Source of the DNA: an uncultured Acidobacteriota bacterium
Lineage (GTDB): Bacteria > Acidobacteriota > Thermoanaerobaculia > Gp7-AA8
Direction: 5' to 3'
Length of the DNA: 64,000 nt
NCBI GenBank assembly: GCA_963822445.1
Contig: CAWGHO010000003.1
Span: forward strand, 1,696,001-1,760,000
The notes under the pieces are model-generated. The model did not search any database. It worked only from the letters and a program-made list of their open reading frames with translations, and was not told the origin of the DNA. Both the position numbers and the translations under genes were made by a program. Positions 1 to 64,000 of this stretch are shown here, piece after piece (positions within the stretch are counted from its first letter, which is position 1; the number at the start of each line of letters is the position of its first letter).

Positions 1-2
1 CG

Positions 3-770
3 ACCGGCACTCCCTCCTTCTTCATGCATCCCACCGAGGCCATTCATGGCGATCTGGGGATGCTGGTGACGGGCGACGTCGTCCTGGCCATTTCCAATTC
101 GGGCGAGACCGAAGAGCTGATCAAGCTGCTGCCGAGCATCAAGCGCGTCGGCGCGGAGATGATCGCCATCACCGGGAACGCTGCGTCGACCCTGGCAAAA
201 GGCGCGGATCATCATCTTTCCGCGGCCATTTCCCAGGAAGCGTGTCCGCTTGGACTCGCACCGACCGCGTCGACCACGGCGACGCTGGCGCTGGGCGACG
301 CGCTGGCCATGGCCCTGCTCGTGCGGCGCGGCTTCAAAGAAGAAGACTTCGCCTTCCTCCATCCCGGCGGAAAGCTGGGCAAGCGCTTCCTGCGCGTTCG
401 CGATCTCATGCACTCCGGCGATGACGTTCCGACCGTCGCTGAGTCGGCGGAAATGCACGACGTCATCTACGAGATGTCGAAAAAAGGCTTCGGAATCGCG
501 GCGGTGATCGATGGAGAACGGCGTTTGCAGGGAGTGGTCTCGGACGGCGATCTCCGCCGGCTCCTTCAGCACGATGAACAGGTCATGAAGAAAACCGCGC
601 GCGACTCCATGAAGCGCGATCCCGTGACGATCGCTTCGAACGAGCTCGCTTCGGCGGCGCTGCAGATCATGGAGCAGCGAAAAATTACGTCACTTTTCAT
701 CGTCGATGACACGCGGCGAGTCGAAGGTATCATTCACATCCACGATCTCTGGGGCCTGGAACTCTTTTGA
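3..770 (+). CDS. kdsD: Arabinose-5-phosphate isomerase (SIS + CBS pair), 5'-truncated by the window edge
   Basis: Motifs HGDLG, SNSGET, EACPLGLAPT and HPGGKLG, followed by two CBS domains; the frame is open back to base 3. Confidence 0.92.
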   Translation, partial: TGTPSFFMHPTEAIHGDLGMLVTGDVVLAISNSGETEELIKLLPSIKRVGAEMIAITGNAASTLAKGADHHLSAAISQEACPLGLAPTASTTATLALGDALAMALLVRRGFKEEDFAFLHPGGKLGKRFLRVRDLMHSGDDVPTVAESAEMHDVIYEMSKKGFGIAAVIDGERRLQGVVSDGDLRRLLQHDEQVMKKTARDSMKRDPVTIASNELASAALQIMEQRKITSLFIVDDTRRVEGIIHIHDLWGLELF

Positions 771-1123
771 CGGACGGAAAAGCAGTTCTTCGATTTCGCG
801 ACGGCCGCACCGAGCGCGCGACGCTGGAGCCGATCGACGCCTCGCGCGAGGTGGTCGTCGTTCAGCGCGATGACGGACCGGCTGAAGTCCCCTTTTCCGA
901 GCTCAAGGCCGTGTTCTTCCCGCAAGAGAGCGCCGACGCGCTCGAGCCCGCCACGGGCATGCAGATCTCCGTCGAATTCAACGATGGCGAGGTCATCCGC
1001 GGGACGGCGCACTACAACCCCGAACGGAACGGCTTCTTCCTTTTCCCCGCCGACCGGAGCAAGAACGACCGGATCTTTGTTGTGAACTCGGCGATCGTCT
1101 CGATCGAAGTCGAGAAGCTGTAA
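767..1123 (+). CDS. Hypothetical protein with two short beta-rich repeats (DUF6982-like)
   Basis: Overlaps the kdsD stop; internal repeat VLRFRDGR / SVEFNDGE; ELKAVFF motif. Confidence 0.6.
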   Translation: MTDGKAVLRFRDGRTERATLEPIDASREVVVVQRDDGPAEVPFSELKAVFFPQESADALEPATGMQISVEFNDGEVIRGTAHYNPERNGFFLFPADRSKNDRIFVVNSAIVSIEVEKL

Positions 1124-1163
1124 GGCCGCTGATCCGGCCCGGTCATTGCTGAGGACTCCCATC

Positions 1164-1775
1164 ATGAAAACCACTGTCTTTCTATTGATTTGCGCCCTGT
1201 CCCTGCCCGCCTTCGGCGCGCCGATCGAGCTCGATCGCGCGGCCGCGGCGATGTCCGGGATGGAGGCCAGTTTCACCCATCGCTTCACCGCGAAAGGCTT
1301 CAAAACCAGCCAGGTCGAGAACGGCTCGGTCGTGTTCGGGGCGCTCCCCAAGATGCGCTGGAGCTACAACTCCCCCGAAAAGAAGATCTTCGTCTTCGAC
1401 GGCACGAGCTCCTGGTTCTATGTCCCCGCCGACAAGCAGGTCACCCTCGGCCGCGTCAGCGACGCCCGCAAGCGCGAGCTCCCCTTCCTCCTCCTCGGCG
1501 ACCCCGCGGCGCGCAACAAGTACTTCGTCGTGAAACAGCAAACCCGCAACGGTGCGGTCGTGACCACGCTCAATCCCCGCGACAGCAAAGCCGTCGTGCG
1601 CGCGGTCAGCGTGACCATCAACCCGTCGACGCACCTCATCTCCCGCATCGAATACACCGACCGCGAGGGCAACCGCACGTCCTTCGACTTCTCCGGTTAT
1701 CATCGCCGCGCCGCGTCGGCAGAGACGTTCCGATTCGATCCGCCGGCGGGAGTACAAGTGGTTCGCGCCGACTGA
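1164..1775 (+). CDS. lolA: Outer-membrane lipoprotein carrier LolA family
   Basis: Signal peptide; KMRWSYNSPEKKIFVFDG; ends F-x-F-x-PP-x-GV; GAGGA ribosome site. Confidence 0.85.
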   Translation: MKTTVFLLICALSLPAFGAPIELDRAAAAMSGMEASFTHRFTAKGFKTSQVENGSVVFGALPKMRWSYNSPEKKIFVFDGTSSWFYVPADKQVTLGRVSDARKRELPFLLLGDPAARNKYFVVKQQTRNGAVVTTLNPRDSKAVVRAVSVTINPSTHLISRIEYTDREGNRTSFDFSGYHRRAASAETFRFDPPAGVQVVRAD

Positions 1776-1778
1776 AAA

Positions 1779-1840
1779 CAGTAGGCGGTAGGCGGTAGGC
1801 AGTGGAAACGGTTTTCCTGCCCACTGCCCACTGCCCACTG
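1779..1840. repeat. Inverted heptamer tandem-repeat hairpin (CRGTAGG / CTGCCCA)
   Basis: Left arm 1779-1805 cagtagg cggtagg cggtagg cagtgg; right arm 1817-1840 (ctgccca)x3 ctg. Confidence 0.85.
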
Positions 1841-1869
1841 CGAGCGCGACGCAAGGAGCGCGTACTGCC

Positions 1870-2364
1870 ATGCCCCAGGACTTTTCATTCGACATCGTCT
1901 CCAAAACCGAGATGCAGGAAGTCGCCAACGCCGTCCAGCAGGCTCAGAAGGAGCTCGCTCAGCGGTTCGATTTCAAGGGCAGCAAGAGCTCGATCGAGCT
2001 GACCGCCGAGGAGATCGTGCTGACCAGCGACGACGAGGGGAAGCTTCGCAGCGTGAAGGACATCCTCGAGTCGAAGCTGGTCAAGCGCCACGTCGCGCTC
2101 AAGGCCATCGACTACCAGAAGCTCGAGGACGCGACCATGGGCACCGTCCGGCAGAAGGCCAAGATCGTCCAGGGCATCGAGAGCGATAAGGCCAAGGCCA
2201 TCGTCAAGGCCATCAAGGACGCCAAGGTCAAGGTCCAGGCGTCGATTCAGTCCGACCAGGTGCGCGTCGTCGGGCGCAGCAAGGACGATCTGCAGAAGGC
2301 CATCGCCGTGGTGAAGGAAAACGACTTCGGAATTCCCCTCCAGTTCACGAACTACCGCGGTTGA
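1870..2364 (+). CDS. yajQ: YajQ family nucleotide/c-di-GMP-binding protein
   Basis: SFDIVSK, RFDFKG, KVQASIQ-DQVRV and LQFTNYR motifs. Confidence 0.95.
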   Translation: MPQDFSFDIVSKTEMQEVANAVQQAQKELAQRFDFKGSKSSIELTAEEIVLTSDDEGKLRSVKDILESKLVKRHVALKAIDYQKLEDATMGTVRQKAKIVQGIESDKAKAIVKAIKDAKVKVQASIQSDQVRVVGRSKDDLQKAIAVVKENDFGIPLQFTNYRG

Positions 2365-2398
2365 GCGCCAAAGCCGCTATCGACTATCCTTGCGGCTC

Positions 2399-3406
2399 GT
2401 GACAGCTCCCCGCACCCTCAACGGTCACACGGCTTATGCGGACCGGCTCCTCGACCTGATCGCTCCGAAACTCGAGCTCGTCGAGGAAGAGCTGCAGCGG
2501 CATTTCCGCTCGCAGATCAGGACCATCGCCGACGTCGGGGAGCACATCCTGGCCGGCGGCGGAAAACGGCTCCGCCCCGCCCTGCTCCTCCTGGTCTCGC
2601 AGATGGTCCGTTACGACGGCTACCGCGACGTGACCTACGGCGCAGTCGTGGAGTTCATTCACACGGCGACGCTCGTCCACGACGACATCATCGATGAGGC
2701 AGACGTGCGCCGCGGCCGCACCTCGATCAACTATCGCTGGGGCAACAACCTCACCGTCCTGGTCGGCGACTACATCTTCATGCACTCGATGCACATCGCC
2801 CTCGGCGAAGGCAATCTCGACGTGCTCCGGCTCCTGTCGAACGTGACCATCCGCATGATCGAAGGCGAGATCCTGGGCCTCGAGCAAAGCGGACGCGCGG
2901 ACCTGTCGAGCGAGGATTACTTCGACGTGGTCGGCCGCAAGACCGCGGCACTGTTCGGCGCCTGCTGCCGCATCCCGGCTTACCTCGTGGACATGCCCGA
3001 GGCGCAGGCGCAGGCGCTGTTCAACTACGGATTCAACCTCGGCATCTGCTTCCAGCTCATCGACGACCTGCTCGACTTCACCTCCAGCACCGAGGTCCTC
3101 GGCAAGCCGGTGTTATCGGATCTGAAGGAAGGCAAGGTCACCCTGCCGCTGATCCTCGCCCTGCCGCGCGCAACTCCGCGCGAGCGCGAGATCGTCGCGC
3201 GCGTGGCCTCGATGAAGTCGTTCGACGGGATCGAGCCGCAGGAGATCCTGAACATCGTCAACCGCTACGACGCGCTGGAGCAGACTCGCGGAATCGCTCG
3301 CGATTACGCGAATCGCGCCCGCCGCGCGCTGGAGCCGTTCCCGGCCTCACCGGCGAAAGAGACGCTGGAGATGGCGCTCGATTTCGTGCTGGAGCGGGAC
3401 CGGTAG
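2399..3406 (+). CDS. Trans-polyprenyl diphosphate synthase
   Basis: GGKRLRP, LVHDDIID-RRG, FQLIDDLLD and GK-SDL-EGK motifs; the GTG start is inferred. Confidence 0.92.
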   Translation: MTAPRTLNGHTAYADRLLDLIAPKLELVEEELQRHFRSQIRTIADVGEHILAGGGKRLRPALLLLVSQMVRYDGYRDVTYGAVVEFIHTATLVHDDIIDEADVRRGRTSINYRWGNNLTVLVGDYIFMHSMHIALGEGNLDVLRLLSNVTIRMIEGEILGLEQSGRADLSSEDYFDVVGRKTAALFGACCRIPAYLVDMPEAQAQALFNYGFNLGICFQLIDDLLDFTSSTEVLGKPVLSDLKEGKVTLPLILALPRATPREREIVARVASMKSFDGIEPQEILNIVNRYDALEQTRGIARDYANRARRALEPFPASPAKETLEMALDFVLERDR

Positions 3407-3414
3407 TACTGCGG

Positions 3415-3810
3415 TTAGCTCAACATCTCCATGATCTCCGACATCGCCGCGCGGGCACGCGCGTGAACGGTGTCGTTCGCGCCATCCGCTGACAGGCGGA
3501 TCACCTTGTTGTACTGCTCGATGGCCCGGTCGTACTCGCCGAGGCAGCGGTGGTAGATGTCGCCCTTGCAGAGCTTGGCCTCGAGGTTCAGCGGGTCGAG
3601 CTCGAGGATCTTGTTGAGGAAGATCATCGCCGTGTCGTACTTCTCCTCCTCCATGGCCATGCGGTAACGGAGGCGGTAGAGCGTGATCAGCTCGTTGTTC
3701 TTCGGATCGATCCACGCGCCGGGAAGGTAGGTCAGGAGCGTGGAGAGGAGGCGGCTCTTGGGAGCCACCGTGGCATTCGAGCGCTTCACCTGAATCATCT
3801 GCCGCATCAC
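3415..3810 (-). CDS. Small TPR protein
   Basis: TPR-like helices (NKILELDPLNLEAKL; YDRAIEQYNKVI); GGAGGG ribosome site and its own promoter. Confidence 0.75.
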   Translation of the reverse strand: MMRQMIQVKRSNATVAPKSRLLSTLLTYLPGAWIDPKNNELITLYRLRYRMAMEEEKYDTAMIFLNKILELDPLNLEAKLCKGDIYHRCLGEYDRAIEQYNKVIRLSADGANDTVHARARAAMSEIMEMLS

Positions 3811-3836
3811 ACCCTCCCAACGTCGAATTGCTACTC

Positions 3837-3865
3837 AGTGTAGAGCGATGCGGCTTGATCGTCAA
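3837..3865 (-). promoter_or_regulatory. Sigma70-type promoter of the TPR gene
   Basis: TTGACG-17 nt-TACACT on the minus strand. Confidence 0.7.
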
Positions 3866-3878
3866 GAGGTTGACGATC

Positions 3879-4474
<596 letters not shown>

Positions 4475-4484
4475 CCGCTCGCGC

Positions 4485-4558
4485 GAAATGCAGAATGCAG
4501 AATGCAAAATGCAGAAGGGATCATCTTTCTGCATTCTGCATTTTGCATTCTGCATTTC
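4485..4558. repeat. Inverted heptamer tandem-repeat hairpin (TGCAGAA / TTCTGCA) between convergent genes
   Basis: Arms 4485-4516 and 4527-4558, 32 nt each, nearly perfectly complementary. Confidence 0.92.
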
Positions 4559-4568
4559 CGCGTTCGGC

Positions 4569-5549
4569 CTAAGCCGAACGCGGATCGAGCGCATCACGAA
4601 ACCGCTCGCCGATGATGTTGAACGCCGCGACCGTCGTGAAGATCGCCACGCCCGGGAAGAGCACCAGCCACCACGCATACTCGATGTGCTCGCGCGCGGC
4701 GGAGAGCATGCTTCCCCACGACGACGTCGGCAGCGGCACGCCGAGCCCGAGGAAAGAGAGTGCTGATTCGGTGAGGATGGCGACCGCCACGCCGAAGCTC
4801 GCTGACACGAGCACCGGTGCAATCGCGTTCGGCAGAAGGTGGTGGACGATGATCCGCGCGTCGCGCGCGCCGCTTGCCCGCGCGGCCTGCGCGTATTCGA
4901 TCTCGCGGATGCGCAGAAACTCACCGCGGACGTAGCGTGCCTCGTTTGTCCAGGATGTAAGGCCGAGGGCGATCATGATCGTGTACATCGACGGGCGGAA
5001 CAGCGCGACGATGCCGAGAACGAGGAAGAGGAACGGAAAGCAGAGCACGACCTCGATCAGGCGCGAGACGACCCAGTCCACGCCGCGGCCGTAGTAGCCG
5101 GCCAGTGCGCCGAGGAACGAGCCGACGACCACCGAGATCGCCGTGGCCAGAAATCCGACGGTCAGCGAAACCCGCGCGCCGTGAATGAGCCGCGCCAGGA
5201 CATCGCGCCCCAGATCATCCGTGCCCAGAAGATGTGCACCTTTCGGCGGGGCGAGGCGGCTGCCCAGTTCGATCGCGTTCGGGGAAAACGAGACCGGCGC
5301 GGGCAGCACGACCCTGGTTTTGCCGCCGGGCGCATCGATGTCCGGATCGTCACTCCAGTAGTCCGCGAACGCCGGGAAGCTCAGTCCCGTCTCATCTCTG
5401 GCGATCAGCGGCTTCCGATTCGCGAGCAACGGCGCGAGCAACGCGACGAGGCTCATCACGATCACGTAGACCAGCGCGACCGTGGCCAGCTTGCTGCGGC
5501 GGAAGCGCTTCCAGGTCTCATTCGTGGCCGATGGGTCGCGTCGCATCAC
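4569..5549 (-). CDS. Peptide ABC transporter permease (OppC/DppC-like)
   Basis: HLLGTDDLGRD, EAA loop (YAQAARASGA), LRDALDP-like end. Confidence 0.93.
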   Translation of the reverse strand: MMRRDPSATNETWKRFRRSKLATVALVYVIVMSLVALLAPLLANRKPLIARDETGLSFPAFADYWSDDPDIDAPGGKTRVVLPAPVSFSPNAIELGSRLAPPKGAHLLGTDDLGRDVLARLIHGARVSLTVGFLATAISVVVGSFLGALAGYYGRGVDWVVSRLIEVVLCFPFLFLVLGIVALFRPSMYTIMIALGLTSWTNEARYVRGEFLRIREIEYAQAARASGARDARIIVHHLLPNAIAPVLVSASFGVAVAILTESALSFLGLGVPLPTSSWGSMLSAAREHIEYAWWLVLFPGVAIFTTVAAFNIIGERFRDALDPRSA

Positions 5550-6532
5550 GCTCCCTCGCCCAGCCGCACGCGCGGATCAGCCAGCGCGTAAAGAATGTCC
5601 GCGAGCACGCTGGCCAGCAGCGTGACGATCGCCGTAGCCACGGTCAGCCCCATCACCACGGGATAGTCGCGCGTGAGGATCGCGTCGTAGTACAGCAGGC
5701 CCACGCCGTCCCACTGGAAGATCTGCTCGACAATCACGCTGCCCGAAATGAGGTAGGGAATGGTCAGGCCGAGGAGGGTGATCAGCGGGATGAGGGCGTT
5801 GCGAAAGGCGTGGCGCCACATCACCGCCGCCTCCCCCGCCCCCCGCGCCCGCGCCGCCGTAATGAAATCCGCGCGGATCACCTCGGACAGCGCAGACTTC
5901 GAAAATCGCGCGAAGATCGCCAGTTGCGCGTAGGTCAGCGTGAGCACCGGCAGCACCATGTGCTGCATCCGATCGGCGATGCGCGCGGCCGTTCCGAGCT
6001 CGTAGTAGTCGTCCGAGGTCATCCCGAAGAGCGGGAAGACGTCCATGCGGACGGAGAAGAACTGCATGAGCAGCAGCGCCACCCAGAAACTCGGGAGTGA
6101 GTAGAGAAGAAAGAAGAGGACCGCCGAGGCGCGCTCGATCGGGCGGCCGGATCTCGCGGCGCTCCAGAGACCGATCGGGATTCCCACGACCGCCGCGAGC
6201 AGGAATGCGGCAACATTCAGTTGCAGCGTGTTCGGGAGCTTCTCGAAGATCAGTTCGCGGACGTCGCGGCGCTCGACGATCGAGCGTCCGAAATCGAGTG
6301 AGACCACCCGCCGCACCCAGTGCAGGTACTGGATCGGCAGCGGCTGGTCGAGGTGGTGCTCGCGGCGAATCGCGTCCAGGATCTCAGGCGGAATGGTGTG
6401 GGTACCGGCACGGGCGATGTAGAAGGTGATCGGATCGCCGGGCACGCTGTGGACCAGCGTGAAGGTCGCGATGGTGATGCCGAAGAAAGTCAGGATCGCG
6501 TAGACGAGCCGCCGGATGAGGTAGCGGCCCAT
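5546..6532 (-). CDS. Peptide ABC transporter permease (OppB/DppB-like)
   Basis: PGDP, LDQPL-QY, TAARARG, HAFRNA and RDYPVV motifs. Confidence 0.93.
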   Translation of the reverse strand: MGRYLIRRLVYAILTFFGITIATFTLVHSVPGDPITFYIARAGTHTIPPEILDAIRREHHLDQPLPIQYLHWVRRVVSLDFGRSIVERRDVRELIFEKLPNTLQLNVAAFLLAAVVGIPIGLWSAARSGRPIERASAVLFFLLYSLPSFWVALLLMQFFSVRMDVFPLFGMTSDDYYELGTAARIADRMQHMVLPVLTLTYAQLAIFARFSKSALSEVIRADFITAARARGAGEAAVMWRHAFRNALIPLITLLGLTIPYLISGSVIVEQIFQWDGVGLLYYDAILTRDYPVVMGLTVATAIVTLLASVLADILYALADPRVRLGEGA

Positions 6533-6533
6533 A

Positions 6534-8168
6534 TCACCGCGGACCGCGGTCCTGCGCGAGCCACCACCCGTGCTCGCCCGGATCCCAGAGGAAGAAGCCG
6601 AAGCCGCGGCTGTTCTGCACGTTCCGCAGCCGCTTGGCCAGCACCCACTTGGCCGAGGATTGAATCATCCACGTGTAGGGCTGATCCTCGGAGAGCACCG
6701 CGTGGAGCTGGTTGTAGATCTCTTTGCGCTTCGATTGATCCAGCTCGCGCCGCCCCGCCTCGATCAGGCGATCGGCCTCGGGATTCGAATAGAACACGAC
6801 GTTCTGACCGCGCGGCGGGATCTGCGACGAGTGGAAGAGCGCGAACGGATCGGGATCGGGATCGAGATCCCATCCGCCGTACATCGCCTCGAAGTTTCCG
6901 GCGAGCAGACGCTGGATGGCGGTGGCGCCGTCGAGAACGACCAGCTCCGCATCCACGCCGACCCGTTTGAGCTCGGCCTGCACCATCTGGGCGAGCTGCT
7001 TGGTCACAGCGTTGCCGGCCATGATGATCAGATCGAACCGGAACGGCTTGCCGCCGCGATCGAGGATGCCGTCCTTGTCGCTGTCGGTCCATCCCGCTTC
7101 CGCGAGCAGCCGGCCGGCCCCATCGGGATCGTAGCGGATCACCGGAACCTCGGGGTTGTACGCCCAGTTGTCCGGCACGAAGTGGCCGCTCATCGCCCGC
7201 GCGGTGCCGTGGTAGAGATCCTTGACGATCGCCTCGATGGGCATGCACATGCTCAGCGCGCGGCGGACCCGCTTGTCTTTGAAGAGCGGGTTGCGGTTGT
7301 TCCAGGCGACGTAGTTGTAATTCAGGCTGTAGAAGCGCTCGAAGTTGAGGGCGTTCTTGTGCGAGGGATTGTTCTGCTCGCGCATCCAGGTGTCGGACGT
7401 GACCAGGGTCTCGTCGATGTCGCCGCGCTTGATCGCGTTCCAGGCCGTGCCGTGATCGATGATGATCTTGAAGATGACGGTCTTGATCCGCGGCCTGGTG
7501 CCCCAGTAGTCGTCGCGGCGCTCCATCACGATCTCGCGGCCCGGATCGCGGCGCACGAGCTTGTACGCGCCGGTGCCGACGGCGATGTTGTTGTAGTCCT
7601 GGCGGAAATTGCCCTTGCCGTAAACGCGCTCGGAAATCGGCAGGACGTCGTTGAAGCGAAGCAGCTGCGAGGCCAGGGCCTGCTTGAAGGCGACCTGCAG
7701 GGTGTGATCGTCGATGGCGCGCGTCTTCGAGAGATCCATCGCCTCGAACGAACCGGCGATCTGCACCGCCTCCGATGCGGGGTCGGCGATCTTGCGGAGC
7801 GTGAACACGACGTCGCTCGCGCGCACGGGCGTGCCGTCTGAGAACGTGGCCTTCTCGTTCAGTTTGAAGGTGTAGAGCAGGCCGTCCTTGGAGATCTCCC
7901 ACTCTTTCGCGAGGCCCGGCGCGGGCCTGAGGTCCTCGTCGATGTGGATCAGCGGCGTGTGGAGGTAGGAGCCGACGTAACGGTCGTACCGGCTGCTGGC
8001 GATGACGGGATTGAGGCCGACGACGTCGGTTTCGAGCCGGCGGTACAGCGTCCCGCCGTCGCGGGGCGTGTCGTCATCGACGGGAACGGCCTGCTGCGTG
8101 ACCTTCTGTTCCGGCGCGCAAGACACCACGAGCACGAGAACGGCGAGCAGCGCGAAGGACCGGCGCAC
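6534..8168 (-). CDS. Peptide ABC transporter substrate-binding lipoprotein (family 5)
   Basis: Lipobox VVSC; LAKEWEIS-DG-YTFKL; FSDGTP; GTGAYK. Confidence 0.92.
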   Translation of the reverse strand: MRRSFALLAVLVLVVSCAPEQKVTQQAVPVDDDTPRDGGTLYRRLETDVVGLNPVIASSRYDRYVGSYLHTPLIHIDEDLRPAPGLAKEWEISKDGLLYTFKLNEKATFSDGTPVRASDVVFTLRKIADPASEAVQIAGSFEAMDLSKTRAIDDHTLQVAFKQALASQLLRFNDVLPISERVYGKGNFRQDYNNIAVGTGAYKLVRRDPGREIVMERRDDYWGTRPRIKTVIFKIIIDHGTAWNAIKRGDIDETLVTSDTWMREQNNPSHKNALNFERFYSLNYNYVAWNNRNPLFKDKRVRRALSMCMPIEAIVKDLYHGTARAMSGHFVPDNWAYNPEVPVIRYDPDGAGRLLAEAGWTDSDKDGILDRGGKPFRFDLIIMAGNAVTKQLAQMVQAELKRVGVDAELVVLDGATAIQRLLAGNFEAMYGGWDLDPDPDPFALFHSSQIPPRGQNVVFYSNPEADRLIEAGRRELDQSKRKEIYNQLHAVLSEDQPYTWMIQSSAKWVLAKRLRNVQNSRGFGFFLWDPGEHGWWLAQDRGPR

Positions 8169-8196
8169 TCCGCGATTATAGCCACGCCCGCGTCCG

Positions 8197-10371
8197 TTAC
8201 CGCAGTGTGATCGACTCCGTGCTCACGTTGAAGAAGCCATCCACCGCCCGGACGATGACGAACTTGCCGTCGACGTCGTTCTTCGGCAGGCGGAACGTCT
8301 CGTCGCGCGAGTCGGCGATTCCGTCGACCGGAATGAGGCGGATCCACTTCTCCGCGTCGGCCGAATACTCGACCTTCCCCACCGGCGAGAGCTCGTCGGT
8401 GATGCGGACCACGACCTCGCTGCCGCTCGAGGAGACGGCGATGGCCGGGGCCTTGTTGTCGATCTGGAACTCGACCCCTTCCTTCGTGTCGGTGAGCGGC
8501 TGCTCGGGATTGTCGGTGGCGTCGCTGGCGACGAGGCGCAGCTCATAACGGCCATCCGGCAACTGGGAGGTGTCGAAGTTGAGCTGCGTCTCTTCCATGT
8601 TCTCGCGCAGGCGGAGCCACTTCTCCTCGCCTTTGCGGCGGAACGAGAGCGTGTAGCGCAGCGCGTCACCGTTCTCGTCTTCGGCGCGCCAGCTCACGGT
8701 GCGGAAGCCCTTGCGGAACATCCGCTTGCCCTGATCGCCCTGGGCGCGCTCGCGGGGGTTGTCGAGACTGGTGAAGATGCCGTACTCGTCGGGATTCGTG
8801 GCCTCGACGACCTGCGGTGCGCTCGGATACGCGGCGCTGATGAAGACCACCGCGGGATCCTGCACGGCGATCGCGGAGATCTCGGGGGCGACGTTGCGAT
8901 TGATGAAAGCCACGGTCACGCCGTCGATGGCCGCATCGGCCGCCGGCTTGGGCATGGTCAGCTTCCACTGGACGTACCGCGCCGCGGGAACGTCGATCTT
9001 TCCCTCGAGGGTGTTCTGGGCGAGCGTCCAGGCGCTCCAGGTCGAATCGGGCGTACGGGTGTTGCCGGAGCGGAAGGCGATGGCCACGTTTCCCGCCGCG
9101 AGATTGCGGCCTTCGATGCGGTAGTTGCCGAAGCGCGAGAAGCGCTCCGCGTCTTTGGCAGCCGAGCGGAACTCCGCGTTCTGCGCGGTGCCGCCTTCCA
9201 TCCGGTAGACCGCACCGCTGTTGGTCGTCGTGATCACCGTCGCGTTTCCGGACGCGTTGATCGAGACGATCTGCTTTTCGGGAACGGCGCCCGCGAGCGC
9301 GATCTCGCCGTCGCGCAGTTCGTAGATCCGGCCGTTCGGGCCGGTGGCGATGAGCACTCCCCCATCGCGGGCGGCGCTGAGCGCGTAGACCATCTCCCGC
9401 TCGAATTTCTGCACGGTCTCGACGAAACCGTCGGGGTTGATGCGGTAGATTTCGGCGCTGCCGCTCTGCGATGCGGCGGATGCACTTTCGTCGAAGGAGA
9501 ATGTCACCTCGACGGCCGTTGCCTCCCCTTCCTTCTTCGCTTCGCCGGAGCCCGACGTCGATTGCTGCTGTTGCTGCTGGCCCGAGCCTTTGGCCGGCTG
9601 GGTCGACTTGGCGGGCGCGCTGCTCGGCAGCACGTTGCTGGCCGCGGAGACCCAGCCGATGCCGTTCGCGTCGACGAAGATCGAGGAGATCTCGTTCAAA
9701 GGAGAGTCGAAGAGCGCATGGGCGGAACCCGTCGCGGAGATTTCGTAGATGCGGCCTTTGCCCGATGCGCCGGCGAGCAGCGTTCCGTTGCCTCGCTCGG
9801 CGAGGGAGCGGATGTGCGTGTCCGGCGCGTCGTACAGCACTTTGCCTTCGCCCTTGGAGTTGACGCGGAAAAGCTGTCCTTCGACGCCGGTCGCCACGGC
9901 GAGATCGCCGCCTTCCAGCGGCTCGAGTGCCCAGATGTAAGCCTGTTTCGGATCGAAGAAGGTCGTGTTCGCGCCGCTTTCGGGATCGACGCGATAGACC
10001 TTGCCGTTCGGCGATGTCCCCGCGAAAACCGCCCCATCCTTGAAAGCCACCGCATAGACCTCGGGCTCGGGAGCGGTGAAGAGCAGTTTCAGATCGCTGC
10101 CGCGGAGACGATAGACCTTCCCGTCGTTGCCCGTGCCGAAGAAGCGATCGCCATTCGGTGCGGAGGTCTGCGAGAGGACGAACGGATCGGTGAACGAGGC
10201 GATCTTGCGAACGCCCGGCGCGAGCCGCAGCTCGCCGCGGGTGTTGACGGCGAAGCCTTCGATCTCACCGGCGAGAAAGTCTTCCGCGGTGGTGACCCGC
10301 CAGAACTGGGGCTGGACCGCGAAAAGGTTGGTTGCTGCGAGGAACACCAGTGCAACAGGGAGAAAACGCAT
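8197..10371 (-). CDS. Secreted beta-propeller + fibronectin-III-like protein, commonly paired with the S55 peptidase
   Basis: Signal peptide MRFLPV; repeated GT-GKVY-like blades; low-complexity Q/S linker; AAGGA ribosome site. Confidence 0.75.
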   Translation of the reverse strand: MRFLPVALVFLAATNLFAVQPQFWRVTTAEDFLAGEIEGFAVNTRGELRLAPGVRKIASFTDPFVLSQTSAPNGDRFFGTGNDGKVYRLRGSDLKLLFTAPEPEVYAVAFKDGAVFAGTSPNGKVYRVDPESGANTTFFDPKQAYIWALEPLEGGDLAVATGVEGQLFRVNSKGEGKVLYDAPDTHIRSLAERGNGTLLAGASGKGRIYEISATGSAHALFDSPLNEISSIFVDANGIGWVSAASNVLPSSAPAKSTQPAKGSGQQQQQQSTSGSGEAKKEGEATAVEVTFSFDESASAASQSGSAEIYRINPDGFVETVQKFEREMVYALSAARDGGVLIATGPNGRIYELRDGEIALAGAVPEKQIVSINASGNATVITTTNSGAVYRMEGGTAQNAEFRSAAKDAERFSRFGNYRIEGRNLAAGNVAIAFRSGNTRTPDSTWSAWTLAQNTLEGKIDVPAARYVQWKLTMPKPAADAAIDGVTVAFINRNVAPEISAIAVQDPAVVFISAAYPSAPQVVEATNPDEYGIFTSLDNPRERAQGDQGKRMFRKGFRTVSWRAEDENGDALRYTLSFRRKGEEKWLRLRENMEETQLNFDTSQLPDGRYELRLVASDATDNPEQPLTDTKEGVEFQIDNKAPAIAVSSSGSEVVVRITDELSPVGKVEYSADAEKWIRLIPVDGIADSRDETFRLPKNDVDGKFVIVRAVDGFFNVSTESITLR

Positions 10372-10385
10372 TGGTTCCTTTCGGT

Positions 10386-10454
10386 CGTGTAGTGTGGGCC
10401 TCCGGCCTACCTCTGGGCGGGGCGCGAAGGTAGGCCGGAGGCCCACACTACACG
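10386..10454. repeat. REP doublet (REPIN-like), GTAG class
   Basis: Perfect 27-bp inverted repeat cgtgtagtgtgggcctccggcctacct / aggtaggccggaggcccacactacacg; each half is itself palindromic. Confidence 0.85.
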
Positions 10455-12310
10455 TCAGATTGCGGGGCGGACGTCGATGTTGATCTTCAGCGCGCCGTCG
10501 ACGATGTATCCGAGGGGGCGGGCCTGATGACCGGTGGCATGGTACTTCACCGGAGCCTGCGCTCCGTTCGAGGTATCCGCGCTGACCACCGCGCGCATCG
10601 ACGGCGGCAGATTCGGCAGATACACGCCCGAGGTCACCGCACCTTCGCCATTCGAATAGAGGCCGACGGTGAGGTCGGTCGAAGGACGCAGACGCTGCAA
10701 CACGGCCAGCACCTGCTCGAGCGTTCGCGGATCGGGCGGAACGAGCGTGAAGTCGACGGCGTTCATCACCGAGCCGCTGCCGATGAGCAGATACGCCTCG
10801 CCCGCGGGCTGGTCATCGGGGATGCGCACGTCGAACGTTTCGACGAACGACTCGCCGCGATAAGGCTTGAGCACCGTCCGCACTTTGACCGTGTCGCCCG
10901 CTTTGATGCGGCCGTTGTCCGTGCGCACCAGCGCGGCTTCCATCAGTTTCGCGGTGCGGAGCTCGTCGTCGTGGCGCAGGTTCACCTTCACCGACTCGAT
11001 GTCCGCAGCGCGGAACTCATTCGACATCAGGTAACCGGAAACGACGGCGAGATACGCGGGGATGGACTGGCGGGCCTGCTGGCCTGCCCAGCCTTCGCGA
11101 AGGCGGATCGGCTCGAAGCCCTTGATCCGGATCTCGGAGTCGAGCATCACCGTGCGCTCGCCGGCCGCGCGCTGCGCGTTGGCGATCACCGTGTCGGTGG
11201 CCATGGCCAGGATCAACGGCGAGAGATGCGAATGCCGGACGATGTTGACGTTGTAGGTCTGCTCGCCGTTCATGGGTCAGCTCGACCGGAATGAGATCCG
11301 CGGTCTCGCCGAGAACGCCCATGATGCCGGCCGAGCGGTCCTGCCGCAGCGCGCCGACGACGTTGCCGGTGTTCGAGAACTTGAACGAGCGTGGCCATGC
11401 TGGGCAGCACGGTCACGACTTCCGACGTCGCCATCGGGAAGCTGATCTCGCCCATGTCCAGGAAGGGATGGCCGAAGGCGTAAACCTTGTCGCCGTCGAC
11501 GTAAGTCACCGTTCCGCTGGCCGCGACGTTGAAGTCGCCGTTCAGGAGCACCGCGCCGACCGGATCGCCGGGCGCGAAGGTCTTCTTGTTGTTCGACGCA
11601 TTCTTCGCGGACGAGGTCGCGCCCGCGGGCACGGCCACGAATCCGAGGTTGTCGAGATGCGGGGCGAAGCGGGAAATGGTCTCCGGCGCGAAGCTGGAGA
11701 GCGACATCGGCATGGCGATGCGCTTCGCTCCGCTCATCGCGTTCACGGGACGCGACGCGGAGAAGGCGCTCATCAGCTTGTCGAACGCCGCGTCGGTTTT
11801 CTTGTCGGCAAGCGCCTGCAGCAATTCCGCGCCGGTCATCCGCGGGGCGGCGTCCGCGAGCGTGGCGCCGGCCGGCCGCGTGCGGCTGGAGATCTTCAGC
11901 ATCTCGTCGATCGGCGTGATGCCGGCGACGGGCTCTTTCGAGAACTGCCAGGCGTACGCGAGTGCGCCGATGACTTTTCCGTCGACGATGACCGGCGAGC
12001 CGGACATGCCGGCGATGATGCCCGCGCGGCGAACGACCGGTGAGTCGACGCGCGCCAGGATCAGATTCTGCTCGGGGCCGATGTTCTCCAGCACCCCCAG
12101 GATCTCCACCTCGAACCGCTCGACCTCGGTGCCCTCGAAGACGGTCAGGCCGTAGCCCTTCATCCCCTTCTTCACTTCCGAGAGCGGCATCTTTTCAGCG
12201 GTCGCTGCGGGCTGCGCAACCGCGGCAGACGCAAGCGTGACGGAAAACGCCATAGCGAGGACGGTGACCAGAAGCATCAATTTTCGGGTGAGCACGGTCG
12301 AAGTAACCAC
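10455..12310 (-). pseudogene. SpoIVB-type S55 serine peptidase broken by two +1 frameshifts (possibly sequencing errors)
   Basis: IIAGMSGSPV, GHPFL and QDR-AG motifs; removing one C near 11391 and one near 11274 joins three frames (MASSFKFSN...ELTMNGEQ). Confidence 0.8.
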
Positions 12311-12346
12311 CTTCCGAGAGGGTTCATTTCGAGGGATGTGCCAGGG

Positions 12347-13561
12347 CTATTCCCAGCGCAGCGCCTCGATCGGGTCGAGCTTCGAAGCCTTGGCCGCGGG
12401 GTAGATTCCGAAGACGATGCCCAGGAGTGCGCAGAAGCTGAACGCGCCGAGGACCGCCCAGAGCGGCGTGTGCACGGCCGGGAACTCGACCCAGCGGCTG
12501 ATGATCAGGCGGGCGATGTTGGCCATCACGAATCCGCCGGCGATTCCCACCAGCCCGCCGAAGCCGGAAAGGACGATGGCCTCGATGAGGAACTGCACGA
12601 GGACGTCCATCCGCCGCGCGCCGATGGATTTGCGGATGCCGATCTCGCGGGTCCGCTCGGTCACGGAGACGAGCATGATGTTCATGATCCCGATACCGCC
12701 GACGAGCAGGGCGATGGCCACGACGCCGCCGAGAATCAGGGTGATCGAGCCGAGGACGCTGGAGAAGATCTTCATCAGCTCTTCCTGGGCCAGGATGCGG
12801 AAGTCGTCCGGTTCCCCTTTCGGGATCCGGTGCCGCGCCCGCAACACCTCCGTGACCTGTTCCTTGGCGAGCTCGAGGTCCGCGCCGTCTTCCATCTGAA
12901 AGGCGAGCACGAGCGTGCGCATGTTCTCGCTGCCGAAGATGACCACGGCCGTGGCGAAGGGGATGAGGATGACGTCGTCCTGGTTGCCGCCGAGGGTCCC
13001 GCCTTTTTTCTCGAGCACGCCGACGACGGTGAAGGTGTCGGTGTTGACCTGAATCAGCTTGCCGATGGGATTGCTGCCCAGCTCGAGCCGCTCGATGACC
13101 TCCACTCCGACGACGCAGACGCGCTTCTTCTGCTCTTCATCGACGGGAGTGAAGAAACGGCCGCGATCGACCCAGTGATTGAGGATGTCCGGATACGACC
13201 GCGCGACCGCGTAGAGCTGCACCGAATGCCGCGCGTCCGCATGCTTGAGCTGCACGCTGGAGATGAAGATCGGCGAGAAATCGCGAATGGCCGTCGTCTG
13301 CCGCCGCACCGCCAGCGCGTCGTCGATGGTGAGCTCCGGCGTCTTGAACGGATTGCGCCGATCGCCCTGCGGAAAGACCTCGATGAACCCCCCGCCGATG
13401 GAGTTGAGATCCCCGGAGATCTTCTTCTGAAACCCCTGAACGATCGACACCACGGCGATGACCGCGGCCACGCCGATCATGACACCCAGGACCGTCAATA
13501 CGCTCCGCATTTTGTTCGCGCGGATGGCGGATAAGGCGATTTTTAGGTTTTCTAGCAACAT
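12347..13561 (-). CDS. MacB/FtsX-type ABC permease
   Basis: NKMRSVLTVLGVMIG; GGIGIMNIMLVSVTERTREIGIRK; P-AA-LDPIEALR. Confidence 0.95.
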   Translation of the reverse strand: MLLENLKIALSAIRANKMRSVLTVLGVMIGVAAVIAVVSIVQGFQKKISGDLNSIGGGFIEVFPQGDRRNPFKTPELTIDDALAVRRQTTAIRDFSPIFISSVQLKHADARHSVQLYAVARSYPDILNHWVDRGRFFTPVDEEQKKRVCVVGVEVIERLELGSNPIGKLIQVNTDTFTVVGVLEKKGGTLGGNQDDVILIPFATAVVIFGSENMRTLVLAFQMEDGADLELAKEQVTEVLRARHRIPKGEPDDFRILAQEELMKIFSSVLGSITLILGGVVAIALLVGGIGIMNIMLVSVTERTREIGIRKSIGARRMDVLVQFLIEAIVLSGFGGLVGIAGGFVMANIARLIISRWVEFPAVHTPLWAVLGAFSFCALLGIVFGIYPAAKASKLDPIEALRWE

Positions 13562-13591
13562 AGGGACGAGGTTCGAGGGACGAGGTACGAG
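13562..13591. repeat. Heptamer arm (AGGKWCG x4) flanking the four-helix-bundle gene
   Basis: agggacg aggttcg agggacg aggtacg ag; abuts the permease ATG. Confidence 0.9.
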
Positions 13592-13594
13592 TGG

Positions 13595-13975
13595 TCAGCG
13601 TTTGGACGGTGGACGCTGCGTTGCGACTTTTGCGCGGAGGCCGCCGATTACCCGGCCCACTTCCTCGGAATTCGAGAGCATCGTTTTGTAGACCGCGTCG
13701 TCGATGTATTCGAGGCGATGCGCGAGGTGAACGTACGTCGCCAACTCCGCGCACGAGCCTTTCGCGATCGAGAGGAACCGATGGAACTCCGCGCGACTCC
13801 CGCGATCGAAGCCTTCGGCGATGTTGGCGGGCATCGAGATCGCGGCGCTGTGCACCTGGTTGCTCAGCGCGAAGTCGCGGCTGAGCGGTCGCTTTCTGGT
13901 CATCCGGTACGCGTCAACAGCGAGATCCATTGCCTTTTGCCACGCGATCAGTTCCTCGAATCGCTGGATCTTCAT
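13595..13975 (-). CDS. Four-helix-bundle protein (23S rRNA IVP family, Avd-like fold)
   Basis: F-EL-AWQKAM, Q-AAIS-PANIAEG and F-RFL-IAKGS-AE are hallmark motifs of the PF05635/TIGR02436-type family. Confidence 0.93.
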   Translation of the reverse strand: MKIQRFEELIAWQKAMDLAVDAYRMTRKRPLSRDFALSNQVHSAAISMPANIAEGFDRGSRAEFHRFLSIAKGSCAELATYVHLAHRLEYIDDAVYKTMLSNSEEVGRVIGGLRAKVATQRPPSKR

Positions 13976-13976
13976 A

Positions 13977-14006
13977 CTCGTCCCTCGTCCCTCGTACCTC
14001 TTACCT
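13977..14006. repeat. Heptamer arm (CTCGTMC x4), inverted partner of 13562-13591
   Basis: ctcgtcc ctcgtcc ctcgtac ctcttac ct; overlaps the ATPase stop codon. Confidence 0.9.
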
Positions 14007-14697
14007 AAACCACCTTGCCATCCCGTAACCGAATGACCCTCGCCGCTTCCTTAGCCACATCATCTTCATGCGTGACCATGATGATCGAGTTGCCGCGGGT
14101 GTGGAGCTCGTGGAAGAGGTCGAGGATTTCGCGGCCGGTCTGGGAGTCGAGGTTGCCGGTCGGTTCGTCGGCGAGGAGGAGGGAGGGCTTGTTCACGAGG
14201 GCGCGGGCGATGGCGACGCGCTGGCGTTGGCCGCCGGAGAGCTCGTTCGGCTGGTGGGACATGCGGTCTTTCAGGCCGACGGCGGTCAGCGCTTCTTCAG
14301 CGAGCTGGCGGCGTTCCACGCGCGGGATCTTCGCGTAGACCAGGGGCAGCTCGACGTTCTGCAGCGCCGTCGTGCGCGCGAGCAAGTTGAAGGTCTGGAA
14401 GACGAAGCCGATCTTCTTGTTGCGGATCGCCGCCAGCTCGTCGTCGTTCAGCGTCTCGACCGGCACTCCGTCGAGCAGGTACTGGCCGGACGACGGCGTG
14501 TCGAGGCAGCCGACCACGTTCATCAGCGTCGACTTGCCCGAGCCCGACGGGCCCATGATCGCGACGTACTCGCCGGGATCGATGGTCAGGTTGATTCCGC
14601 GCAGGGCGAAGATCTGCTGCGGACCGAGGTCGTAGACCCGGGTCAGCTCTTTCATCTCGATCAGGTGGTGGTGCTCGGGCTCAGGAAGCGCGCTCAT
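14005..14697 (-). CDS. ABC transporter ATP-binding protein (MacB/LolD-like)
   Basis: [28 protein letters not shown] and VTHE motifs. Confidence 0.96.
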
Positions 14698-15941
14698 TTG
14701 TCATCCTCGTCTTTGTCGTCTTTGTCTTTCTTCTTCGACGACTTCTTCGTTTCTTTCGTCACTACGATCTTCTCTTCGTCATCCAGCTCGCGGAGCGTGC
14801 GGAACGGCCCGGTGATGACCGGATCGCCGGGCTTCACGCCCGACAGCACCACCACGTGGGTGGCGTCGCTGATCCCGGTCATCACTTCGACCTGCCTGAC
14901 CTTCTCTTTGCCGGCCAGCAGGACGTACTTCTTTTTCGGCTTGTCGTCATCGTCATCGTCGCCCGCTTTCGCACCCGGCACGCGCTCCACGACGGCCTGG
15001 ATCGGGACGACCGTCGCGTTCGGCGCGGTGCTGGTCACGATCGAGACCTGCGAGGTCATGCCCGGGCGCAGACGGTCATCGGCGTTGTCGATGGCCACCT
15101 TCACCTTGAAGTAGCGGATGCCCGAGCCGGCGCCCTGACGGACCGCGGCGGAGCTGCCGATCTCCACGACCCGGCCGCGGTAGTCGCGGTCCGGAATCGC
15201 GTCGACCTTGATCTTCGCCTGCTGATTGATTCGGACGCCGACGACTTCGGTTTCGCCGACCTCGGCCTCGACCAGGATCTGTGACAGGTCGGCGATCACG
15301 GCGATGACCGAGCCAGGGTTGTTCATCGTCCCGGTCACGACCACTTCCCCTTCGTGCGCGTTGAGCTGCACGACTTTGCCGTCGATCGGAGAAACGATGG
15401 TCGTCCGCGAGAGGTCTTCCGCCGCCTGACGCAACCCCGCCTCGGCCTGCGTGACGCCGAGGCGTGCCGCGTCCAGCGCGGCGGTGGCGTTGTCGTGGGC
15501 CATGCGGGCCTGGTCGAACAGCTCCTGGGCCTGAATCCCCTGCTTGCTCAGATTCTGTGCGCGCTGATAGGCGGCGTTCGCGGTTGCCAGCGCGGCCTGC
15601 GCGCGCCGGACTTCCACGCGGCGGCTGGACAACTCCGCACTGAGGCGGTCGCGCTGGCCGACGTAAATGAACTTCTCCAGATCGACCAGCCGCTGGCCGC
15701 GCTTCACCGTGTCGCCTTCGAGGAAATACAGCTTCTCGATCTTGCCGACGATGTGGGCGCTGATGTTGACCTTCACCTTCGGATCGATCTGCCCCGGCGC
15801 GTTGACGACGGCCTCGATGGTTTTCGTGGCGGCGGGCTCGACGTAGACCTTTTCGCCTTTCGGCCCGCCGCCTTTGATGCTCGCCAGGACGATGGCCGCG
15901 ATGACGACCACGGCCCCGGCGATGATCAACCCACGTTTCAC
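14694..15941 (-). CDS. Periplasmic adaptor (MacA/HlyD family)
   Basis: N-terminal TM helix, lipoyl halves (EGDTVKRGQ; SPIDGKV), coiled coil, LRPGMT. Confidence 0.92.
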
Positions 15942-16702
15942 GTCGCCTTCGCCCGCGCTGCGCCCATTGCGGCGAATCCGAGTTTGACGACCACGGTCAC
16001 GAGCCAGAGCGATACGACGATCACCGCGGACTTCATGCGCGACAGCTTCGAGAGCGTGGAGAACCCGATGACCAGCAGGATGATCGTCCAGATCGTGAAG
16101 ATGTCGAGCGACGTCAGCGCGGCGAACAGAATCGGCTGTTCCTTCATGTCGACGAGGAAGGCCGGATTCGACTTCACGAGCGTCTGCATCGTGGTCGGAT
16201 CGATCTCGCCGCGCGCCAGGGCGACGATGCCGGTGACGATCCCGCCGATCGTGAGCGGGATCCAGGAGTACAGCACCGTGGAGAAGGCCTGCTTGAAGTT
16301 GCCCTCACCTCCGAAGAGGCGATGCGCGAGGAGCAGCACGCCGGCGATGATGGCCCAGATCAGGATTCCCCAGATCGGACCGGTCCAGGCCATGACCTTG
16401 CCGAACGCGCTGCCCATCTTCGCCGCGCGATCGAGATCGGCGTCGGACATCTTGCTGTTCTGCGCGGCCATCTGCTCGCGGAAGGCCGACTCGAAATCCA
16501 TCCGCGGCACGATGAGCGCGGTCACGATGAAGCCGATCACCACGAGGATGATCAGCGGCGTCACGATGTCCGGCCGCCGGGCGATGTCCCTGAAAGTCTC
16601 CGCGGGGGCAAACAGCACCCCCGCGATCCGCTGAAACGTGTTTTTGGCTGGTGTCTCCGCCACTGGTGGCGGGGCTATGTATCCCGGGCTGTCTGTCGTC
16701 AT
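15938..16702 (-). CDS. Yip1-family membrane protein
   Basis: VLFAPAETFRDI motif, about 5 TM segments; GGAGGA site and ATGA overlap with tolC. Confidence 0.8.
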   Translation of the reverse strand: MTTDSPGYIAPPPVAETPAKNTFQRIAGVLFAPAETFRDIARRPDIVTPLIILVVIGFIVTALIVPRMDFESAFREQMAAQNSKMSDADLDRAAKMGSAFGKVMAWTGPIWGILIWAIIAGVLLLAHRLFGGEGNFKQAFSTVLYSWIPLTIGGIVTGIVALARGEIDPTTMQTLVKSNPAFLVDMKEQPILFAALTSLDIFTIWTIILLVIGFSTLSKLSRMKSAVIVVSLWLVTVVVKLGFAAMGAARAKAT

Positions 16703-18366
16703 TTCGGCTGTTCCTCCGTTCGGACTCTGCTCCCGTAGTTCAGCCAATTTACACGATCGAAGAACGTGTCGGGCGGGATGTCGACCTTCTCATCCTCGGC
16801 CAGACGGATGTCGTGCACTTCGAGGATGTCGCCGACCGCGCGGTGGTACGCGGCGACGGCTTTGCGGTAGCCGACGAGAGCGAGCAATTCGCGAACGCGG
16901 GCGTCCGCAAGCTGCTGCTGGACCTGGAGGACTTCGAAGTTCGTGGCCATGCCGTTTTCGTAGCGGCGGCGGGCCGCGTCGACGTTGCGCTCGGCGGCAT
17001 CGCGCGCCGCGCGGGACGCTTCGATGGTCCGCGCGAATTCATCGATCGCGCGCGCCGAGGAACGCACTTCGATGGCGATGTTCTGCCGGGTCTGCGACTC
17101 GAACGTGCGGGACTGCTGCAGGTCGAGCTGCGCGGCGCGGGCATTGGCGCGCGCCCGGATGTTGAGAAGCGGCAGTCCGAAATTGACGCCGATGTCCCAG
17201 CTCGGGAAATCGAGGCCGAGGATCTGTTCGAGTGTGTTGGCGTAGTTGGTGGACTCGATGAGCTCACCCTGTTGATTGAGTCTGCGTCCGGCGACGCCGC
17301 CGAGGTCGTAGCCGAGGGAGAGATCGACGGTGGGAAGCGTCTGATTGCGGAGGTACAGCGCCTGGACGCGCGCGTTTTCCGTCAGAAGGCTCTGCTGCAC
17401 GATCTCCGGCCGATTCGCGATCGCCTGGGCTACAGCGGTCTTCACGTCGACCGTCATCGGCTGGTAGGTGACGTCGTCCTCCGTCGGGATGATCGGCCGA
17501 TCCCACTCGGATTCGGGCAGGTTCAGCAGCCGGCGAAGCTGGTCCTCTGCATCACGAACCGTGGCAATCGCCGAAACCAGCGACTCCTCGGTCGTCGAGA
17601 CCTGCACGCGCGGCTGGAGAATGTCCAGCGGAGCAGCGGCGCCGACGTCGATGCGGATCTGGGTGATGCGCGACTGGTCGCGGGCCAGGAACAGCGATTC
17701 CTTCACCACTTCGACATTGCGGCGGGCGTAGATCAGATCGAGATAGGCCTGCTCGACGCTGTGGACGGTGTTCATCACCACGTTCTGGAACTCGCCGCGG
17801 GTGAAGCCGAGGTTGTTCCGGGCGATGGTGATCGCACGGCGGGTGATGTCCACGCCGAAGTCGCGCATCAGGGGCTGGGTGAAGCCGAAATTCAGTCCGG
17901 TGTCGTAGGACGGGTTGACGAACGTTCCGCCGCCGATGATGTTCTGGCGTGAGTTGGCGAATTCGACCGTGTACTGGCCGCCCGTCGGGATGATCTGGCT
18001 GATGCTGGCGTTCGCGACGATCCCACGCCGGCCGCTGGCCTCGAACGTGGAGGTGGTCGGCGTGCGATTGCTCGACATCAGCAGGTTCGCTGCGGAGACG
18101 AAGTCGAAGACGCCGTACTCGGCGCGGTGGTTCTGGCCCGAGATCTGGCGCTCGGCTGACTGAATCTGGACGCCCAGATTCTGATTCACGGCGGTGTTCA
18201 CCGCGTCGCTGAGCGAGAGGCGAAGGGCGCGCGGATCCGTGGCGTCGCGGTCGGTGTCGGCGACGACCTTTTCGGTCGTCCGCTGGACCGGCGCGTCCTG
18301 CGCGAGCATCGTCGCCGCGATCAGCGACAACAGACAGGTGGTAAGCAACCGTCGAACTGCGGTCAT
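16699..18366 (-). CDS. TolC-family outer-membrane efflux protein
   Basis: Signal peptide; LSLSDAV-TAV-QN; RRYENG-ATNFEVLQVQ. Confidence 0.9.
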   Translation of the reverse strand: MTAVRRLLTTCLLSLIAATMLAQDAPVQRTTEKVVADTDRDATDPRALRLSLSDAVNTAVNQNLGVQIQSAERQISGQNHRAEYGVFDFVSAANLLMSSNRTPTTSTFEASGRRGIVANASISQIIPTGGQYTVEFANSRQNIIGGGTFVNPSYDTGLNFGFTQPLMRDFGVDITRRAITIARNNLGFTRGEFQNVVMNTVHSVEQAYLDLIYARRNVEVVKESLFLARDQSRITQIRIDVGAAAPLDILQPRVQVSTTEESLVSAIATVRDAEDQLRRLLNLPESEWDRPIIPTEDDVTYQPMTVDVKTAVAQAIANRPEIVQQSLLTENARVQALYLRNQTLPTVDLSLGYDLGGVAGRRLNQQGELIESTNYANTLEQILGLDFPSWDIGVNFGLPLLNIRARANARAAQLDLQQSRTFESQTRQNIAIEVRSSARAIDEFARTIEASRAARDAAERNVDAARRRYENGMATNFEVLQVQQQLADARVRELLALVGYRKAVAAYHRAVGDILEVHDIRLAEDEKVDIPPDTFFDRVNWLNYGSRVRTEEQPK

Positions 18367-18505
18367 GTAATAGATCCTCCCAAACACGGCTCTTGTACGA
18401 ATTGCCGCGGTGATGGTTTCTTGCTAAGTACGGCGGGCCGATGAAGACGACGGCATTCTAATGGATGGATTGCCCTCGCCGGCCGTACCTGAGGACGACC
18501 AGACC

Positions 18506-19513
18506 ATGCGTCATTTCCTCGGCCTTTTCGTCCTCCTCCTCCTCACCTTCTCAGCCTCCGCCGAAGTGGTAGCCGGCCGTCGGTTCATCCTCGTCCACGA
18601 CCAGTGGGCTCCCGCCGGCGGCGGAGCGGTCATGCCGCTCGGGGTTCCCGCCGAATCCGCAGCATTCGACGGCGAGCGGTTCCTCGTGGTTTGGCGGGAA
18701 GGAACCACGATGCGGATCGCGCTTTTCGATGAAGGCGCGAGCACGGCGATCGCCGAGTCCTCGGTCGCCGTGCCTCCGTTCGCGCCTCTGTTCGTCCGAT
18801 GGGAGGGATCGCGGTATGTCGTGGCCGCCGGTGGCGATCCGGGCGTGGTCGCCGTCGTCTCACCGCAGGGAGTGCTCGAGTCGGTCAGACCCGTGAGCGG
18901 TGCGCGCAGCCTGGTCGACGTGGCCGCGAGCGCGTCCGGCGTCGCGCTGCTCCTCCACTACTCGACCGAAACGCACTCCGGCGTGGTCGACGTGATGCTT
19001 CTCGACAGCGAACACCTCGCTGCCCGGCGCACGACCGTCGGAGCGGTGCAAGCAAGCACGGGGTTCGGCGCGACCTGGATCGGCACGCCTAGGATCGTCC
19101 CGTTTGGATCGGTGTTTTACGTCGTCTGGCGTGAGGCCCGCGCGGGACGCTACGACCGATTGCTCGGCACACAAATGAACCTCGACGGATCAGCGGTCGC
19201 CGGGACACTTCTCGAGACCGCGTATGCCTACCCGTCGCCGTACGCCGTCTTCGTTCATCCGTACGGGACGCGGCTGGCGGTGAATGCGGTGCGCGAGTGG
19301 GGCAGCGGCATCACGACCACGCTCGTCGAACAGGATGGCACCGCGCGGCAACTCACCGATTACTTCGGCACCGCCAATCTGCCGAAACTGGCCACGGTAC
19401 GCCTGCCCGACGGATCGATCTTCGCGATCTACGTCGTCGATGGCGTGGCGAAGATCAAGCCGGTGCTGAACCCGCCGGCGGCACCGCCGCGGCGGCGTTC
19501 CGCGCGACATTGA
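18506..19513 (+). CDS. Secreted beta-rich protein with C-terminal PPRRRSARH tail
   Basis: Signal peptide; repeated [10 protein letters not shown] / WEGSRYVVA / FGSVFYVVW blades. Confidence 0.7.
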
Positions 19514-20687
19514 GCCCTTCCGGATCGCTCTGAGCCGGGAGCGGGTCGCCCGCGAAATGGCACGCCGCGAAGTGTCCCGGCTTGTGCTCGATCAGCGGCG
19601 GAACCTCGGTCTTGCAGATCGGGAACTGCGCGATCGGACAGCGCGTGTGGAAGACGCAGCCGCTCGGCGGATTGAGCGGCGTGGGGATGTCGCCCTTCAG
19701 CAGGATGCGGGTCTTCTTCAGCGTCGGATCGGGAATCGGCACCGCGGAAAGCAGGGCCTTTGTGTACGGATGGAGCGGATCCTCGTACAGCGCGCGGCGC
19801 GGCGAGAGCTCCATGATCTTGCCGAGGTACATGACCGCGACGCGCGTGGAGATGTGCTCGACGACGGAGAGGTCGTGGGCGATGAAGAGGTAGGTCAGTC
19901 CGAGCTCGTCCTGCAGATCCATCAGCAGATTGACGACCTGGGCCTGAACGGAAACGTCGAGCGCGGAGACCGGCTCGTCGAGGACGAGGAACTTCGGATT
20001 CGTCGCCAGCGCGCGCGCAACACCGATGCGCTGCCGCTGCCCGCCGGAGAACTCGTGCGGATAGCGTTTCCGGTAGTCGGGGCTCAGGCCAACGCGTTCG
20101 AGAAGCTGCGCGACGCGATCGCCGCGCTCCGAGCCGCCCATGTCGCCGTGGATGATCAGCGGCTCGGCGACGATCGACCCGACGGTCATCCGCGGGTTGA
20201 GCGACGCGTATGGATCCTGAAACACGATCTGCATGTGACGGCGCATGCGGCGCATGTCCCCGCTGTCGAGGCCGAGGACGTCCGTGCCTTCGAACTCGAC
20301 CGAGCCGGAGGTCGGTTCGATGAGCCGGAGGATGCAGCGGCCGACCGTGGTCTTGCCCGATCCCGATTCGCCGACCAGGCCCAAGGTTTCCCCTTTTGCG
20401 AGACCGAAGCTCAGACCGTCGACGGCTTTGACCTGCGCGACCACGCGCGCGAGCACGCCGCGTTTCACCGGAAAGTACTTCTGCAGATCCTTGACGACGA
20501 GCAGCGGCTCGCCGAGCCCGATCGGAATCTTCGGCGTCGTCTGCGGCGCGGATTTCTCTCTCGGATCATGCGTCGGCTTCGCATCGCGATCGACCTGACG
20601 CGCGGTCTGATCGGCGGGCGTTTGCAGCCCGCCCGTGATCGCGGGGGCCACGCCGTCGTCGCCGGGGATGAAGGGCTTGTCGCTCAT
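19455..20687 (-). CDS. Peptide ABC ATP-binding protein (OppF-like)
   Basis: [24 protein letters not shown] and GC-FHTRCP motifs; start set at MSDKPF. Confidence 0.93.
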
Positions 20688-20712
20688 CGCTCGACTCCGT
20701 CTCGCGACGAGC

Positions 20713-20806
20713 GGATTGAGGATTGAGAATTGAGGATTGAGGATGCGCGTGCTCGCGACTGTCGTTTGGTGTTCATCCTCAATCCTCAATCCTCAATTCT
20801 CAATCC
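20713..20806. repeat. Inverted heptamer tandem-repeat hairpin (GGATTGA / TCAATCC)
   Basis: Arms 20713-20745 and 20774-20806, 33 nt each; the right arm contains the OppD-like stop codon. Confidence 0.92.
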
Positions 20807-21917
20807 CTTCAAGCCTCTCCGGATCGGCCTCATCCCCATGCAGGTAGCACCGCGCAGCCTGTCCCGGATCGACCGGCATCAGCGCCGGTTCGTTGCCGAG
20901 GCAGATGTCCATGACGTCCGGACAGCGCGGGTTGAACTTGCAACCCTGCGGCAGATTGCTGATCGGCGGGACCATGCCTTTGATCGTTGCCAGGCGGTTC
21001 GGCGGCGGGTTGTACGAGTCAGGTGGCGCAGACACTCCTGTCTGCGCAGGCGCTACGACATCCTTGTCGACGATGCTCGGCAGCGATTTCAAAAGTCCGC
21101 GCGTGTACGGGTGCGAGGGATTCGAGAAGAGCTTCGTCACCGGCGCTTCTTCGACCACCCGGCCGGTGTACATGACGATGATCCGCTCGCAGAACTCGGC
21201 GACGACGCCGAGGTCGTGGGTGATGAGCAGGATCGCCAGTCCGAGTCGCTTCTGCAGCGACTCGAGCAGCTCCATGATCTGCGCCTGGATCGTGACGTCG
21301 AGCGCGGTCGTCGGCTCGTCGGCGATCAACAGCTCGGGATCACACGAAAGCGCGATGGAGATCATCACCCGCTGGCGCATGCCGCCGGAGAGTTGATGCG
21401 GATAGTCATGCAGACGCTTGTGCGGATCGGGAATCGACACCAGCTCGAGCATGTCCCCGGCCTGCTTCCACGCTTCTTTCTTCCCGACTTTGCGATGGAT
21501 GCGGATCGCTTCCGCGACCTGCTCACCGATCTTGAAGACCGGGTTGAGCGACGTCATCGGCTCCTGGAAGACCATGGCGATGTCGTTGCCGCGCACGGCC
21601 CGCATCTCCCGTTCCGGGATCTTGACGAGGTCGCGGCCTTTGAAGCGGATCTCGCCGCCGCTGATCTTTCCCGGCGACGCGACCAGCCGCATGATCGACA
21701 TCGCGGTCACGCTCTTGCCGCAGCCCGACTCGCCGACCAGCGCCACGGCCTCGCCCCTGCGCACGTTGAAAGAGATGTTGTCGACCGCGTGCACTTTGCC
21801 GCCGTCGCTCCCGTAAAACGTCGTGCGCAGGTTCTTGACCTCGAGCAGCGCCTCGGCCGGGTTCACGTCCACATCCGCGACAGCGGCACCGCTCATCCCA
21901 ACAGGCTGTTCCGTCAC
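20793..21917 (-). CDS. Peptide ABC ATP-binding protein (OppD-like)
   Basis: [24 protein letters not shown] and GCKFNPRCP motifs; GTG start inferred from the TG-C-TACCAT box. Confidence 0.93.
21023..21056. repeat. REP-like palindrome inside the OppD-like coding sequence
   Basis: GTGG then gcgcagaca-ctcc-tgtctgcgc (9-bp perfect stem), closing with gcgctac. Confidence 0.65.
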
Positions 21918-21940
21918 GCGCGGGGATGGTAGCAAGAACG

Positions 21941-23590
21941 TTACCGCCTCACGAACCGGCTCAAGGTCGAGCGCACTTCCGGTACGCCCAGAGCGAAGGC
22001 AACGCCGAAGTAGATGACGCCGAACACGCCGCAGGCGAGGATGGCCTCGGAGTACTGCTGCAGCGGCAACCGCAGGTCGAGCAGGTCGATCGCCAGTGCG
22101 GCAAAACCGGCCAGGAATGCCGAGATCCAGAGCTTCGCGTAGAACCCCCACTTCGGCTGTCCCTCGCCCACCCGCTTTCGAACGGCGGCGCGAAGAAGGA
22201 TGAATTCGATCCAGGCTGCGAACGCCGAGGCCGTGCTGATGCCGACCACGCCGAGGGCGGTGAATCCGCCGAGTCGCTGCGGCACGGGCAAGCCGAGGCC
22301 GGCGACGATTGCGGCGAACATCGGCCGCAGCGGAAAGGCAAAAAGGAGGGCGAGCGCAGCGCCGCCGATCACGCGCGCGACGGCGATGCGAAACGGCGTC
22401 TTGGTGTCATGCAGCGCATAGAGAGTGGATGAGTAAAGACGGCCGAGGGTCGCGGCGAGGAGTCCGAGCGATGCGCCGACGAGGACGTACCAGACCAGCG
22501 ACGTCGTGTCTGGAATGAACTCTCCCCTCTCGTACAACGCGCGAATCAGAAGCCGGCCGATGAGGATGAACGCGACCACGGTCGGAATCACGAAGAACGC
22601 GACCTGCCGCAGGCTCCGATCGAGGCGCTTGCGGATCGCGGTATGGATCTCTTCCTCCGAACCGGTCTCGCTGGCCATCTGCGGCAGCTCGGCGTTGGCG
22701 ATGGCCATTCCGAACACCGAGATCGGCAGCATGTAAATCGCCTGCGCGTACAGAAGACTGGAGACCGCGCCGCTGGCGATGTGCGTCGCGAGCAGGACGT
22801 CGACGTATCCGCTGATCTGCACCACGCCGCGGCCGCCGATGACCGGAACGATGTTCCGAAAGATCGTGCGAACCGGCTCGAGCGCGCGATCGAAGCCGAA
22901 GGAAAGATGCTTCGAGTGTTTCAGTACGAACGGGATCTCGATCGCGAACTGCAGCGCGCAGCCGATCAGCGTCCCCCAGGCCAGCGCCACCGCGAGCGGC
23001 GCGCCCCGCATGCGCATCCCGAAGATCACCATCGTCGCGATCATGGCCGCGCTCCACAGCACGGGCGCGACGTAACCTATGAAGAACTGGCGATGGGAGT
23101 TGAGGATGCCGAGGGCCCAGGCGTAGAGGACGAGCAGGCCGACGCCGGGAAAGATGATCCGCGTCAATTTCACGGCGAGGGCCATCACGTCCGGCTCCAG
23201 ACCGCCGGCGGTGATCTGCAGAATGACCGGCGTGGCGATCACGCCGATGATCACGATCACCGTGACGCCGAGGGCGAGGAAGGAGGCGAAAACTCCGGCG
23301 ACGCGGCCGGCCAGACGCTCCTCCCCTTTCGCAAGCAGTCGCGAATAAACGGGGATGAACGCCGCGGACAGCACGCCTTCACCGAACATGTTCTGGAGGA
23401 AGTTCGGGACCTTCAGCGCGACGTTGAACGCGTCCGCGGCGGACGACGCGCCGAAGTAGCGGGCGAAGACGACCGTGCGGATCAGGCCGGCGACACGACT
23501 GAGAAGAATGCCCGCCGCAACGAGGATCGCGTAACCGCCGAAACGGGCCGCGCGCGGCTGCGGTGGTGGTACTGGAAGGGCCTCCGACAC
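21941..23590 (-). CDS. murJ: Lipid II flippase MurJ
   Basis: SRVAGL-R, ADAF-VA-PN-L-FGEG-LSAAFIP and LYERGEF motifs; many TM helices. Confidence 0.92.
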
Positions 23591-23615
23591 GGCGGGATAA
23601 GATACTTTGCTTTCG

Positions 23616-24761
23616 ATGTCAGACACCCGACCCATCCTCATTGCAGGCGCGGGACCATCCGGTCTCGCCGCGGCAATCTCCCTCGCTCGCGCCGGGCGTG
23701 CCGTGGAAGTGCATGAAGCGAAGAAGGATGTAGGCACGCGCTTCATCGGCGACATCCAGATCATCGAGGGGTCGTCGGAGACCGAGCCGGTGCCCGATTT
23801 TCTCGATCGCATCGGCATCGAGCGCAACTTCTATTTCCGACCCGCGACCTGGGCCACGTTCTTCGACCACCGCAACAACGCCCGCACCATCAAGAGCCGC
23901 GATCCGTACGGCTACTTCATCCGCCGCGGCGCGGAAGAAACGACCCTCGATCGCGGACTGCTCGCCCAGGCCCGTGAACACGGCGCGAAGGTGATCTTCA
24001 ACAGCAGACTCGCGCCAGAGCAGGCGGATGTCGTGGCCACCGGTCCCGCCGCTCCGGACGGACTGGCGCGGGAGATGACCTGGAAGACCGACGAGCCGGA
24101 ACGGGTCGACGTCTACTTCAATCATCTGCTCGCGCCGGGCGGCTACGCGTACCTGTTCATCCTCGACGGCATCGCCACGTTCGGCTGCGCAATCGTCGCG
24201 GACTTCAAGAAGATCGACGACTACTTCGATCACTCCCTCGCCGCCGCGCAGAAGCTGCATCGATTCGAGATCCCCGCCGAGACCCGCACCGGCTACTCGT
24301 ACATGAACTTTCATCTGAAGCAGAGCGCGACCCGCGGCGAAGCGCGTTACGTCGGCGAGGCGGCCGGCTTTCAGGACTACCTGTTCGGACTCGGCATCCG
24401 CTACGCGCTCACCAGCGGCTGGCTCGCGGCGCGAAGCATTCTCGAGGAGCGCAGCTTCGACGAGCTCTGGACGCGCGAGCTCGGCGCGAAGCAGGAAACG
24501 AGTCTCGTCAATCGCTTTCTGTACGAGGCCGGCGGCAACAACGGCCTGTCGATGTTCGTCTGGCAGGCCTCGCGCGCGAAGGACTTCAACGGCTACCTGC
24601 GCGGCTGGCACAAGCGGACCTGGTGGAAGACGCTGCTCTCGCCGGTGGTGCGTCGGTTCTGGCGCCATCGCGGCCGCTGCCTGCACAAACCGCACGAGCA
24701 CTGGTGCCGCTCCCGCGACACCGAGATCAAAGTCCCGCCCCTCGGCCCGCTCACGCAATGA
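23616..24761 (+). CDS. FAD-dependent oxidoreductase (geranylgeranyl-reductase-like)
   Basis: GAGPSG Rossmann motif; PGGYAY; VGEAAG-QD-GI-AL-SG. Confidence 0.85.
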   Translation: MSDTRPILIAGAGPSGLAAAISLARAGRAVEVHEAKKDVGTRFIGDIQIIEGSSETEPVPDFLDRIGIERNFYFRPATWATFFDHRNNARTIKSRDPYGYFIRRGAEETTLDRGLLAQAREHGAKVIFNSRLAPEQADVVATGPAAPDGLAREMTWKTDEPERVDVYFNHLLAPGGYAYLFILDGIATFGCAIVADFKKIDDYFDHSLAAAQKLHRFEIPAETRTGYSYMNFHLKQSATRGEARYVGEAAGFQDYLFGLGIRYALTSGWLAARSILEERSFDELWTRELGAKQETSLVNRFLYEAGGNNGLSMFVWQASRAKDFNGYLRGWHKRTWWKTLLSPVVRRFWRHRGRCLHKPHEHWCRSRDTEIKVPPLGPLTQ

Positions 24762-25606
24762 CGACAGTCGACGAGGCTTACCGCTACTGCCGCGCGATCG
24801 CGCACAAGCACGGAGCGAACTTTTCCGTCGGCTTCCGCTTCCTGCCGCCGGCGAAGCGGCGCGCGGTGTATGCGGCGTATGCGTTTTGCCGGGTTGCGGA
24901 TGACATTGCGGATGAGCCGGGCGAACGAATCACCGAACGCCTCGACGCCTGGCAATCCGAGCTCGAAGCCTGCTACGCCGGCCATCCTTCGCATCCCATC
25001 ACCATCGCTCTCGCCGACGCCCTCACCCGCTACGACATCCCTAAAAACGCGTTCATCGCGTTGATCGACGGCTGCCGCCAGGACATGGTCAAGACGCGCT
25101 ACGAGACGTTCGAGGAGTTGCTCCAGTACTGCGATCTCGTCGCGACTTCCATCTCCGACATCTCCCTCTCGATTTACGGCTATCGCACCGCGGCCGCGCC
25201 GGAGTACGGGCGCAATCTCGCCACTGCGCTGCAGCTCACCAACGTGACCCGCGACATCGGCGACGACCTTCCTCGCGATCGCATCTACATCCCCCGCGAA
25301 GAGCTCCGCCGCTTCAACGTCACCGAGCAGGAGCTGTTCGCGCGAGCGGAAAACGATCGGGTCCGCGCCCTCATCGAATTCCAGATCGAGCGGGCCGAGG
25401 GGTACTTCCGGGCCGCGGAGCCGCTCCTGGGGGAGCTGTCCTTCGACGCCAGGTTTCCGACCCTGCTCATGGGTGGAATCTACGCAACCGTCCTCGGCAA
25501 ACTGCGCAAGGACCCGCTGATCGCCATCCGCCGGAGGCTCTCGCTTTCGAAGCTGCAGAAGGTGCTGGTCGTGGGCAGCCGCGTGCTCCGTCCACACTTT
25601 ATTTGA
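24758..25606 (+). CDS. Squalene/phytoene synthase family (HpnD/CrtB-like)
   Basis: YAFCR-ADDIAD and ALQLTN-RD-D-RIYIP motifs; ATGA overlap with the upstream gene. Confidence 0.92.
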   Translation: MTTVDEAYRYCRAIAHKHGANFSVGFRFLPPAKRRAVYAAYAFCRVADDIADEPGERITERLDAWQSELEACYAGHPSHPITIALADALTRYDIPKNAFIALIDGCRQDMVKTRYETFEELLQYCDLVATSISDISLSIYGYRTAAAPEYGRNLATALQLTNVTRDIGDDLPRDRIYIPREELRRFNVTEQELFARAENDRVRALIEFQIERAEGYFRAAEPLLGELSFDARFPTLLMGGIYATVLGKLRKDPLIAIRRRLSLSKLQKVLVVGSRVLRPHFI

Positions 25607-25641
25607 AACTCACAGATAATCAGGATCGTCTGACTGACGCG

Positions 25642-26379
25642 ATGAGGTGGGTGTTTTCGATCCTGGTGCTGTTTGGGGCGGCTGCGAACACCGCCGCGCA
25701 GCAGGACGTGACCTCGACGGCGGTCGTGCCCGTGGTCGGAAGCGTCTTCGGCGCGACCAACGTCCTCTGGAAAACGGACGTCGAGATCATCAACGAGACC
25801 GGCGGCGCGACCACAGTTGCGCTCGAACTGACGTCGGTTCCCGGCACGGCGCTCATCCTCGACCTTGCCCCGGGAGCCTCGCAGCGATTCAGCGACGTCG
25901 TGGGCCAGGCCTTCGGAGTCGATCTGGCGCTCTCCCCACTCCGCGTGACGACGATGGGCAGGCGATCGGTGACGGTGAAAGCGACCGCGTATGCCATCCG
26001 CGAAGGGACGATCTCGAAAACGCAATCGCTGGGGACGACCTACGGAACGGAGTACGCGCCGTTCCGGGCACTCGACGGACTCGCGTTCAGCGACGAAATG
26101 CGGACGAACATCGGTCTGGTGAACTTCAGCGACCGGCCGACAGACTTTCTGCTGGCCCTGCAACGTCTGCCCGGCCGCGACATGGCCGTCACCCGCGTCA
26201 ATGTGCCGGCGGAGTCGCTGCTGCACATCTCCATTCAGTCGCTTTTCCCTCTGATCACGAAAGGTGAGCATTTCCGCGTGGTCGTGGAGACGGTCGTGCG
26301 CGACACCTACGTCTACGCCTCGGTGATCGACAACGAGCACACGGGCACGTTCATCCAGCCGCGGGCCTCGTCGCGTTAG
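25642..26379 (+). CDS. Secreted hypothetical protein
   Basis: Signal peptide; WKTDV-I-N, RTNIGLVN and YASVIDN motifs. Confidence 0.7.
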   Translation: MRWVFSILVLFGAAANTAAQQDVTSTAVVPVVGSVFGATNVLWKTDVEIINETGGATTVALELTSVPGTALILDLAPGASQRFSDVVGQAFGVDLALSPLRVTTMGRRSVTVKATAYAIREGTISKTQSLGTTYGTEYAPFRALDGLAFSDEMRTNIGLVNFSDRPTDFLLALQRLPGRDMAVTRVNVPAESLLHISIQSLFPLITKGEHFRVVVETVVRDTYVYASVIDNEHTGTFIQPRASSR

Positions 26380-26485
26380 GTGGACACATCGTCGTCGGCC
26401 GGTGACACGATGCCTCGCAAATCGCTGATTTCAGGCGGTAAATGACGGCACGAGAGCGGCTACGAAGCGGCGGCGAGGTGATCGC

Positions 26486-27880
26486 TTGAAACATCGTTCG
26501 CAGCTCCTCTCCCTCCTCCTCCTTCTTCTTCTCACCGTTCCCCTCGCCGCTCAATCCGTCCAGGACGCGCTGACCATCGAAGTGGTCGACGTGCCGGTTT
26601 TCGTGACGCGCGGCGATCAACCGGTCGCGGGACTCAGCGCGGACGACTTCGAGCTGTTCGTGAACGGCAAACCGCAGGCGATCGACTACTTCGATGTGTC
26701 TGGATCGAGTGACGCGTCGTCACTCCGCGAGCGGCGGATGTTCGTGATCGTGCTCGATCTCGCGTTCTCGTCGCCGCACTCGGTCCGCCGCGCGCAGGAA
26801 GCAGCCGCGGAGATGATCGCCAAGGCCCCGGCCGGCGATCTGTTCGCGATCGCAACGTTCTCGTCGCGCCGCGCGGTGTGGTTCGCGACTCCTTTCACCT
26901 CCGATCGCGTTGCCCTGGCCCGCGGAATCGGAAGCCTGACGTCGTCGAAGTCCGGCGATCCGCTGGCAATTGTCCTCACCGCTTCGGAGCGTGCAGCGAT
27001 CGAGCCCCAGACTGGCGTGGTCGATCGCATCTCCGGCGATGCGATGCGCGACATCTGGCACACGCAGTTCGCGCGCGCCGCCGAGCATCAGATTCTGAGC
27101 TTCAAGGACCTCGCCGACCGGCTGGCGGCGCTGCAGGGTCAGAAGCACGTGGTCGTGCTGTCCGACGGCTACGCCGCTCAGCATCCGCGATTCGAGAGCT
27201 TTGGCGTTCCGTATCACGTGCTGCAGGAGATGTACGAGGCCTTTCAAAGCGGCGACATCCTCCTGCACACGGTCGACCTGAACGGCGTGCAGCAGATGCG
27301 CGGCAGCGACTCGTTGCGGATCCTCTCGAACGGCACCGGCGGCCAGACCGTGAGCAACCGCAACGATCTCGGCGAAGGTCTCGTCGAGCTCGCGAGCACC
27401 TACCGCAACGGCTATCTCCTCGGATTCAAGCCCGGCGCGGTGAAGGCCGGTCACAACAGGATCGAAGTGAAGGTGAAGGATCTTCCGCGCGGCACCACGG
27501 TGCAGTACCGCAAAGGCTTCTCCGGCACGCCACGGCAATTCGACGTGAACGAAGGCCTGTATCTCGCCGACGTCGTGCTGAATGACGTACCGCAGACCGG
27601 CACCGCGGCCGCGCTGAATCTCACCGGAGACAAGCTGGAAGTGCGCGTGCCGATGCGACCGCTGGCCGCGCAGCTCGGAATGGGCGGCAAGGCGGAGCTG
27701 ATGATCTACATCTTCGGCGCCGACGGCGTGGCCCTCGGCTTCCATCGTCAGACGATCGACGTGCCCTCCGACGCAACGGGCGAAAAAACGTTCTCGATCG
27801 AGATGCCCGCCGGCGCCAGGGTCGCGAAAGCGCTGCTGCGCGTCGATGACTCGCTCGGCTTCAGTCGAACGGGCGCGTAA
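26486..27880 (+). CDS. Secreted VWA-domain protein (acidobacterial type)
   Basis: VVDVPVFVT-G-PV-GL-DF; KHVVVLSDG; TGG; YLLGFKP. Confidence 0.82.
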   Translation: MKHRSQLLSLLLLLLLTVPLAAQSVQDALTIEVVDVPVFVTRGDQPVAGLSADDFELFVNGKPQAIDYFDVSGSSDASSLRERRMFVIVLDLAFSSPHSVRRAQEAAAEMIAKAPAGDLFAIATFSSRRAVWFATPFTSDRVALARGIGSLTSSKSGDPLAIVLTASERAAIEPQTGVVDRISGDAMRDIWHTQFARAAEHQILSFKDLADRLAALQGQKHVVVLSDGYAAQHPRFESFGVPYHVLQEMYEAFQSGDILLHTVDLNGVQQMRGSDSLRILSNGTGGQTVSNRNDLGEGLVELASTYRNGYLLGFKPGAVKAGHNRIEVKVKDLPRGTTVQYRKGFSGTPRQFDVNEGLYLADVVLNDVPQTGTAAALNLTGDKLEVRVPMRPLAAQLGMGGKAELMIYIFGADGVALGFHRQTIDVPSDATGEKTFSIEMPAGARVAKALLRVDDSLGFSRTGA

Positions 27881-27888
27881 CCGCTCTT

Positions 27889-27974
27889 TGTCATCCCGAG
27901 CGAAGTCGAGGGACCTGGGCGCGAGCCGCGCGCCACCCTTCCACCGGGTCCCTCGACTCACGCTCGGGATGACA
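27889..27974. repeat. TGTCATCCCGAG-family palindromic element
   Basis: tgtcatcccgagcgaagtcgagggacc ... ggtccctcgactcacgctcgggatgaca. Confidence 0.85.
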
Positions 27975-27999
27975 GCCGTTCGCGTTATCCTTCGCCTTC

Positions 28000-28158
28000 A
28001 TGGATGAGCCCGAGTATCTGATCTGTCTGCAGTGCGAAACGCCGACCTATCAGTTCGAGTACGTGAACGGAAAACTGGCCACGATCGTCTGCACGACCTG
28101 CGGCAACGATGACGTGTCCGAGTTCATGACCGAAGCCGAGCTGGAGGAAATGAGCTAG
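28000..28158 (+). CDS. 52-aa zinc-ribbon protein (absent from the ORF track)
   Basis: MDEPEYLICLQCETPTYQFEYVNGKLATIVCTTCGNDDVSEFMTEAELEEMS; two CxxC motifs; stop overlaps the udk start. Confidence 0.8.
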   Translation: MDEPEYLICLQCETPTYQFEYVNGKLATIVCTTCGNDDVSEFMTEAELEEMS

Positions 28159-28772
28159 TGCGGCCGGTCATCATCGGCATCGCCGGCGGCACGGGCTCAG
28201 GCAAGACCACCGTTGCACGCGCGATCTACGACCGCGTCGGCAAAGACAAGATCGAGTGGATCTCGCACGACTCCTACTACCGCGACTTCGACGGGCTCTC
28301 CGTCGAAGAGCGCCATCACATCAACTTCGATCATCCCGACTCGCTCGAGACGGAGCTGCTGGCGCGCCATCTCGACGTGCTGGTCAAAGGCTCGTCGGTC
28401 GAGATTCCGATCTACGACTTCACCACTCACGCGAGAAAGATCGAGACGCACCGGGTCGAATCGCGGAAGGTGATCATCGTCGAAGGCATCCTGGTGATGT
28501 ACGAGCCGGAGCTGCGCAAGCGGATCGACATCAAGCTGTACGTCGACACGCCGGCCGACATCCGCTTCGTCCGCCGACTGATGCGCGACATCAAAACGCG
28601 CGGACGGACCGTGGAGTCGGTGATCGAGCAATACGTGACGACCGTGCGCCCGATGCACGAGGAGTTCGTGGAGCCATCAAAGCGCTACGCCGATCTGATC
28701 ATCCCCGAGGGGGGTGAGAATCTCGTGGCCATCGACGCGATCATCGCCCGGGTGGAAGGGTTGTTGGCCTGA
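28158..28772 (+). CDS. udk: Uridine kinase
   Basis: IGIAGGTGSGKTT, NFDHP, YDF, RD-RGR and PMHEEFVEPSK motifs. Confidence 0.96.
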   Translation: MRPVIIGIAGGTGSGKTTVARAIYDRVGKDKIEWISHDSYYRDFDGLSVEERHHINFDHPDSLETELLARHLDVLVKGSSVEIPIYDFTTHARKIETHRVESRKVIIVEGILVMYEPELRKRIDIKLYVDTPADIRFVRRLMRDIKTRGRTVESVIEQYVTTVRPMHEEFVEPSKRYADLIIPEGGENLVAIDAIIARVEGLLA

Positions 28773-28773
28773 C

Positions 28774-28849
28774 TGTCATCCTGAGCCCCGCAGAGGGAGA
28801 AGGACCTCCTGCCGAAGCACGGGATCCCTCGACTTCGCTCGGGACGACA
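28774..28849. repeat. TGTCATCCYGAG-family palindromic element
   Basis: tgtcatcctgagc ... gatccctcgacttcgctcgggacgaca; same family as 27889-27974. Confidence 0.8.
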
Positions 28850-28854
28850 CGCCG

Positions 28855-30969
28855 CTAATCGCCGCGTGTCGTCTGCCACCACATGAACCCCATCTCCTCG
28901 GCCAGGTTCTTCACCTGAACCGGCAGCGGCTCGCCGCCCGAGTGTCCCCCGGCCACGTGGTACCGCAGCAGAATCGGATCGCTGTCCCCGTCGATCGCCT
29001 GCATCAGTGCGGTCATCTTCCGCGCGTGCAACGGCGCGACGCGCGTGTCCGCATCGCCGGTGATGAAGAGCGTGGCCGGGTAGTTGACGCCCTGTTTCAC
29101 GCGGTGATACGGCGAGTAGCTGTACACCCACGCGAACTCGTCGGCCTTGTCCGGATCGCCGTACTCCGGCGTCCAGTAACCGCCGACCAGGAACTTGTGA
29201 TAGCGGACCATGTCGATCAATGGATAGCGGCAGACCACCGCTTCGACGAGCTCGGGACGCTGCGTAGCGACAGCCATCACCAGAAGTCCTCCGTTGCTCC
29301 CGCCGGCGATGCCGAGGTGCTCGGATGATGTGTAGCGCTCGCGGATCAGGTATTCACCGGCGGCGATGAAATCGTCGAACGTGTTCTGCTTGACCTCGCG
29401 CATCCCCGCCTTGTGCCAGGCCTCGCCGAACTCGCCGCCGCCGCGCAGATTCGGTACCGCGTACACGCCACCCTGCTCCGCCCACGCGATCGCGCGCGGC
29501 GAGAACGAAGGCAGTGAGCTCGATGTGAACCCGCCGTAGCCCGTGAGCCAGGTCGGGTTCTTTCCGTTGCGCTGCAGACCTTTCTTGTAGAGCACGAACA
29601 TCGGAATGCGCGTGCCGTCCTTCGACGCGTACCAGACCTGCTCGACGACGTAGTCCTCCGAGCGTACCGGCGCGTCGGTTCGGGCGAACACGGCGCGCGT
29701 CCCGGTGGCGACGTCGTATTGGTAAATGGTGGCCGGCACGTGGAAGGAGCTGAAGCTGAAGAACGCGACCGGTGTGTCCCACGTCCCGCTCACCGACGCG
29801 AGATTGCCGAGCGTCTCGAAGGAGATCTCCTCCTTCTTCGCGCCGCTGATGTCGTAACCGACGATTCGTGGCTTCACGTCTTCCAGATAGCTGACGTAGA
29901 CGCGATGTCCGGCGTTCGACGTTCCCTGGATGGCCGCCTTCGGGTTCTCCGGAACGATCTCCTTCCAGTTTTCAGGGCCGGGGTTCGCGGCGCTCACCAC
30001 CATGACCCGGTCGTTCGGCGCGTCCCAGTTGGTCTGAATGACGAGCGAGTCGCCGGCCATCTCCGCGGATGAACGGAAGTCGAGGTCATTGACCACGGTC
30101 TTGATCGGCGCGGCGTCGGTCAGATCGTCGACGTAGATCTCGGTCTTCTTCGGCGCGGAGCCATGAAAGACATGAATCAGGTGATACCGCCCGTCCTCGG
30201 ACAGGCTGTTGAACAGGATCTTGCTGCGGTTGTAGCCCTCGCCGAAGAGCTGCGTCTCCTCGCCACCGCTAAGCGCGCGGCGAAAGACGCGCGGGCCGTC
30301 CGGCATCATTCGAGTGAAGTAGATCGTCTGCCGGTCGGGCGCGATCGACGTTCCGTAGTAGCGCGCGATGGTCAAAGGCGCGCCGATGTCGCGCCGTGCG
30401 TCGACGTCGAAGAAACGGATCTCCACTTCGTCGGCGCCGCCCTTCCGCACGTAGTACGCGAGCGTCTTCCCGTCCGGTGCGACGTCGGAGATGCCGACGC
30501 TGGTCGTGTGATCGGCGCTCATCGGCGCGGGATCGATCAGGAGCTGGTCCGCGCCGTTCGCACCCTCGCGCATGTAAATCGAATACAGGTCCTCGCCCAC
30601 TTTCCGGCGCATGAAGAAGTAGCGTCCGCCGCGAGCCTGGGGCGTCGAGTACTGGTCTGTGCTCATGAGCTGGGTGAGCCTCGGGACAAACATCGACGGT
30701 TCCGGGCGGCTGCCGAGAACGGCGTCCGTGTAGTCGTTCTGGCGGGCGATCCAGGCGCGGGTCTCAGGGGATTCCTGATCCTCGAGCCAGCGGTAGGGGT
30801 CGGTGAGGCTGACGCCGTGGACCGTTTCCGAGACGGGTCGGGCTTCCGTCGCCGGAATCGCCGTTCTACTGGTTGTGGAAGGAGCCGTCGTTGGCGCATC
30901 CGTGACACTCGGGGTGGCACAGGCAGCCAGGAGCAGGAGAATCGCCGAAGTTATTCGCAGTCTCTGCAT
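28855..30969 (-). CDS. Prolyl oligopeptidase (S9A), probable lipoprotein
   Basis: DPYRWLED, GGSNGG nucleophile, DTRV, GGH; lipobox LAAC. Confidence 0.95.
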   Translation of the reverse strand: MQRLRITSAILLLLAACATPSVTDAPTTAPSTTSRTAIPATEARPVSETVHGVSLTDPYRWLEDQESPETRAWIARQNDYTDAVLGSRPEPSMFVPRLTQLMSTDQYSTPQARGGRYFFMRRKVGEDLYSIYMREGANGADQLLIDPAPMSADHTTSVGISDVAPDGKTLAYYVRKGGADEVEIRFFDVDARRDIGAPLTIARYYGTSIAPDRQTIYFTRMMPDGPRVFRRALSGGEETQLFGEGYNRSKILFNSLSEDGRYHLIHVFHGSAPKKTEIYVDDLTDAAPIKTVVNDLDFRSSAEMAGDSLVIQTNWDAPNDRVMVVSAANPGPENWKEIVPENPKAAIQGTSNAGHRVYVSYLEDVKPRIVGYDISGAKKEEISFETLGNLASVSGTWDTPVAFFSFSSFHVPATIYQYDVATGTRAVFARTDAPVRSEDYVVEQVWYASKDGTRIPMFVLYKKGLQRNGKNPTWLTGYGGFTSSSLPSFSPRAIAWAEQGGVYAVPNLRGGGEFGEAWHKAGMREVKQNTFDDFIAAGEYLIRERYTSSEHLGIAGGSNGGLLVMAVATQRPELVEAVVCRYPLIDMVRYHKFLVGGYWTPEYGDPDKADEFAWVYSYSPYHRVKQGVNYPATLFITGDADTRVAPLHARKMTALMQAIDGDSDPILLRYHVAGGHSGGEPLPVQVKNLAEEMGFMWWQTTRGD

Positions 30970-31083
30970 GTCCAGATTTCCTTTATAGCCGTGTAACTTA
31001 CAACAATTAACAGGAACTGCGGAATCGGCCGGGGTCGGGCCCGGTTGAACGCCCCACGGAACGAGGCAGGCCCTTCCAGCCGA

Positions 31084-31112
31084 TTGACCGGCCGGATGGG
31101 CGACCTTAAAAT
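31084..31112 (+). promoter_or_regulatory. Sigma70-type promoter of rpsU
   Basis: TTGACC-17 nt-TAAAAT. Confidence 0.75.
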
Positions 31113-31174
31113 AGTCGAGCCCACAGCAACTGCCCGCGTTTCTACAGCTCAAGCCGAAGGGGGGGAATCGGGGA

Positions 31175-31381
31175 ATGCCTCTCGTACACGTCAAAGAAGA
31201 CGAGACTTTCGAGAATGCGCTTCGCCGCTTCAAGCGGAAATGTGAGAAGTCGGGGATTCTCTCTGAGCTGAAGAAGCGTCAGCACTTTGAGAAGCCGAGC
31301 ACCAAGCGGAAGCGCAAAGCCATCGCCGCTCGCAAGAAAGTGTTGCGCAAGCTGGCCGAAGAACGTCGTACCGGTTACTAA
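31175..31381 (+). CDS. rpsU: 30S ribosomal protein S21
   Basis: [12 protein letters not shown] and FEKPS-KRKRK motifs. Confidence 0.96.
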
Positions 31382-31405
31382 ATCTCGAGACCCATCGAAT
31401 TCACG

Positions 31406-31437
31406 AACGGCCCGCGAGGAAACTCGCGGGCCGTTTT
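31406..31437 (+). terminator. Intrinsic terminator after rpsU, possibly bidirectional
   Basis: aacggcccgcgag-gaaa-ctcgcgggccgtttt. Confidence 0.85.
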
Positions 31438-31441
31438 CGTT

Positions 31442-33739
31442 TCAATGGTGCTTGATGGTCGTGCCCCCGTCGATCACCCGCACGAGCTGCATCATCCCGC
31501 GGTCCTCGTGAGCCAGGATGTGGCAGTGCAGCACGAAGTTGCCGGTGAAGTCGGCGAAGCGGCTGCGGATGCGCACGAAGCCGGGCGTCTTCGCGAAGCC
31601 GTCCTTGCCGAGCACCACGTTCCCTTTCTCCTCGCCCGCGTCGTCACCGTACTTGAGCGCCGAAGGAACGTTCACCACGTCCTGCCACACACCGTGTTCC
31701 TCATTGATGTAGTTCGTGCCGGGCGAATTGGGATCGAAGACCTCCACGACCTGGAAGGGATTGACGTGGATGTGGAACGGATGCGGAACGTTCGTGTTGT
31801 TGGTGATCGTCCACTCCTCGATGTCGCTGAGGATCATGGTCTGGTAGAACTTCGCATCGCTGAACTGCTCGTTGTCGATCATGAAGTACGGCGCGCGGTC
31901 CTTGTTCACCTTGATCTTCCCCGCGGGGCCGCCCGTGTCGGCGAGGAACGGGAACGTGTCCGGCGGCTCGGTGCAGCCCTTGACCTCATCGGCCCTCAGG
32001 CAATGCGTCCTCTTGGCGGCCGTGCCCGCCGCGGCCGGTCCAGGCTTGAAGCGGAACTGCTCCCAGTCGAAGCTCAGCGTCCGCTTGATCCTGCACTCGC
32101 CGATGTCGGCAAGGAATGGCGGGAACTCCGGGTAGTCGCCCTTCTCGCCGTCGGGAAACTTGTCGTCGACCGGATCGCCGCAGACGACGAGGTTCACGAG
32201 GTTCGGGAACTCGAACGTGCGCGTCTGCCCTGCTTCGACCGTGGGCGCCTGCACCAGCAGGTCGATCCGCCCGCCCGCGACGAGTGTCAGCTGCGCCGCA
32301 CCGGTCGTCGCATTGATCGTCTTGAGCGGCTGTTTGTTGTAGTTGTACCGGCTGAACTGCACACCATCTTGTGCGATCTGCCGCCACTCCGGCAGCGTTC
32401 CGCCATCCTGAGCGTAGAACGACGCGTTCGGACCGATGTTGTTCTGCACCTGGGCATTCACGATGCGCCACAACTGAATCTCGCCGGGACGCATGACGAT
32501 CACCGGCGCGATCTGCGGCAAACGGTTCCCGGCGCTGTCCTTCGCCGTCAGCGTGATCGGCGAGCCGTTCGTCGTCGTGGCCTTTTTCCCGCCCGGGAAC
32601 CCGGCGGTGAGCATCAGGTCGTTGATCGCCTCCCAGGTCTGCACGATCATCACCCTCTCCCGCTTCTTCAGATCGGGATAAATCTTCTCCAGATCGCGGT
32701 CGTAATCCCCTTCGATGATCAACGCGCCGGCCAGGCCGTTGAGGATGTTGATCGACGTCGAGCCGTGCTTGTGGGCGTGATACCAGTGCGTCCCCGGCGC
32801 CTGCCCCATCACGTGTCCCTTGCCTTCGGTGACCTTGAAGCAGTTCGGGTACGCGCCGGAGAAGTACTGCGGCCAGAGACCGGCGGCGACGTCGTCCTCG
32901 TTTTTCGGCGCGAGCTGATTCGGCACCGGGAGCACCGATTTGCCATCGACCGGCCCCCGCTTCCCTTTCCAGAGCGCGTTCAGATCGTCTTTGCGAATGG
33001 CCTCCTTCTGCCACTTGCGATACGGCTCGGCCAGGTCGTCCCATCTGGGCGCGTGTTCGTCGTGCTTCGCGCATGCAGCGAAGATCGCGTCGAAATACGG
33101 TTTCACCGTCTTCTCGGTGATCTTGGGATCGGGCCGCACGTGCACGAGGACGTTGTCCGCGAACCCATCCGGCGAGGCGTGGCTGCCGTGGAAATGGAGA
33201 TTCATCGTGCTCGAGGCGTGGAAGCAGTTCGGGAACTTGTCGCCGCGCGTCTTCGGGTACCAGTTCTTGTCGGGCGGGTCGACCGTGGCGTTCGTCGCCT
33301 GATCGCAGCCGTCGGTCCGTCCCGTCTCCGCGTTGTCGATCGTGCCCGCCGGAAACGCGCCGGAGTCGACCTGGTTGAGAAGCGTGATCTCGACGCGCTC
33401 GCCGACCTTCACCCGCAGCGTCGGCCCGGGATTGATGGCGGTCTTGTCTTCCGGCCACACGGCCGGCGTCTCGGCCTGCTGATCGTAGCCTTCGAAATAG
33501 CGCATCATCGGCTGCTGCGAGCCGGAGTATCCGGGAAGAACCTTCAATCCGTTCTTCACCTTGATTACGGCCTTCAACTTCCTGTTCGAGCTGGCGATCT
33601 CGCCGATCCTCGGAAGCGTGTCCGCCGGACACGTTGCGCTGAACGCCGCGCGCGGACCGAGGAGCGCCGCACCGGCGGTGATTGCCGTCGCGCGGGCGAT
33701 GAACTGCCGGCGACTGATCCCCAGATTGCGCGTTTTCAC
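31442..33739 (-). CDS. Tat-exported multicopper oxidase
   Basis: SRRQF signal; copper motifs HFHG, WYHAH, HPFHIH and HCHILAHEDRGMM. Confidence 0.92.
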   Translation of the reverse strand: MKTRNLGISRRQFIARATAITAGAALLGPRAAFSATCPADTLPRIGEIASSNRKLKAVIKVKNGLKVLPGYSGSQQPMMRYFEGYDQQAETPAVWPEDKTAINPGPTLRVKVGERVEITLLNQVDSGAFPAGTIDNAETGRTDGCDQATNATVDPPDKNWYPKTRGDKFPNCFHASSTMNLHFHGSHASPDGFADNVLVHVRPDPKITEKTVKPYFDAIFAACAKHDEHAPRWDDLAEPYRKWQKEAIRKDDLNALWKGKRGPVDGKSVLPVPNQLAPKNEDDVAAGLWPQYFSGAYPNCFKVTEGKGHVMGQAPGTHWYHAHKHGSTSINILNGLAGALIIEGDYDRDLEKIYPDLKKRERVMIVQTWEAINDLMLTAGFPGGKKATTTNGSPITLTAKDSAGNRLPQIAPVIVMRPGEIQLWRIVNAQVQNNIGPNASFYAQDGGTLPEWRQIAQDGVQFSRYNYNKQPLKTINATTGAAQLTLVAGGRIDLLVQAPTVEAGQTRTFEFPNLVNLVVCGDPVDDKFPDGEKGDYPEFPPFLADIGECRIKRTLSFDWEQFRFKPGPAAAGTAAKRTHCLRADEVKGCTEPPDTFPFLADTGGPAGKIKVNKDRAPYFMIDNEQFSDAKFYQTMILSDIEEWTITNNTNVPHPFHIHVNPFQVVEVFDPNSPGTNYINEEHGVWQDVVNVPSALKYGDDAGEEKGNVVLGKDGFAKTPGFVRIRSRFADFTGNFVLHCHILAHEDRGMMQLVRVIDGGTTIKHH

Positions 33740-34113
33740 TGCGTGCCTCCCTGCGTGTTGGCGGCGGTCACGGCGACCCTGATGGTGCCCGTGGCGTCGT
33801 CGGGATGAAGTCCATCGACGAAGGTGATGCAGACCACGCCGAGGACGCCCGGACACGGCGGATAGGTCACCTCCGTCGACAGCGGCGTGAGCGCCACCGC
33901 CGGCGAGGTCGCCGCCGGATGTCCTTTGACGAATGGCGGCAAGGGATCACTGAGCCAGTAATCCTTCGCTTTCCCCTGCCTCGTCGGCTGGTGTGCTTGA
34001 CGAGGGTCGTGATTGGCCCAGCTGACGAAGTCGCCGGTCGGGTCGAGGGTCACCACGGACGGATCGAAGACGAGTTTTCCGGACGAATCCCGGGAGATCG
34101 TGATCACTGGCAT
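33736..34113 (-). CDS. Small cupredoxin-like protein
   Basis: FDPS-V-L, VSWANHD-AHQP and HP-TGTIRV motifs; GGAGG site; GTGA overlap with the oxidase. Confidence 0.6.
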   Translation of the reverse strand: MPVITISRDSSGKLVFDPSVVTLDPTGDFVSWANHDPRQAHQPTRQGKAKDYWLSDPLPPFVKGHPAATSPAVALTPLSTEVTYPPCPGVLGVVCITFVDGLHPDDATGTIRVAVTAANTQGGTQ

Positions 34114-34214
34114 GGCCGAACCTCCGTGCCGCAAGTTGTGGGGAGAGGGACTCGGCGAGTCTGCGCGCGGAAGAGTCCGAATGCAAGTAATGTTGGCATC
34201 CGGACCGGCCCTTC

Positions 34215-36581
34215 ATGACCTCTCTCACTTCACTTCAGGTTCTCGAATTCGACCGCGTGCTCGCGCTGGTGTCGATGGAGGCCAAGAGCGCGCCCGGCAA
34301 AGACGCCGTCGCGCAACGGCGTCCGTTGTCCTCGGTGGAAGCGTGCGAAAACGCGCAGGGGAATCTCGGCGAGATGGTCCGCTTCTACCACGCGGAAGGT
34401 CTGCTTCCGCTGGCCGGCCTCGACGATCTCGGCCCGCTCTTCAATCGCGAAACGGTCCTCGAGCTCGACGAGTCGTGGCATGTCGTGCGCGCCGTGCGAG
34501 CGACGCAGGCCATGCGCGAAGCACTGCTTCGCAGCGACGGCTACATGCGCCTCGCCGCGATCGCCAACACGATCCCCGACCACGGCGAGCTCCTGGCCAA
34601 AACCAACAAGTACTTCACCCGCGAGGGCAAGCTGCGCGAGGAAGCGTCCGCGGAACTGCGCGCGATCCGCAGCAAGGTCCACGCGAAGCGGAACGCGATT
34701 CAGAAAACGCTCAACGACGTGATGAATCGCAGCGCGGACGCGATCCAGGAGCCGCTGATCGTCATGCGCGGCGATCGCTACTGCATCCCCGTGCGCAGCG
34801 ATCATCGCAACGCGGTGCAAGGCATCCTGCACGAGCGATCCGGCTCGGGCGCGTCGTTCTTCATCGAGCCGATGGCGGCGATCGAGTTGAACAACGACCT
34901 CGCCGACCTGCTCATTCAGGAGCGCGAAGAAATCGCCCGCATCACGCGCTTCGTCTCGCAGACGCTCTTCGAGAAACGCGACGAGATCCTCGGCGCGATC
35001 GACGTGGCCGGTGAGCTCGACGCCCTGCAGGCCTGCGCGATCTTTCACGACACGATTCGCGGAACGCGACCCTCGTTCAGCACGCAACGCGAGCTGCACA
35101 TCCTCGACGGACGTCATCCGCTGCTCGACGAGCGACTCGCGGCGTTACGACAGGAAGCATTCGACGAAGAACCGAGCGACCGCACCATCGTGCCGCTCAC
35201 GATCGCGCTCGATGGCGAGCGCTCCGCGTTCGTGGTCAGCGGTCCGAACGCCGGCGGCAAGACGGTCGCGCTCAAGACCGCGGGGCTCCTCGTGGCGATG
35301 GGCATGAGCGGATTGCCGGTTCCGGCCGCGGAAGGAACGGTCCTCCCCTGCGTCGACGCGCTGCACGTGCTGATCGGCGACGATCAGAGCGTCCTTGAAC
35401 ACCTGTCCACGTTCTCGGCGTATCTGACGCGGCTCAAAGTGATCCTGAATCGCGCCACGTCGAAGTCACTGGTGCTGCTCGACGAGCTCGGATCAGGCAC
35501 CGATCCGGAGGAAGGAGCGGCGCTGGCCGCGTCGGTAATCGAGCACCTTTTGGGTATCGGCTCTCTGATCATCGTCACGACCCACCTCTCCGCGCTGAAA
35601 AGCTTCGCCGTCAACGACTCGCACATCGTCAACGCCTCGATGGAGTTCGACAGCGCCACGGCGCTTCCGACCTATCGGATGATCACCGGCATCCCCGGCC
35701 GCTCGCGGGCGATCGAGGTGGCGAAGATGATTGGCCTGCCCGACTCGATCATCGCCTCGGCAAAGGAACGCCTCGGCGAACGGTACGGCGAGACCGATCA
35801 CCTGCTGGCCACGCTGCAGAAGAAGATGTCCGAGGTCGTTGCGCAGCAGGACGAGATCCTCGGCGTTCGCAAGAATCTGGAGAGCGATCGCCGCACGATG
35901 CAGGAGAAGGCAGACGCGCTGGAAAAAGAACGCCTCCGCCTCGGCACGTCCTACCGCGAAGAGCTCGAGCGGCTGCGCGACGACGTCACCCGCCAGCTCA
36001 CCAACGAGATCAAGAATCTGCGCGAGGCCGATCGCGCCGCGCGAGCATCGGTGAACGCGGCCGAGATCCTGCGCACGGTCACCAAGCCTGTCGAAAAAGC
36101 GATGGAGTTCATCCCCGCCGAACAGCGCGACATCCGCGTCGGCGAAAAGGCGGAGCATCGCAAGTTCAAGGTCGTCGGCGAGGTCGTGTCGGTCGATGGG
36201 AAGAAAGCGGTCATCAACGTCAGCGGCAGGAAGATGACTGTCGATCTGAACGATCTCGTGCCGAAAGGCGGCCCCTCACCTACCGCGAAATCGAAAGTGC
36301 GTCCCGCTGAAACGTCCAGCGACATCACGCCGGCAATTGCCGCGGAGCTGAATCTCATCGGCCAGCGAGTCGATGACGCGCTCGATGAGTCGGACAAATT
36401 CCTCGATCGCGCGCTCCTCGAAGGCAAAGCCGCGGTCCGCATCATCCACGGCTTCGGCACCGGCACCTTGCGCAAGGCCATCCGCGAGCATCTCCGCAAG
36501 CACCCCGCGGTGAAGTCCTGGCGGCCGGGCGCGGACAATGAAGGCGGCGATGGAGCGACGATTGCGGTGCTCGATGCGTAA
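34215..36581 (+). CDS. mutS2: MutS2 with Smr domain
   Basis: GPNAGGKT, IGDDQS-HLSTFS, LLDELGSGTDP and IIHGFGTG motifs. Confidence 0.96.
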   Translation: MTSLTSLQVLEFDRVLALVSMEAKSAPGKDAVAQRRPLSSVEACENAQGNLGEMVRFYHAEGLLPLAGLDDLGPLFNRETVLELDESWHVVRAVRATQAMREALLRSDGYMRLAAIANTIPDHGELLAKTNKYFTREGKLREEASAELRAIRSKVHAKRNAIQKTLNDVMNRSADAIQEPLIVMRGDRYCIPVRSDHRNAVQGILHERSGSGASFFIEPMAAIELNNDLADLLIQEREEIARITRFVSQTLFEKRDEILGAIDVAGELDALQACAIFHDTIRGTRPSFSTQRELHILDGRHPLLDERLAALRQEAFDEEPSDRTIVPLTIALDGERSAFVVSGPNAGGKTVALKTAGLLVAMGMSGLPVPAAEGTVLPCVDALHVLIGDDQSVLEHLSTFSAYLTRLKVILNRATSKSLVLLDELGSGTDPEEGAALAASVIEHLLGIGSLIIVTTHLSALKSFAVNDSHIVNASMEFDSATALPTYRMITGIPGRSRAIEVAKMIGLPDSIIASAKERLGERYGETDHLLATLQKKMSEVVAQQDEILGVRKNLESDRRTMQEKADALEKERLRLGTSYREELERLRDDVTRQLTNEIKNLREADRAARASVNAAEILRTVTKPVEKAMEFIPAEQRDIRVGEKAEHRKFKVVGEVVSVDGKKAVINVSGRKMTVDLNDLVPKGGPSPTAKSKVRPAETSSDITPAIAAELNLIGQRVDDALDESDKFLDRALLEGKAAVRIIHGFGTGTLRKAIREHLRKHPAVKSWRPGADNEGGDGATIAVLDA

Positions 36582-36584
36582 CTC

Positions 36585-36617
36585 CTTCTGCCTTCTGCCT
36601 TCTGCTTTCTGCTTTCG
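36585..36617. repeat. Single heptamer arm (YTTCTGC x4) between mutS2 and dnaG
   Basis: cttctgc cttctgc cttctgc tttctgc tttcg; no partner arm nearby. Confidence 0.85.
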
Positions 36618-36620
36618 AAC

Positions 36621-38363
36621 ATGGCCTTCGTAGATCTCAACGACACGGTGATCGCCCAAGTCCGCCAATCGGCGGACATCGTCGAGTTCGTCCAGCAGGT
36701 CACGCCGCTCAAGCTCGCGGGCAAGAGCTACAAAGGCCTCTGCCCGTTTCATCGCGAGAAATCGCCTTCGTTTCACGTCGATCGCGACAAGGGCCTCTTC
36801 TACTGCTTCGGGTGCGGTACGGGAGGCGACATCTTCAAGTTCCTCGTTCTCACCGAGCGATTCACCTTCCCTGAGGCCGTGGAGCATGTCGCCGGACGGG
36901 TCGGGATCGAGTTGCCGAAACGCCGCAAGACCGCGCGCGAAAACGACAAGGACGATCTCCTCGGTGTCATCGACGATGCGTCCGAGGCCTTTCATCAGGC
37001 GCTGGGGTGGACGCCGAATGCGGCGGACGAGTATCTGAAGCAGCGGGGCGTTTCGAAGGAGATCATCACCAAGTACGGGTTCGGATTCGCCCCCGATTCC
37101 TGGGACTACATCCTCCGCCGCCTCGGCCAGAAGCACGGCGAGAAGCGGCTCGAGGCCGTCGGGCTCGTGCAGCCACGGAAGGAAAAGAGCGGCTTCTACG
37201 ATCGTTTCCGCAACCGGCTGATGATTCCCATCCACTCCGATACCGGCGCGCTGGTGGGATTCGGCGGCCGATCGCTGGACGGAACCGAGCCGAAATATCT
37301 GAACTCTCCTGAATCAGAGCTCTTCAACAAATCGCGGCTCCTCTACAACCTCCATCGGAGCAAGGATGCGATGCGGCGATACGACCGGGCCATTCTGGTC
37401 GAGGGGTACTTCGACGCCATCGCCATCGATCACGCCGGTGTGCCGGGAGTGGTCGCGTCGATGGGCACGTCCCTGACGACCGGCCAGGCCTCGCTGCTGC
37501 GGCGGTACACGCGACGGATCGTTCTCGCCTACGACAGCGACAACGCCGGCCGCAATGCGACTCTGCGGGCCGCGCCGATCCTCTTGTCGGCCGGACTGCA
37601 CGTGGAAGCGCTCGATCTGCAGGGCGAGAAGGATCCCGACTCGCTGATTCAGAAACATGGAACGGACAAGTTCCTGGATGTGCTGTCCCACGCCATCGAC
37701 GTCTTCGAGTTCGGCCTCCGCGAATGGGCCTCGGACGCGGCGCAACTTTCCGGCAGGGAGAAATCGGAGCGGGTCGAGCAGTTCATGCCTCTGCTGTCAG
37801 CAGTCACCGACCCGGTGGTGCGGAACGAAGCCGCGCAACGCATCGCCGACGCCTTCCGGCTGGAGTTCGAAACCGTCTGGTCGCGCGTTCGCGGGAAGGC
37901 CACCACGGCGGCGCCCACTGAGCGGCAGCAGTCAGCGCCGCAGAGCACGGGCGAGAAGTTCGTGTTGATTGCCGCGCTTCAGGGACGGCTGACGGAAGAC
38001 CACATCGGGAGGCTTCGGGAGGAGTACTTCGAGGACCCGGCGTGCAAAACGGTCTTTTCTATCATAAAAAGTGACCTCGCGAGCGGACGCCCCATTGATT
38101 TTGCGCAAGTCGCGACCCATCTTAGGGGCGAGGCTGAGCTGACGCTCCTCTCCGAACTGAGCCTCACCGAAGAGCTTGACGATCCACAACTTCAGCGTCT
38201 CGACGAGAACCTGGTCCCCATGGAACGGGCCTACCTCGATCGTCGGCAGATCCAGCTCCAGCGAGACTTCCAGGAGGCACTCCGTTCCGGCGACGAAAAG
38301 CGCGCCGATCAGCTCGCGGTTGAGAAGAACGACCTCGCCCGTATGTTGCGCTCCCTGAAATAA
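36621..38363 (+). CDS. dnaG: DNA primase
   Basis: CPFH-EKSPSF-CFGC, KYLNSPE, VEGYFD, YDSD-AG and KDPD motifs. Confidence 0.97.
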   Translation: MAFVDLNDTVIAQVRQSADIVEFVQQVTPLKLAGKSYKGLCPFHREKSPSFHVDRDKGLFYCFGCGTGGDIFKFLVLTERFTFPEAVEHVAGRVGIELPKRRKTARENDKDDLLGVIDDASEAFHQALGWTPNAADEYLKQRGVSKEIITKYGFGFAPDSWDYILRRLGQKHGEKRLEAVGLVQPRKEKSGFYDRFRNRLMIPIHSDTGALVGFGGRSLDGTEPKYLNSPESELFNKSRLLYNLHRSKDAMRRYDRAILVEGYFDAIAIDHAGVPGVVASMGTSLTTGQASLLRRYTRRIVLAYDSDNAGRNATLRAAPILLSAGLHVEALDLQGEKDPDSLIQKHGTDKFLDVLSHAIDVFEFGLREWASDAAQLSGREKSERVEQFMPLLSAVTDPVVRNEAAQRIADAFRLEFETVWSRVRGKATTAAPTERQQSAPQSTGEKFVLIAALQGRLTEDHIGRLREEYFEDPACKTVFSIIKSDLASGRPIDFAQVATHLRGEAELTLLSELSLTEELDDPQLQRLDENLVPMERAYLDRRQIQLQRDFQEALRSGDEKRADQLAVEKNDLARMLRSLK

Positions 38364-38518
38364 TTATCGTCACCCATCGATTACGCGGATGTCCTCTGGA
38401 CGATACTTTGGAAGGCTTGTCAACCCCACCCGTTTGACCATCCTGCCAAGGCCTCGTTCGAAGGCCTCGAGTGCCCAGAAGAGTGGAAAGAGCTGCCCGA
38501 TTGCGAGGAGCCAAAACG

Positions 38519-40343
<1,825 letters not shown>

Positions 40344-40357
<14 letters not shown>

Positions 40358-41042
40358 GACACTCAGGGCGGCCTTCACGGCCGCCCTTTTCATCACCCTT
40401 CCCCTCTTCGCGGCCCAGCCCTATCACCTCGAGCTGGAAGCCTCGCCCGGGGCGGTGTTCCCGTACCTGGGCCGCTTCGGCGACGTCGAGCTGCACGTAT
40501 ACGAAGGCGGTGTTCGTGCGGAAGCGCTCTGGTTGAACAGCTTCAGCCGCAACGGCGAGCCCCACGTGACCGTGGTCAATCCGCTGGCCCGGATGTACGT
40601 CGAGTTGCCGATCGCCGACATCACGTCGACCCTGCGCAGGCTCGGCGGGTCGGACGCAGAGATCGAGCAGAAGGCCGTGCCTTCCGGCGTGCTGATGGCC
40701 AAAGGCAAGGTCGGTACACATGACGCGATGCGTCACCGCCTGCCCTATGGCCCCGAGGCGTGGATCGATGTCTGGACCACGCACGAGATTCCCGAGAACC
40801 CGCAACTGCGCCGCATCGTGAACGCGATGCTCGAAGGCATCTCCCCCGGCACGGCGCGTTATGCAGCGAAGTTCCAAGGAACGCCGATCCTCGTCGAGCT
40901 CAACTTCCGCCGCTTCAAGAAAGTGCGGTTGCTGAAACTGAAGAAGCTGACCATGGCCGCGGACGACGAGAAGGACGCCCTGACGCTCGGCTCGATGTAC
41001 ATGCGCGCGACGGTCCTCGAGAAGTTGTTCGAGAAGAAGTAG
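40344..41042 (+). CDS. Secreted hypothetical protein
   Basis: Signal peptide MRLSK...LFA; overlaps the rpoD end; host-like codon usage. Confidence 0.65.
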
Positions 41043-41050
41043 CGCCAGCT

Positions 41051-41136
41051 CTGGACTGCGGCAGCCGAACTGCCGCTCTCAACGCGGCGGCATCGTCGCC
41101 GCAAGCCAGAGCGGTAGCTGCGCTACCGCAGTCCAG
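41051..41136. repeat. GGA(C/G)TGCGG-family REP doublet
   Basis: ctggactgcggcagc...gctct / agagcggtagc...gctaccgcagtccag, between convergent genes. Confidence 0.8.
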
Positions 41137-41149
41137 TGGACCGTTGACG

Positions 41150-41449
41150 CTATCGGCGCGGAAGCGACGACAACGTCGCGCGAAGGTCGGTGAACTCTTC
41201 CTTCATCTCGTCGCGGAGGCGGTCGACGCGATCGTTCACCGTCATGACACCTTCGGCGACGAGCTCGATCTTGTGGTTGAGGCCTTCCGCGACCACATCG
41301 AAATGGCGTTGTGATTGCTCGGCCATCCGTTCAGTGTGCTCGCGCGCCTTTTCCGCCAGCGCCTCGGCATGTCGCCGGGTCTCCGCAATCTCATCGCGCA
41401 AACCCGTGAGCGCACCCTCGACGACCCGCTTCAGATCCGTTTCGTCCAT
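41150..41449 (-). CDS. Small coiled-coil hypothetical protein
   Basis: MDETDLKRVV...RRH...QRHFDVVAE heptads; TAGAAT 7 nt upstream of the ATG. Confidence 0.65.
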   Translation of the reverse strand: MDETDLKRVVEGALTGLRDEIAETRRHAEALAEKAREHTERMAEQSQRHFDVVAEGLNHKIELVAEGVMTVNDRVDRLRDEMKEEFTDLRATLSSLPRR

Positions 41450-41459
41450 CGCGTCAATT

Positions 41460-44264
41460 CTACGCCGCCTGCGCGGCCGCCGGAATCTGCACCCGATCCA
41501 GATCCGCGAGCAGCGCACCTGCATCGGCGTAGCGCGTTTTCGGGTCTTTGGTCAGGCACTTCATCACGATGCCGTTGACCTCGCGGCCGATGTCGGGGCG
41601 CGCGTCGATCGGTGGCTTCGCCGCTTCGGTGATGTGCGCGGTCAGGACGCCGGTGAGCGATGACGACTCGAACGGGCGGCGGCCGACGAGCATCTCGTAG
41701 ATCAGCACGCCCATCGAATAAACGTCGCTGCGGGGATCGAGCTGTTTGCCCTGCACCTGCTCGGGGCTCATGTAGTGCGGCGTTCCGATGATCAGCCCTG
41801 CCTGGGTCATGGCCTCGGGCGTCTCGGCCATGCGCGCGATCCCGAAATCCATCAGCTTCACTTCGCCCTTCGCGTCGATGAGCACGTTGCCCGGCTTGAT
41901 GTCGCGGTGGATGATCCCCTGCTCGTGCGCGGCGTGCAGTCCGCGGCAGATCTGACGGGAGATGCCCACCGCGGCGCGCGCAGGCATCTGCCGGTTCGGC
42001 GCTTCCTCGAGCAGCTCGCTGAGCGTGTAGCCGCGCACGAACTCCATGCTGATGAAGTACACGCCCTCGGCCTGTCCGTAGTCGTACGTGCGCAGGACGT
42101 TGCGGTGGGTGATCTTGCGCGCCAGACGGATCTCGCGCTTGAAACGCTCCAGATCTTCCGGCGACCTGGTCATCACGTCGCCGGGCAGGGTCTTGATGGC
42201 CACGGTCTCGTCGAGCTGCGAGTCGACGGCTTTGTAGACGACGCCCATGCCGCCGCGGCCGAGGATCTGCTCGATCTTGTAGCGCTCGGCGAAGAGGTGT
42301 CCGAGCGGCAGATCGGCATACGGAGCTTGCGGAGCGGTGACACCGGCCGCGGTCGCGTCCATCTTCAGCGTCGCGCCCTCGGACATCGTTCCGCCCATCG
42401 AGCGCATCATCCCTGTCGTCACGCTGACCAGCGGCAGAGACGCAACCGGCAGCGGCTGCGCGAGCCACTTGAGGCGGACTTCCTCGCGCGTCGACGAGCT
42501 CAAAACCTCGCTGCCGGCCGACTGCGCGGTTTCGTAGGAAACGTAGGCGTACCCGTTCGGCGCGTGCCACGCGAAGAGCAGCGCAAGGAGCGGCGCATCG
42601 CCGATGATGGCCAGTCCCGACTCGTTCTCCAGCGACACGGATCCGGTCACGAACTCGCCGGTCGCGATCCCGATGCCAATCGACATCGGCGTGCTCGCAC
42701 CGAACTGCAGCGCGAGCTCCTCGTTGATCGCCCGCGCCGCGCGGATGGCGTGAATGATTCCGCGGTCGCCGCGGAAAACCGAAACGAGCCGATGTCCGTC
42801 CAGCTCGCGCACCGAGCCGTCCTGGCGAATGACTTCCGCCTGCTGGATGCGCATGGCCCGCTCGACGGTGGCGATCACAGTCTCGGCGTCGCTCTCACCG
42901 ACAGAGGAGAGGCCACGGAGGTCGGTCACCAGGATCGTCCCCTCATCCCGCTTCGCCGCTTCGGGAGGTTTCGCCGCCGGAACATCCTCGGCCTTCTCGG
43001 CCATGTCGGCGTAGAGCTGCTCGAGCTCGGCCTTGTCGCGGAGCGAATTCATCATCTTTCCGAACGAGCGGCCGAGGATTCCGACTTCGTCGTTGCGGTC
43101 GCTGGGAGGATCGACGGAGTAGTCGCCCGCGGTCACGGCCTGGGCGATCCCCGCGAGCTGCTCGATCGGCCGGGTCACGCGCTTGGCGATCAGCCACGAC
43201 AGCAGAAACGCCAGCAGCAACGCAACGCCGCCGCCGATGAGCATGGCGTTCTCGATCTCGCGGAATGGCGCGAGCTCGCGGTCGAGCGAGCGGAGGAAGA
43301 TCGCCGAACCGACGACGTCCCGTCCGGATACGAGCGGCTCGGTGGTGAAGATGTAGCGGCTCTGATCGACGGTCGTCTCGGACGTCTTCTCCTGCGGCAG
43401 GCTCTGAGGCGAAACGCTGGGCGCCTCGGCAGACCGGACGGTCATCGACTCCGCCCCCTTGGTCCCGAAGACCACGCCGGCATTCGTCGATTCGGCGATG
43501 CGGTTGGCGAAGGTCTCGTCGATGGCGAACGCGTTCACGAGATAGCCGATGCGCACGCCGCGCGGGCCGGCACCGATCGGAGCGACCGCGGCGTGGAAGA
43601 GCTTGTTGCCGAGGCGAAGAACGCCGGATGTGCGTGCGACCGAGGCGTCGTCGACGATCTGCTTGACCAGAGGAGTCTGGTTGTAAAGATCCTCCTTCGA
43701 CGCCGAGGCGACCATCGGGTCGTCCGTTCGGGCCACGAGGACGCCCTGGTCGTCGAGGAGCATCATCACGTCGACACCGAGACGGGTTCGCTGCTCGCCG
43801 AGGGTGTCGTTGATGCTTACGAGGTCGATGGCACGGGGGGCCGGTTCGGTTGGGACAGCCGCAGCCGGTTCGGGAGTCGCGGCCGGCGCCGCCGGATCAG
43901 CAGGCGCGGGCTCCGTGGCGGCCGCGGGCTCGCCCTCGATCGCGGCCTGAATGTAGGCCACGAAATTCGGATCGCTGCCCATGATCCCGGTGACGCTCTC
44001 CAGCCCCTTCAAGCGATCCGCCTCGAACTGCTTGAAGAGCTTGGCCGCGCTGGTGATCGACTTGTTGACCGAGGTCTGGGCGACCTGGTTCGCGCGCTGG
44101 ATGGTGATGGCGACGGCGACGGCGACGACGATCACGATGAGAACGGCGGTCAGCCCGAACAGCTTGAGGACCAGCGGGAACCGCGGCCGCTCCACCGCGT
44201 ACTCCTTCTTCTTCGGCAGCTCGCGGTCGGCGACGGTGACGGGATCCAGTGTTTGGTCAGTCAC
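41460..44264 (-). CDS. Membrane Ser/Thr kinase: TM, periplasmic domain, TM, HAMP, degenerate class III cyclase, kinase
   Basis: GRGGMG, VAIK, HRDIKPGN, DFG and GTPHYMSPE; HAMP motif RNDEVG-L; AAGGAG site before the GTG. Confidence 0.88.
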   Translation of the reverse strand: MTDQTLDPVTVADRELPKKKEYAVERPRFPLVLKLFGLTAVLIVIVVAVAVAITIQRANQVAQTSVNKSITSAAKLFKQFEADRLKGLESVTGIMGSDPNFVAYIQAAIEGEPAAATEPAPADPAAPAATPEPAAAVPTEPAPRAIDLVSINDTLGEQRTRLGVDVMMLLDDQGVLVARTDDPMVASASKEDLYNQTPLVKQIVDDASVARTSGVLRLGNKLFHAAVAPIGAGPRGVRIGYLVNAFAIDETFANRIAESTNAGVVFGTKGAESMTVRSAEAPSVSPQSLPQEKTSETTVDQSRYIFTTEPLVSGRDVVGSAIFLRSLDRELAPFREIENAMLIGGGVALLLAFLLSWLIAKRVTRPIEQLAGIAQAVTAGDYSVDPPSDRNDEVGILGRSFGKMMNSLRDKAELEQLYADMAEKAEDVPAAKPPEAAKRDEGTILVTDLRGLSSVGESDAETVIATVERAMRIQQAEVIRQDGSVRELDGHRLVSVFRGDRGIIHAIRAARAINEELALQFGASTPMSIGIGIATGEFVTGSVSLENESGLAIIGDAPLLALLFAWHAPNGYAYVSYETAQSAGSEVLSSSTREEVRLKWLAQPLPVASLPLVSVTTGMMRSMGGTMSEGATLKMDATAAGVTAPQAPYADLPLGHLFAERYKIEQILGRGGMGVVYKAVDSQLDETVAIKTLPGDVMTRSPEDLERFKREIRLARKITHRNVLRTYDYGQAEGVYFISMEFVRGYTLSELLEEAPNRQMPARAAVGISRQICRGLHAAHEQGIIHRDIKPGNVLIDAKGEVKLMDFGIARMAETPEAMTQAGLIIGTPHYMSPEQVQGKQLDPRSDVYSMGVLIYEMLVGRRPFESSSLTGVLTAHITEAAKPPIDARPDIGREVNGIVMKCLTKDPKTRYADAGALLADLDRVQIPAAAQAA

Positions 44265-44289
44265 GCGGGTTGGGCGCTCCTTGTTTTCA

Positions 44290-44384
44290 CGGTTGCGGGG
44301 TTTCGGGGTTGCGGGGTTTCGCGGTTGCTGGGAGCCCAGAACCCGGCCACCCCGAAACCTCGAAACTCCGCGACCCCGAAACGC
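44290..44384. repeat. Inverted octamer tandem-repeat hairpin (GGGTTKCG / CGAAACCC)
   Basis: Arms 44290-44328 and 44346-44384, 39 nt each. Confidence 0.85.
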
Positions 44385-44389
44385 ACCAC

Positions 44390-45055
44390 TCAGTAATCCC
44401 GGGCCGGTTTGTAGGTCTGCCCGAACTTGTTCTTGTGCTGCGACTGGCGGAAGTTGCGGCTGTCGATAGTGACCAGGGGGGCGTTGGGCAGGCCGTTGGG
44501 GCCGACCTCCAGGTCGCTCGTCACCGTCCCCCCCTGCTCGTTCCAGGCGGTCAGGCGGTATTTGCCCGGCGGGACGTCGAACGAGTACCTGCCGTTCGCG
44601 TCGGCGAAGCCGTAGTAAGGGGTCGACATCACGTGTACTACGGCGGACATGTTCGGATGGACGTTGCAGTAGATGCTGACCACGCCGGGGGTCTCGAACT
44701 TGTGAGGTTTGCCCGGTCCCTTGCGATAGAGACCGAGGTCGAAGGTGTTGCCGGGGGTGAGGGAAAAGAGGTTGTGGGCGATCGGGTCTTCGTTCGGGAA
44801 GTTGATCGTCGCCCCGGCCGGGACGGCCACGACGTGCGGCAGAAAGGTCTTGCTGCGCGTGGTCATGGTGAAGGTCGGCGCCGTGCGGCGGGAGGGTTTG
44901 CCGGCGACCGGATCGAGCCAGATCAGGGTCTCGTTCTTGACCGGATTCTGGCCGCGCTTGGTGAGAAACATGACTTGTCCGCTCACAACTGCAGCGCTGA
45001 GCTCGCCGGCGAAAAGAAGGACGCTGAGGCCGGCAGCGACGAGGAACCGTTTCAT
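44390..45055 (-). CDS. Secreted cupredoxin / carboxypeptidase-regulatory-like protein
   Basis: FPNED-IAHNLFS, YCNVHPNM and VPPGKYRL-AW motifs; signal peptide. Confidence 0.8.
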   Translation of the reverse strand: MKRFLVAAGLSVLLFAGELSAAVVSGQVMFLTKRGQNPVKNETLIWLDPVAGKPSRRTAPTFTMTTRSKTFLPHVVAVPAGATINFPNEDPIAHNLFSLTPGNTFDLGLYRKGPGKPHKFETPGVVSIYCNVHPNMSAVVHVMSTPYYGFADANGRYSFDVPPGKYRLTAWNEQGGTVTSDLEVGPNGLPNAPLVTIDSRNFRQSQHKNKFGQTYKPARDY

Positions 45056-45516
45056 AGGATTTTGCTCCGGGAGCCGGAAAGTGTAGCACAGGGATTTGTG
45101 CTTCGGGATGTGCCTCGGCATGGGGGTTGAAGTAGAAATGTCATGCGAATTTTTCATTGCGATTTTCGTGAAAAAACGTACTCTATTCGACATGCTCACA
45201 TGCGCACGGGGGAGGGCGAGCTGCAATAAAGCAGATCGGCCGCTGTTTCCCTAGCCATACGTTTTCAGTGCGGCAGACGGCCGCATGATCTTTTGAAAAG
45301 TCGACCAGTTCCCGCTCCTCCCCACCACCGCGGGGTGTGCGAGCGGTCGATCCGGTCCGCAACATCGGCAAGGTGGGTCATGGCACGTGACATGACGCCG
45401 TTGCGGGGCCGCCGGAAATTCATGGGGAGGAGGTACACGAATTCGCTATGGATTGTTCTAATAAACCTGAGGGGGCTACTTCGTAGCACTGCTACTCGGT
45501 AGCAACCCAACCCCGG

Positions 45517-45543
45517 AAGGGCGCCTGAAAGGGCGCCCTTTTT
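45517..45543. terminator. Intrinsic terminator (U-tract on the + strand)
   Basis: aagggcgcct-gaaa-gggcgccc followed by a T run. Confidence 0.8.
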
Positions 45544-45562
45544 GTGTTTCTGGGGAAAGGCG

Positions 45563-45826
45563 TCAGTCCATCCGCGGGATGGACACGCGGTTTTCGACGA
45601 CGGGAATCGCCGGCAGGTGCGGCGCCAGGATGGCGCGGAGCTGTTCGCGCAACGCCTCGACCGTGGTGAACTCGACGTCGAGCAGCGCGTGAAGCGCCTC
45701 GACCTCCCCCGCTTTCAGCCGCGGCCGCTTTTCCAGACAGGCGTTCGTACGGCACCGGTTGGTGCAGTACTTTCGCGTCCGTCGCGTTTTCGGAAAGGGC
45801 GAGCCGCAGTACGAGCAGGTGTCCAT
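45563..45826 (-). CDS. Small CxxC...CxxxC zinc-finger protein (CGNR-like finger)
   Basis: CSYCGSPF...RKYCTNRCRT, then a helical tail. Confidence 0.7.
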   Translation of the reverse strand: MDTCSYCGSPFPKTRRTRKYCTNRCRTNACLEKRPRLKAGEVEALHALLDVEFTTVEALREQLRAILAPHLPAIPVVENRVSIPRMD

Positions 45827-45828
45827 AT

Positions 45829-45900
45829 GCGTTGATCAACGCTCAGAAAGCGTTGATCAACACTGTAGCGACCTTTGTGCACGAGGTCAACACGTTGACC
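45829..45900 (-). promoter_or_regulatory. Promoter with tandem palindromic operators upstream of the zinc-finger gene
   Basis: TTGACC (45890-85)-17 nt-TACAGT (45867-62); GTTGATCAAC at 45831 and 45852; GGTCAAC-ac-GTTGACC at 45885. Confidence 0.75.
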
Positions 45901-45908
45901 TTCGCAAG

Positions 45909-45993
45909 TGCCCCGGGCCGGGGTCGAACCGGCACGCCGCTTTCGCGGCAGCGGATTTTAAGTCCGCAGCGTCTGCCATTCCGCCACCGGGGC
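45909..45993 (-). tRNA. tRNA-Leu (anticodon TAA)
   Basis: Acceptor GCCCCGG/CCGGGGC; anticodon arm gcgga-cTTAAaa-tccgc; long variable arm; GTTCGA T-loop; CCA not encoded. Confidence 0.95.
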
Positions 45994-46065
45994 TGGCGAA
46001 TGGTAACCGGCTCCGATCAGATATCATTCGCCCCCGAAATCGAAGTCCCTCCTGGAGGCCCCATC

Positions 46066-47244
46066 ATGACCGCAACCCTCGAGCTCAATCCCGGCGCACC
46101 GCTGACGGTGCTGTCGGAAGACGAACAGATGTTCCAGCAGAGCGTCCGCGACTTCGCCGTCGAGAAGATCCGCCCGCTCGTCCATCAGATGGACCACGAC
46201 GCCACCATGTCCAAGGAGCTCATCTCCGCCTTCTTCGAGCTGGGCATCATGGGCGTCGAAGTGCCCGATCAGTGGGGCGGCGCCGGCGCGTCGTTCTTCA
46301 CGGCGGTGCTCATCGTCGAAGAGCTTTCGCACGTCGACGCCTCCTGCGGAGTGCTCGTCGACGTCCAGAACACCCTGGTCAACAACGCCATCCTCCGCTG
46401 GGGCAATGACGATCAGAAGTCGAAGTACCTCACCATGCTCGCCGCGGACACCGTCGGCGCGTATGCGCTTTCCGAAGCGGGCTCCGGATCGGACGCCTTC
46501 GCCCTGGCCACCAAGGCCGCGGACAAGGGCGACCACTTCGTTCTCAACGGGCAGAAGCTCTGGATCACCAATGCTGCCGAGGCGGGTGTGTTCATCGTCT
46601 TCGCCAACGCGAATCCCGACGCCGGGTACAAAGGCATCACCGCCTTCCTCATCGAGCGCGACTTCCCCGGCTTCACCATCGGCAAGAAAGAGGACAAAAC
46701 CGGCATCCGGGCTTCGTCCACCTGCGAGTTGATCCTCGAGGACTGCCACGTCCCCAGAGAAAACGTCCTCGGCGAACCCGGCAAGGGTTACAAGATCGCC
46801 ATCGAGACCCTCAACGAAGGGCGGATCGGCATCGGCGCGCAGATGCTCGGCGTCGCCCGCGGCGCTCTCGAATATGCGATCGCGTACACGAAGGAGCGCA
46901 AGCAGTTCGGCCAGCGGATCTCCGAGTTCCAAGGCGTGCAGTTCCAGATCGCCCAGGCCGCGACCGAGCTCGAGGCCGCGCGGCTGATGGTCTACAACGC
47001 CGCCCGCCTCAAAGACGCCGGCAAGCCGTTCCTGCGCGAGGCCGCCATGGCCAAGCTCTTCTCCTCCCAGGTCGCCGAGAAGGTCACTTCTCTCGCCGTG
47101 CAGCTCTTCGGCGGCAACGGCTACACCAAGGAGTATCCGGTGGAGAAGTTCTGGCGCGACTCGAAAGTCGGCCAGATCTACGAGGGGACCAGCAACATGC
47201 AGCTGGCGACGATCGCGAAAACGATTCTCACCGACCGGCTGTAG
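46066..47244 (+). CDS. Short/branched-chain acyl-CoA dehydrogenase
   Basis: ALSEAGSGSD, LNGQKLWITN, RKQFG, GGNGY and IYEGTSN motifs. Confidence 0.95.
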   Translation: MTATLELNPGAPLTVLSEDEQMFQQSVRDFAVEKIRPLVHQMDHDATMSKELISAFFELGIMGVEVPDQWGGAGASFFTAVLIVEELSHVDASCGVLVDVQNTLVNNAILRWGNDDQKSKYLTMLAADTVGAYALSEAGSGSDAFALATKAADKGDHFVLNGQKLWITNAAEAGVFIVFANANPDAGYKGITAFLIERDFPGFTIGKKEDKTGIRASSTCELILEDCHVPRENVLGEPGKGYKIAIETLNEGRIGIGAQMLGVARGALEYAIAYTKERKQFGQRISEFQGVQFQIAQAATELEAARLMVYNAARLKDAGKPFLREAAMAKLFSSQVAEKVTSLAVQLFGGNGYTKEYPVEKFWRDSKVGQIYEGTSNMQLATIAKTILTDRL

Positions 47245-47247
47245 ATA

Positions 47248-47267
47248 CGGTGTGGTGCACCACACCG
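47248..47267. repeat. 20-bp perfect palindrome, apparently a collapsed REP doublet
   Basis: cggtgtggtgcaccacaccg equals the fused outer ends of the 62352-62424 element. Confidence 0.7.
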
Positions 47268-47420
47268 GTCCAATTTCCGACCCCCGCGTCAGACATTGAA
47301 CCCTCATTCAGTGTCTGTTTGGTACAGACGTGGACCCGTGCCTCGCGTAACTCGTTGAGAACACGTCGAGCGATCGGCGGCACCGGCGTTGAAGTAGCGG
47401 GCCTCCCCAGGAGGCAGCTC

Positions 47421-48239
47421 ATGCGCCGAACGGTTCTCTCTCTGATTCTGCTGGTTCTCGCGGTTGGGGCCGAGGCAAAGACCGGGGTCGTGTTCATCCA
47501 CGGAAAGGGCGGCACCAACCTCGCCACGCCGAGCGTTGCCCGCGCCTACTGGGGCGAGGACATGATCCGGGCCACGACCAAAGGCTTCACCATCCCCCAT
47601 CTCATCTGCTCGTACGACGGCACCCAGTACATGTGGGTCGCCGGCGGCCAGGTCGCCGGGCAGATCTACAACTGGATGAATGCGAACGCCATCGATGACA
47701 TCGTCATCGAGACGCATTCCTTCGGCGGCGTGGTCATCCGCTGGATCCTCTCCAATCCGACCTACGACTCGCGGTATCAGCCGATCATCAACCGCATCCG
47801 CTGGGTGAACTCGATCGCCCCTCCGAACAAGGGTTCCGAGGCGGCGAATCTCGCCGGAACGCTCTCGGGATCGTGGCTCACCGGCTGGATGGTCGACCTG
47901 GTCGGCCAGAACAACGACTCCACCCGCAACTGCACGACTTCCTCGATGACCTACTACAACACCTACTACCTCAAGGGCACGGCCGGACGTCCAACCCTGC
48001 CGAAGACGATCTACAACATCGCCGGCACCGGACTCTGGAACGACTTCATCCATCCCGAGGACACCGGGCTGGCGACGCTTTCGGGTGTGGCGGGGATGCC
48101 CGGCGAAGACGACGGGATGGTCTCGCAATACAGCGCCCAGGCCGTCGGCACGATCTGGTTCACCACCCTCGCCAATCACCATCACAACCGCCGCAACGAT
48201 TACCGGAAGATCGGTGACTCGCTGGCGACCGATTTCTAG
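47421..48239 (+). CDS. Secreted alpha/beta hydrolase (lipase-like)
   Basis: VVFIHG, THSFGG nucleophile elbow, P-KGSEAA, DDGMV, NHHH. Confidence 0.82.
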   Translation: MRRTVLSLILLVLAVGAEAKTGVVFIHGKGGTNLATPSVARAYWGEDMIRATTKGFTIPHLICSYDGTQYMWVAGGQVAGQIYNWMNANAIDDIVIETHSFGGVVIRWILSNPTYDSRYQPIINRIRWVNSIAPPNKGSEAANLAGTLSGSWLTGWMVDLVGQNNDSTRNCTTSSMTYYNTYYLKGTAGRPTLPKTIYNIAGTGLWNDFIHPEDTGLATLSGVAGMPGEDDGMVSQYSAQAVGTIWFTTLANHHHNRRNDYRKIGDSLATDF

Positions 48240-48248
48240 GAGGAGACG

Positions 48249-49361
48249 ATGAAAACGACCCTGCTTGCGATCCTCCTGATCACGCCCGCCGCCTTCGCCG
48301 CCGACCTCACCGGCCGCTTCGACCGCGGTACCGCTTACGAGCCGCCGGCCGCGCACGCGCCGGCGAATGTCTCGCGGATGTTCTCCAAGTCGTTCACCCG
48401 CACTGCGCGCACGACGACGGTCGAGCTGCCCGCCGCCGGAGGTTCCGGAATGATCGTCTGGACCATTGGTGCGCGCCCGGTCCGCTCCCGGCTGATCACG
48501 CCGCACGGCGCGACTCTCGAGCCGGGCGATCGCGGCTCGCTGGAGCGCGGCCTGCGCCGTTTCGACATCCCCGCGCCGGAAACGGCGGAGTTGGACCTGC
48601 CTCGCGGTGCACATGAAGTTGTGCACGTCCTGCGGACCTCGCCGGCGACGTACCGCCTCGAGCTCGACCTGCCGGCCGACGTCGCCGGAGTGACAGTCGT
48701 CGCGGCCGAGCCGGAAAGCCCGATCACGCTCTCCAGCTGGGCCTCGCCGCTTTCCCGCCAGCCCGGCGAGCCGGTCACGCTGCATGTCGCATTGCGCGAC
48801 GGCGCGGTTGCCATCCCCGGCGCTGTCGTGACCGCGCGCCTGGCTTCACCCAACGGGAAAGCCTTCGATTCGATCCCGCTCGTCGATCAAGGCGACGGGA
48901 CCTATCGCGCGACGATCGCCGATCTTCCCGCGGCCACCGCGGGCGCGTGGCAGGTTCGCTTCGAAGCGGAAGGCCTGACCGGGAACGGAATCGCCTTCGC
49001 CCGCACCGGCTCCGGTGAATTCGTTGCGGAGCGCGGAGCGGCCAGACTCGATCCCCGCTCGATCCGCGCCGAAGTCGCGGGCGACCTGGTGCGAATCACG
49101 GCGTCCGCAGATGTCCGCATCGCCGGCGCGTATCGCTTCGACGTGATCGTCGCCGGCCCGACTGTCGCCGACTCGGTTCGTCCGTCGCTTGCCTGGGCGG
49201 AAGGGATGCGCCAGCTTCAGCCCGGCCCAGCCACCCTCACCCTCGACATCCCCCTCGCCCACCTCGGCGAAACGAAGCTCGAAGACCTCTTCCTCGACGT
49301 CCGCCTCCTCGGCCTCGACCCGTTCGGCGTCGCCGGACAGGCTGCCGTCGAAGTGAACTAA
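48249..49361 (+). CDS. Secreted beta-sandwich protein, partner of the hydrolase
   Basis: Signal peptide; LVDQGDGTY motif; AGGAGG site 9 nt after the hydrolase stop. Confidence 0.7.
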   Translation: MKTTLLAILLITPAAFAADLTGRFDRGTAYEPPAAHAPANVSRMFSKSFTRTARTTTVELPAAGGSGMIVWTIGARPVRSRLITPHGATLEPGDRGSLERGLRRFDIPAPETAELDLPRGAHEVVHVLRTSPATYRLELDLPADVAGVTVVAAEPESPITLSSWASPLSRQPGEPVTLHVALRDGAVAIPGAVVTARLASPNGKAFDSIPLVDQGDGTYRATIADLPAATAGAWQVRFEAEGLTGNGIAFARTGSGEFVAERGAARLDPRSIRAEVAGDLVRITASADVRIAGAYRFDVIVAGPTVADSVRPSLAWAEGMRQLQPGPATLTLDIPLAHLGETKLEDLFLDVRLLGLDPFGVAGQAAVEVN

Positions 49362-49870
49362 GGCGTTTCGGAGTGCTGCGGCTCGGCCGCGGCACTCCGC
49401 TGTCGCGCCGCGAGCCGCTGGAGGAAATCGACGGCCAGCCCGCCGCTCGTGCGGCGGAGGGTCATCAAATAAACGGCGATGGCCACCACGCCGCCCAGCC
49501 AGGCCAGCGTTCCGAACTGCTTCTGGCCGGGATAGAACGGCCAGAGCATGAACAGCAGCGCGCCGATCACGCCGGCGATGAGCAGCAGCACCCGCTGAGC
49601 CTTCGGCGCATCGACATCGCGGTTGCAGTGCAGCGTGACCGTCGCCTCGGTGGCATCGTCAGGTGCCCACGAAACTGTGCACTCCACCGCACCGCCGCTG
49701 GCATTGCCGCGGCGAAGGGGCAGCTGGAACTCGCGCTCGCGATCGCGCTCCGCGGTGATTTCTCCGCCGTAGAGATCCACGAGCTCGCTGATGGTCGTCT
49801 CGATCCCGTCGAAGGGGATCCGATCCTCGCTCAACTCAACCAGCTTTTCTGAAGGCCGCGATTCCGTCAT
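49358..49870 (-). CDS. Membrane protein (2 TM)
   Basis: ATGA overlap with the M61 gene; two hydrophobic helices. Confidence 0.65.
   Translation of the reverse strand: MTESRPSEKLVELSEDRIPFDGIETTISELVDLYGGEITAERDREREFQLPLRRGNASGGAVECTVSWAPDDATEATVTLHCNRDVDAPKAQRVLLLIAGVIGALLFMLWPFYPGQKQFGTLAWLGGVVAIAVYLMTLRRTSGGLAVDFLQRLAARQRSAAAEPQHSETP
49369..49399. repeat. GGAGTGC-family REP-like hairpin within the 3' end of the membrane-protein gene
   Basis: cggagtgctgcggc-tcg-gccgcggcactccg. Confidence 0.6.
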
Positions 49871-51537
49871 TCGTTTCTCCCGAGCCACTCGCGACGGAGG
49901 GCGCTGTCCTGCTCTACGCGCAAGCGGATCTGCGGCCGCGGATCAGGGCGCGCCGCAACGGTGAGCCGTTTTGTGCTGCCTGCCCGCGCGATGACCAGCT
50001 CCGCCGTCTCGCCCATTCCATCCAGCGCCGAATCGAGCGCTTCCATCGAGCTCGTCCGAACGCCGTCCAGCGACACCAGCTCATCGCCCGGCAGCAGGCC
50101 GGCGTCCATCCCCGCCCCACCTCGAATCGCGCTGTCGACGATGAGCAACCCGTTCTGCATTTTCAGTTTGACGGCGAGCGAGGCGTGATCTCCCCGCGCC
50201 GCCGACGCGAATGCAACACCGGCCGCATCGAACAATTCCGTGTACGGGAGCGGCTCGACGCCAGCGACGTAGCGGGCGAAGAAGTCTCCGACGTCGGCGA
50301 CGCGCGCGACCAGCCGCTCGAACCCGTCCTCTTCGAGACCGCGGCCGGTGACGCCGTAGTCCTCCCACATCAGCCGCACCACGTCGTCCAGCGATTTCGC
50401 GCCCTCGGTCGCGCGTCGAATGGTGAGATCGAGCAGCGCCGACACGACCTCACCCTTGTTGTAGAAGGAGTACGTCGCGTTCGCGTGATCGTGCATCTGC
50501 ACGGGACTGGCCAGCCAGCCGTCGAAGCTCGCCTGCGAGAGCGGCAGATGCAAGCGCGCAGGCATGGCTTCGAGCGTCTCGATCTCTTTCTGCAGATGCT
50601 GCAGATACCGCCCGACCGGCCACAGCCCGCTGCGCACCAGGGTCAGCTCGCCGTAGTACGAAGTCAGCCCTTCCATCACCCACAGCAATCGCGTCGGCGT
50701 CTCGGTCCAGTAGTCGTACGGCCGGAAGCGGGCCGGCACGATCCGCTTGACGTTCCAGGCGTGGAAGAGCTCGTGCGAGGTGATGGAGAGCGTGTGGTCG
50801 TAGCCTTCGTCGCCCGGACCGGCGCCGAGGAGATCCGCGCGTTTGAGGATGATCGACGAGGAGCTCTCGTGCTCCACGCCATGCCATTTGTCGGCGACGT
50901 GGTAGAGGAATCGGTACTCGCTGAACGGAAACGCGCCGAACAACTCCCGCTGACTTCGGGCAATGGCGCGAATGGGCTCGATGAACTGTTCCGTGTCGAT
51001 CCCATGATCGCCGCGGAAGAGCAGATGAAACGTCGCCCCACTTTCCTCGAAGGTGTGCCGCGTTATCCGCTCCGCGGCGATGAGCGGCGAGTCGATGAGA
51101 TGGTCGTAGTCGCGGGCGACAAAGTCCGGCGCGATCTGCGACTCGATCGCCCACGACGGCGGAGCGTCGACGGTCAGCCGATGCTCTTCGCCGCGAAGCC
51201 CCTCGACGAGCATGAACAGATTCGAGCCGTTGACATACAGCTCGTCGTCATCGAGAAAGCTCGACCCGGCATCGAGCACGCCCGCGTAGTAGCGATAGCG
51301 GACTTCGACGTCCGCCCCCGCCCGCGCCTCGACGCGCCACGCGGTCTTCCCCTCTTTCCAGATGCGATGCGAGCTCGCCCACTCGCGAACATTGGCGGCG
51401 TAGTTCTGGATGAGATAGCGCCCCGGCCGCCACGCCGGCAGCAACAGCAATGGGTTGTCAGCAGGTGCTGTGAACTGGATGTTGACGTCGATCAAGCGAT
51501 CGTGCGGATTGGTCCAGCCGATTCGGTAGTGAGGCAT
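49867..51537 (-). CDS. M61 glycyl aminopeptidase with PDZ domain
   Basis: PAWRPGRY, GVEH, HELFHAWNVKR, LWVMEG-TSYY and YNKG; C-terminal AGL-PGD. Confidence 0.93.
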   Translation of the reverse strand: MPHYRIGWTNPHDRLIDVNIQFTAPADNPLLLLPAWRPGRYLIQNYAANVREWASSHRIWKEGKTAWRVEARAGADVEVRYRYYAGVLDAGSSFLDDDELYVNGSNLFMLVEGLRGEEHRLTVDAPPSWAIESQIAPDFVARDYDHLIDSPLIAAERITRHTFEESGATFHLLFRGDHGIDTEQFIEPIRAIARSQRELFGAFPFSEYRFLYHVADKWHGVEHESSSSIILKRADLLGAGPGDEGYDHTLSITSHELFHAWNVKRIVPARFRPYDYWTETPTRLLWVMEGLTSYYGELTLVRSGLWPVGRYLQHLQKEIETLEAMPARLHLPLSQASFDGWLASPVQMHDHANATYSFYNKGEVVSALLDLTIRRATEGAKSLDDVVRLMWEDYGVTGRGLEEDGFERLVARVADVGDFFARYVAGVEPLPYTELFDAAGVAFASAARGDHASLAVKLKMQNGLLIVDSAIRGGAGMDAGLLPGDELVSLDGVRTSSMEALDSALDGMGETAELVIARAGSTKRLTVAARPDPRPQIRLRVEQDSALRREWLGRNE

Positions 51538-51574
51538 TCGGAGGGCTGCATGATACGCAGGCGAGCGTTAGAGA

Positions 51575-54500
51575 CTACCGGCGCGCCTTCTGAGTCGCGT
51601 AGACGTCCAGGATGCCGAAGTACGCCTCCCATTGCCGGTCGTCATTCTCGATGCCGTCGGCAATGAGTCGAGCCTCGCGAAAGCGGCCAAGACTTGCCTC
51701 GGCCGGGGCACGGACGGCGTCGACCTCGTCGCGTTCGTGTTCGTTCAGCAATTCTGCGGTGCGGCTCACGGCGTCGCCGAGGGCTCTCTCTGCCTCCGCC
51801 CGTCTGCCGGCACGGGCGAAGGCTGAGCCGAGCCGCGCGAACATCAGCGGCCGCCCCCCGCTCTCTGGATCGTTGGACCTGAGCAGCTCAGCCACTCGGG
51901 CAGCGTCGTCAAGGCGGCCTGTCGCGATGAGGTGTTGGATGAACAGTTCCCGGATATCACGACGGGCCGACGGGCGTTTCGCCTCCGCCACCAATTGCTC
52001 CACCTCACTGTCGCGCTTGTGACGGACAAGCTCGCCGACGACGTAGTCGAGCAAGTCGCGGTCTGCAGAGTAATCGGCATTCCGAACGAGGGTCCTCGTC
52101 CGGCTCAGATCAGAATTCCGCGTGAAGTCGATCCTGGCAATCATCGCCAGCGGGATGTCGATGAAGTTCTTGGGCAGGGCGGTGGCGATCTCCTGCGCCT
52201 TATCCAGATCACCGGCCGTCGCGTAGGCTTTCGCTCGCATGAATTCGTACCAATTGCGCGAGTGCTCATCTGCGCCTGCGAATTTTGGAAACCTGTCGGC
52301 CACGCCGGTTTCGCCCGGTAAAAGCTCTCCGACAGCATCAGTGAGCACACCGATGTTTTCGCCGTCTGCTGGCAACTCCAGAACCGGCTTGAGAGCTTGC
52401 CGCGCACGATCTGGTCTGCCAACCTGTTTCCAGGCATCGGCCACCTGTTTGCGGTAGAAGCCGCCGGTATAGCCAACGAACGCTCCGCTTGCGAATTGAG
52501 CGTCGGAGTGAGACAAGAGCGCATCGGCGGTCTCTAATAGGCCAATGGACGTCTTCTTGTCACCGGCGAGCGCCGCCGCCTTCGCGATCTGAGCGAGGAA
52601 GGCTGCCTGCCACGGAGTCGCGTGACTCGCCCGGTTCGCTTCCGCGAGCGCGTCTTTCAGGACCAGGGCACTGCGGTCCGGCGCTATCCCACGCATCGCC
52701 ACCGCCAGTCTCGCCAACTGCTTCGCTCGCTCGCCGGCCTCGGCTTGCGCTGCGATTCCGCGGCGAATCTCCTCATAACGTTCGAGGCGGAGCAGCGTGG
52801 TCAGCCAGGCGACGTTCGTGTCGTACGATTGGCGGGATCGCGACTCGCTCTTGATCTGTACCTCGGGCCCTCTGGCGAGGATCGTTCGCACGTCATACCC
52901 GGCCGTCCGCGTGTACCAGATCCATCCCGCGAGAAGAACGATGAGCATCGCTGCAGCCGCGGCGAGGGTTTTCCGCATTCGCCGCGATCGTACGGCAACC
53001 GTGAGGCTCTTCTCGACGTACTCCCGTTCCGCCGCATTGAGCTCGCTGCCACGGTCCCTCAGCCACCTCGATGCTTTGGTGAGCAATGTGCCCTGGGGTA
53101 TGCCCTCTGGCGACGCCGCGCGATACAGCGCGAGATCCTGGCGCCACAGCAGGAACTCACGGTCGTCATTGAGCCATTCGCGGAGCCGTTGCCATCGCCG
53201 GATCAACGCTTCGTGGGCCACCTCGACACCATCTTCGCCGGACGACGCGTCCTTGCCCGAGACCACGAGCCGCGCGCGTTCGCCGGCGAATGCCTGAACG
53301 AGTTTCCAGCCGTCGTCGCCGATCTCGTCACGGCGCGCGCGGCGGCGCGTGTCGGCGCCCTCTTCATCCGCGGCCGAGACTCGAACGAGGCGCATCAGAA
53401 ATCTGCGCGCCGCCTCTTTCTGCGTGTCCGAAAGCTCGCCGTAAATGGTCTCGGCCCGCCGCGTCAGTGCACCAGCAACGCCTCCGATCTCCTGATAGGC
53501 AGCGAAGGTCATCCGTCCTTCCGATCGCAGGTCCCACAGTTCGCTGAGGGCATACTCGAGCAGCGGCAGGTTTCCAGGCTCGTCGCCGACGTCGTCGAGA
53601 ATCTGATCAACCAGACCGGCCTCGAACGTCAGCCTGACCGTGCTCGCCGGACGAACGATGACATCGCGCAGTTCATCCCGACGCATCGGTCCAAGGGTCA
53701 CCTGCGCGCCGGGAAGTGCATCGCTCAGATCGCGGTCGAGCGCAATGGCCTTGCCGTAGTAGTCGCTGCGAAGAGTCGCCAGGATGCAAAGCGGGGCATT
53801 CCGCGAAGCCTCGAGCAACGCGCGCACGAAGTCGCGTGCAGCGCTGTCTTCGGTCAGCGTAAAAAGCTCCTCGAACTGATCGACCACGATGAGCAGTCGA
53901 TCGGTGCCGCGGGATTTCCGGAGAATGCGCTCGATCGTGGTCGCAATGCCTCCCTGGACCGACAAAGCTTCGGCAAGCTTTCCCGAGGCGCGAATCCCGT
54001 CGATCTCTGACAGCGCCGGTTCGAGCAGCGGCACGAAAACGCTGGCCAGAGAACGCCACGGGTCCTTTCGCGGCTGCATCACCACCGCGTCCCAGACGAG
54101 ACGCGGCGGGCGGCGCGACCGAAGCTGCGGTAAGACTCCGGCACTGACCACGGAGGATTTCCCGCTGCCCGAGGGTCCGGTGACGGTGACGAATCGCGGC
54201 CGATCCTCCCACCGGCTCGCCTCATCGATCCTGCTGACCACTGCATCGATCGCCTGTTCGCGTCCGAAGAACAGCGAGGCATCCTCTTCGCGGAATGCGT
54301 CGAGCCGTCGATAGGGGCTGATGTCGGTAGGCGGCGGTGAGGCATCCTCGGACATCTCGATCGCCTGGACGAGCCGATCGATCGAGTGATCGTCGATCCC
54401 GTTGCGTAGGTCGACCCATGTGTTCAGCGCGATGAACCCCGCCGGCAGCTGGGCGCCCTCGAGAATGACTGGAATCACCGCGAGCCTGCCCTTCGACTCC

Positions 54501-54760
54501 TCCTGAAGAACGAGGGAGTATTGGATCTCGCGCTGTTGCCACCGGCCGTATCCGAATCTACCGATGAAAACCGCCACGGCGCGCGAGCTCTGCAACGCGC
54601 GCTCGAGCTCCGCCGGCCAGGCCTTCCCCACTTTCAGGTCGTCCTGATCGATGAATGAGCGCACACCGCGCGCGATGAGGCGCTTACGGATCCTGCGAAC
54701 GGCTTGTTCATCCGCGTGGTTGTAGCTGAGGAAGAGGTCGAAACGCGCTTCCGAGGTCAT
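51575..54760 (-). CDS. TIR, STAND NTPase (nSTAND1-like), TM, TPR-like repeats
   Basis: FDLFLSYN and WQQRE; GPSGSGKS; LLIVVDQFEELF; LPLLE; EVAHEAL; TM LAAAAAMLIVLLAGWIWY. Confidence 0.88.
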   Translation of the reverse strand: MTSEARFDLFLSYNHADEQAVRRIRKRLIARGVRSFIDQDDLKVGKAWPAELERALQSSRAVAVFIGRFGYGRWQQREIQYSLVLQEESKGRLAVIPVILEGAQLPAGFIALNTWVDLRNGIDDHSIDRLVQAIEMSEDASPPPTDISPYRRLDAFREEDASLFFGREQAIDAVVSRIDEASRWEDRPRFVTVTGPSGSGKSSVVSAGVLPQLRSRRPPRLVWDAVVMQPRKDPWRSLASVFVPLLEPALSEIDGIRASGKLAEALSVQGGIATTIERILRKSRGTDRLLIVVDQFEELFTLTEDSAARDFVRALLEASRNAPLCILATLRSDYYGKAIALDRDLSDALPGAQVTLGPMRRDELRDVIVRPASTVRLTFEAGLVDQILDDVGDEPGNLPLLEYALSELWDLRSEGRMTFAAYQEIGGVAGALTRRAETIYGELSDTQKEAARRFLMRLVRVSAADEEGADTRRRARRDEIGDDGWKLVQAFAGERARLVVSGKDASSGEDGVEVAHEALIRRWQRLREWLNDDREFLLWRQDLALYRAASPEGIPQGTLLTKASRWLRDRGSELNAAEREYVEKSLTVAVRSRRMRKTLAAAAAMLIVLLAGWIWYTRTAGYDVRTILARGPEVQIKSESRSRQSYDTNVAWLTTLLRLERYEEIRRGIAAQAEAGERAKQLARLAVAMRGIAPDRSALVLKDALAEANRASHATPWQAAFLAQIAKAAALAGDKKTSIGLLETADALLSHSDAQFASGAFVGYTGGFYRKQVADAWKQVGRPDRARQALKPVLELPADGENIGVLTDAVGELLPGETGVADRFPKFAGADEHSRNWYEFMRAKAYATAGDLDKAQEIATALPKNFIDIPLAMIARIDFTRNSDLSRTRTLVRNADYSADRDLLDYVVGELVRHKRDSEVEQLVAEAKRPSARRDIRELFIQHLIATGRLDDAARVAELLRSNDPESGGRPLMFARLGSAFARAGRRAEAERALGDAVSRTAELLNEHERDEVDAVRAPAEASLGRFREARLIADGIENDDRQWEAYFGILDVYATQKARR

Positions 54761-55203
54761 GAATGAGTGCGGCCATGGTACAGAGTTTTAGGCGCGCTTT
54801 CCGCACTTCAGTAATTGCCGCCGTCGTCCGCAGCAAGTTGTCGCCGCGAACCCATTCGCAGAACGCGCGACTCCGACGCTCAGAGCCGGGCACTCGATTT
54901 CTCATCGCGTTCGATGGCGCGGCCGTCGTCCGGCTCCGGCACCCGGCGCCGCGCATCCAGATTTCTCTCGACCGAGCGTCGTATCCCAGTGGCGCAGCCT
55001 GGGATTCGGAGGGAGAGATGAACGAGGAGACCCAGCTCGTGCCGGCGCAGGGCGTCCTCGGCGAGCACCTCGAAAGACTTGCCGCTCACGTCAAGTACAC
55101 CGCCGAGGCGCGATGGGCGGAAGTCTCTGCTGAGGCGATGCACGCAACGCGGCAACGGCAAAGCGAAAGGACGAGCCGAAGCCGGAGTGAGGGCGCAAAC
55201 TCG

Positions 55204-55881
55204 CTATGCGTCCGCCGGCGGCGGCTCATCGGCAACCACCGGCCGCGGCGCAGCTCTCGGTTTCCTGCGCGTGGTAGCGGGGAGGGCTTCCTTCAGAACC
55301 AGCAATCCGATGAGGAGGCCGAGGGAGAACATGACCGCCATGTACAAGACGGAGAGGAGGATGTTGCGGTCGCTGATCTGGCCCGGCGGATAACAGGCCG
55401 ACACGTCGTCGGGATTGACGCTGATCGCGCGACCGATGCAGCTCTGCATGGGAAGGTTCGCTTCCAGGCATGCACAGGTCTTCACCATCTCCTTGCCGAC
55501 GACATACGCGATCTTTGAATGCGCGCCCGGCACTTCGACGCGGACGACGGACTTCTGATAGGCGGCGAACAGGACGAAGACCAGGACCACGAGGAGCATG
55601 AACGTCGCGGCGAACGCGCGCTTCAGCCAATGAGCGTGCGTCGCATCGCCGCCGAAGAACTGCACGCCGACGGCGGTGATGCTGATCAGGAGCGAGGCCC
55701 ATGGAATCACGACGCCCTGGAGATCGCGAGGGAAGACGTCGAGGATGGCGGTGAATCCGAGCTTGCCACCCCAGAGCGGCAATAATCCGACACTCAGGGT
55801 CACCACGAACGAGAGCAGGTAGCGGAGATACTTGCTGCCGAGCGGAGTCAGTGGCGCGAGCCTGCCCTGGTTCGTCGTCAC
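55204..55881 (-). CDS. Membrane protein (about 4 TM) with a Cys-containing loop
   Basis: GTGA overlap with the upstream lipoprotein; hydrophobic helices; CAC...C...C loop. Confidence 0.65.
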   Translation of the reverse strand: MTTNQGRLAPLTPLGSKYLRYLLSFVVTLSVGLLPLWGGKLGFTAILDVFPRDLQGVVIPWASLLISITAVGVQFFGGDATHAHWLKRAFAATFMLLVVLVFVLFAAYQKSVVRVEVPGAHSKIAYVVGKEMVKTCACLEANLPMQSCIGRAISVNPDDVSACYPPGQISDRNILLSVLYMAVMFSLGLLIGLLVLKEALPATTRRKPRAAPRPVVADEPPPADA

Positions 55882-56822
55882 TTCAACCCGCAGAACGTGT
55901 CTCTGGTGGTGTCGCCGGCGGAGACGAGCGTGCAGCCCACCCGCGTGCGGTCGTCGTTCATGAGGTCGAGACTGAACGTCGAAGCGTGATAGCCCCGTCT
56001 CTTCACGCTGGCCGTGTAACGGCCTCTCCAGACTGATTTGATCTTGTTGTTCGTCGTGGTTTCTCGTTTCGAGAGCGTGTTCGTCCCGATCTGCATCGCG
56101 AAGCTCGCCTCGTTCGGGGCCGAATCGACTGTGATGGTGGGATTCAGCACGTCGTGGGCGAGGTACCGGTCGATGGCGGCCACCACGCGTCGCAGCAGGG
56201 CGTCGACCGGTCCGCTGTCCACTTCCGCGGCCGAGGACGCGGTTCTCGTGTCGTTGCGAACGAGGTGGATGGCGTTTCGATGGTTGCGGGCGATGGTCTG
56301 ACTGACCTCCGCGATCTCGGCGTCGAGGCTCAACTGCGAAGCGAGCGCCTCGCGGGGAAACACCGCCGCGACCTCCCGGCGGATCCGGGTGACCAGTGCC
56401 CGCACCTGGGCGACGGAGTAGCACTGCATGGCGTACCCGCATTGGATCGGACGAAGCTCGGCGGCATACCGGGGAATGTCGTTACGAACGCGGGTGAGCT
56501 TCTCGCGCACCCTGGCTGCGGCTCGCGAGTCGCCATGGATGATGCGAGGAGCCGCGGGAACGAACCGCGGAGTGGGCGGGCGATCGCCGTGTATCGTGCC
56601 TGCCACCGGTTTCGGCGTCGGGAACGGATGCTTTCCCACGGGCGGCTTCGGATCCGTTACGGTCAGCCCGGGCGTGTCGACGTTCGGTCTCGGCGCCTTC
56701 ACTTCGGGCTTCGCCTTCGGCTTGGTCACCCGCGGTTTCACCTCGGATCGCGAGGTCCGGCCGAGTCCGATCGTGCATCCCGCTGACACCAAGACCACGA
56801 CGACCCACATCAGTCGATGCAT
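55878..56822 (-). CDS. Pro-rich lipoprotein with a C-terminal PEGA-like beta domain
   Basis: Lipobox SAGC; VDSAP-EA...GRY-V-R-GY; GAGG site. Confidence 0.65.
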   Translation of the reverse strand: MHRLMWVVVVLVSAGCTIGLGRTSRSEVKPRVTKPKAKPEVKAPRPNVDTPGLTVTDPKPPVGKHPFPTPKPVAGTIHGDRPPTPRFVPAAPRIIHGDSRAAARVREKLTRVRNDIPRYAAELRPIQCGYAMQCYSVAQVRALVTRIRREVAAVFPREALASQLSLDAEIAEVSQTIARNHRNAIHLVRNDTRTASSAAEVDSGPVDALLRRVVAAIDRYLAHDVLNPTITVDSAPNEASFAMQIGTNTLSKRETTTNNKIKSVWRGRYTASVKRRGYHASTFSLDLMNDDRTRVGCTLVSAGDTTRDTFCGLK

Positions 56823-56993
56823 GGACCTCTCCTTTTGGGGTTACATAGAAGGAGGGTCCGCTCGCGCCCGAATCCCTACCCACAGCTATGGAGTGTGCGC
56901 GGCGGCGCGGTTAGGCGTGAAACGATCGCGACTGGTTCCTCACTATTGCTCGGAGGGTACACACCACACCGAAACGAGAAATGAGGGAATCAT

Positions 56994-57734
56994 ATGTCTT
57001 CTCATGTCGTAACACGTAACTGCTTCGCCTTTTCTGCAGTCATCTTCATGTTCTTAGGAGTCGGCGCCGAGGCCAGGTACATATGCACGCCGGCGATCAG
57101 CCAGTATGAGTTCAGTCCCTTGGGTGGATGTAATCTGGACAAGAACGGTGACCAGCTGCTCGAGCATCATGACGTGTGCACCTGCCGTTCCTGGAGCAGG
57201 AGCTGCACCGACGATGTGAGCGGTCGATCGTATGGCTCCGCCTGGATTACTTGCTCCGCTACAACAGCACCGCCCCCACCTACTCCGCCTTACACTGGTC
57301 TGGAACACTGGCTGCAGCAGTCATTGGCTGCTTCGATCAAAGCGCCCGATGATCCGACCCGCGCAAACTCTGCGGCGACAAGAAAAAGAATAGCGCGCTG
57401 CCGGGGCGGTTTCGCCGACATCATTGATTCCACCGGCACCCCTATCGAGCCGCTGGGCGCATGTGCCGGCGGTGACTGGAGCGCCGAACTTCCAGCAAAC
57501 TCGTTCGAGATCATCGTCGACGGCTTACACTATCCAGCCGTCGCGGACTGCGAGGCCGCCAAGGCGAGCTTCATCAGCAGCTTTCGAACGAATGCTGCGC
57601 TGCGAGCGGGATGTAAAGCGAGGGTCATGCGTGCGGTACCTGTCGGACTATTGAGAGTAGAGTGTTCGGCCGGCACAAAAGTGAATGGGTTTCCTGGTGG
57701 TTCCGTCATCAGGGTCATTGTGGAGTGCCAGTAA
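56994..57734 (+). CDS. Cys-rich secreted hypothetical protein with atypical codon usage
   Basis: Signal-like N-terminus; many Cys; Pro linker; many A/T-ending codons. Confidence 0.6.
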   Translation: MSSHVVTRNCFAFSAVIFMFLGVGAEARYICTPAISQYEFSPLGGCNLDKNGDQLLEHHDVCTCRSWSRSCTDDVSGRSYGSAWITCSATTAPPPPTPPYTGLEHWLQQSLAASIKAPDDPTRANSAATRKRIARCRGGFADIIDSTGTPIEPLGACAGGDWSAELPANSFEIIVDGLHYPAVADCEAAKASFISSFRTNAALRAGCKARVMRAVPVGLLRVECSAGTKVNGFPGGSVIRVIVECQ

Positions 57735-57786
57735 CCAACGTCAGGGTAATTTCACCTCTCCGTCGCGGCAGGCGGAGAGCGGCGCG

Positions 57787-58732
57787 CTACTGTCCGATCA
57801 CTCCGATTGCTTTCAACCACGCTTCGGCGAGCGGGGCCCACGCCGTTGCGGTCGAGGCGATGCGGCGCAATCCGAACGCATGGCCGCCGTTCGCGAAGAT
57901 GTGGATCTCCGTGGGGACTCCGGCTTTGCGCAGCGCCGCGGCGTAGGCGAGCGAGTTCTCCACCGGGTTCATGGGATCGTCGTACGCGTGAACGAGGAAC
58001 GTAGGCGACGTACGGTCAGTCACTTGAACGTCGGGATTTGGTGTGAAGTTCGTACGTTTGGCCACGCGTCCCGGATAGAGCACGAGTGCGAAGTCCGGCC
58101 GCGAGTTCGTCTCGTCCGCGTCATCGACGGCCGGATAGAGGCGGTCGAAGCGCGTGCTGGCCATGATCGCCATGTGCGCGCCGGCTGAGAAACCGATGAC
58201 GCCGATTTTGTTCGGGTCGATGCGCCACTCGGCCGCGCGCGCGCACGATGCTCATCGCTCGCTGGGCGTCCACGTGCGCCGATGCGCACTCGCGGTACGG
58301 GCCTTGATGCTCGCAGGGAACGCGGTACTTCAGTAATGCGCACGCGATTCCGTTCGAAATCAGCCAGTCACAGATTTCGGTCCCCTCGATGTCGATGGCG
58401 AGGACGTTGAATCCGCCGCCCGGATACACGATGACCGCCGGTGTCGCGGCGGTTTTCTTTGGCGGCGGATAGATTGTGACCGTCGGTTGGGTGACGTTTT
58501 CGATGTACATGTACGGCTTGCCGCCGACCAACTTCTTCTGGTTGGTCTCGCGATTCAGGGCGTAGTGAAGAGCCTCGATGCCGACGCCGGGGCGTGGATC
58601 GGGTGGCCCGTCAGGCCAGAGAACGATCTGCTTGTGGCCGCCAGCCGGCTGCCAGGCCGTTTGCGCATCAGCGTTCTGTGTGGCAGCAACGATCAGGCTC
58701 AGCCCGAGCGCGACCCGTAAGGCCGTCTTCAT
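57787..58732 (-). pseudogene. Secreted alpha/beta esterase, frameshifted in a CG run
   Basis: PGGGF and LKYRVP in one frame; GFSAGAH, DDP-NP and GGHAFG continue in another; junction at 58234-58244. Confidence 0.8.
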
Positions 58733-59122
58733 TTGTCCTCGCTTTTCCGAGGACGACGTATGCGCGCTTCGTACCCAGTGTGGTCAACACGCGGTTCGCG
58801 TCCGCGGCGTTTCCGTGTGGGTTCAGTTGTCGGCCCATCCGCTGGCACTGCCGACGTTGCGCGTCGAGGCGGCAATCAGGACGAGTGGGCATCACTCGCC
58901 TGGTGATGTCCATTCGTGCTTTTCCTCGTTAACCATCGGGCCGCCGCCTCGGTAACAAGATGCGAACGCGTGCGTTGTTAGGCGGATCACTCGACGCTTC
59001 AGGGGCTTCAGCCTCGGGCCAGCGAACGGGCCGCCGTCAGTTTCTAGCCGCGGTTAGGCGGCGACGCTTCGCACGGTCTTTGACCGATGGTCCCGCGACT
59101 CCGATTCTGGATCTTCATACCC

Positions 59123-59770
59123 CTATCGGTCGAGCAGGCTACGTCCTGTGCGAACAAGCCTGATGTATGAACGAATGAACACCGCCGCCGGCAACGCGCT
59201 TACGAGGACGAGCACGGCTGAACGGACGAATCCTTGGTTCCGCCCCCAAGCTGCGCCTAGAAACAGAGCGATGAGGACCAAAACACCACCCAAGTACGCC
59301 AAGTAGAGCGGCCACGAGTCCGCGCGCTCATAGCCAGAAAAGTACGCCGGCGCTTTGTGTTCTTGTTCGATGTTTCGGCCGCTTTGGACTATACGATAGA
59401 AACGTACGACATACGTCACTTCCATCGCGTAAAGGATGTTTATGAGAAGCGCTGCCACATAGGTAACGAGACCACGAGCAGGCACGCCAGCGAATTCGAT
59501 GTCGCTTGAGTGGCCTTTTGGAAGGAAACCGAATCCAAGTGCCACGGCAACCACGATAAGTGTCGTGATCGCTATACGTGCCTGAAACATCAGCGACGAG
59601 TAGTGGCGAGCGAGCTCGAAATGTGATTCGTATGCAATGCGCACGAGCTCCCAGGCTACTCCGGCTGCATTTGAGCCTTCGACACTGACAGCCGGCGATT
59701 CTGGCAAGAACTCGGAATTCCGTGCGTTTGGATGGCCGGGTCGAGCGCGCCTACCGCTTCGTTTTGTCAC
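59123..59770 (-). CDS. Membrane protein (about 4 TM), cassette-like, atypical codon usage
   Basis: Four hydrophobic segments; lies between GTTAG cores; start uncertain. Confidence 0.6.
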   Translation of the reverse strand: MTKRSGRRARPGHPNARNSEFLPESPAVSVEGSNAAGVAWELVRIAYESHFELARHYSSLMFQARIAITTLIVVAVALGFGFLPKGHSSDIEFAGVPARGLVTYVAALLINILYAMEVTYVVRFYRIVQSGRNIEQEHKAPAYFSGYERADSWPLYLAYLGGVLVLIALFLGAAWGRNQGFVRSAVLVLVSALPAAVFIRSYIRLVRTGRSLLDR

Positions 59771-60059
59771 ACCGCTCCATTTGGCTAGATTAGCAGCGTC
59801 GCCGCCGCACGGTGACCATTGTCGCGATGCTTCCCTCTTAACGCAACTTCCGCGATACGAAACGACACGTCGTTAGCGCGGCTTGCTCGTGGGGAACATT
59901 CGGCCGCCATCTCACGACCAGGACGATCGAAGAATCTGACCCTTGCACCGTTCTCTTCGTCCGCCCAACTCTTATCTAAGTGCACCCCGTAAACAGAGAG
60001 TTGGGTTCAACCCACGAGTTCATTACCGCGTCCACCAGCATGGTCTGCGGAAACACGCC

Positions 60060-60350
60060 TCCCTGCTCCTTGACCGCGATGTTGACTTCGCAATCTTCGA
60101 CTTCAGCGTGTTGCGCGCGGCTGAGCATCACCTCGGCGAGGATCGGCACATCCTCGATCCGTCCACGCAGCGGAGGCAGTTTCAGACGAGCGACGTTCAG
60201 CCGGTAGTAAAGGTCCGCGCGAAACCGGCCCGCGGCTACCTCCGCCGCGAGATCCCGATTCGTCGCGGCGATGAGACGGAAGTCGCGCGGATGTCGCGCG
60301 TCCTCCGGCCCGACGAAAGCGCTTGTCCTCGATCACGGCCAACGCCCTCA
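60060..60350 (-). pseudogene. Fragment of a sigma54 activator AAA+ domain
   Basis: IEDKRFRR, then frameshifted LIAATNRDL...[24 protein letters not shown]; no N-terminal part or HTH. Confidence 0.75.
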
Positions 60351-60460
60351 ACGAGAAACGCACGGAAACTATCCGCTCCTGTAACGCTGGATAGATGGAA
60401 GTATGTTGCTTTCTTGACGACCCGGACACGATCATGGCGCCGTGAAGTCGTTGTCAGCCC

Positions 60461-62332
60461 ATGACCTCTGACGGGGTCCTCATGGTCAACCTGCTCTACA
60501 TCGGCCGTGAGGGCGACGCCCGGTCGGTGGGCGATCATCTGGAGCGCGATGCCATCGAGGCCAGGGTTCGCGTCGCCGGGGATCGCGAGGCTGTCCTGCG
60601 TGCGCTTCAGGAGGAAACGCAATGGAGCGCGGTGATCGCCGACGAGACGCTGCCAGGCTGGTCGGCCTTCGAGGCGCTGCAACTCGTTCACGATCGCCAT
60701 CCGAACCTGCCTTTCCTGATCTTGTCGGCCGCGGCCGGCGAGGAGCATGCCATCGACGCCATGCGCGCCGGCGCCAGCGACTGCATCGCCAGGGATCGCC
60801 TCGGCCTGCTTGCCCCGGCGCTGCGCCGCGAATTGCGGGAGGCCGCGACGCGCAGCGAGCGCTCGCATCTGTTCAACGAGCTGCGCCACAACAAGGAACG
60901 CTACCGGAGCACGTTCGAAAGGGCTCCGATCGGCATCGCCAACATCGGCACAGATGGGCGGTTCAGGAGCGTGAACGAGTATTTCTCTGGCGTCACCGGC
61001 TACTCGAAGCGCGATCTGATCGGCCGTCGATTCGAGGAGCTCGTTCATCCGGACGACATCGAGGACGCCGAAATCTGGCAGGCGCAGATCGAAGGGCTCC
61101 GCACGACGGTCGAGCACGAACGCCGTCTGCTGCACAAAGACGGACACACGGTCTGGGTCCGGATCGCGTTCACCCCCATCTTCGGAGACGAGGGGGAGAT
61201 CGAAGAGATCATCGCGCTGGTGAACGACCTCACCGCGCAGCAGCTCACCTCGAATCTGCAACTGCTCCTCGAATCGACAGCCGAGGGAATCGTAGCGGTC
61301 GACGTCGACGGCCGTTGCCAGCTCGTCAACCGCTCGGCCGCGCGCATGCTCGGCACATCCGAGGATGAGCTCACGGGAGTGGAGATGCACGAGGTCTCTC
61401 ACAACCGGTACGCGGACGGCTCGCCGCGATCGGTCGAAGACTGCCCGATCATGGAAGTGCTTCACACGGGGGCGACTCTGGTCATCGCCGACGACACGTT
61501 CTGGCGAGCCGACGGCACACCGTTTCCGGTCGAGTACTCGGCAGCGCCTCTCGTCGAGGACGGAAATACGATCGGAGTTGTCGTCACGTTCAGCGACATC
61601 AGCGAGCGGTTGAAGCTGGAGGCCAAGCTCGAGCAGGACCAGCGCCTCTCCAGCCTGGGCCGTCTCGCGGCGACGGTCGCGCACGAGTTCAACAATGTGC
61701 TGATGGGGATCGCTCCTTTTCTCGAGGTCATCCGGCGGACCACGTCCCGCGAACGGATCGAGTCTGCCCTCGGTCAGATGTCGCTTTCGCTGGCCCGCGG
61801 CAAGCGGATCACCGGCGAGATCCTGCGGTTCACGCAGCCGGCCGCGCTTTCACGGGCGCGAGTCGCTGTCGCCGAGTGGCTGAGCGCGGTCTCCGCCGAG
61901 GCGCATTCGCTTCTTCCTCCGAGCTGCACGCTCGACGTCGTGTCGGAGGAAGGCCTGGCCATCGATGGCGACGTGAGGCAGCTCCATCAGATGCTGACGA
62001 ATCTCATTCTCAACGCCCGCGATGCCATGCCCGCCGGCGGCGTTCTGACGATCCGTGCCTCGCGCGAGCCGGCGGAGGCGAAGTTCCCCTTCGGCATCGT
62101 CGAGCGGCCCGAGCGCTTCGTGCACCTGTCGGTTCGCGACACCGGTACCGGAATGACCGAGGAAACGCGCCGCCACATCTTCGAGCCGCTCTTCACAACC
62201 AGGAAGAGCGGCACGGGCCTGGGCCTTTCGCTCGCCCATCAGATCGTGGCCCGCCACGGCGGCGAGATCTTCGTGGAGAGCGTGCCCGGCGGAGGCACGA
62301 CCTTCCACATCTTCGTTCCCGCGTTGGATTGA
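60461..62332 (+). CDS. Sensor histidine kinase (REC-PAS-PAS-HisKA-HATPase)
   Basis: AHEFNN, NARDAM, DTGTG and GTGLGL motifs; two PAS folds. Confidence 0.93.
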   Translation: MTSDGVLMVNLLYIGREGDARSVGDHLERDAIEARVRVAGDREAVLRALQEETQWSAVIADETLPGWSAFEALQLVHDRHPNLPFLILSAAAGEEHAIDAMRAGASDCIARDRLGLLAPALRRELREAATRSERSHLFNELRHNKERYRSTFERAPIGIANIGTDGRFRSVNEYFSGVTGYSKRDLIGRRFEELVHPDDIEDAEIWQAQIEGLRTTVEHERRLLHKDGHTVWVRIAFTPIFGDEGEIEEIIALVNDLTAQQLTSNLQLLLESTAEGIVAVDVDGRCQLVNRSAARMLGTSEDELTGVEMHEVSHNRYADGSPRSVEDCPIMEVLHTGATLVIADDTFWRADGTPFPVEYSAAPLVEDGNTIGVVVTFSDISERLKLEAKLEQDQRLSSLGRLAATVAHEFNNVLMGIAPFLEVIRRTTSRERIESALGQMSLSLARGKRITGEILRFTQPAALSRARVAVAEWLSAVSAEAHSLLPPSCTLDVVSEEGLAIDGDVRQLHQMLTNLILNARDAMPAGGVLTIRASREPAEAKFPFGIVERPERFVHLSVRDTGTGMTEETRRHIFEPLFTTRKSGTGLGLSLAHQIVARHGGEIFVESVPGGGTTFHIFVPALD

Positions 62333-62351
62333 GATCTGGACTGCGGCTCTC

Positions 62352-62424
62352 CGGTGTGGTGCAGGCCTCTGGCCTGCCCCTCGTTCCCCCGCCCAAAGGC
62401 AGGCCGGAGGCCTGCACCACACCG
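62352..62424. repeat. REP doublet, same family as 10386-10454
   Basis: cggtgtggtgcaggcctctggcctgcc ... ggcaggccggaggcctgcaccacaccg. Confidence 0.85.
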
Positions 62425-62430
62425 CACTCG

Positions 62431-62462
62431 AAAAAAAAACGCCGCTCTTCCGAGCGGCGTTT
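62431..62462 (-). terminator. Intrinsic terminator
   Basis: A9-cgccgctc-ttcc-gagcggcg-ttt. Confidence 0.85.
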
Positions 62463-62484
62463 GCTCACTGCTCTTGTTTGGAGA

Positions 62485-62946
62485 CTACGCCGCGATGGCC
62501 TGGTCTTGGACCAGCTCGTCGCGAATCACGCGAAACGATTTCGCGTCGATCTCGGCGGTCTCGGGATCGAGGAAATAGGCGACGTCCGAGCGGACGCTGG
62601 CGCCGTCGGGATTCTCACCGTTCCACTCCAGAACGGCCCACTGAATGAGCGGATTGAAGATGTTGTGATCCCAACCGAACGCAGCATGCCGGTTGCTGTA
62701 GGCGGCAGTGGCCTCCGATGCCACCACGGCAGAGCTTCCCTGCTCTTCCAGGCGGGTCTTGTAGGCGGCGAACGCCTTGGCGTCGCGCTCGGCGGTCTCG
62801 GCATCGACGAAATACGCAACGTCACGGCGCGGCGCCATTGCCTGCGGTCCCCCGAACTTCTGTCCCACACTGTGACACTTCACTACCAGCCAATGAATCA
62901 TCGGCCGTCCGATTTTGTGATCCCACTCCAACGCAACATAAGCCAT
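62485..62946 (-). CDS. Hypothetical protein with an internal duplication
   Basis: Two copies of WDH-I-P-I-W...DVAYF-D-ETAE-DAK-F; AAGGAG site. Confidence 0.75.
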   Translation of the reverse strand: MAYVALEWDHKIGRPMIHWLVVKCHSVGQKFGGPQAMAPRRDVAYFVDAETAERDAKAFAAYKTRLEEQGSSAVVASEATAAYSNRHAAFGWDHNIFNPLIQWAVLEWNGENPDGASVRSDVAYFLDPETAEIDAKSFRVIRDELVQDQAIAA

Positions 62947-63132
62947 TGTTCAGTCTCCTTGGATGATTGACCGGGCCGGCCCACCGCCGTCCGTTTGTGC
63001 CTACCCTTAAGAGTTATTAGCACGTCGTTATTTCCGGAGTTGCGCCGTTCAGCGCGTGTGCGGAAAGATGGAATACATCTCTATTTTCGGCCATTACTCG
63101 GGGCTCATCTCACAACCAGGTTCGGCCCGAAA

Positions 63133-64000
63133 ATGAACACATCGATCGAATGCCCCGACGACCGTCTGTCGCGTCTGCTCGATGCGCTGCCCGCCATTGC
63201 ATGGTCGGCATCCGCGCAGACGTTCCGATTCACCTACGTCAACCCTGCGGCGGAGATCCTCCTTGGTTATCCGGCCCAGCGGTGGATCGACGAGCCTACC
63301 TTCTGGACCGATCATCTTCATCCCGAGGACCAGCACGTGGCCATGGTCTGTCACAGCGAAACGCTCGCGTGCAGGAATCACGAGCTCGTCTATCGGATGA
63401 TCGCCGCCGACGGCCGCACGGTGTGGCTTCGCGACTACGTCAACGTCCACACCGTGGACGGCGTCCCGGTGGAGCTATTCGGGGTGATGGTCGACATCAC
63501 CCGCGAGCGCGAGGCCGAGGCGGCGTCGCTGGAGAGCCGGGAGAACTTCCGGCGGATGGTCGAGCTGTCGCCCGACTGCATCGGCGTTCACGTCGATGGA
63601 ACGTACGTGTACGTCAATCAGGCATTCGTCGGCCTCCTCGGCGCCAAGAGCGAAGCGGAGATCGTCGGCCGCAGCAGTCTGTCATTCGTCGATCCCGCCA
63701 ATCGCGACGAAGTAAGCGAGCGCCTCGGAAGGCTGCACGCCGGTGAAGCCGTACCGTACGTCCGCCAGAAGTACTTGCGGATCGACGGCACGCTCATCGA
63801 CGTCGAAGTCGCGGCGCTCCCCCTTCGCTACGGAAACCGCGACGCCGTGCAGGTCATCGCCCGCGACATCACCGACCGCGTCCGTGCCGAGGAGGAACTG
63901 CAGGCCCGCGAGGCGCGCCTGCAACTGCTCGCCGCCGGCACGCACGAGGCCATCTGGGAATGGTCTCCCGAGCGGAACGAGCTCTGGACCAACGACGCCT
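63133..64000 (+). CDS. Multi-PAS sensor protein, 3'-truncated by the window edge
   Basis: FTYVN-AAE-LLGY, HPED, YRMIAADGR-VWL and DITDR motifs; frame open to the edge. Confidence 0.85.
   Translation, partial: MNTSIECPDDRLSRLLDALPAIAWSASAQTFRFTYVNPAAEILLGYPAQRWIDEPTFWTDHLHPEDQHVAMVCHSETLACRNHELVYRMIAADGRTVWLRDYVNVHTVDGVPVELFGVMVDITREREAEAASLESRENFRRMVELSPDCIGVHVDGTYVYVNQAFVGLLGAKSEAEIVGRSSLSFVDPANRDEVSERLGRLHAGEAVPYVRQKYLRIDGTLIDVEVAALPLRYGNRDAVQVIARDITDRVRAEEELQAREARLQLLAAGTHEAIWEWSPERNELWTNDA

Follow-up and report, generated by a model that had tools for sequence, protein, structure and literature searches.

The window, a stretch of 64,000 nt, carries tandem arrays of short repeat units at gene boundaries. 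On its minus strand, a MacB-type ABC ATPase gene is followed by a MacB/FtsX-type permease gene, and an element made of two inverted arrays lies between them. The features are listed with their evidence in brackets; "halo" refers to the coding stretch beside an element with a shifted third-position composition.

1698..1841, plus strand: end of the LolA gene (last 26 codons) and the array pair at 1781-1841 (TRF 1781-1800 and 1817-1841; Pfam LolA).
3879..3968, no strand: array pair separating two divergent starts, 3415-3810 on the minus and 3989-4474 on the plus strand (TRF; inverted repeat I9).
4487..4556, no strand: array pair separating two convergent ends, a cytidylyltransferase-like gene (3989-4474, plus strand) and an OppC-like gene (4569-5549, minus strand) (I10).
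12347-13561, minus strand: MacB/FtsX-type permease gene (Pfam MacB_PCD and FtsX).
13502..13561, minus strand: downstream halo, first 20 permease codons, G-poor (third-position counts).
13561..13592, minus strand: coding-strand 3' arm of the element, a tandem array rich in C (TRF 13562-13591; inverted repeat I17).
13595..13975, minus strand: 126-aa ORF between the two arms, of the 23S rRNA intervening-sequence protein family, a four-helix bundle (PF05635, E 7e-34).
13976..14007, minus strand: coding-strand 5' arm of the element, a G-rich tandem array of 7-mers overlapping the ATPase stop codon (TRF 13977-14006, period 7).
14008..14070, minus strand: upstream halo, last 21 ATPase codons, C-poor and G-rich on the coding strand (third-position counts).
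14005-14697, minus strand: MacB-type ABC ATPase gene (Pfam ABC_tran, E 2e-35).
20713..20806, minus strand: array pair separating two oligopeptide ABC ATPase genes, at the end of 20793-21917 and the start of 19455-20687 (I7).
36584..36616, plus strand: single C-rich 7-mer array separating mutS2 (ends 36581) and dnaG (starts 36621) (TRF).
44291..44382, minus strand: 8-mer array pair separating the end of 44390-45121 and the start of 41460-44264 (I8).

In the last 21 codons of the ATPase gene, the third position is C in 2, G in 9, T in 7 and A in 3, against 15 C in the preceding 20 codons. GC skew on the plus strand is -0.58 at 14010-14069 and +0.43 at 14070-14129. The C-terminus encoded here is conserved in 11 orthologues. 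The two arms (13976..14007 and 13561-13592) are inverted partners with 88% complementarity. On the far side of the element, the 15 codons that follow the permease start have A3 5, C3 8, G3 2 and T3 0, while G3 reaches 10/20 further in.

At the LolA end, C3 is 8/26 in the last codons versus 19/25 before. Each of the convergent ends at 4487..4556 has C3 7/21, with 1/12 in the last 12 codons of the OppC-like gene. The pair at 20713..20806 has an upstream OppD-like end with C3 3/21 and a downstream start with C3 12/15 and G3 3/15. Beside the single array, mutS2 ends with C3 6/21 (1/10 in its last 10 codons), and dnaG starts with C3 9/15 and G3 2/15, gta, caa and caa being among its first 15 codons. 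The 8-mer pair at 44291..44382 shows a weak halo at the gene end (C3 10/21) and C3 8/15 with G3 3/15 at the start. No G loss is seen at either divergent start flanking 3879..3968 (G3 10/15 and 7/15). Fifteen array-free gene ends in the window have 5 to 16 C3 per 21 codons, with a mean of about 9. A recount bears out every hand count that the sequence-only reading had given for the ATPase, OppD-like, OppC-like, mutS2, lolA, permease and dnaG termini.

Tandem-array palindromes of the heptamer type are abundant in several bacterial phyla, and we know of no function or spreading mechanism for them. In the genome of this soil bacterium (G000, 94.7% complete), TRF yielded 250 inverted array pairs and 161 single arrays; the gene set comes from our own caller (4815 genes), and gene starts and element calls are likewise heuristic. 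The arrays are short tandem 7-nt (here also 8-nt) units of the heptamer/STRR type. Among arrays with at least 3 copies, 287/359 of period 7 and 307/389 of period 8 are intergenic. They also follow the orientation rule of that type, with the G-rich strand sense after stops and antisense before starts; the 5' arm is G-rich in 242/250 pairs. Approximately 200 elements start at -10..+10 nt from a stop codon, and 5/250 pairs hold an insert of 364-385 nt between the arms. The 250 pairs are spread over 41 canonical repeat units, with many unit families side by side. As regards G-quadruplex formation by the G-rich strand, G runs are present in some units (ACGGGGTT type) and absent from many (AATGCAG, AGTCGTT).

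In order to measure the halo genome-wide, we compared 3' ends with an element within -25..+10 nt (n=231) with control ends having no element within 300 nt (n=4469). At four-fold sites of the adjacent ends, C falls from 0.57 to 0.21-0.24 and G rises from 0.35 to 0.64, whereas C at the array-free ends falls only from 0.46 to about 0.34. Over the last 15 codons of adjacent ends, C3 is 0.23-0.28 and G3 0.51-0.55, against 0.53-0.55 and 0.33-0.35 further in; at array-free ends C3 goes from 0.47 to 0.32-0.39 and G3 from 0.37 to 0.42. The mirror shift occurs at the 177 adjacent 5' starts (G 0.44 to 0.16-0.19, C 0.47 to 0.62), and the rise in C is absent at array-free 5' starts across the genome. Per-gene Mann-Whitney comparisons give p=4e-35 for 3' C3, 5e-24 for 3' G3, 3e-15 for 5' G3 and 2e-16 for 5' C3. 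The claim that the halo is centred on the elements, with C lost before and G lost after, is confirmed by this meta-analysis: the C-to-G switch before an element and the G-to-C switch after it are real and genome-wide.

The position of the domain follows the element rather than the gene end. Both flanks have a skew of +0.2 to +0.3 when read on the strand that enters the element, and the halo reaches about 60-80 nt each way in a strand-symmetric manner. The 5' halo weakens once the element is more than 30 nt from the start, and it is equal at co-directional and divergent starts. All 4 of the 4 intragenic elements have a halo (about 30 sites per bin), and non-coding flanks show it as well. We saw no dependence on replication direction. 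Period-8 arrays have twice the halo of period-7 arrays, while array perfection, copy number, loop length and arm skew show no link or a weak inverse one (r=-0.20 for arm skew), and there is no rise with arm G content. A second genome has a weaker halo. Full-text literature searches found no account of such a flanking codon halo.

The lost C becomes mainly G, less T or A. At four-fold sites the ratios T/C, G/C and A/C each rise about 5x in the halo, and all eight four-fold codon families shift, for which reason we rejected a tRNA- or codon-specific cause. At NNY codons of 3' ends, C/(C+T) goes from.86 to.54-.58. On the other hand, G/(G+A) at NNR codons increases (.70 to.80), as does C/(C+T) at 5' NNY codons (.73 to.87); neither rise is predicted by C-specific damage, and both count against such a cause. 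We built a Markov model from gene-body substitutions and varied the exits from C. Raising all C exits 5x yields A.07, C.19, G.65 and T.09, and the observed halo is A.08, C.21, G.64 and T.08. A rise in C>T only, sufficient to bring C to.23, gives T.28 and G.42, compared with the observed T.08 and G.64. The halo thus behaves like a roughly 5x penalty on the base C itself, regardless of the replacing base, and the cytosine damage on resected single strands invoked by the sequence-only reading is not supported. Non-coding flank positions, as delimited by our own gene caller, show a C penalty of only 1.3-1.6x.

The comparison genome, G003, is near synonymous saturation with G000, with a median protein identity of 70% over reciprocal best hits; for the ATPase protein, the closest relatives stand at about 88-91% identity. 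At termini conserved in G003, 29 adjacent ends have C 0.21 and G 0.66, versus C 0.36 and G 0.49 in 380 controls. Positions 1 and 2 barely shift: the G-minus-C gain per 20 codons is +4.0 at position 3 and +1.0 at positions 1+2 combined, and the skews at the two show no compensation (r=+0.05). Over the last 20 codons, adjacent ends share.71-.73 of their amino acids with G003 and controls.64-.73, so that protein divergence in the halo is not above controls, giving no sign of a large rise in mutation rate. Meanwhile, four-fold identity to G003 is closer to saturation in 3' halos (excess.10 vs.15 at control ends), but not in 5' halos.

Where orthologue pairs have the element in one genome only, NNY codons show C>T 88 times versus T>C 44 times. 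In such pairs 5' starts show G>C 48 vs 30 and, at NNR codons, G>A 27 vs 11. Four-fold sites are nearly balanced, with C>T 24 vs T>C 20 and C>G 145 vs G>C 128; four-fold C with versus without the element is.156 vs.264 and.290 vs.332 (z about 2.9 and 2.0 by our own calculation). The change is directional at NNY codons, with a 2:1 excess, and hardly so for C>T at four-fold sites. The array-free G003 orthologues of element-bearing ends have C.26, compared with.36 at ends without an array in both genomes; array-free orthologues retain 40-55% of the excess C depletion, and many hold other palindromic repeats there. The domain arose in place, through many synonymous substitutions in conserved host genes, in agreement with the earlier claim that the halo formed by substitution within them. 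Read data come from relatives that are 4-13% diverged and on short contigs, and C>G and G>C are the commonest changes in whole-stretch tallies.

The halo had also been suspected to be general to hairpins. This did not hold up: flank skew is 0.00-0.08 at 269 non-array hairpins lying between genes and 0.2-0.3 at arrays, and non-array palindromes of this genome have almost no halo and no arm skew. Over hairpin classes, halo strength nevertheless climbs with stem length (.03,.04,.12, and.14-.21 for arrays). Several structural or repeat-derived origins were rejected. The flanks do not extend the stem, as in-register complementarity of left and right flanks is 12.55 of 30, versus 12.23 for mismatched partners. 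Neither are they decayed array copies, since k-mers of the own unit are no commoner there than those of other families' units, codon positions 1 and 2 hardly move, and the protein termini are conserved. An unstructured flank was dismissed on folding energy, 60-nt 3' windows having -17.59 kcal/mol versus -17.58 further inside the gene. We also looked for an oriented word comparable to Chi: the words that stand out all belong to array units, and many lie in a degenerate partner arm of an array listed as "single". GGCGG was seen 345 times versus 219 expected in that search. Array-unit 6-mers make up 1101/4096 words, and filtering on any of them leaves no gene ends.

Our leading, though tentative, interpretation is that a skew domain has been selected in place, likely through single-strand composition around the elements. 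The flanks make up a local domain of GC skew with the same polarity as the array arms, which it prolongs: on either strand, read 5' to 3', the 60-80 nt or so entering the element are C-poor and G-rich, and a similar length leaving it is G-poor and C-rich. Selection on the single strand, RNA or DNA, entering and leaving the elements is the most likely source of the penalty, a raised mutation rate being less likely. Length scale and C/G specificity suit processes that sense skew along some 80 nt of nascent RNA, and candidate agents are Rho loading or R-loop formation at gene boundaries; the choice of agent is the weakest step. The transcript may resist Rho or be prone to hybrids ahead of the element, with the opposite behaviour beyond it. 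The genome encodes rho (722 bits). We notice, however, that the downstream C-rich stretch lies within translated gene starts, where Rho should not act. Cyanobacteria lack Rho (PMC12642595), and cyanobacterial arrays keep the same orientation rule, which counts against Rho as the agent. Against selection in general, per-site selection predicts about 5x in the non-coding flank too, unless that flank is constrained or young, and the near-saturation of four-fold sites in 3' halos is also expected from a raised mutation rate. In addition, the 3' halo leaves local RNA folding energy unchanged (-17.6 vs -17.6 kcal/mol), and predicted hairpin formation is unaffected (.83 vs.825).

Among mutational accounts, the most credible, although we consider it unlikely, is that array upkeep by slippage, template switching or low-fidelity gap filling repeatedly re-synthesises the last 60-80 nt with a broad spectrum that removes C. 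Such re-synthesis would suit an effect that is array-specific, different among array families and symmetric, the near-saturated 3' synonymous sites and the directional change in pairs with and without the element. But it requires C>G, C>T and C>A to be raised by one common factor. It also sits poorly with unraised amino-acid divergence, with four-fold sites shifting far more than non-coding flank positions, with flanks that are neither complementary in register nor drawn from the element's own repeat unit, and with the indifference of the halo to array perfection and copy number. The sequence-only reading had instead proposed that the elements are repeatedly cut, for example by SbcCD, and that bidirectional 5'-to-3' resection exposes single strands to cytosine deamination, leaving C loss on the 5' and G loss on the 3' side. 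We hold this to be quite improbable. Its polarity is indeed that of single-switch clusters (PMC6786661), as had been stated, the symmetric, element-centred halo is independent of gene orientation, and the NNY shift, the 2:1 excess of C>T in the one-genome pairs and the increase with stem length speak for it. Yet the C>T-only model misses the composition, NNR G/(G+A) goes up, four-fold C>T hardly exceeds T>C, ordinary intergenic hairpins have almost no skew, and amino-acid divergence is at control level. Cutting by SbcCD in particular found no backing: models TIGR00619 (sbcD) and TIGR00618 (sbcC) have no match at E<=0.001 in G000, an incomplete genome that proves no absence, and sbcD is above cut-off in 0/31 related genomes, with weak matches in 4/31, whereas the same search matched in 13/14 control genomes, 8 above cut-off. 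By a rough estimate from deamination rates that we presume, about 400 sites would each have to break in about 1% of generations. The halo also spans 60-80 nt, against kilobases for the resection tracts described in PMC6786661. Rated slightly lower still is a reading of the arrays as scars of healed breaks, in which an activity adding G strands would put 7- or 8-mers on both 3' ends before joining, and repeated strand-specific processing or re-synthesis would leave the halo. Tandem addition to both ends followed by joining would explain the G-rich 5' arm in nearly all pairs; if true, it would be a telomere-like end-healing pathway in a bacterial chromosome.

The halo might alternatively be older than the element, with elements inserting or surviving where the skew is already present, which we regard as improbable. 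All gene 3' ends do have a weaker skew of the same sign, array-free G003 orthologues are still depleted in C, the four-fold difference in C>G between pairs is small, and array perfection is irrelevant. However, the shift is mostly synonymous, and by our variance estimate standing variation should move positions 1+2 equally or more; array-free 5' starts offer no C-rich class to pick from, the pairs with and without the element do differ (four-fold C and NNY), and other palindromic repeats occupy many of the "empty" orthologous sites. We give little credence to the idea that C is removed before the G-rich arm and G after the C-rich arm, avoiding mispairing of flank and arm or keeping the flanks unstructured. 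The polarity agrees, the flank has slightly fewer reverse complements of the own unit's words within 45 nt than of other families' words (z -1.2 to -2.2), and folding of a nascent flank with the 5' arm is 3.3 kcal/mol weaker for the native than for a distal flank (p=2e-4). The predicted hairpin is nevertheless the same with either (.830 vs.825), flank-arm pairing is.36 vs.40 (p=.19), local folding energy is unaffected by the 3' halo, the halo does not rise with arm skew or arm G content, and the flanks do not extend the stem. As for a plain relaxation of codon usage at gene ends and starts, with the elements irrelevant, its probability is close to nil. GC3 does drop at both ends of all genes (from the gene end inward,.74 to.84 in controls and.73 to.87 beside elements, the drop being no bigger there), and a C3 drop of the same sign appears at array-free 3' ends in every class tested. 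The halo exceeds the array-free controls, as the sequence-only reading expected, but the controls are not flat, their drop being less than half as big. Ordinary terminal relaxation of GC3 covers the A/T part only, not the C/G exchange. The effect is 2-3 times larger at elements (p=4e-35), the C rise at adjacent 5' starts has no control counterpart, and the halo tracks distance to the element and occurs inside genes and in non-coding flanks. Taken as a whole, the earlier interpretation is partly supported.

Whether through selection on the single strand or otherwise, a strong, reproducible footprint marks silent sites at about 400 gene termini of one genome. Its presence on both flanks implies that the cell or the element tells the two strands apart over about 60-80 nt per side. 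The halo provides a quantitative handle on the role of heptamer-type repeats, and it now allows, in principle, selection on nascent RNA to be separated from strand-specific mutagenesis. In such genomes, gene-end synonymous sites do not serve as neutral markers, and local C3/G3 shifts may mislead analyses of codon usage and gene transfer.

The elements resemble palindromes of the REP/BIME type in being abundant hairpin repeats right after stop codons with fast turnover among relatives. Unlike what holds at the arrays, non-array palindromes here are almost without halo and without arm skew. A second comparison concerns rut regions, where about 80 nt of the nascent RNA, ahead of the termination zone, are rich in C, poor in G and unstructured. 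The stretch leaving an element (C about.38, G.23) matches in composition and length, and the rho gene is present; the differences are that this C-rich stretch often lies within a translated start and that the stretch upstream of the element is the opposite of a rut region. A model for rut prediction exists (PMC6144790).

Skew domains at the 5' and 3' boundaries of human genes are tied to R-loops and termination (Ginno et al. 2013, PMC3787257). They share with our case a G/C strand asymmetry at gene boundaries over tens to hundreds of bases, and in the available part of that paper it is the transcription machinery that reads them rather than the genetic code. Those domains belong to eukaryotic CpG-island promoters and terminators, whereas our skew changes sign at a repeat and lies within bacterial coding sequence. 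In the 5'C-to-3'G clusters of yeast (Sakofsky et al. 2019, PMC6786661), C on the top strand is affected left of the centre and G right of it, as here. These single-switch clusters, as the accessible text presents them, comprise C>T/G changes from one event with a mutagen specific to single-stranded DNA and extend over kilobases (PMC6786661). Our halo differs in having an equilibrium-like composition over 60-80 nt at synonymous sites, with C lost equally to G, T and A and protein divergence not raised.

The closest relatives of the elements described here are the G-rich heptamer repeats of Xanthomonas (GGGAATC) and Nostoc (STRR type), whose G-rich strand is sense after stops and antisense before starts (Rehm et al. 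2015, PMC4692102). Convergent inverted heptamer pairs number 70-75 per Xanthomonas genome (PMC4692102). The available text of that paper describes array placement, not the composition of neighbouring coding sequence. Both systems have tandem units of 7-8 nt, mostly intergenic and tens of bases from ORF ends, with the same strand rule and hairpin-capable inverted pairs. In contrast to the Xanthomonas and Nostoc heptamers as reported there, the present genome has many unit families, arrays that are mostly paired, and a synonymous halo of 60-80 nt around them.

The tandem-array palindromes of this genome, built of 7- or 8-nt units and usually arranged as an inverted pair of arms around a loop, are framed by a compositional halo of ~60-80 nt: the strand entering an element is C-poor and G-rich, and the strand leaving it is G-poor and C-rich. 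In the window, one such element separates the ATPase and permease genes of an efflux operon.

Efflux operon and array elements of the window
12347-15941, minus strand: MacB-type efflux operon (HlyD-like adaptor, ABC ATPase, MacB/FtsX permease)
14005-14697, minus strand: ABC ATPase gene, member of the efflux operon
12347-13561, minus strand: MacB/FtsX permease gene, member of the efflux operon
13976-14007 and 13561-13592, minus strand: repeat element between ATPase and permease genes, two 32-nt arms of tandem 7-mers, 88% complementary
13595-13975, minus strand: ORF of 126 aa nested between the arms, 23S-rRNA-intervening-sequence protein family (PF05635, E 7e-34)
1781-1841: further array element
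3879-3968: further array element
4487-4556: further array element
20713-20806: further array element
36584-36616: further array element
44291-44382: further array element

The sequence-only reading had counted codons by hand beside these elements, and every one of its counts was reproduced. Third-position C (C3) occurs in 2/21 codons at the ATPase end against 15/20 before it, and in 8/26 against 19/25 at the LolA end; the OppD-like, OppC-like and MutS2 genes give 3/21, 1/12 and 1/10. At the permease start, five of the first 15 codons end in A and two in G. Skew on the plus strand turns from -0.58 (14010-14069) to +0.43 (14070-14129). The array-free gene ends of the window (n=15) have C3 in 5 to 16 of 21 codons. 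The effect is weak at some window elements; examples are the gene end at 44390 and the pair of divergent starts at 3879-3968.

The nested 126-aa ORF is weakly bAvd-like, and an insert of 364-385 nt lies between the arms in 5 of the 250 array pairs of the genome. A palindrome with 32-nt arms is found at 10381-10459, behind a gene ending near 10455 (inverted repeats I6/I11), and a 36-nt copy 52 kb away (62387-62422) is 86% complementary to one of its arms; the two look like a REP-like family separate from the arrays. The junction of the HlyD-like adaptor and ATPase genes (14697-14729) holds a short tandem repeat of period 15, with period 9 at 14707-14726, and the C-terminal tail of the adaptor is rich in Lys and Asp, with many A-ending codons.

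The proposed meta-plot of C3 and G3 against distance from arrays, run across the genome (6.0 Mb, 64.5% G+C, three contigs) with array-free ends and starts as controls, confirmed the halo. Genes were called by our own codon log-odds caller (4815 genes, 87% coding) and arrays by TRF (periods of 7 and 8 nt, three copies or more). The arrays comprise 250 inverted pairs and 161 singles, the majority of the singles having a degenerate partner arm. For about 200 elements, the start lies no more than 10 nt from a stop codon. At gene ends touching an element (n=231), four-fold sites of the last 15 codons have C at.21-.24 and G at.54-.65, against.57 and.35 in codons 41-60, and the halo fades out by codons 25-30 from the end. 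Control ends with no element within 300 nt (n=4469) move from.46 to.31-.38 for C and from.41 to.43-.47 for G; gene, start-site and element calls are our own heuristics, and these controls may include undetected elements. At the 177 starts lying 25 nt or less from an element, the first 10 codons show G at.16-.19 and C at.61-.63, with.44 and.47 farther into the gene, whereas at control starts (n=4479) G drops no further than.32 and there is no rise in C. Per-gene tests of halo against control gave p from 2e-15 to 4e-35. A check free of gene models agrees: on the strand entering the element, a GC skew of +0.2 to +0.3 at 11-50 nt has decayed to background by 80-90 nt. The halo is also present where a second genome conserves the protein sequence of the terminus, and we rejected read-through of decayed repeats because codon positions 1 and 2 hardly shift. 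The halo is thus a real, strong feature of a known repeat class, apparently undescribed for it; a full-text literature search found no description.

The outcome that would refute the sequence-only reading, the same C3 drop at array-free termini, was seen by half: every class of array-free 3' ends (operon-internal, convergent, followed by a strong fold or not) loses C with the same sign but to a smaller extent. The excess at elements tracks the distance to the element; it is equal at co-directional and divergent starts, occurs at the 4 elements inside genes, and is symmetric regarding replication direction. The earlier suggestion that the halo may be general to hairpins did not hold: non-array intergenic hairpins with a stem of at least 12 bp (n=269) have a flank skew of only 0.00-0.08, rising to.12 for stems of at least 18 bp (n=61). 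The halo is therefore not a property of hairpins at large, though it grows with stem length.

We notice an orientation rule in the arrays themselves. In 242 of the 250 array palindromes, the G-rich arm is the 5' one whichever strand is read (mean arm skew +0.50 and -0.50), and the rule is absent from the 269 ordinary hairpins, which lack arm skew (130 vs 108). Period-8 families (e.g. ACGGGGTT, AAAGGCTC) have a flank skew of 0.25 vs 0.12 in period-7 families (e.g. AATGCAG, AGTCGTT), and their arrays are less perfect. Across all 3' ends of the genome, whatever repeat or hairpin is near, four-fold sites pass from more C than G to more G than C within the final 15-25 codons, and where ends converge the drift is strongest (C.32, G.50-.52); our literature searches turned up no description of this drift.

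The base spectrum of the halo bears on its cause. The GC3 drop beside elements is no larger than at control ends; what sets the halo apart is that G takes the place of C upstream of the element and C that of G downstream. The T/C, G/C and A/C ratios of four-fold sites rise by a similar factor of ~5, and each of the eight four-fold codon families contributes to the shift. NNY codons of the 3' halo have C/(C+T) at.54-.58, down from.86, and NNR codons have G/(G+A) at.80, up from.70; the 5' side mirrors these shifts. We perturbed a substitution matrix from gene bodies of the source genome and a relative, G003. Raising C>T alone 20-fold brings C to.23, but with T at.28 and G at.42, while raising all exits from C five-fold gives A.07, C.19, G.65 and T.09, against the observed A.08, C.21, G.64 and T.08. 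In this model, then, the halo acts like a penalty on the state C and not like C>T flux; the matrix is rough, being drawn from near-saturated data, but the two outcomes lie far apart.

These values bear on the proposal that cytosine damage during resection of double-strand breaks, with hairpin cleavage by SbcCD, makes the halo. Its polarity does match such clusters, as far as the available part of the source describes them (PMC6786661), but the base spectrum, the weak effect at ordinary hairpins and the scale speak against it. By a rough estimate from deamination rates, ~400 sites would each have to break in ~1 generation in 100. Nor do the SbcD and SbcC models match anything in this genome; the SbcD profile stayed below its cut-off in all 31 genomes searched from this class (this genome and 30 relatives), whereas 13 of the 14 control genomes have a match, above cut-off in 8. 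Break damage is thus not supported as the cause. Loss of this hairpin nuclease could be the reason that hundreds of long palindromes are tolerated.

At the ATPase-permease junction, the array-bearing genomes (the source genome, G010 and G008, whose repeat units all differ) read CAT GAT GAT. Of nine genomes without the element, which include the unpublished G002, seven read CAC GAC GAC; in the other two, G009 and G003, one GAT replaces a GAC. The different arrays imply repeated occupation of this junction. In G008 (locus L009), a hairpin of ATAGGAC-type 7-mers lies downstream of the ATPase stop; in G010 (L002), an ORF related to the 126-aa ORF sits between arrays of a different unit; the remaining relatives have nothing or a short hairpin.

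Orthologous gene ends were compared with G003, a single, partly sampled and distant relative (median 70% protein identity; 2.8 Mb, G003:C2 1-2,800,000, L013-L152; 2106 genes, 1324 reciprocal best hits). This sample holds 253 array pairs, of unit families other than those of the source genome.

Four-fold C in the last 15 codons of orthologue pairs (source genome; G003)
Array in both genomes, 17 pairs:.24;.28
Array only in the source genome, 29 pairs:.16;.26
Array only in G003, 121 pairs:.33;.29
Array in neither, 591 pairs:.36;.36

An element thus strengthens the halo, and part of the halo stays with the site. Element-bearing gene ends look like long-term landing places, because many array-free G003 counterparts hold other palindromic repeats. 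A nested palindrome family of G003 recurs after stop codons where the source genome has arrays. Where just one member of a pair bears the element, C>T outnumbers T>C by 88 to 44 in NNY codons (gene bodies 202 vs 196), 5' starts show G>C 48 vs 30 and NNR G>A 27 vs 11, and four-fold sites show C>G 145 vs G>C 128.

Elements might instead pick already skewed sites from standing variation. In that case, positions 1 and 2 should shift at least equally, as judged from approximate variances, but per 20 terminal codons the G-minus-C excess over controls amounts to 4.0 for third positions and 1.0 for first and second positions combined. This points to a halo largely made in place, under protein constraint. 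Either mutation or selection may have made it. Four-fold identity nearer saturation in 3' halos (excess.10 vs.15) favors a mutational contribution, but gain and loss of elements would give the same. Against a large rise in mutation rate stand the penalty, uniform across all three exits from C, and the amino acid identity to G003, which over the final 20 codons is.71-.73 beside elements and.64-.73 in controls. Both per-site models are at odds with the penalty of only 1.3-1.6x in flanks called non-coding, which include ribosome-binding sites, promoters and degenerate arms.

Several selective accounts were rejected: the flanks do not prolong the stem, predicted hairpin formation is unchanged by them, local folding energy is not lower in the 3' halo, and halo strength does not track arm composition. 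The remaining candidate would be a constraint on strand composition itself over ~80 nt, discriminating C and G, which would be the grammar of Rho loading and R-loop formation. A rho gene is present (G000:C2:695450-696682, L153), and its open frame of 677 aa against a 415-position model suggests a long N-terminal extension. Our confidence in Rho loading or R-loop formation as the agent is low, because translation usually covers the C-rich stretch and because Nostoc, according to the accessible portion of PMC12642595, lacks Rho. The orientation rule, as far as the part of PMC4692102 at hand covers it, is common to the arrays of this genome and those of Xanthomonas and Nostoc.

Follow-up and report, generated by a model that had tools for sequence, protein, structure and literature searches.

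A putative intervening sequence-type gene cassette with inverted heptamer arms in a MacAB-like efflux operon

To our knowledge, no function is known for the very large protein family PF05635/TIGR02436; bacterial heptamer repeats, among which are also the STRR repeats of cyanobacteria, have hitherto had neither an explanation nor a protein partner. In Coxiella burnetii, Warrier et al. (2016; PMC4990558) describe a 23S rRNA intervening sequence (IVS), 428 nt in length, that encloses an S23p ORF and whose terminal stem of 28 bp carries heptamer repeats. It is cut by RNase III in mid-stem, and decay is reported for its protein; the related protein XCC0516 is described there as a homopentamer toroid. 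Heptamer repeats have been reported as GGGAATC in Xanthomonas and GGGGAYT in Nostoc (Rehm et al., 2015; PMC4692102) and as TAACTGA in Beggiatoaceae (MacGregor, 2015; PMC4679880), and each Xanthomonas genome holds 70-75 'convergent' inverted heptamer pairs with the G-rich strand first (PMC4692102).

The features of the locus, numbered within the window (the whole 64,000-nt stretch of DNA that was analysed), are listed in Table 1. Direct reading of the minus strand bore out the order of ATPase, bundle gene and permease given in the initial annotation, which runs ATPase ...GTT TAG GTAAGAGGTACGAGGGACGAGGGACGAGT ATG (126 codons) TGA CC ACTCGTACCTCGTCCCTCGAACCTCGTCCCT ATG permease. The HlyD-type gene shares 4 nt with the start of the ATPase gene. 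The four-helix-bundle (4HB) gene begins with its ATG immediately 3' of the 5' arm and ends in a TGA located 2 nt upstream of the 3' arm.

Table 1. Coordinates of the cassette and of the neighbouring genes within the window.
Feature	Position	Strand	Basis
HlyD-type membrane-fusion protein, first gene of the efflux unit	14694..15941	-	PF16576
ABC transporter ATPase, 230 aa, upstream cassette neighbour	14005..14697	-	PF00005, E 2.1e-35
5' arm (mRNA strand), G-rich heptamer array	13976..14007	-	Repeat search: inverted repeat, direct-repeat period 7
126-aa 4HB gene, PF05635/TIGR02436	13595..13975	-	ORF list and profile searches
3' arm, C-rich array	13561..13592	-	Inverted-repeat search
MacB/FtsX-type permease, 404 aa, downstream neighbour	12347..13561	-	PF12704, E 6e-41; PF02687, E 6.3e-19

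The 5' arm reads TAGGTAA GAGGTAC GAGGGAC GAGGGAC GAGT, its leading TAG being the stop codon of the ATPase gene, and the 3' arm reads ACTC GTACCTC GTCCCTC GAACCTC GTCCCTA, its final base being the A of the permease ATG; the array comprises ~4.5 heptamers of the unit GAGGKAC. In the repeat search, the arms were 88% complementary (28 matches over 32 nt), with period 7 in each and 383 nt between them, in agreement with the earlier estimate of about 31 bp with 4 mismatches. Position 14007, the T of the ATPase TAG, is paired with position 13561, the A of the permease ATG, so that stop and start would meet at the stem base, as had been claimed. When the RNA of positions 13540-14030 (minus strand) was folded, the arm-arm helix was present in both the MFE and the centroid structures, with a z of -3.56 and equally good folds in 0 of 100 shuffles. 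The arm-finding score of this cassette was 22, whereas a score of 14 or more was reached by 2 of 1000 random 310-nt pseudo-genes from the same genome. No promoter- or terminator-like sites were detected in or beside the cassette on the minus strand, where scan counts equalled those of shuffles with a consensus that may not fit this organism. An Rfam scan at the E-value threshold returned mir-601 alone, which was sub-threshold (27.6 vs. 98 bits) and was taken as a chance match. With moderate confidence, we regard the element as an IVS-type gene cassette in a MacAB-like efflux operon, between two co-transcribed genes that were once adjacent or overlapped.

The encoded protein matched PF05635 over model positions 1-105 of 106 (E 6.6e-34; 116.8 bits vs. 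a cut-off of 33.8) and TIGR02436 with 110.6 bits (cut-off 24), both above the curated cut-offs, which confirms the family membership proposed for it. Its relatives in the PDB are 2gsc_A (E 7.3e-17) and 2rld_A (E 4.2e-06), with five chains in each entry, and no catalytic domain was recognised in it by profile search. The median dN/dS of the 4HB orthologues of the locus was 0.18 (from 46 of 55 pairs); the protein is kept by purifying selection, making it doubtful that the element is 'nearly neutral', as first thought.

A GAGG is found 7 nt upstream of the 4HB ATG, and GGAG, GAGG and AGGA are absent from the 20 nt upstream of the permease ATG, so this part of the Shine-Dalgarno (SD) claim stood, but it is a weak argument, as SD-like motifs precede 1405 of 4896 called genes. 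The motif was present in 29 of 90 cassette genes, about the background, and in 8 of 53 genes lying directly 3' of a 3' arm. The SD argument was rejected as a general rule on these counts, which rest on crude start calls (genes were called with our own codon-usage caller, giving 4899 rough calls).

As to the mechanism, the two arms would zip into a stem of ~32 bp in the operon transcript, looping out the 4HB cistron so that the stop of the ATPase and the start of the permease come together at the base of the stem. By its anatomical match to the 23S rRNA IVS, this stem is likely a substrate of RNase III, and a gene with an RNase III domain is present in the source genome. Cutting or folding would then remove the insert from the host RNA, and it may for that reason be tolerated inside the operon. 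Cutting by RNase III would split the ATPase and permease cistrons instead of coupling them, which counts against the restored translational coupling proposed at the outset.

Among 19 orthologous ATPase-permease junctions, seven hold a 4HB cassette, 10 are empty and two have other spacers. The empty junctions, looked for as proposed in the initial annotation, have the two genes adjacent or overlapping, with gaps of 17-45 nt between aligned ends and ATGA or TGATG overlaps in some, and they include 8 of the 8 junctions with a permease of 48-54% identity from other families of the class. As the ATPase and permease orthologues outside the genus are adjacent or overlapping, the cassette is considered an insertion. 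No target duplication was seen at the three junctions compared. For the idea that a loop is the former spacer, one suggestive resemblance was noted, between the cassette's own loop and a spacer upstream of gene 3989-4474 in a congener (G016), from too few sites.

Within the genus the cassette is syntenic in at least 12 congeners. In a quick IQ-TREE tree, the 4HB proteins of the locus form a single clade of 12 (SH-aLRT 99), with the ATPase orthologue upstream in 11 of the 12 and the permease downstream in 9 of 11, the other two being at contig ends; among the syntenic cassettes, 0-20 nt separate the end of the 3' arm from the permease start downstream of it. The cassette entered around the base of the genus, with later vertical inheritance, loss or rearrangement. 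Its synteny and the single protein clade weaken the case for the 'autonomous' mobility attributed to it, as far as this copy is concerned. The operon is broken exactly at the junction in five congeners, in two of which hairpins persist beside the permease, and the unit family found at the same junctions differs from one species to another. Three arm types were distinguished among nine syntenic cassettes, with pairing scores of 15-29.5 within a cassette and 3-10.5 between types. The arms of these cassettes turn over in sequence, in such a way that each pair stays self-complementary, ~30 nt long and G-rich in its 5' arm.

The cassette design recurs around the PF05635 family across phyla. When the flanks of all PF05635 genes of the source genome were tabulated, as had been suggested, arms were found around 6 of 6, with a different 7- or 8-nt unit in each (TTAGTCG, GAGGKAC, GAATGCA, GAAGGCA, AAATTGA and the octamer GGGGTTAC). 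Of the observations named in the initial annotation as speaking against a hidden mobile element, stable synteny was encountered in part, and paralogues lacking arms were not encountered in the source genome. Arms accompany 90 of 113 PF05635 genes in the genus (control, 2 of 1000), with period 7 in 64 and period 8 in 19 of the 90. Over many phyla, a search built on an alignment of closer relatives gave arms at 59 of 78 genes, 51 of these with period 7. Against the IVS-type reading, the 4HB gene does not invariably share the direction of its neighbours: for the 40 of 90 genus cassettes in which flanking genes were callable (by crude calls, the other 50 not being callable), the orientation of the 4HB gene relative to its neighbours was ++ in 16, +- in 13, -- in nine and -+ in two. 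The family contexts vary, from an RND pump operon in one case to rRNA in other bacteria. A strict protein-to-unit code was rejected, since AAGGCAG, CGGTTGT and GGTTGGC each occur with distant protein clades, and it is also contradicted by the single clade with three unit types.

In addition to the cassettes, the source genome contains ~228 gene-less hairpins with the design of the cassettes. Tandem arrays of at least 24 nt numbered 232 for period 7 and 194 for period 8, against 13, 39, 1 and 9 for periods 6, 9, 10 and 11, and 245 of 315 array elements were paired with their own reverse complement. Loop lengths were bimodal, mainly 0-60 nt with a second mode of seven elements at 300-400 nt. The loops of hairpins of the same family are unrelated (19 of 15051 loop pairs similar), which rules out copy-and-paste of whole hairpins. 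The arms are short and vary little in size, with a median of 31-33 nt, their length being conserved over periods 6-10 while the number of units varies from 2.5 to 6; recognition of one repeat per protein subunit, suggested at the outset, is thus disfavoured. The 5' arm has more G than C in 222 of 228 hairpins, 85 of 90 cassettes and 52 of 59 cross-phyla cassettes. Mismatches on the transcribed strand showed no bias of G.U over A.C, either in the 90 cassettes (64 vs. 65) or in the 156 hairpins between co-directional genes (131 vs. 130), and therefore selection on an RNA helix is not visible. The arms probably remain complementary through processes acting on the DNA (array slippage together with template switching or inter-arm conversion) and not through selection for RNA pairing. 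Hairpins lie at a median of 4 nt downstream of a stop codon (interquartile range 0-14), and stop and start are both within 15 nt of the hairpin in 50 of the 156 co-directional junctions, an arrangement that is common but not general.

The alternative that survives best, which we consider possible but hold only tentatively, is that of a DNA-level repeat element, in which the pentameric 4HB protein would bind its own unit arrays, as DNA or hairpin, and seed, spread or maintain them. On this view, held just as tentatively, the protein would be supplied by the cassettes and the gene-less hairpins would depend on it, in a loose parallel to RAYT and REP, any effects on mRNA being incidental. Lineage-specific, expanded unit families point in this direction. 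Among 35 genomes of the genus, AGGGCCG x3 (with up to 2 mismatches) gave 45-267 matches in seven, 1-6 in three and 0 in 25 (two of these zero rows being unpublished genomes), and among the cassettes fetched, AGGGCCG-armed ones were restricted to four of those seven. However, the other three AGGGCCG-rich genomes have no known cognate cassette, and this co-occurrence of unit and cassette may reflect descent, as related genomes are not independent. In one congener (G003), both hairpins flanking one gene share units with its own cassettes L072 and L045. The units of the six cassettes of the source genome occur in 116 of its 228 hairpins, but the remaining 112 belong to families without a cassette, in a genome that is 94.7% complete. 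A DNA-level element also agrees with the lack of RNA wobble bias, with the different unit families found at one junction in different species and with the operon breaks at this junction in five congeners, hairpins being left beside the permease in two. Conversely, the unrelated loops (19/15051) indicate that whole elements are not copied, the three units named above are common to distant protein clades, the protein is without a recognised catalytic domain and this copy has been inherited vertically.

A more specific proposal, which we regard as rather doubtful, is that PF05635 proteins are dedicated trans-acting partners of heptamer/octamer (STRR-type) arrays, each ring-shaped protein acting on DNA so as to seed, homogenise or re-template the G-rich unit arrays that flank a segment on either side. 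If true, these would be self-propagating repeats needing neither transposase nor RT, and the fold-out arms would let cassettes live in rRNA and operon mRNAs.

It is unlikely that the cassette is instead a module beneficial to the host, with an operon-internal processing or stability stem setting the ATPase:permease ratio and the 4HB protein retained as an RNA-binding regulator. A cassette that at least 12 species have kept at the same junction, with its protein under purifying selection, would fit such a role, as would the conserved stem length and the location of hairpins just 3' of stops (median 4 nt), like that of stabilising or processing hairpins. Nevertheless, the genes persist even though 10 of 19 operons have an empty junction and five congeners a broken one, the family is found in unrelated contexts (the RND pump operon and the rRNA of other bacteria), and the hairpins are distributed over the types of junction much as the background is (156/40/28 vs. 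3312/791/793, co-directional junctions first). Finally, a retroelement- or telomerase-like origin, with an RT and an Avd-like protein adding G-rich repeats to the 3' ends flanking a break or segment, is very improbable. It would account for the constant G-rich-first polarity (222/228, 85/90, 52/59), the arbitrary loops and the weak resemblance of the 4HB protein to Avd of diversity-generating retroelements (DGR), but the polarity has other possible causes (e.g. avoidance of an exposed C-rich RNA arm), the Avd models scored below their cut-offs (PF22296, 23.7 vs. 40 bits; NF033474, 26.4 vs. 80 bits) and RT-dependent synthesis was rejected on finding 0 matches to the reverse transcriptase profile PF00078 in the 94.7% complete genome.

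The IVS-type cassettes form a large and barely described class, through which a protein partner could be assigned to the heptamer repeats of bacteria. A single architecture for PF05635 and heptamer repeats, common to the RNase III-excised IVS of 23S rRNA and to ordinary operons, would merge three separate puzzles into a testable system. The present locus offers a good test bed, as its three-gene context is clean and empty sites occur naturally, and the three non-interchangeable arm types of its orthologous cassettes constitute a natural compensatory-mutation series. The mechanism is narrowed by a stem of ~30 bp whatever the unit size, a 5' arm that is almost always G-rich, the absence of wobble bias and the unrelated loops. 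As the elements mark operon breakpoints, they are also relevant to genome rearrangement.

Compared with described systems, the locus protein and the Avd/bAvd proteins of DGRs are both four-helix bundles; however, the Avd profiles remained below their cut-offs, the genome gave 0 matches to PF00078 and showed no TR/VR pair. REP/BIME-RAYT systems and MITEs resemble this class as abundant intergenic palindromes at gene boundaries, a few copies of which enclose a gene, but here only the arms are common to the copies, the loops being unrelated (19/15051), and neither a transposase-like domain nor a target duplication was seen at the compared sites. The source genome contains intergenic inverted tandem 7-mers with the G-rich strand first, like the convergent pairs of Rehm et al. 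(2015); it differs from the repeats of Rehm et al. and MacGregor (2015) in its many coexisting unit families, its short uniform arms and the protein gene within some loops. The 4HB family goes unmentioned in both papers (PMC4692102 and PMC4679880), with 0 occurrences each of 'helix bundle', 'S23' and 'intervening'. No published link of such arrays to PF05635 outside rRNA was found, although supplementary repeat lists (e.g. that of PMC4692102) might hold such neighbours.

The Coxiella IVS differs in its host RNA, 23S rRNA instead of an operon mRNA. The cassette lies between two protein genes and not in helix 25 or 45 of 23S rRNA, and the 23S genes of the source genome (2965 and 2969 nt vs. a 2925-position model) have no large insert. 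Decay is reported for the Coxiella protein (PMC4990558), whereas that of the locus is under purifying selection, and RNase III excision, predicted here by analogy, has been demonstrated for the Coxiella IVS. The IVS-like anatomy (a stem of ~28 bp, heptamers and an enclosed S23p ORF) nonetheless holds on comparison with that account: both elements have an S23p/PF05635 ORF of ~120 aa in a total of ~430-450 nt, a stem of ~28-32 bp arises from inverted repeats at the ends of each, and in both, tandem heptamers (GACAGAT x3 in Coxiella) lie in the stem just 5' of the ORF start.

On the - strand, the ATPase gene ends in GTT TAG and is followed by a G-rich array, an ATG, 126 codons, a TGA, the dinucleotide CC and a C-rich array, the final base of which supplies the A of the permease start codon, ATG. 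The enclosed gene matched the four-helix-bundle (4HB) profiles PF05635 (116.8 bits, cut-off 33.8) and TIGR02436 (110.6 bits, cut-off 24), and in the fold of a 491-nt RNA the arm-arm helix was present in both the MFE and centroid structures (z -3.56). The cassette reached an arm-finder score of 22, and scores of at least 14 were obtained for just 2 of 1000 random pseudo-genes from the same genome. By arms, enclosed gene, neighbours, RNA fold and random control, every detail of the sequence observation in the initial annotation was confirmed.

Features of the window (plain positions) and of the remainder of its genome (G000, contigs C2 and C3)
Feature	Position	Description	Basis
Cassette arms	13561-13592 and 13976-14007	32 nt, 88% complementary, 383 nt apart, period 7 in each	repeat search
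ABC ATPase (PF00005)		neighbour of 4HB gene	profile search
MacB_PCD + FtsX permease		other neighbour of 4HB gene	profile search
HlyD-type fusion protein		upstream	profile search
Hairpin	3881-3968	TTAGTCG/TTAGTGG arms, one side of 161-aa gene 3989-4474	
Hairpin	4486-4558	GAATGCA arms, other side of 161-aa gene 3989-4474	
Other class members	1779-1841, 20713-20806, 36584-36616	AGTAGGC/GGGCAGT hairpin, GGATTGA hairpin and solo C-rich array among them	
Own cassette units		TTAGTCG; GAGGKAC (window cassette); GAATGCA; GAAGGCA; AAATTGA; octamer GGGGTTAC	
GAAGGCA 4HB cassette	G000:C3:654359-654703	outside window, flanked by 532-aa gene and 1028-aa RND-type pump gene	
Non-4HB cargo within inverted arrays	G000:C3:1661430-1661800; G000:C2:654246-654700		
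RNase III-domain match	G000:C3:961366-961748	two adjacent pieces, different open frames	

The genome (three contigs, 94.7% complete) contains six PF05635 genes, and when their flanks were tabulated, as the initial annotation had proposed, inverted tandem arrays were found to bracket all six, with a different unit for each. The GAAGGCA cassette represents a second efflux operon split in this way. Two other long loops held other small genes, namely a 95-aa ABM-domain gene (PF03992, E 2.4e-5) between GTTGCTGR octamer arms and a 121-aa ORF without a Pfam match between GAGTRAT-type arms.

PF05635 genes were detected in all 35 genus genomes searched, at 1-9 per genome; two of these genomes are unpublished and support none of the conclusions. 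From about 160 matches, 113 loci were analysed (6 own, 27 supplied with the search output and 80 retrieved separately), two loci of unpublished genomes, two at contig starts and the remaining lowest-scoring matches being dropped. Arms scoring at least 14 flanked 90 of these 113 genes, 69 of which survived a tighter periodicity filter; of the 90, 64 had period 7, 19 period 8, 2 period 6, 2 period 9 and 3 period 10. A second sample of 80 loci, drawn independently from named records, spanned many phyla, among them Acidobacteriota, Pseudomonadota, Bacteroidota, Planctomycetota, Clostridia, Chloroflexota, Patescibacteria and Gemmatimonadota; arms were present at 59 of its 78 loci with enough flank, 51 of them with period 7. 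The finding is real, and the cassette, which resembles the intervening sequences (IVS) of 23S rRNA and lives in an operon mRNA, belongs to a widespread class.

In the own genome, periods 7 and 8 accounted for 232 and 194 tandem arrays of 24 nt or longer, and periods 6, 9, 10 and 11 for 13, 39, 1 and 9. When each array was paired with its reverse complement at up to 1.5 kb, 245 paired and 70 solo elements were obtained, with bimodal loop lengths, mostly 0-60 nt and with a second mode of seven elements at 300-400 nt. Refinement left 228 short-loop, gene-less hairpins, 4 of them within called genes. According to our own rough gene caller, 156 were at co-directional, 40 at divergent and 28 at convergent junctions, close to the background (3312/791/793). 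At co-directional junctions the 5' arm began a median of 4 nt past the upstream stop (interquartile range 0-14) and the median distance from the end of the 3' arm to the next start was 24.5 nt. In 50 of the 156, neither distance exceeded 15 nt; therefore, the meeting of stop and start at the stem base is frequent in the class and not peculiar to the window cassette. The solo C-rich array in the window (CCTTCTG units) fills the gap from a TAA stop to the next ATG.

Permease orthologues were searched for in 40 relatives, and both genes were present at 19 loci. The empty site sought on the suggestion of the initial annotation was found at 10 of these junctions, with aligned ends 17-45 nt apart and some ATGA or TGATG overlaps, and these included all eight loci that belong to other families of the class and have a 48-54% identical permease. 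The cassette thus separates two genes that were ancestrally tightly linked. Seven junctions carried a 4HB cassette (own and relatives G013, G016, G006, G010, G024 and G027, the last from another family, with a confirmed 4HB gene and GAGTCAT arms), and two had other spacers.

A quick tree of 114 proteins placed those of this junction in one clade of 12 (SH-aLRT 99), of which 11 genes directly followed the ATPase orthologue; nine of these preceded the permease and two were at contig ends. Stable synteny across relatives, which the initial annotation had listed among the points counting against its reading, was partly borne out, the 4HB gene being syntenic in at least 12 congeners including G013, as confirmed by DNA matches. 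The junction proteins were 40-68% identical to the own one, with a median dN/dS of 0.18 (range 0.05-0.37; 46 of 55 pairs with dS <3, dS being near saturation). Judging from these comparisons, the cassette is not a recent arrival at the junction. In five more congeners (loci L008, L010, L012, L014 and L019 of genomes G005, G011, G001, G003 and G020, respectively) unrelated genes, not the ATPase, precede the permease, so that the break in the operon coincides exactly with the cassette junction. In two of the five, heptamer or 10-mer hairpins persist next to the start of the permease gene: two tandem GGTTGCT hairpins in G003 and a GTTCCTCGGA 10-mer hairpin in G020 stand immediately ahead of it. 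The repeats may act as mediators of rearrangements.

The nine syntenic cassettes for which both arms were available fell into three arm types (GAGGKAY, AAAGGTR and GTGCTGR), with left-right pairing scores of 15-29.5 within a cassette and 3-10.5 between arm types (random median 9). In the sequences compared, this retention of architecture while the arm sequence is replaced is the strongest sign that pairing or design matters. Both flanks of the 161-aa gene, presumably coaD, were compared in the own genome and 10 relatives as gene-less junctions. Upstream, a TTAGTCG hairpin (own), an AGCTCGC hairpin (G003) and an AGGCTCAR hairpin (G048) were found, seven genomes having just 6-32 nt of plain spacer; downstream, hairpins of four families were found across five genomes. 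In relatives, each of these two junctions was either empty or occupied by a hairpin of another unit family. Arm replacement as seen at the cassettes occurs at gene-less sites too. At the downstream flank in G049 (locus L244), the reading frame of the orthologous gene enters a GAGTCCT array and stops at a TGA inside it, so arrays can supply or shift stop codons; since neither 7 nor 8 is divisible by 3, a stop-containing unit gives a stop in every frame.

By analogy with the rRNA IVS, we propose that the arm helix would loop out the 4HB cassette, and that the operon would tolerate it owing to this looping-out and to probable RNase III processing. The own genome has a gene with an RNase III domain; the domain match in two pieces could represent one frameshifted gene or merely split alignments. 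Translational coupling restored across the stem, as claimed in the initial annotation, is possible, geometry being its one support. The accompanying argument, that the permease has no Shine-Dalgarno sequence, is weak in this organism, because an SD-like motif precedes just 1405 of 4896 called genes; among cassette genes the figure is 29 of 90, and among genes whose start lies no more than 15 nt from a 3' arm it is 8 of 53.

The chief competing explanation is a system operating on DNA, with the 4HB protein acting on its cognate arrays. Units in common with the six own cassettes were found in 116 of the 228 hairpins. Unit families were lineage-specific: three copies of AGGGCCG gave 45-267 matches in seven genus genomes, 1-6 in three and none in 25, and AGGGCCG-armed cassettes were found in four of the seven rich genomes and nowhere else among the cassettes fetched. 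No wobble bias was detected between G.U and A.C mismatches on the transcribed strand (64 vs. 65 and 131 vs. 130), and complementarity looks either maintained at the DNA level or too young for filtering as RNA. Looping-out from the mRNA is still the explanation that we prefer for tolerance of the cassette, with arm upkeep probably at the DNA level.

G exceeded C in the 5' arm of 222/228 hairpins, 85/90 cassettes and 52/59 cassettes across phyla, a polarity valid on both strands because the element is palindromic. Mismatches between arms were strongly asymmetric genome-wide (left G-right T 115 and left A-right C 111; reverse pairs 16 and 19), and each array looks like a mosaic of two unit variants, one R/Y position apart, arranged independently in each arm. 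In own hairpins the median stem measured 31 nt at period 7 (4.43 units, n=115) and 33 nt at period 8 (4.12 units, n=112), and cassette arms at periods 6, 7, 8, 9 and 10 measured 36, 32, 35, 25 and 25 nt, falling from 6 to 2.5 units. Stem length and not unit number is conserved, which points to a helix of about 30 bp and disfavours the earlier suggestion of one repeat per pentamer subunit. Copying of whole hairpins is ruled out by their unrelated loops, which were similar in just 19 of 15051 same-family pairs. The own genome, at its 94.7% completeness, yielded no reverse transcriptase.

Regarding known systems, Xanthomonas genomes carry 70-75 convergent pairs of heptamer repeats each (PMC4692102) and TAACTGA repeats have been described (PMC4679880), with no mention of the PF05635 family in the text of either paper. 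A literature search covering article texts yielded no description of cassettes like these beyond rRNA, and no IVS was found in the own 23S genes. The PDB relatives of the 4HB protein of the cassette, 2gsc (the Xanthomonas homologue, E 7.3e-17) and 2rld, have five chains each, and PMC4990558 describes the Xanthomonas homologue as a homopentameric toroid. The closest precedent for the window cassette is the Coxiella burnetii 23S IVS, which is 428 nt long with a 28-bp terminal stem cut by RNase III at mid-stem, and bears three tandem GACAGAT heptamers, variable in copy number among strains, directly upstream of the S23p start (PMC4990558).

What the first reader, a model, noticed from the sequence alone, without database searches (positions are those of the whole stretch)
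24842..25048. Same C-to-G switch inside the squalene/phytoene synthase gene with no element present (ghost site)
Seen: 26 codons at 24842-24919 have C3 3/26 and G3 16/26 (tat, ttt, gtt, gat, att). The next 43 codons (24920-25048) have G3 3/43 (gaa, cga, caa, aaa). The switch is abrupt and lies in the variable loop after the DDIAD motif. Mid-gene position removes the start/stop-context explanation. Inference: scar of a repeat element that once sat in-frame in this loop and was lost, or a recurrent break site.
Basis: partly seen in the sequence, partly recalled or inferred. Interest (0 to 1): 0.72.

Follow-up and report, generated by a model that had tools for sequence, protein, structure and literature searches.

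The report
Empty repeat-insertion hot spot, skewed codons
An abrupt change in synonymous codon choice inside a squalene-synthase-type gene is real and lies exactly where related soil bacteria carry mobile hairpin repeats read as protein, but this genome's copy has an uninterrupted loop with no trace of a lost element.

Summary
The counts are exact and far beyond independent codon choice: 0 of 20,000 within-gene synonymous shuffles reach the step.

The gene (24758-25606) is an intact, single-copy HpnD-like squalene/phytoene synthase. The step falls at the inter-helix loop after DDIADE.

Of 164 unique orthologues, all Thermoanaerobaculia/Acidobacteriota MAGs or metagenome contigs, 40 carry in-frame, stop-free insertions of more than 20 aa in this loop. 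These are REP-type hairpins and palindromes of tandem 7-8-mers from several multi-copy families. A soil contig about 95% identical diverges into a REP copy right after base 24916.

The "scar" reading is not supported:
- G000 has the family-typical 12-residue loop, also seen in solved CrtM, and no element remnant.
- G000's step is the most extreme of the 164.
- Element-bearing orthologues show only a weak tendency that vanishes in independent pairs.
- Element-free G-to-C switch points are no commoner genome-wide than their mirror image, 84 versus 107.

Best reading: an empty allele of a repeat-insertion hot spot, with lineage-specific synonymous skew of unexplained origin. The scan found a similar in-frame hairpin hot spot before, in lhr of this genome.

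The parts
24758..25606 (+). Intact HpnD-like squalene/phytoene synthase gene (282 aa), single copy in the genome
   Evidence: ORF and translation. NCBIfam TIGR03465 HpnD scores 270.9 bits, just under the 278.6 cut-off. Solved CrtM 8is6 matches at E 8e-38. tblastn finds only this copy in G000.
24842..24919 (+). Left patch: 26 codons, G3 16 / T3 7 / C3 3. Encodes the conserved LPPAKRRAVYAAYAFCRVADDIADEP.
   Evidence: Codons 29-42 tend to G3 across the family, with mean skew +0.12 to +0.25. CGG45, GCG47, GAT48, GCG51 and GAT52 are shared with the nearest relative L036. TAT38, TAT41, GTT46 and ATT50 are G000-specific.
24920..25048 (+). Right patch: 43 codons, C3 29 / G3 3
   Evidence: Against the orthologue consensus, 0 of 14 consensus-C3 sites are changed and 8 of 11 consensus-G3 sites are changed (G>C 5, G>A 2, G>T 1). 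This comparison is post hoc.
24899..24916 (+). First Asp-rich motif DDIADE (D48-E53), at the end of a helix
   Evidence: Sequence. D45, D46 and D49 of the aligned orthologue are invariant in 27 sequences. The helix ends at the motif in the AlphaFold model.
24914..24949 (+). Inter-helix loop E53-A64 (EPGERITERLDA): an unoccupied insertion hot spot
   Evidence: Loop length is 9-113 aa in 164 orthologues, with 40 above 20 aa. It is a disordered linker in the model of an insert-bearing orthologue.
24916..24917 (.). Point where a soil contig about 95% identical (run X3) leaves the window sequence and continues as a REP-type repeat
   Evidence: table 8 record 18 (24390-24916, 26 differences in 527) and table 7 (loose end of 59 letters behind 24916). 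The motif family was then found in G000 itself.
24894..24915 (+). Two copies of TTGCGGATGA 12 nt apart (VADD / IADE). Six of the unusual third bases sit in this pair of 12-nt units as three parallel pairs.
   Evidence: Read from the sequence. Relatives mostly have GTS GCS GAC GAC / ATC GCC GAC GAG. Concerted change is an inference.
23607..24761 (+). Upstream geranylgeranyl-reductase-family flavoprotein gene, overlapping the synthase start
   Evidence: NCBIfam TIGR02032 at E 1.1e-18, 68 bits, below its 158.8 cut-off.

Best explanation
Window 24842-25048 is ordinary coding sequence of an intact HpnD-like squalene/phytoene synthase. The G3-to-C3 step is a real property of this lineage's copy, and its cause is unexplained.

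The step lies at the edge of a short, disordered inter-helix loop right after the first Asp-rich motif. In related Thermoanaerobaculia this loop is a hot spot where mobile hairpin repeats land. These are REP/REPIN-type palindromes and palindromes built of tandem 7-8-mers. They persist when they stay in frame and free of stops. G000 carries the empty, family-typical form of that loop.

The step itself is most likely synonymous-site heterogeneity. It combines a family-wide tendency to G-ending codons in codons 29-42 and C-ending codons after them with synonymous changes specific to the G000 branch. Some of those are shared with its nearest relative, and some are parallel changes in two adjacent 12-nt units. 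It is not a footprint left by a lost element.

Shown: the counts, their rarity, the hot spot, the multi-copy nature of the inserts, and the empty ancestral-type loop. Inferred: that the step has no causal link to an earlier element.
For: 1. Counts and rarity.
2. Hot spot: 164 unique orthologues have loops of 9-113 aa. 40 exceed 20 aa and 0 have stops.
3. Hairpin folding: 18 of those 40 loops fold as DNA at -0.33 kcal/mol per nt or lower, many with uninterrupted stems. Random 120-nt coding stretches of G000 give about -0.20 +/- 0.04. This is a rough yardstick because lengths differ.
4. The inserts are multi-copy in their own genomes. REPb has 81 matches in G013. REPc has 75 in G022. The L017 palindrome has 82 in G024 at 86-100% identity. 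G000 has only 4, 0 and 2. Both strands are counted, and only 40 candidates were scored per genome.
5. AlphaFold model of an insert-bearing orthologue: pLDDT 91.4, helix 28-49 ending at DDIAD, coil 50-73 with block means of 52-54 over residues 51-70, then helix 74-94.
6. G000's loop has the family-typical length and aligns to CrtM 8is6 with one 1-residue gap. The same 12-residue class occurs in other families of the order, L020 and L021.
7. G000's D is the highest of 164. Independent pairs show no link between insertion and D: 13 pairs, p = 1.
8. Genome scan with 90-nt arms and D>=0.7: 244 G-to-C peaks, 160 with an inverted repeat. 110 C-to-G peaks, 3 with one. The element-free counts are 84 versus 107, so there is no excess of 'ghosts'.
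9. The two patches do not pair with each other: z = +0.4. There is no Rfam match and no paralogue or repeated DNA.
Against: - The step coincides to within 3 nt with the insertion point. That is about a 2-3% coincidence for one site in a 282-codon gene. This is my estimate, not a computed test.
- The two nearest sequences both carry a hairpin there. L036 is nearest on the tree at 70-86% nt identity by segment, and its D of 0.61 ranks 9th of 164. The X3 contig is about 95% identical.
- Naively, insert-bearing orthologues have higher D: 0.20 versus 0.01, Mann-Whitney p = 0.0018.
- The non-homologous flanks of 49 REP copies in G000 show the same polarity out to about 100 nt. Mean D is +0.28, or +0.26 after skipping the first 15 nt, where 45 of 49 are positive; background sd is 0.17.
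- One of the 7 other same-polarity codon steps in G000 is itself an in-frame REP.
- No positive cause for the step has been shown.
Confidence: 0.58

Rival explanations
1. Empty preferred target. The hairpin repeats, at least the GGAGT-footed REP family, integrate preferentially where local G-C skew flips from G-rich to C-rich. On this view the G000 step came first and makes this loop attractive. The site is unoccupied, not vacated.
For: - Flanks of 49 REP copies in G000 have no sequence consensus but a consistent G-rich-left / C-rich-right skew that decays by 120-160 nt. After skipping the first 15 nt, 45 of 49 are positive.
- The flank skew does not depend on how perfect the hairpin is, used as an age proxy: Spearman 0.20 (p = 0.16) and -0.07 (p = 0.64).
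- G000's empty site has D = 0.63, in the top 0.065% of positions.
- A relative about 95% identical has this REP family inserted right there.
- Insertion and D are associated naively among 164 orthologues.
Against: - Only 1 of 49 REP flanks reaches the D of this site, so the site is not typical of REP flanks.
- Most orthologues with inserts have modest D, and the independent-pairs test shows nothing.
- Flanks of 19 copies of another family in G024 show no target consensus; skew was not measured there.
- Gene-end context or neighbouring older hairpins could produce the flank skew. This was not excluded.
Confidence: 0.2
2. Ghost site. An element sat in this loop in a direct ancestor of G000 and was excised precisely. 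The flanking C loss on the left and G loss on the right is a footprint of repeated breakage and repair at the hairpin.
For: - Gain and loss at this loop is frequent. 30 state changes are needed for 40 insert-bearing rows on the tree, which is an upper bound because the FastTree is weak.
- The nearest sequences carry elements.
- The polarity matches what resection of a break with damage to the exposed strand would give. This rests on recalled general knowledge, not on a test.
- Against the orthologue consensus, the left patch has C>T 6 and C>G 1 with 3 of 10 consensus-C sites kept. The right patch has 0 of 14 consensus-C sites changed and 8 of 11 consensus-G sites changed. This comparison is post hoc.
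Against: - The native loop residues are intact, and there is no remnant.
- The changes are not mirror images: left is mainly C>T, right is mainly G>C.
- Insert-bearing orthologues show no extra T3 on the left or A3 on the right: 0.13 versus 0.11, and 0.06 versus 0.06.
- Element-free G-to-C peaks (84) do not exceed C-to-G peaks (107).
- The families seen in relatives' loops are nearly absent from G000.
Confidence: 0.12
3. Recombination mosaic. The heterologous loop, with an insert in one partner and none in the other, ends homologous-exchange tracts. The DNA left and right of it then has different histories and different codon skew.
For: - Another same-polarity step (G000:C2, codon 92 of the gene at 2482137) coincides with a boundary of homology in 7 relatives.
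- Codons 29-97 have 26% A/T-ending codons against about 13-15% in the rest of the gene. These figures are my counts.
Against: - No donor-like sequence was found. G000's identity to relatives shows no switch of nearest neighbour across the loop beyond noise.
- Whole-gene skew differences in this genome are far smaller than +/-0.5 to 0.8.
- That other step is explained by an in-frame REP.
Confidence: 0.06
4. A functional nucleotide-level signal inside the gene, such as an RNA structure, an internal promoter, a binding site or a programmed slow-translation patch, constrains synonymous sites.
For: - There is a cluster of rare T-ending codons (TAT, TAT, TTT, GTT, ATT) just before the loop.
- There is a 10-nt direct repeat TTGCGGATGA.
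Against: - There is no excess structure: z = +0.4 for both DNA and RNA.
- There is no Rfam match.
- Synonymous conservation in codons 29-44 is not above the gene average in 164 orthologues: 0.665 against 0.686, and the permutation test is not significant.
- The T3 codons are specific to G000.
Confidence: 0.03

Closest known systems
Rickettsia palindromic elements (RPEs): selfish palindromes inserted in frame in protein-coding genes. Ogata et al. 2000 and 2002, as described in passages of the MITE review PMC10969869 read.
   Same: In relatives, short palindromic multi-copy repeats sit in frame, without stops, in a loop of a metabolic enzyme, and the fold is predicted to be kept.
   Different: - Here several unrelated hairpin families occupy one and the same loop in different genomes. 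These include REP-type elements, tandem 7-8-mer palindromes and unique GC palindromes.
- The host is free-living soil Acidobacteriota.
- G000 itself has no element.
REP/REPIN repeats spread by RAYT (Y1) transposases, such as E. coli REP/BIME. The REP superfamily paper PMC3733652 was seen only as a search listing.
   Same: - The GGAGT-footed palindrome family has 49 paired copies in G000.
- Four Y1_Tnp (PF01797) matches lie above the cut-off in G000.
- A copy of this family sits at this loop in a relative about 95% identical.
   Different: - REPs are by definition extragenic. Here copies are read as protein.
- I know of no report of a G-to-C skew extending about 100 nt into non-homologous flanks, but I ran no literature search for it.
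GC-skew sign change at replication termini. This is an analogy only and is recalled knowledge.
   Same: The same strand switches from G>C to C>G.
   Different: - The scale is about 200 nt rather than megabases.
- The switch is confined to third codon positions of one gene.
- The window's cumulative skew shows no replichore boundary here.
Palindromes with arms of tandem 7-9-mers in Thermoanaerobaculia. Earlier notes e1-758973 and e1-758975, the second in the lhr linker.
   Same: The same class of hairpin is seen in relatives' loops (L036, L082, L193, L019, L023) and in intergenic gaps of this window.
   Different: At this site in G000 there is none.

Membership tests
Squalene/phytoene synthase family, HpnD-like | Profile match at equivalog level | tested here: not met
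   TIGR03465 HpnD scores 270.9 bits against a 278.6 cut-off. It is the best of 5 family hits: HpnC 204 bits and CrtB models 92-214 bits. The superfamily assignment is safe, but the exact product is not settled.
Squalene/phytoene synthase family, HpnD-like | Two Asp-rich motifs and homology to solved enzymes | tested here: met
   DDIAD lies at residues 48-52, and RDIGDD lies later in the protein. The protein aligns over residues 3-265 to CrtM 8is6 at E 8e-38, and also matches HpnC 4hd1 and CrtM 2zco.
RPE-like in-frame palindromic repeat | A palindromic, multi-copy element present in the gene, in frame | tested here: not met
   It is met in 40 of 164 orthologues. It is not met in G000: no inverted repeat, no repeated DNA, and a loop of family-typical length.
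REP/REPIN with RAYT | A short palindrome family in many copies, plus a Y1 transposase in the genome | tested here: met
   G000 has 49 paired copies of the TGGAGTGCGGCGG-footed hairpin. There are 61 motif hits against 9 for the reversed control. There are 4 PF01797 matches above the cut-off. Whether those transposase genes are flanked by REPs, as RAYTs are, was not tested. This applies to the genome and to the relative's allele, not to the site in G000.
Excision scar / footprint | Residual element ends, a target duplication or altered loop residues | tested here: not met
   The loop EPGERITERLDA matches the basal class EPGExxxxRLDx of relatives and CrtM. The motif search in the window finds only chance-level matches elsewhere.
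Excision scar / footprint | Element-free switch points of this polarity in excess over the mirror polarity | tested here: not met
   84 versus 107 genome-wide, and 31 versus 65 inside ORF-genes, at D90>=0.7. The codon-based scan gives 8 versus 13.

The most novel reading that the evidence does not exclude
The hairpin repeats of these Acidobacteriota choose their integration sites by a regional feature of the DNA, not by a sequence motif. That feature is a flip from G-rich to C-rich over about 100 nt on each side. On this reading the HpnD loop of G000 is a strong, still-empty target. That would explain why many unrelated hairpin families converge on one loop, and why a close relative has a REP exactly at the step.
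Probability: 0.2. Interest if true: 0.65.

Novelty: new variant of a known kind. Interest (0 to 1): 0.5.

Why it matters
In-frame selfish palindromes are best known from Rickettsia, according to the review passages read. Here one loop next to a catalytic motif of a lipid-pathway enzyme has been colonised again and again by different hairpin families in free-living soil Acidobacteriota. The scan had already met the same pattern in lhr of this genome.

That makes this group a natural system for three questions:
- How REP/REPIN-type repeats pick their targets.
- How proteins tolerate translated repeats.
- How fast such inserts turn over.

The G-to-C skew in non-homologous REP flanks may be a handle on target choice, if it holds up. 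For annotation, the lesson is that a strong codon-skew step alone is not evidence of a lost element. The mirror-polarity control removes that inference.

Tried and rejected
- **Paralogue gene conversion or repeated DNA:** tblastn and blastn find only the gene itself.
- **Hairpin between the two patches, or an mRNA structure:** z = +0.41 for DNA over 207 nt and +0.38 for RNA over 91 nt.
- **Known RNA family:** 0 Rfam matches at E<=1 in 23500-26500.
- **Conserved synonymous block in codons 29-42:** it looked so in 22 genus sequences. It vanished with 164 orthologues: top-codon frequency 0.665 against a gene mean of 0.686. The claim is dropped.
- **tRNA-reuse codon autocorrelation:** there is no positive same-amino-acid autocorrelation. 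There is only a weak cross-amino-acid one: +0.04 at lag 1-2, +0.016 at lag 5-8, and about 0 beyond 20-30 codons.
- **Next-base context bias:** it goes the wrong way and makes the patch rarer.
- **Mirror-image deamination:** the left patch is mainly C>T but the right patch is mainly G>C. There is no T3/A3 excess in insert-bearing orthologues.
- **Target consensus for the G024 palindrome:** none is visible in the flanks of 19 copies.
- **Closer relatives in the held collections:** the best found has 81% protein identity.
- **Insertions in relatives at other same-polarity steps.** Sites 6 and 7 were not searched.
  - Site 1: the gene is found in only 2 of 30 genus genomes.
  - Site 2: 16 relatives, no indel within 50 codons of the step.
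  - Site 3: 23 relatives. 4-aa inserts lie 13-18 codons upstream in 4 of them, and deletions of 7 and 11 aa lie 7 codons downstream in 2.
  - Site 4: relatives are 6-27 nt longer; the place was not located.
  - Site 5: it is itself an in-frame REP.
- **Phylogenetically independent pairs, insertion versus D:** 13 pairs, about 2 in each direction, p = 1, with low power.
- **Read laying:** stretches without cover in X1, X3 and X4 say nothing. 210 differences were not shown, so I could not read every codon of the X3 allele in 24842-24916.
- **Literature:** a search for Acidobacteria + palindromic + repeat + in-frame + insertion gave 3 papers. None is on this topic by title or abstract start.
- **Not used:** Complex prediction, the search for homologous proteins and the search of protein representatives.
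Full report
**1. What is at the coordinates**

The finding lies inside a 282-codon ORF, ATG 24758 to stop 25606 on the + strand. Its protein is a squalene/phytoene synthase family member.
- The best NCBIfam model is HpnD (presqualene diphosphate synthase) at 270.9 bits, just under the 278.6 cut-off. HpnC and CrtB models score lower.
- It aligns over residues 3-265 with solved CrtM 8is6 (E 8e-38), and also with HpnC 4hd1 and CrtM 2zco.
- It is the only member of the family that tblastn finds in the 6.0-Mb genome, and no part of it is repeated elsewhere.
- Upstream, overlapping its start, lies a geranylgeranyl-reductase-family flavoprotein gene. murJ lies further up on the other strand.
- Record titles of relatives name MAGs of Acidobacteriota, class Thermoanaerobaculia, some labelled 'gp7'.

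**2.

- Codons 24842-24919: G3 16, T3 7, C3 3 of 26.
- Codons 24920-25048: C3 29, A3 6, T3 5, G3 3 of 43.
- The boundary is between P54 and G55, two residues after DDIADE.

I used genome-wide codon usage from a crude ORF-based gene set: 3764 ORFs covering 76% of the genome, chosen by GC3. Given the amino acids:
- P(C3<=3) is 5.6e-6 for the left patch.
- P(G3<=3) is 2.8e-7 for the right patch.
- Conditioning on the next base makes both rarer (1.6e-7 and 5e-8), because this genome prefers C-ending codons before G.

None of 20,000 within-gene synonymous shuffles reaches the observed step. D here is the G3-minus-C3 skew of the 26 codons before a point minus that of the 43 codons after it. Observed D is 1.10; shuffles give 0.47 +/- 0.10.

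The site is not unique. With the same windows, which were tuned to this site, the gene set holds 8 steps of this polarity and 13 of the opposite one. Ten genome-wide shuffles gave 1 and 1 in total. So real genes of this genome have more local G3/C3 heterogeneity than independent codon choice gives. A weak cross-amino-acid autocorrelation over about 10-20 codons exists. There is no same-amino-acid (tRNA-reuse) signal.

**3.

In a search of 41 related genomes, several orthologues matched in two pieces split at residues 55-60. Reading them showed in-frame insertions right after DDIADE.

I then pooled three sets of loci:
- 30 from the genome search.
- 80 from metagenome contigs.
- 80 from genome contigs.

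That is 190 loci and 165 distinct coding sequences, of which 164 have both anchor motifs.

Loop length after DDxxD ranges from 9 to 113 aa.
- 49 have 13 aa or fewer. This includes the 12-aa EPGExxxxRLDx class to which G000 belongs.
- 75 have 14-20 aa.
- 40 have more than 20 aa.
- None of the 164 has a stop.

Most long loops are hairpins at the DNA level.
- 18 of 40 fold at -0.33 kcal/mol per nt or lower, many with uninterrupted stems of 15-35 bp.
- Random 120-nt coding stretches of G000 give about -0.20 +/- 0.04. Lengths differ, so this is only a rough yardstick, and I ran no shuffles for the loops.

The inserts belong to several unrelated families.
- A REP-type GTCATCCTGAGC...GCTCAGGATGAC hairpin, read as 'VILSREDGEGP...SLRMT': 10 loci.
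- Inverted arrays of octamers GAGTCKTC / GAMGACTC: 10 loci.
- Inverted arrays of heptamers: L036, L082, L193, L236.
- A GTCATTCCGCGCG hairpin: L018.
- Assorted GC-rich palindromes: L017, L060, L205, L087, L066, L250, L049.

Three inserts tested as DNA are members of multi-copy families in their own genomes. Palindromes hit both strands, and only 40 candidates per genome were scored, so these are not copy numbers.

| Insert | G013 | G019 | G022 | G024 | G000 |
|---|---|---|---|---|---|
| REPb | 81 | 80 | 77 | 82 | 4 |
| REPc | 0 | 57 | 75 | 12 | 0 |
| L017 palindrome | 0 | 60 | 84 | 82 (86-100% identity) | 2 |

Flanks of 19 G024 copies show no target consensus.

On a FastTree protein tree built without the loop, insert versus no insert needs 30 changes. 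The 10 REPb rows need 10 changes and the 10 octamer rows need 9. The tree is weak, so these are upper bounds, but gain, loss or replacement is clearly frequent.

An AlphaFold model of an insert-bearing orthologue (L022, alignment of 27) is confident: pLDDT 91.4 and pTM 0.88. It places the insert as a coil (residues 50-73) between two helices, with block-mean pLDDT of 52-54 over residues 51-70. The first helix ends at DDIAD.

**4. The closest sequences**

No held genome or metagenome contig is closer than 81% protein identity. On the tree the nearest is L036, a 1223-nt metagenome contig. It carries a (GGCAGTT)n/(AACTGCC)n hairpin in the loop, and its D of 0.61 is 9th of 164.
- It shares CGG45, GCG47, GAT48, GCG51, GAT52, CAA66 and TCC67 with G000.
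- TAT38, TAT41, GTT46, ATT50, GCC88, CTC89, CCT95 and AAA96 are G000's own.

I laid Logan contigs of four soil and sediment runs on 24300-25600.
- In X3, one 586-nt contig matches 24390-24916 with 26 differences in 527 (about 95%). It then runs on for 59 letters unlike the window.
- The shown 30 letters of that loose end are a near-copy of the foot and first arm of a REP family that G000 itself carries.
- That family has 61 motif hits in G000 against 9 for the reversed control, and 49 paired copies of 57-104 nt.
- So a close relative has a REP starting right after base 24916.
- An 87%-identical contig in X2 resumes matching at 24941, the first base of codon L62, after unlike letters.
- Two other contigs bridge the loop without gaps: X1 over 24887-25038 at about 94%, and X2 over 24811-25089 at about 93.5%.
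- All this is contig-level evidence at low depth. 210 differences were not displayed, so I cannot say that the X3 allele shares every unusual codon of the left patch.

**5. Why the step is nevertheless not a scar**

(a) G000's loop EPGERITERLDA is the basal class. It is also found in two other families of the order (L020, L021). It aligns with one 1-residue gap to CrtM 8is6, 'DE-GENPKEELEAF'. Nothing element-like remains, and the two patches do not pair.

(b) The step belongs to G000, not to the hot spot. Here D is redefined as the G3-minus-C3 skew of the 24 codons before the loop minus that of the 33 codons after it. G000's D of 1.03 is the highest of 164.
- The family has only a mild step, and it lies earlier. 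Codons 29-42 average +0.12 to +0.25. Codons 43-52 average -0.38 to -0.47.
- G000 extends the C3-poor stretch to codon 54 and depletes G3 on the right.

(c) Insert-bearing orthologues have a somewhat higher D: 0.20 versus 0.01, Mann-Whitney p = 0.0018, ignoring relatedness. In 13 phylogenetically independent pairs the effect is absent: about 2 pairs each way, p = 1, with low power.

(d) The predicted mirror-image damage signature is not there.
- Against the orthologue consensus, the left patch shows C>T 6 and C>G 1.
- The right patch shows G>C 5, G>A 2 and G>T 1 (post hoc).
- Insert-bearing orthologues have no extra T3 on the left or A3 on the right.

(e) The mirror-polarity control. I scanned the genome with 90-nt arms at D>=0.7.

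| Polarity | Peaks | With a >=10-bp inverted repeat | Element-free | Element-free, inside ORF-genes |
|---|---|---|---|---|
| G-to-C | 244 | 160 | 84 | 31 |
| C-to-G | 110 | 3 | 107 | 65 |

The background rate of such inverted repeats is 5.1%. Hairpin elements explain the whole excess of this polarity. There is no surplus population of ghosts.

(f) I searched five of the 7 other same-polarity codon steps in 30 genus genomes.
- One gene is too rare to judge.
- Two show no nearby insertion of more than 4 aa.
- One has relatives 6-27 nt longer, at a place I did not locate.
- One is itself an in-frame REP.
- Two were not searched.

(g) Part of the signal is not independent. Six of the unusual third bases lie in two adjacent 12-nt units, GTTGCGGATGAC / ATTGCGGATGAG, as three parallel pairs. 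This suggests concerted change of a small tandem repeat. That is an inference.

**6. What speaks for a link, and remains unexplained**

- The step and the insertion point coincide within 3 nt.
- The nearest sequences carry hairpins.
- In G000 the non-homologous flanks of the 49 REP copies show the same polarity. G exceeds C on the left (skew +0.13 to +0.17) and C exceeds G on the right (-0.19 to -0.25) out to about 60 nt, fading by 120-160 nt.
- Mean D for those flanks is +0.28, or +0.26 after skipping the first 15 nt, where 45 of 49 are positive. The background is 0 +/- 0.17. The effect is independent of neighbouring gene orientation and of hairpin perfection.
- This fits either a regional target preference or some context effect that I did not exclude, such as gene ends or older hairpins nearby.
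- Only 1 of 49 REP flanks reaches the D of this site (0.63), so the site is stronger than a typical REP flank.
- I rank 'empty preferred target' as the leading rival (0.2) and the ghost reading at 0.12.

**7. Comparison with what is known**

- The behaviour of the relatives' loops matches Rickettsia palindromic elements: in-frame, multi-copy palindromes compatible with the fold. I read passages on these in the MITE review PMC10969869. The original papers were not read.
- The REP family matches REP/REPIN repeats. G000 has four Y1_Tnp matches above the cut-off. Whether these are RAYTs flanked by REPs was not tested.
- Earlier notes of this scan on the same genome described three things:
  - tandem-unit palindromes as an abundant, fast-turning-over class;
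  - an in-frame one in the lhr linker, with different hairpins at the same spot in relatives;
  - the GGAGT-footed REP family.
- My results agree with these notes and add a second hot spot.
- A literature search for Acidobacteria + palindromic + repeat + in-frame + insertion returned three papers. None is on this topic by title or abstract start.

**8. Verdict**

The recurrent insertion site is strongly supported. The scar of a lost element is not.
- The thing in G000 is an empty allele of a hairpin-repeat hot spot, with an unexplained, lineage-specific synonymous skew.
- Interest is moderate. The multi-family in-frame hot spot next to a catalytic motif, and the skew in REP flanks, are worth following. 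The 'ghost' inference itself does not stand.

Two of the genomes read (G002, G041) are unpublished. They contribute one of the 164 orthologues (L012, a 15-aa loop) and three rows in the control-site tables (L134, L154, L164). No claim depends on them.

Noticed in passing
G000:C2:2482365-2482422 (outside the window; locus L115): A 58-nt GGAGT-footed REP hairpin lies in frame inside a predicted membrane-protein gene, read as LIWSAAALPPLWKAAAELPHSI. It sits at one of the 8 same-polarity codon-skew steps of the genome. The 120-nt fold is -43.9 kcal/mol, z = -4.3. In 7 of 28 genus relatives the match to this protein starts only at residues 80-97.
   Followed up: partly
G000 genome-wide: 49 paired copies, e.g. 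C3:1189526-1189612: Non-homologous flanks of the TGGAGTGCGGCGG-footed REP family are G-rich on the left and C-rich on the right out to about 100 nt. Mean D is +0.28, or +0.26 after skipping the first 15 nt, where 45 of 49 are positive. The effect is independent of gene orientation. The cause is unknown.
   Followed up: partly
window 1781-1841, 3879-3968, 4485-4558, 20713-20806, 36584-36616, 13562-13591, 13977-14000: Tandem-heptamer repeats fill short gaps between ORFs. Each has its own heptamer, for example AATGCAG/TTCTGCA and GGATTGA/ATCCTCA. Three of them (3879-3968, 4485-4558, 20713-20806) were confirmed as paired inverted arrays. None lies inside an ORF of my set. With strict criteria there are 31 in the genome, 18 of them of the AATGCAG type, and 1 is inside an ORF.
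   Followed up: partly
window 44285-44382: A palindrome of tandem 8-mers, GGTTGCGG / ACCCCGAA, lies inside a 1209-aa ORF on the minus strand (41460-45089). It may be an in-frame hairpin insertion. The ORF was not identified.
   Followed up: no
window 10381-10459, 41051-41136, 62352-62424: REP-like hairpins with 27-32-nt arms that are 83-96% complementary lie at gene boundaries.
   Followed up: no
window 24758-25606 and the whole genome: tblastn at E<=1e-3 finds only one squalene/phytoene-synthase-family gene in the genome. It sits next to a geranylgeranyl-reductase-family flavoprotein, not next to hpnC/hpnE. The product of the pathway is therefore unclear.
   Followed up: no
genome-wide (G000): At D90>=0.9 there are 58 G-to-C but only 7 C-to-G skew switch points. 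At D90>=0.7, 160 of 244 G-to-C peaks hold an inverted repeat, against 3 of 110 C-to-G peaks. The hairpin families of this genome therefore nearly always have the G-rich arm first.
   Followed up: partly
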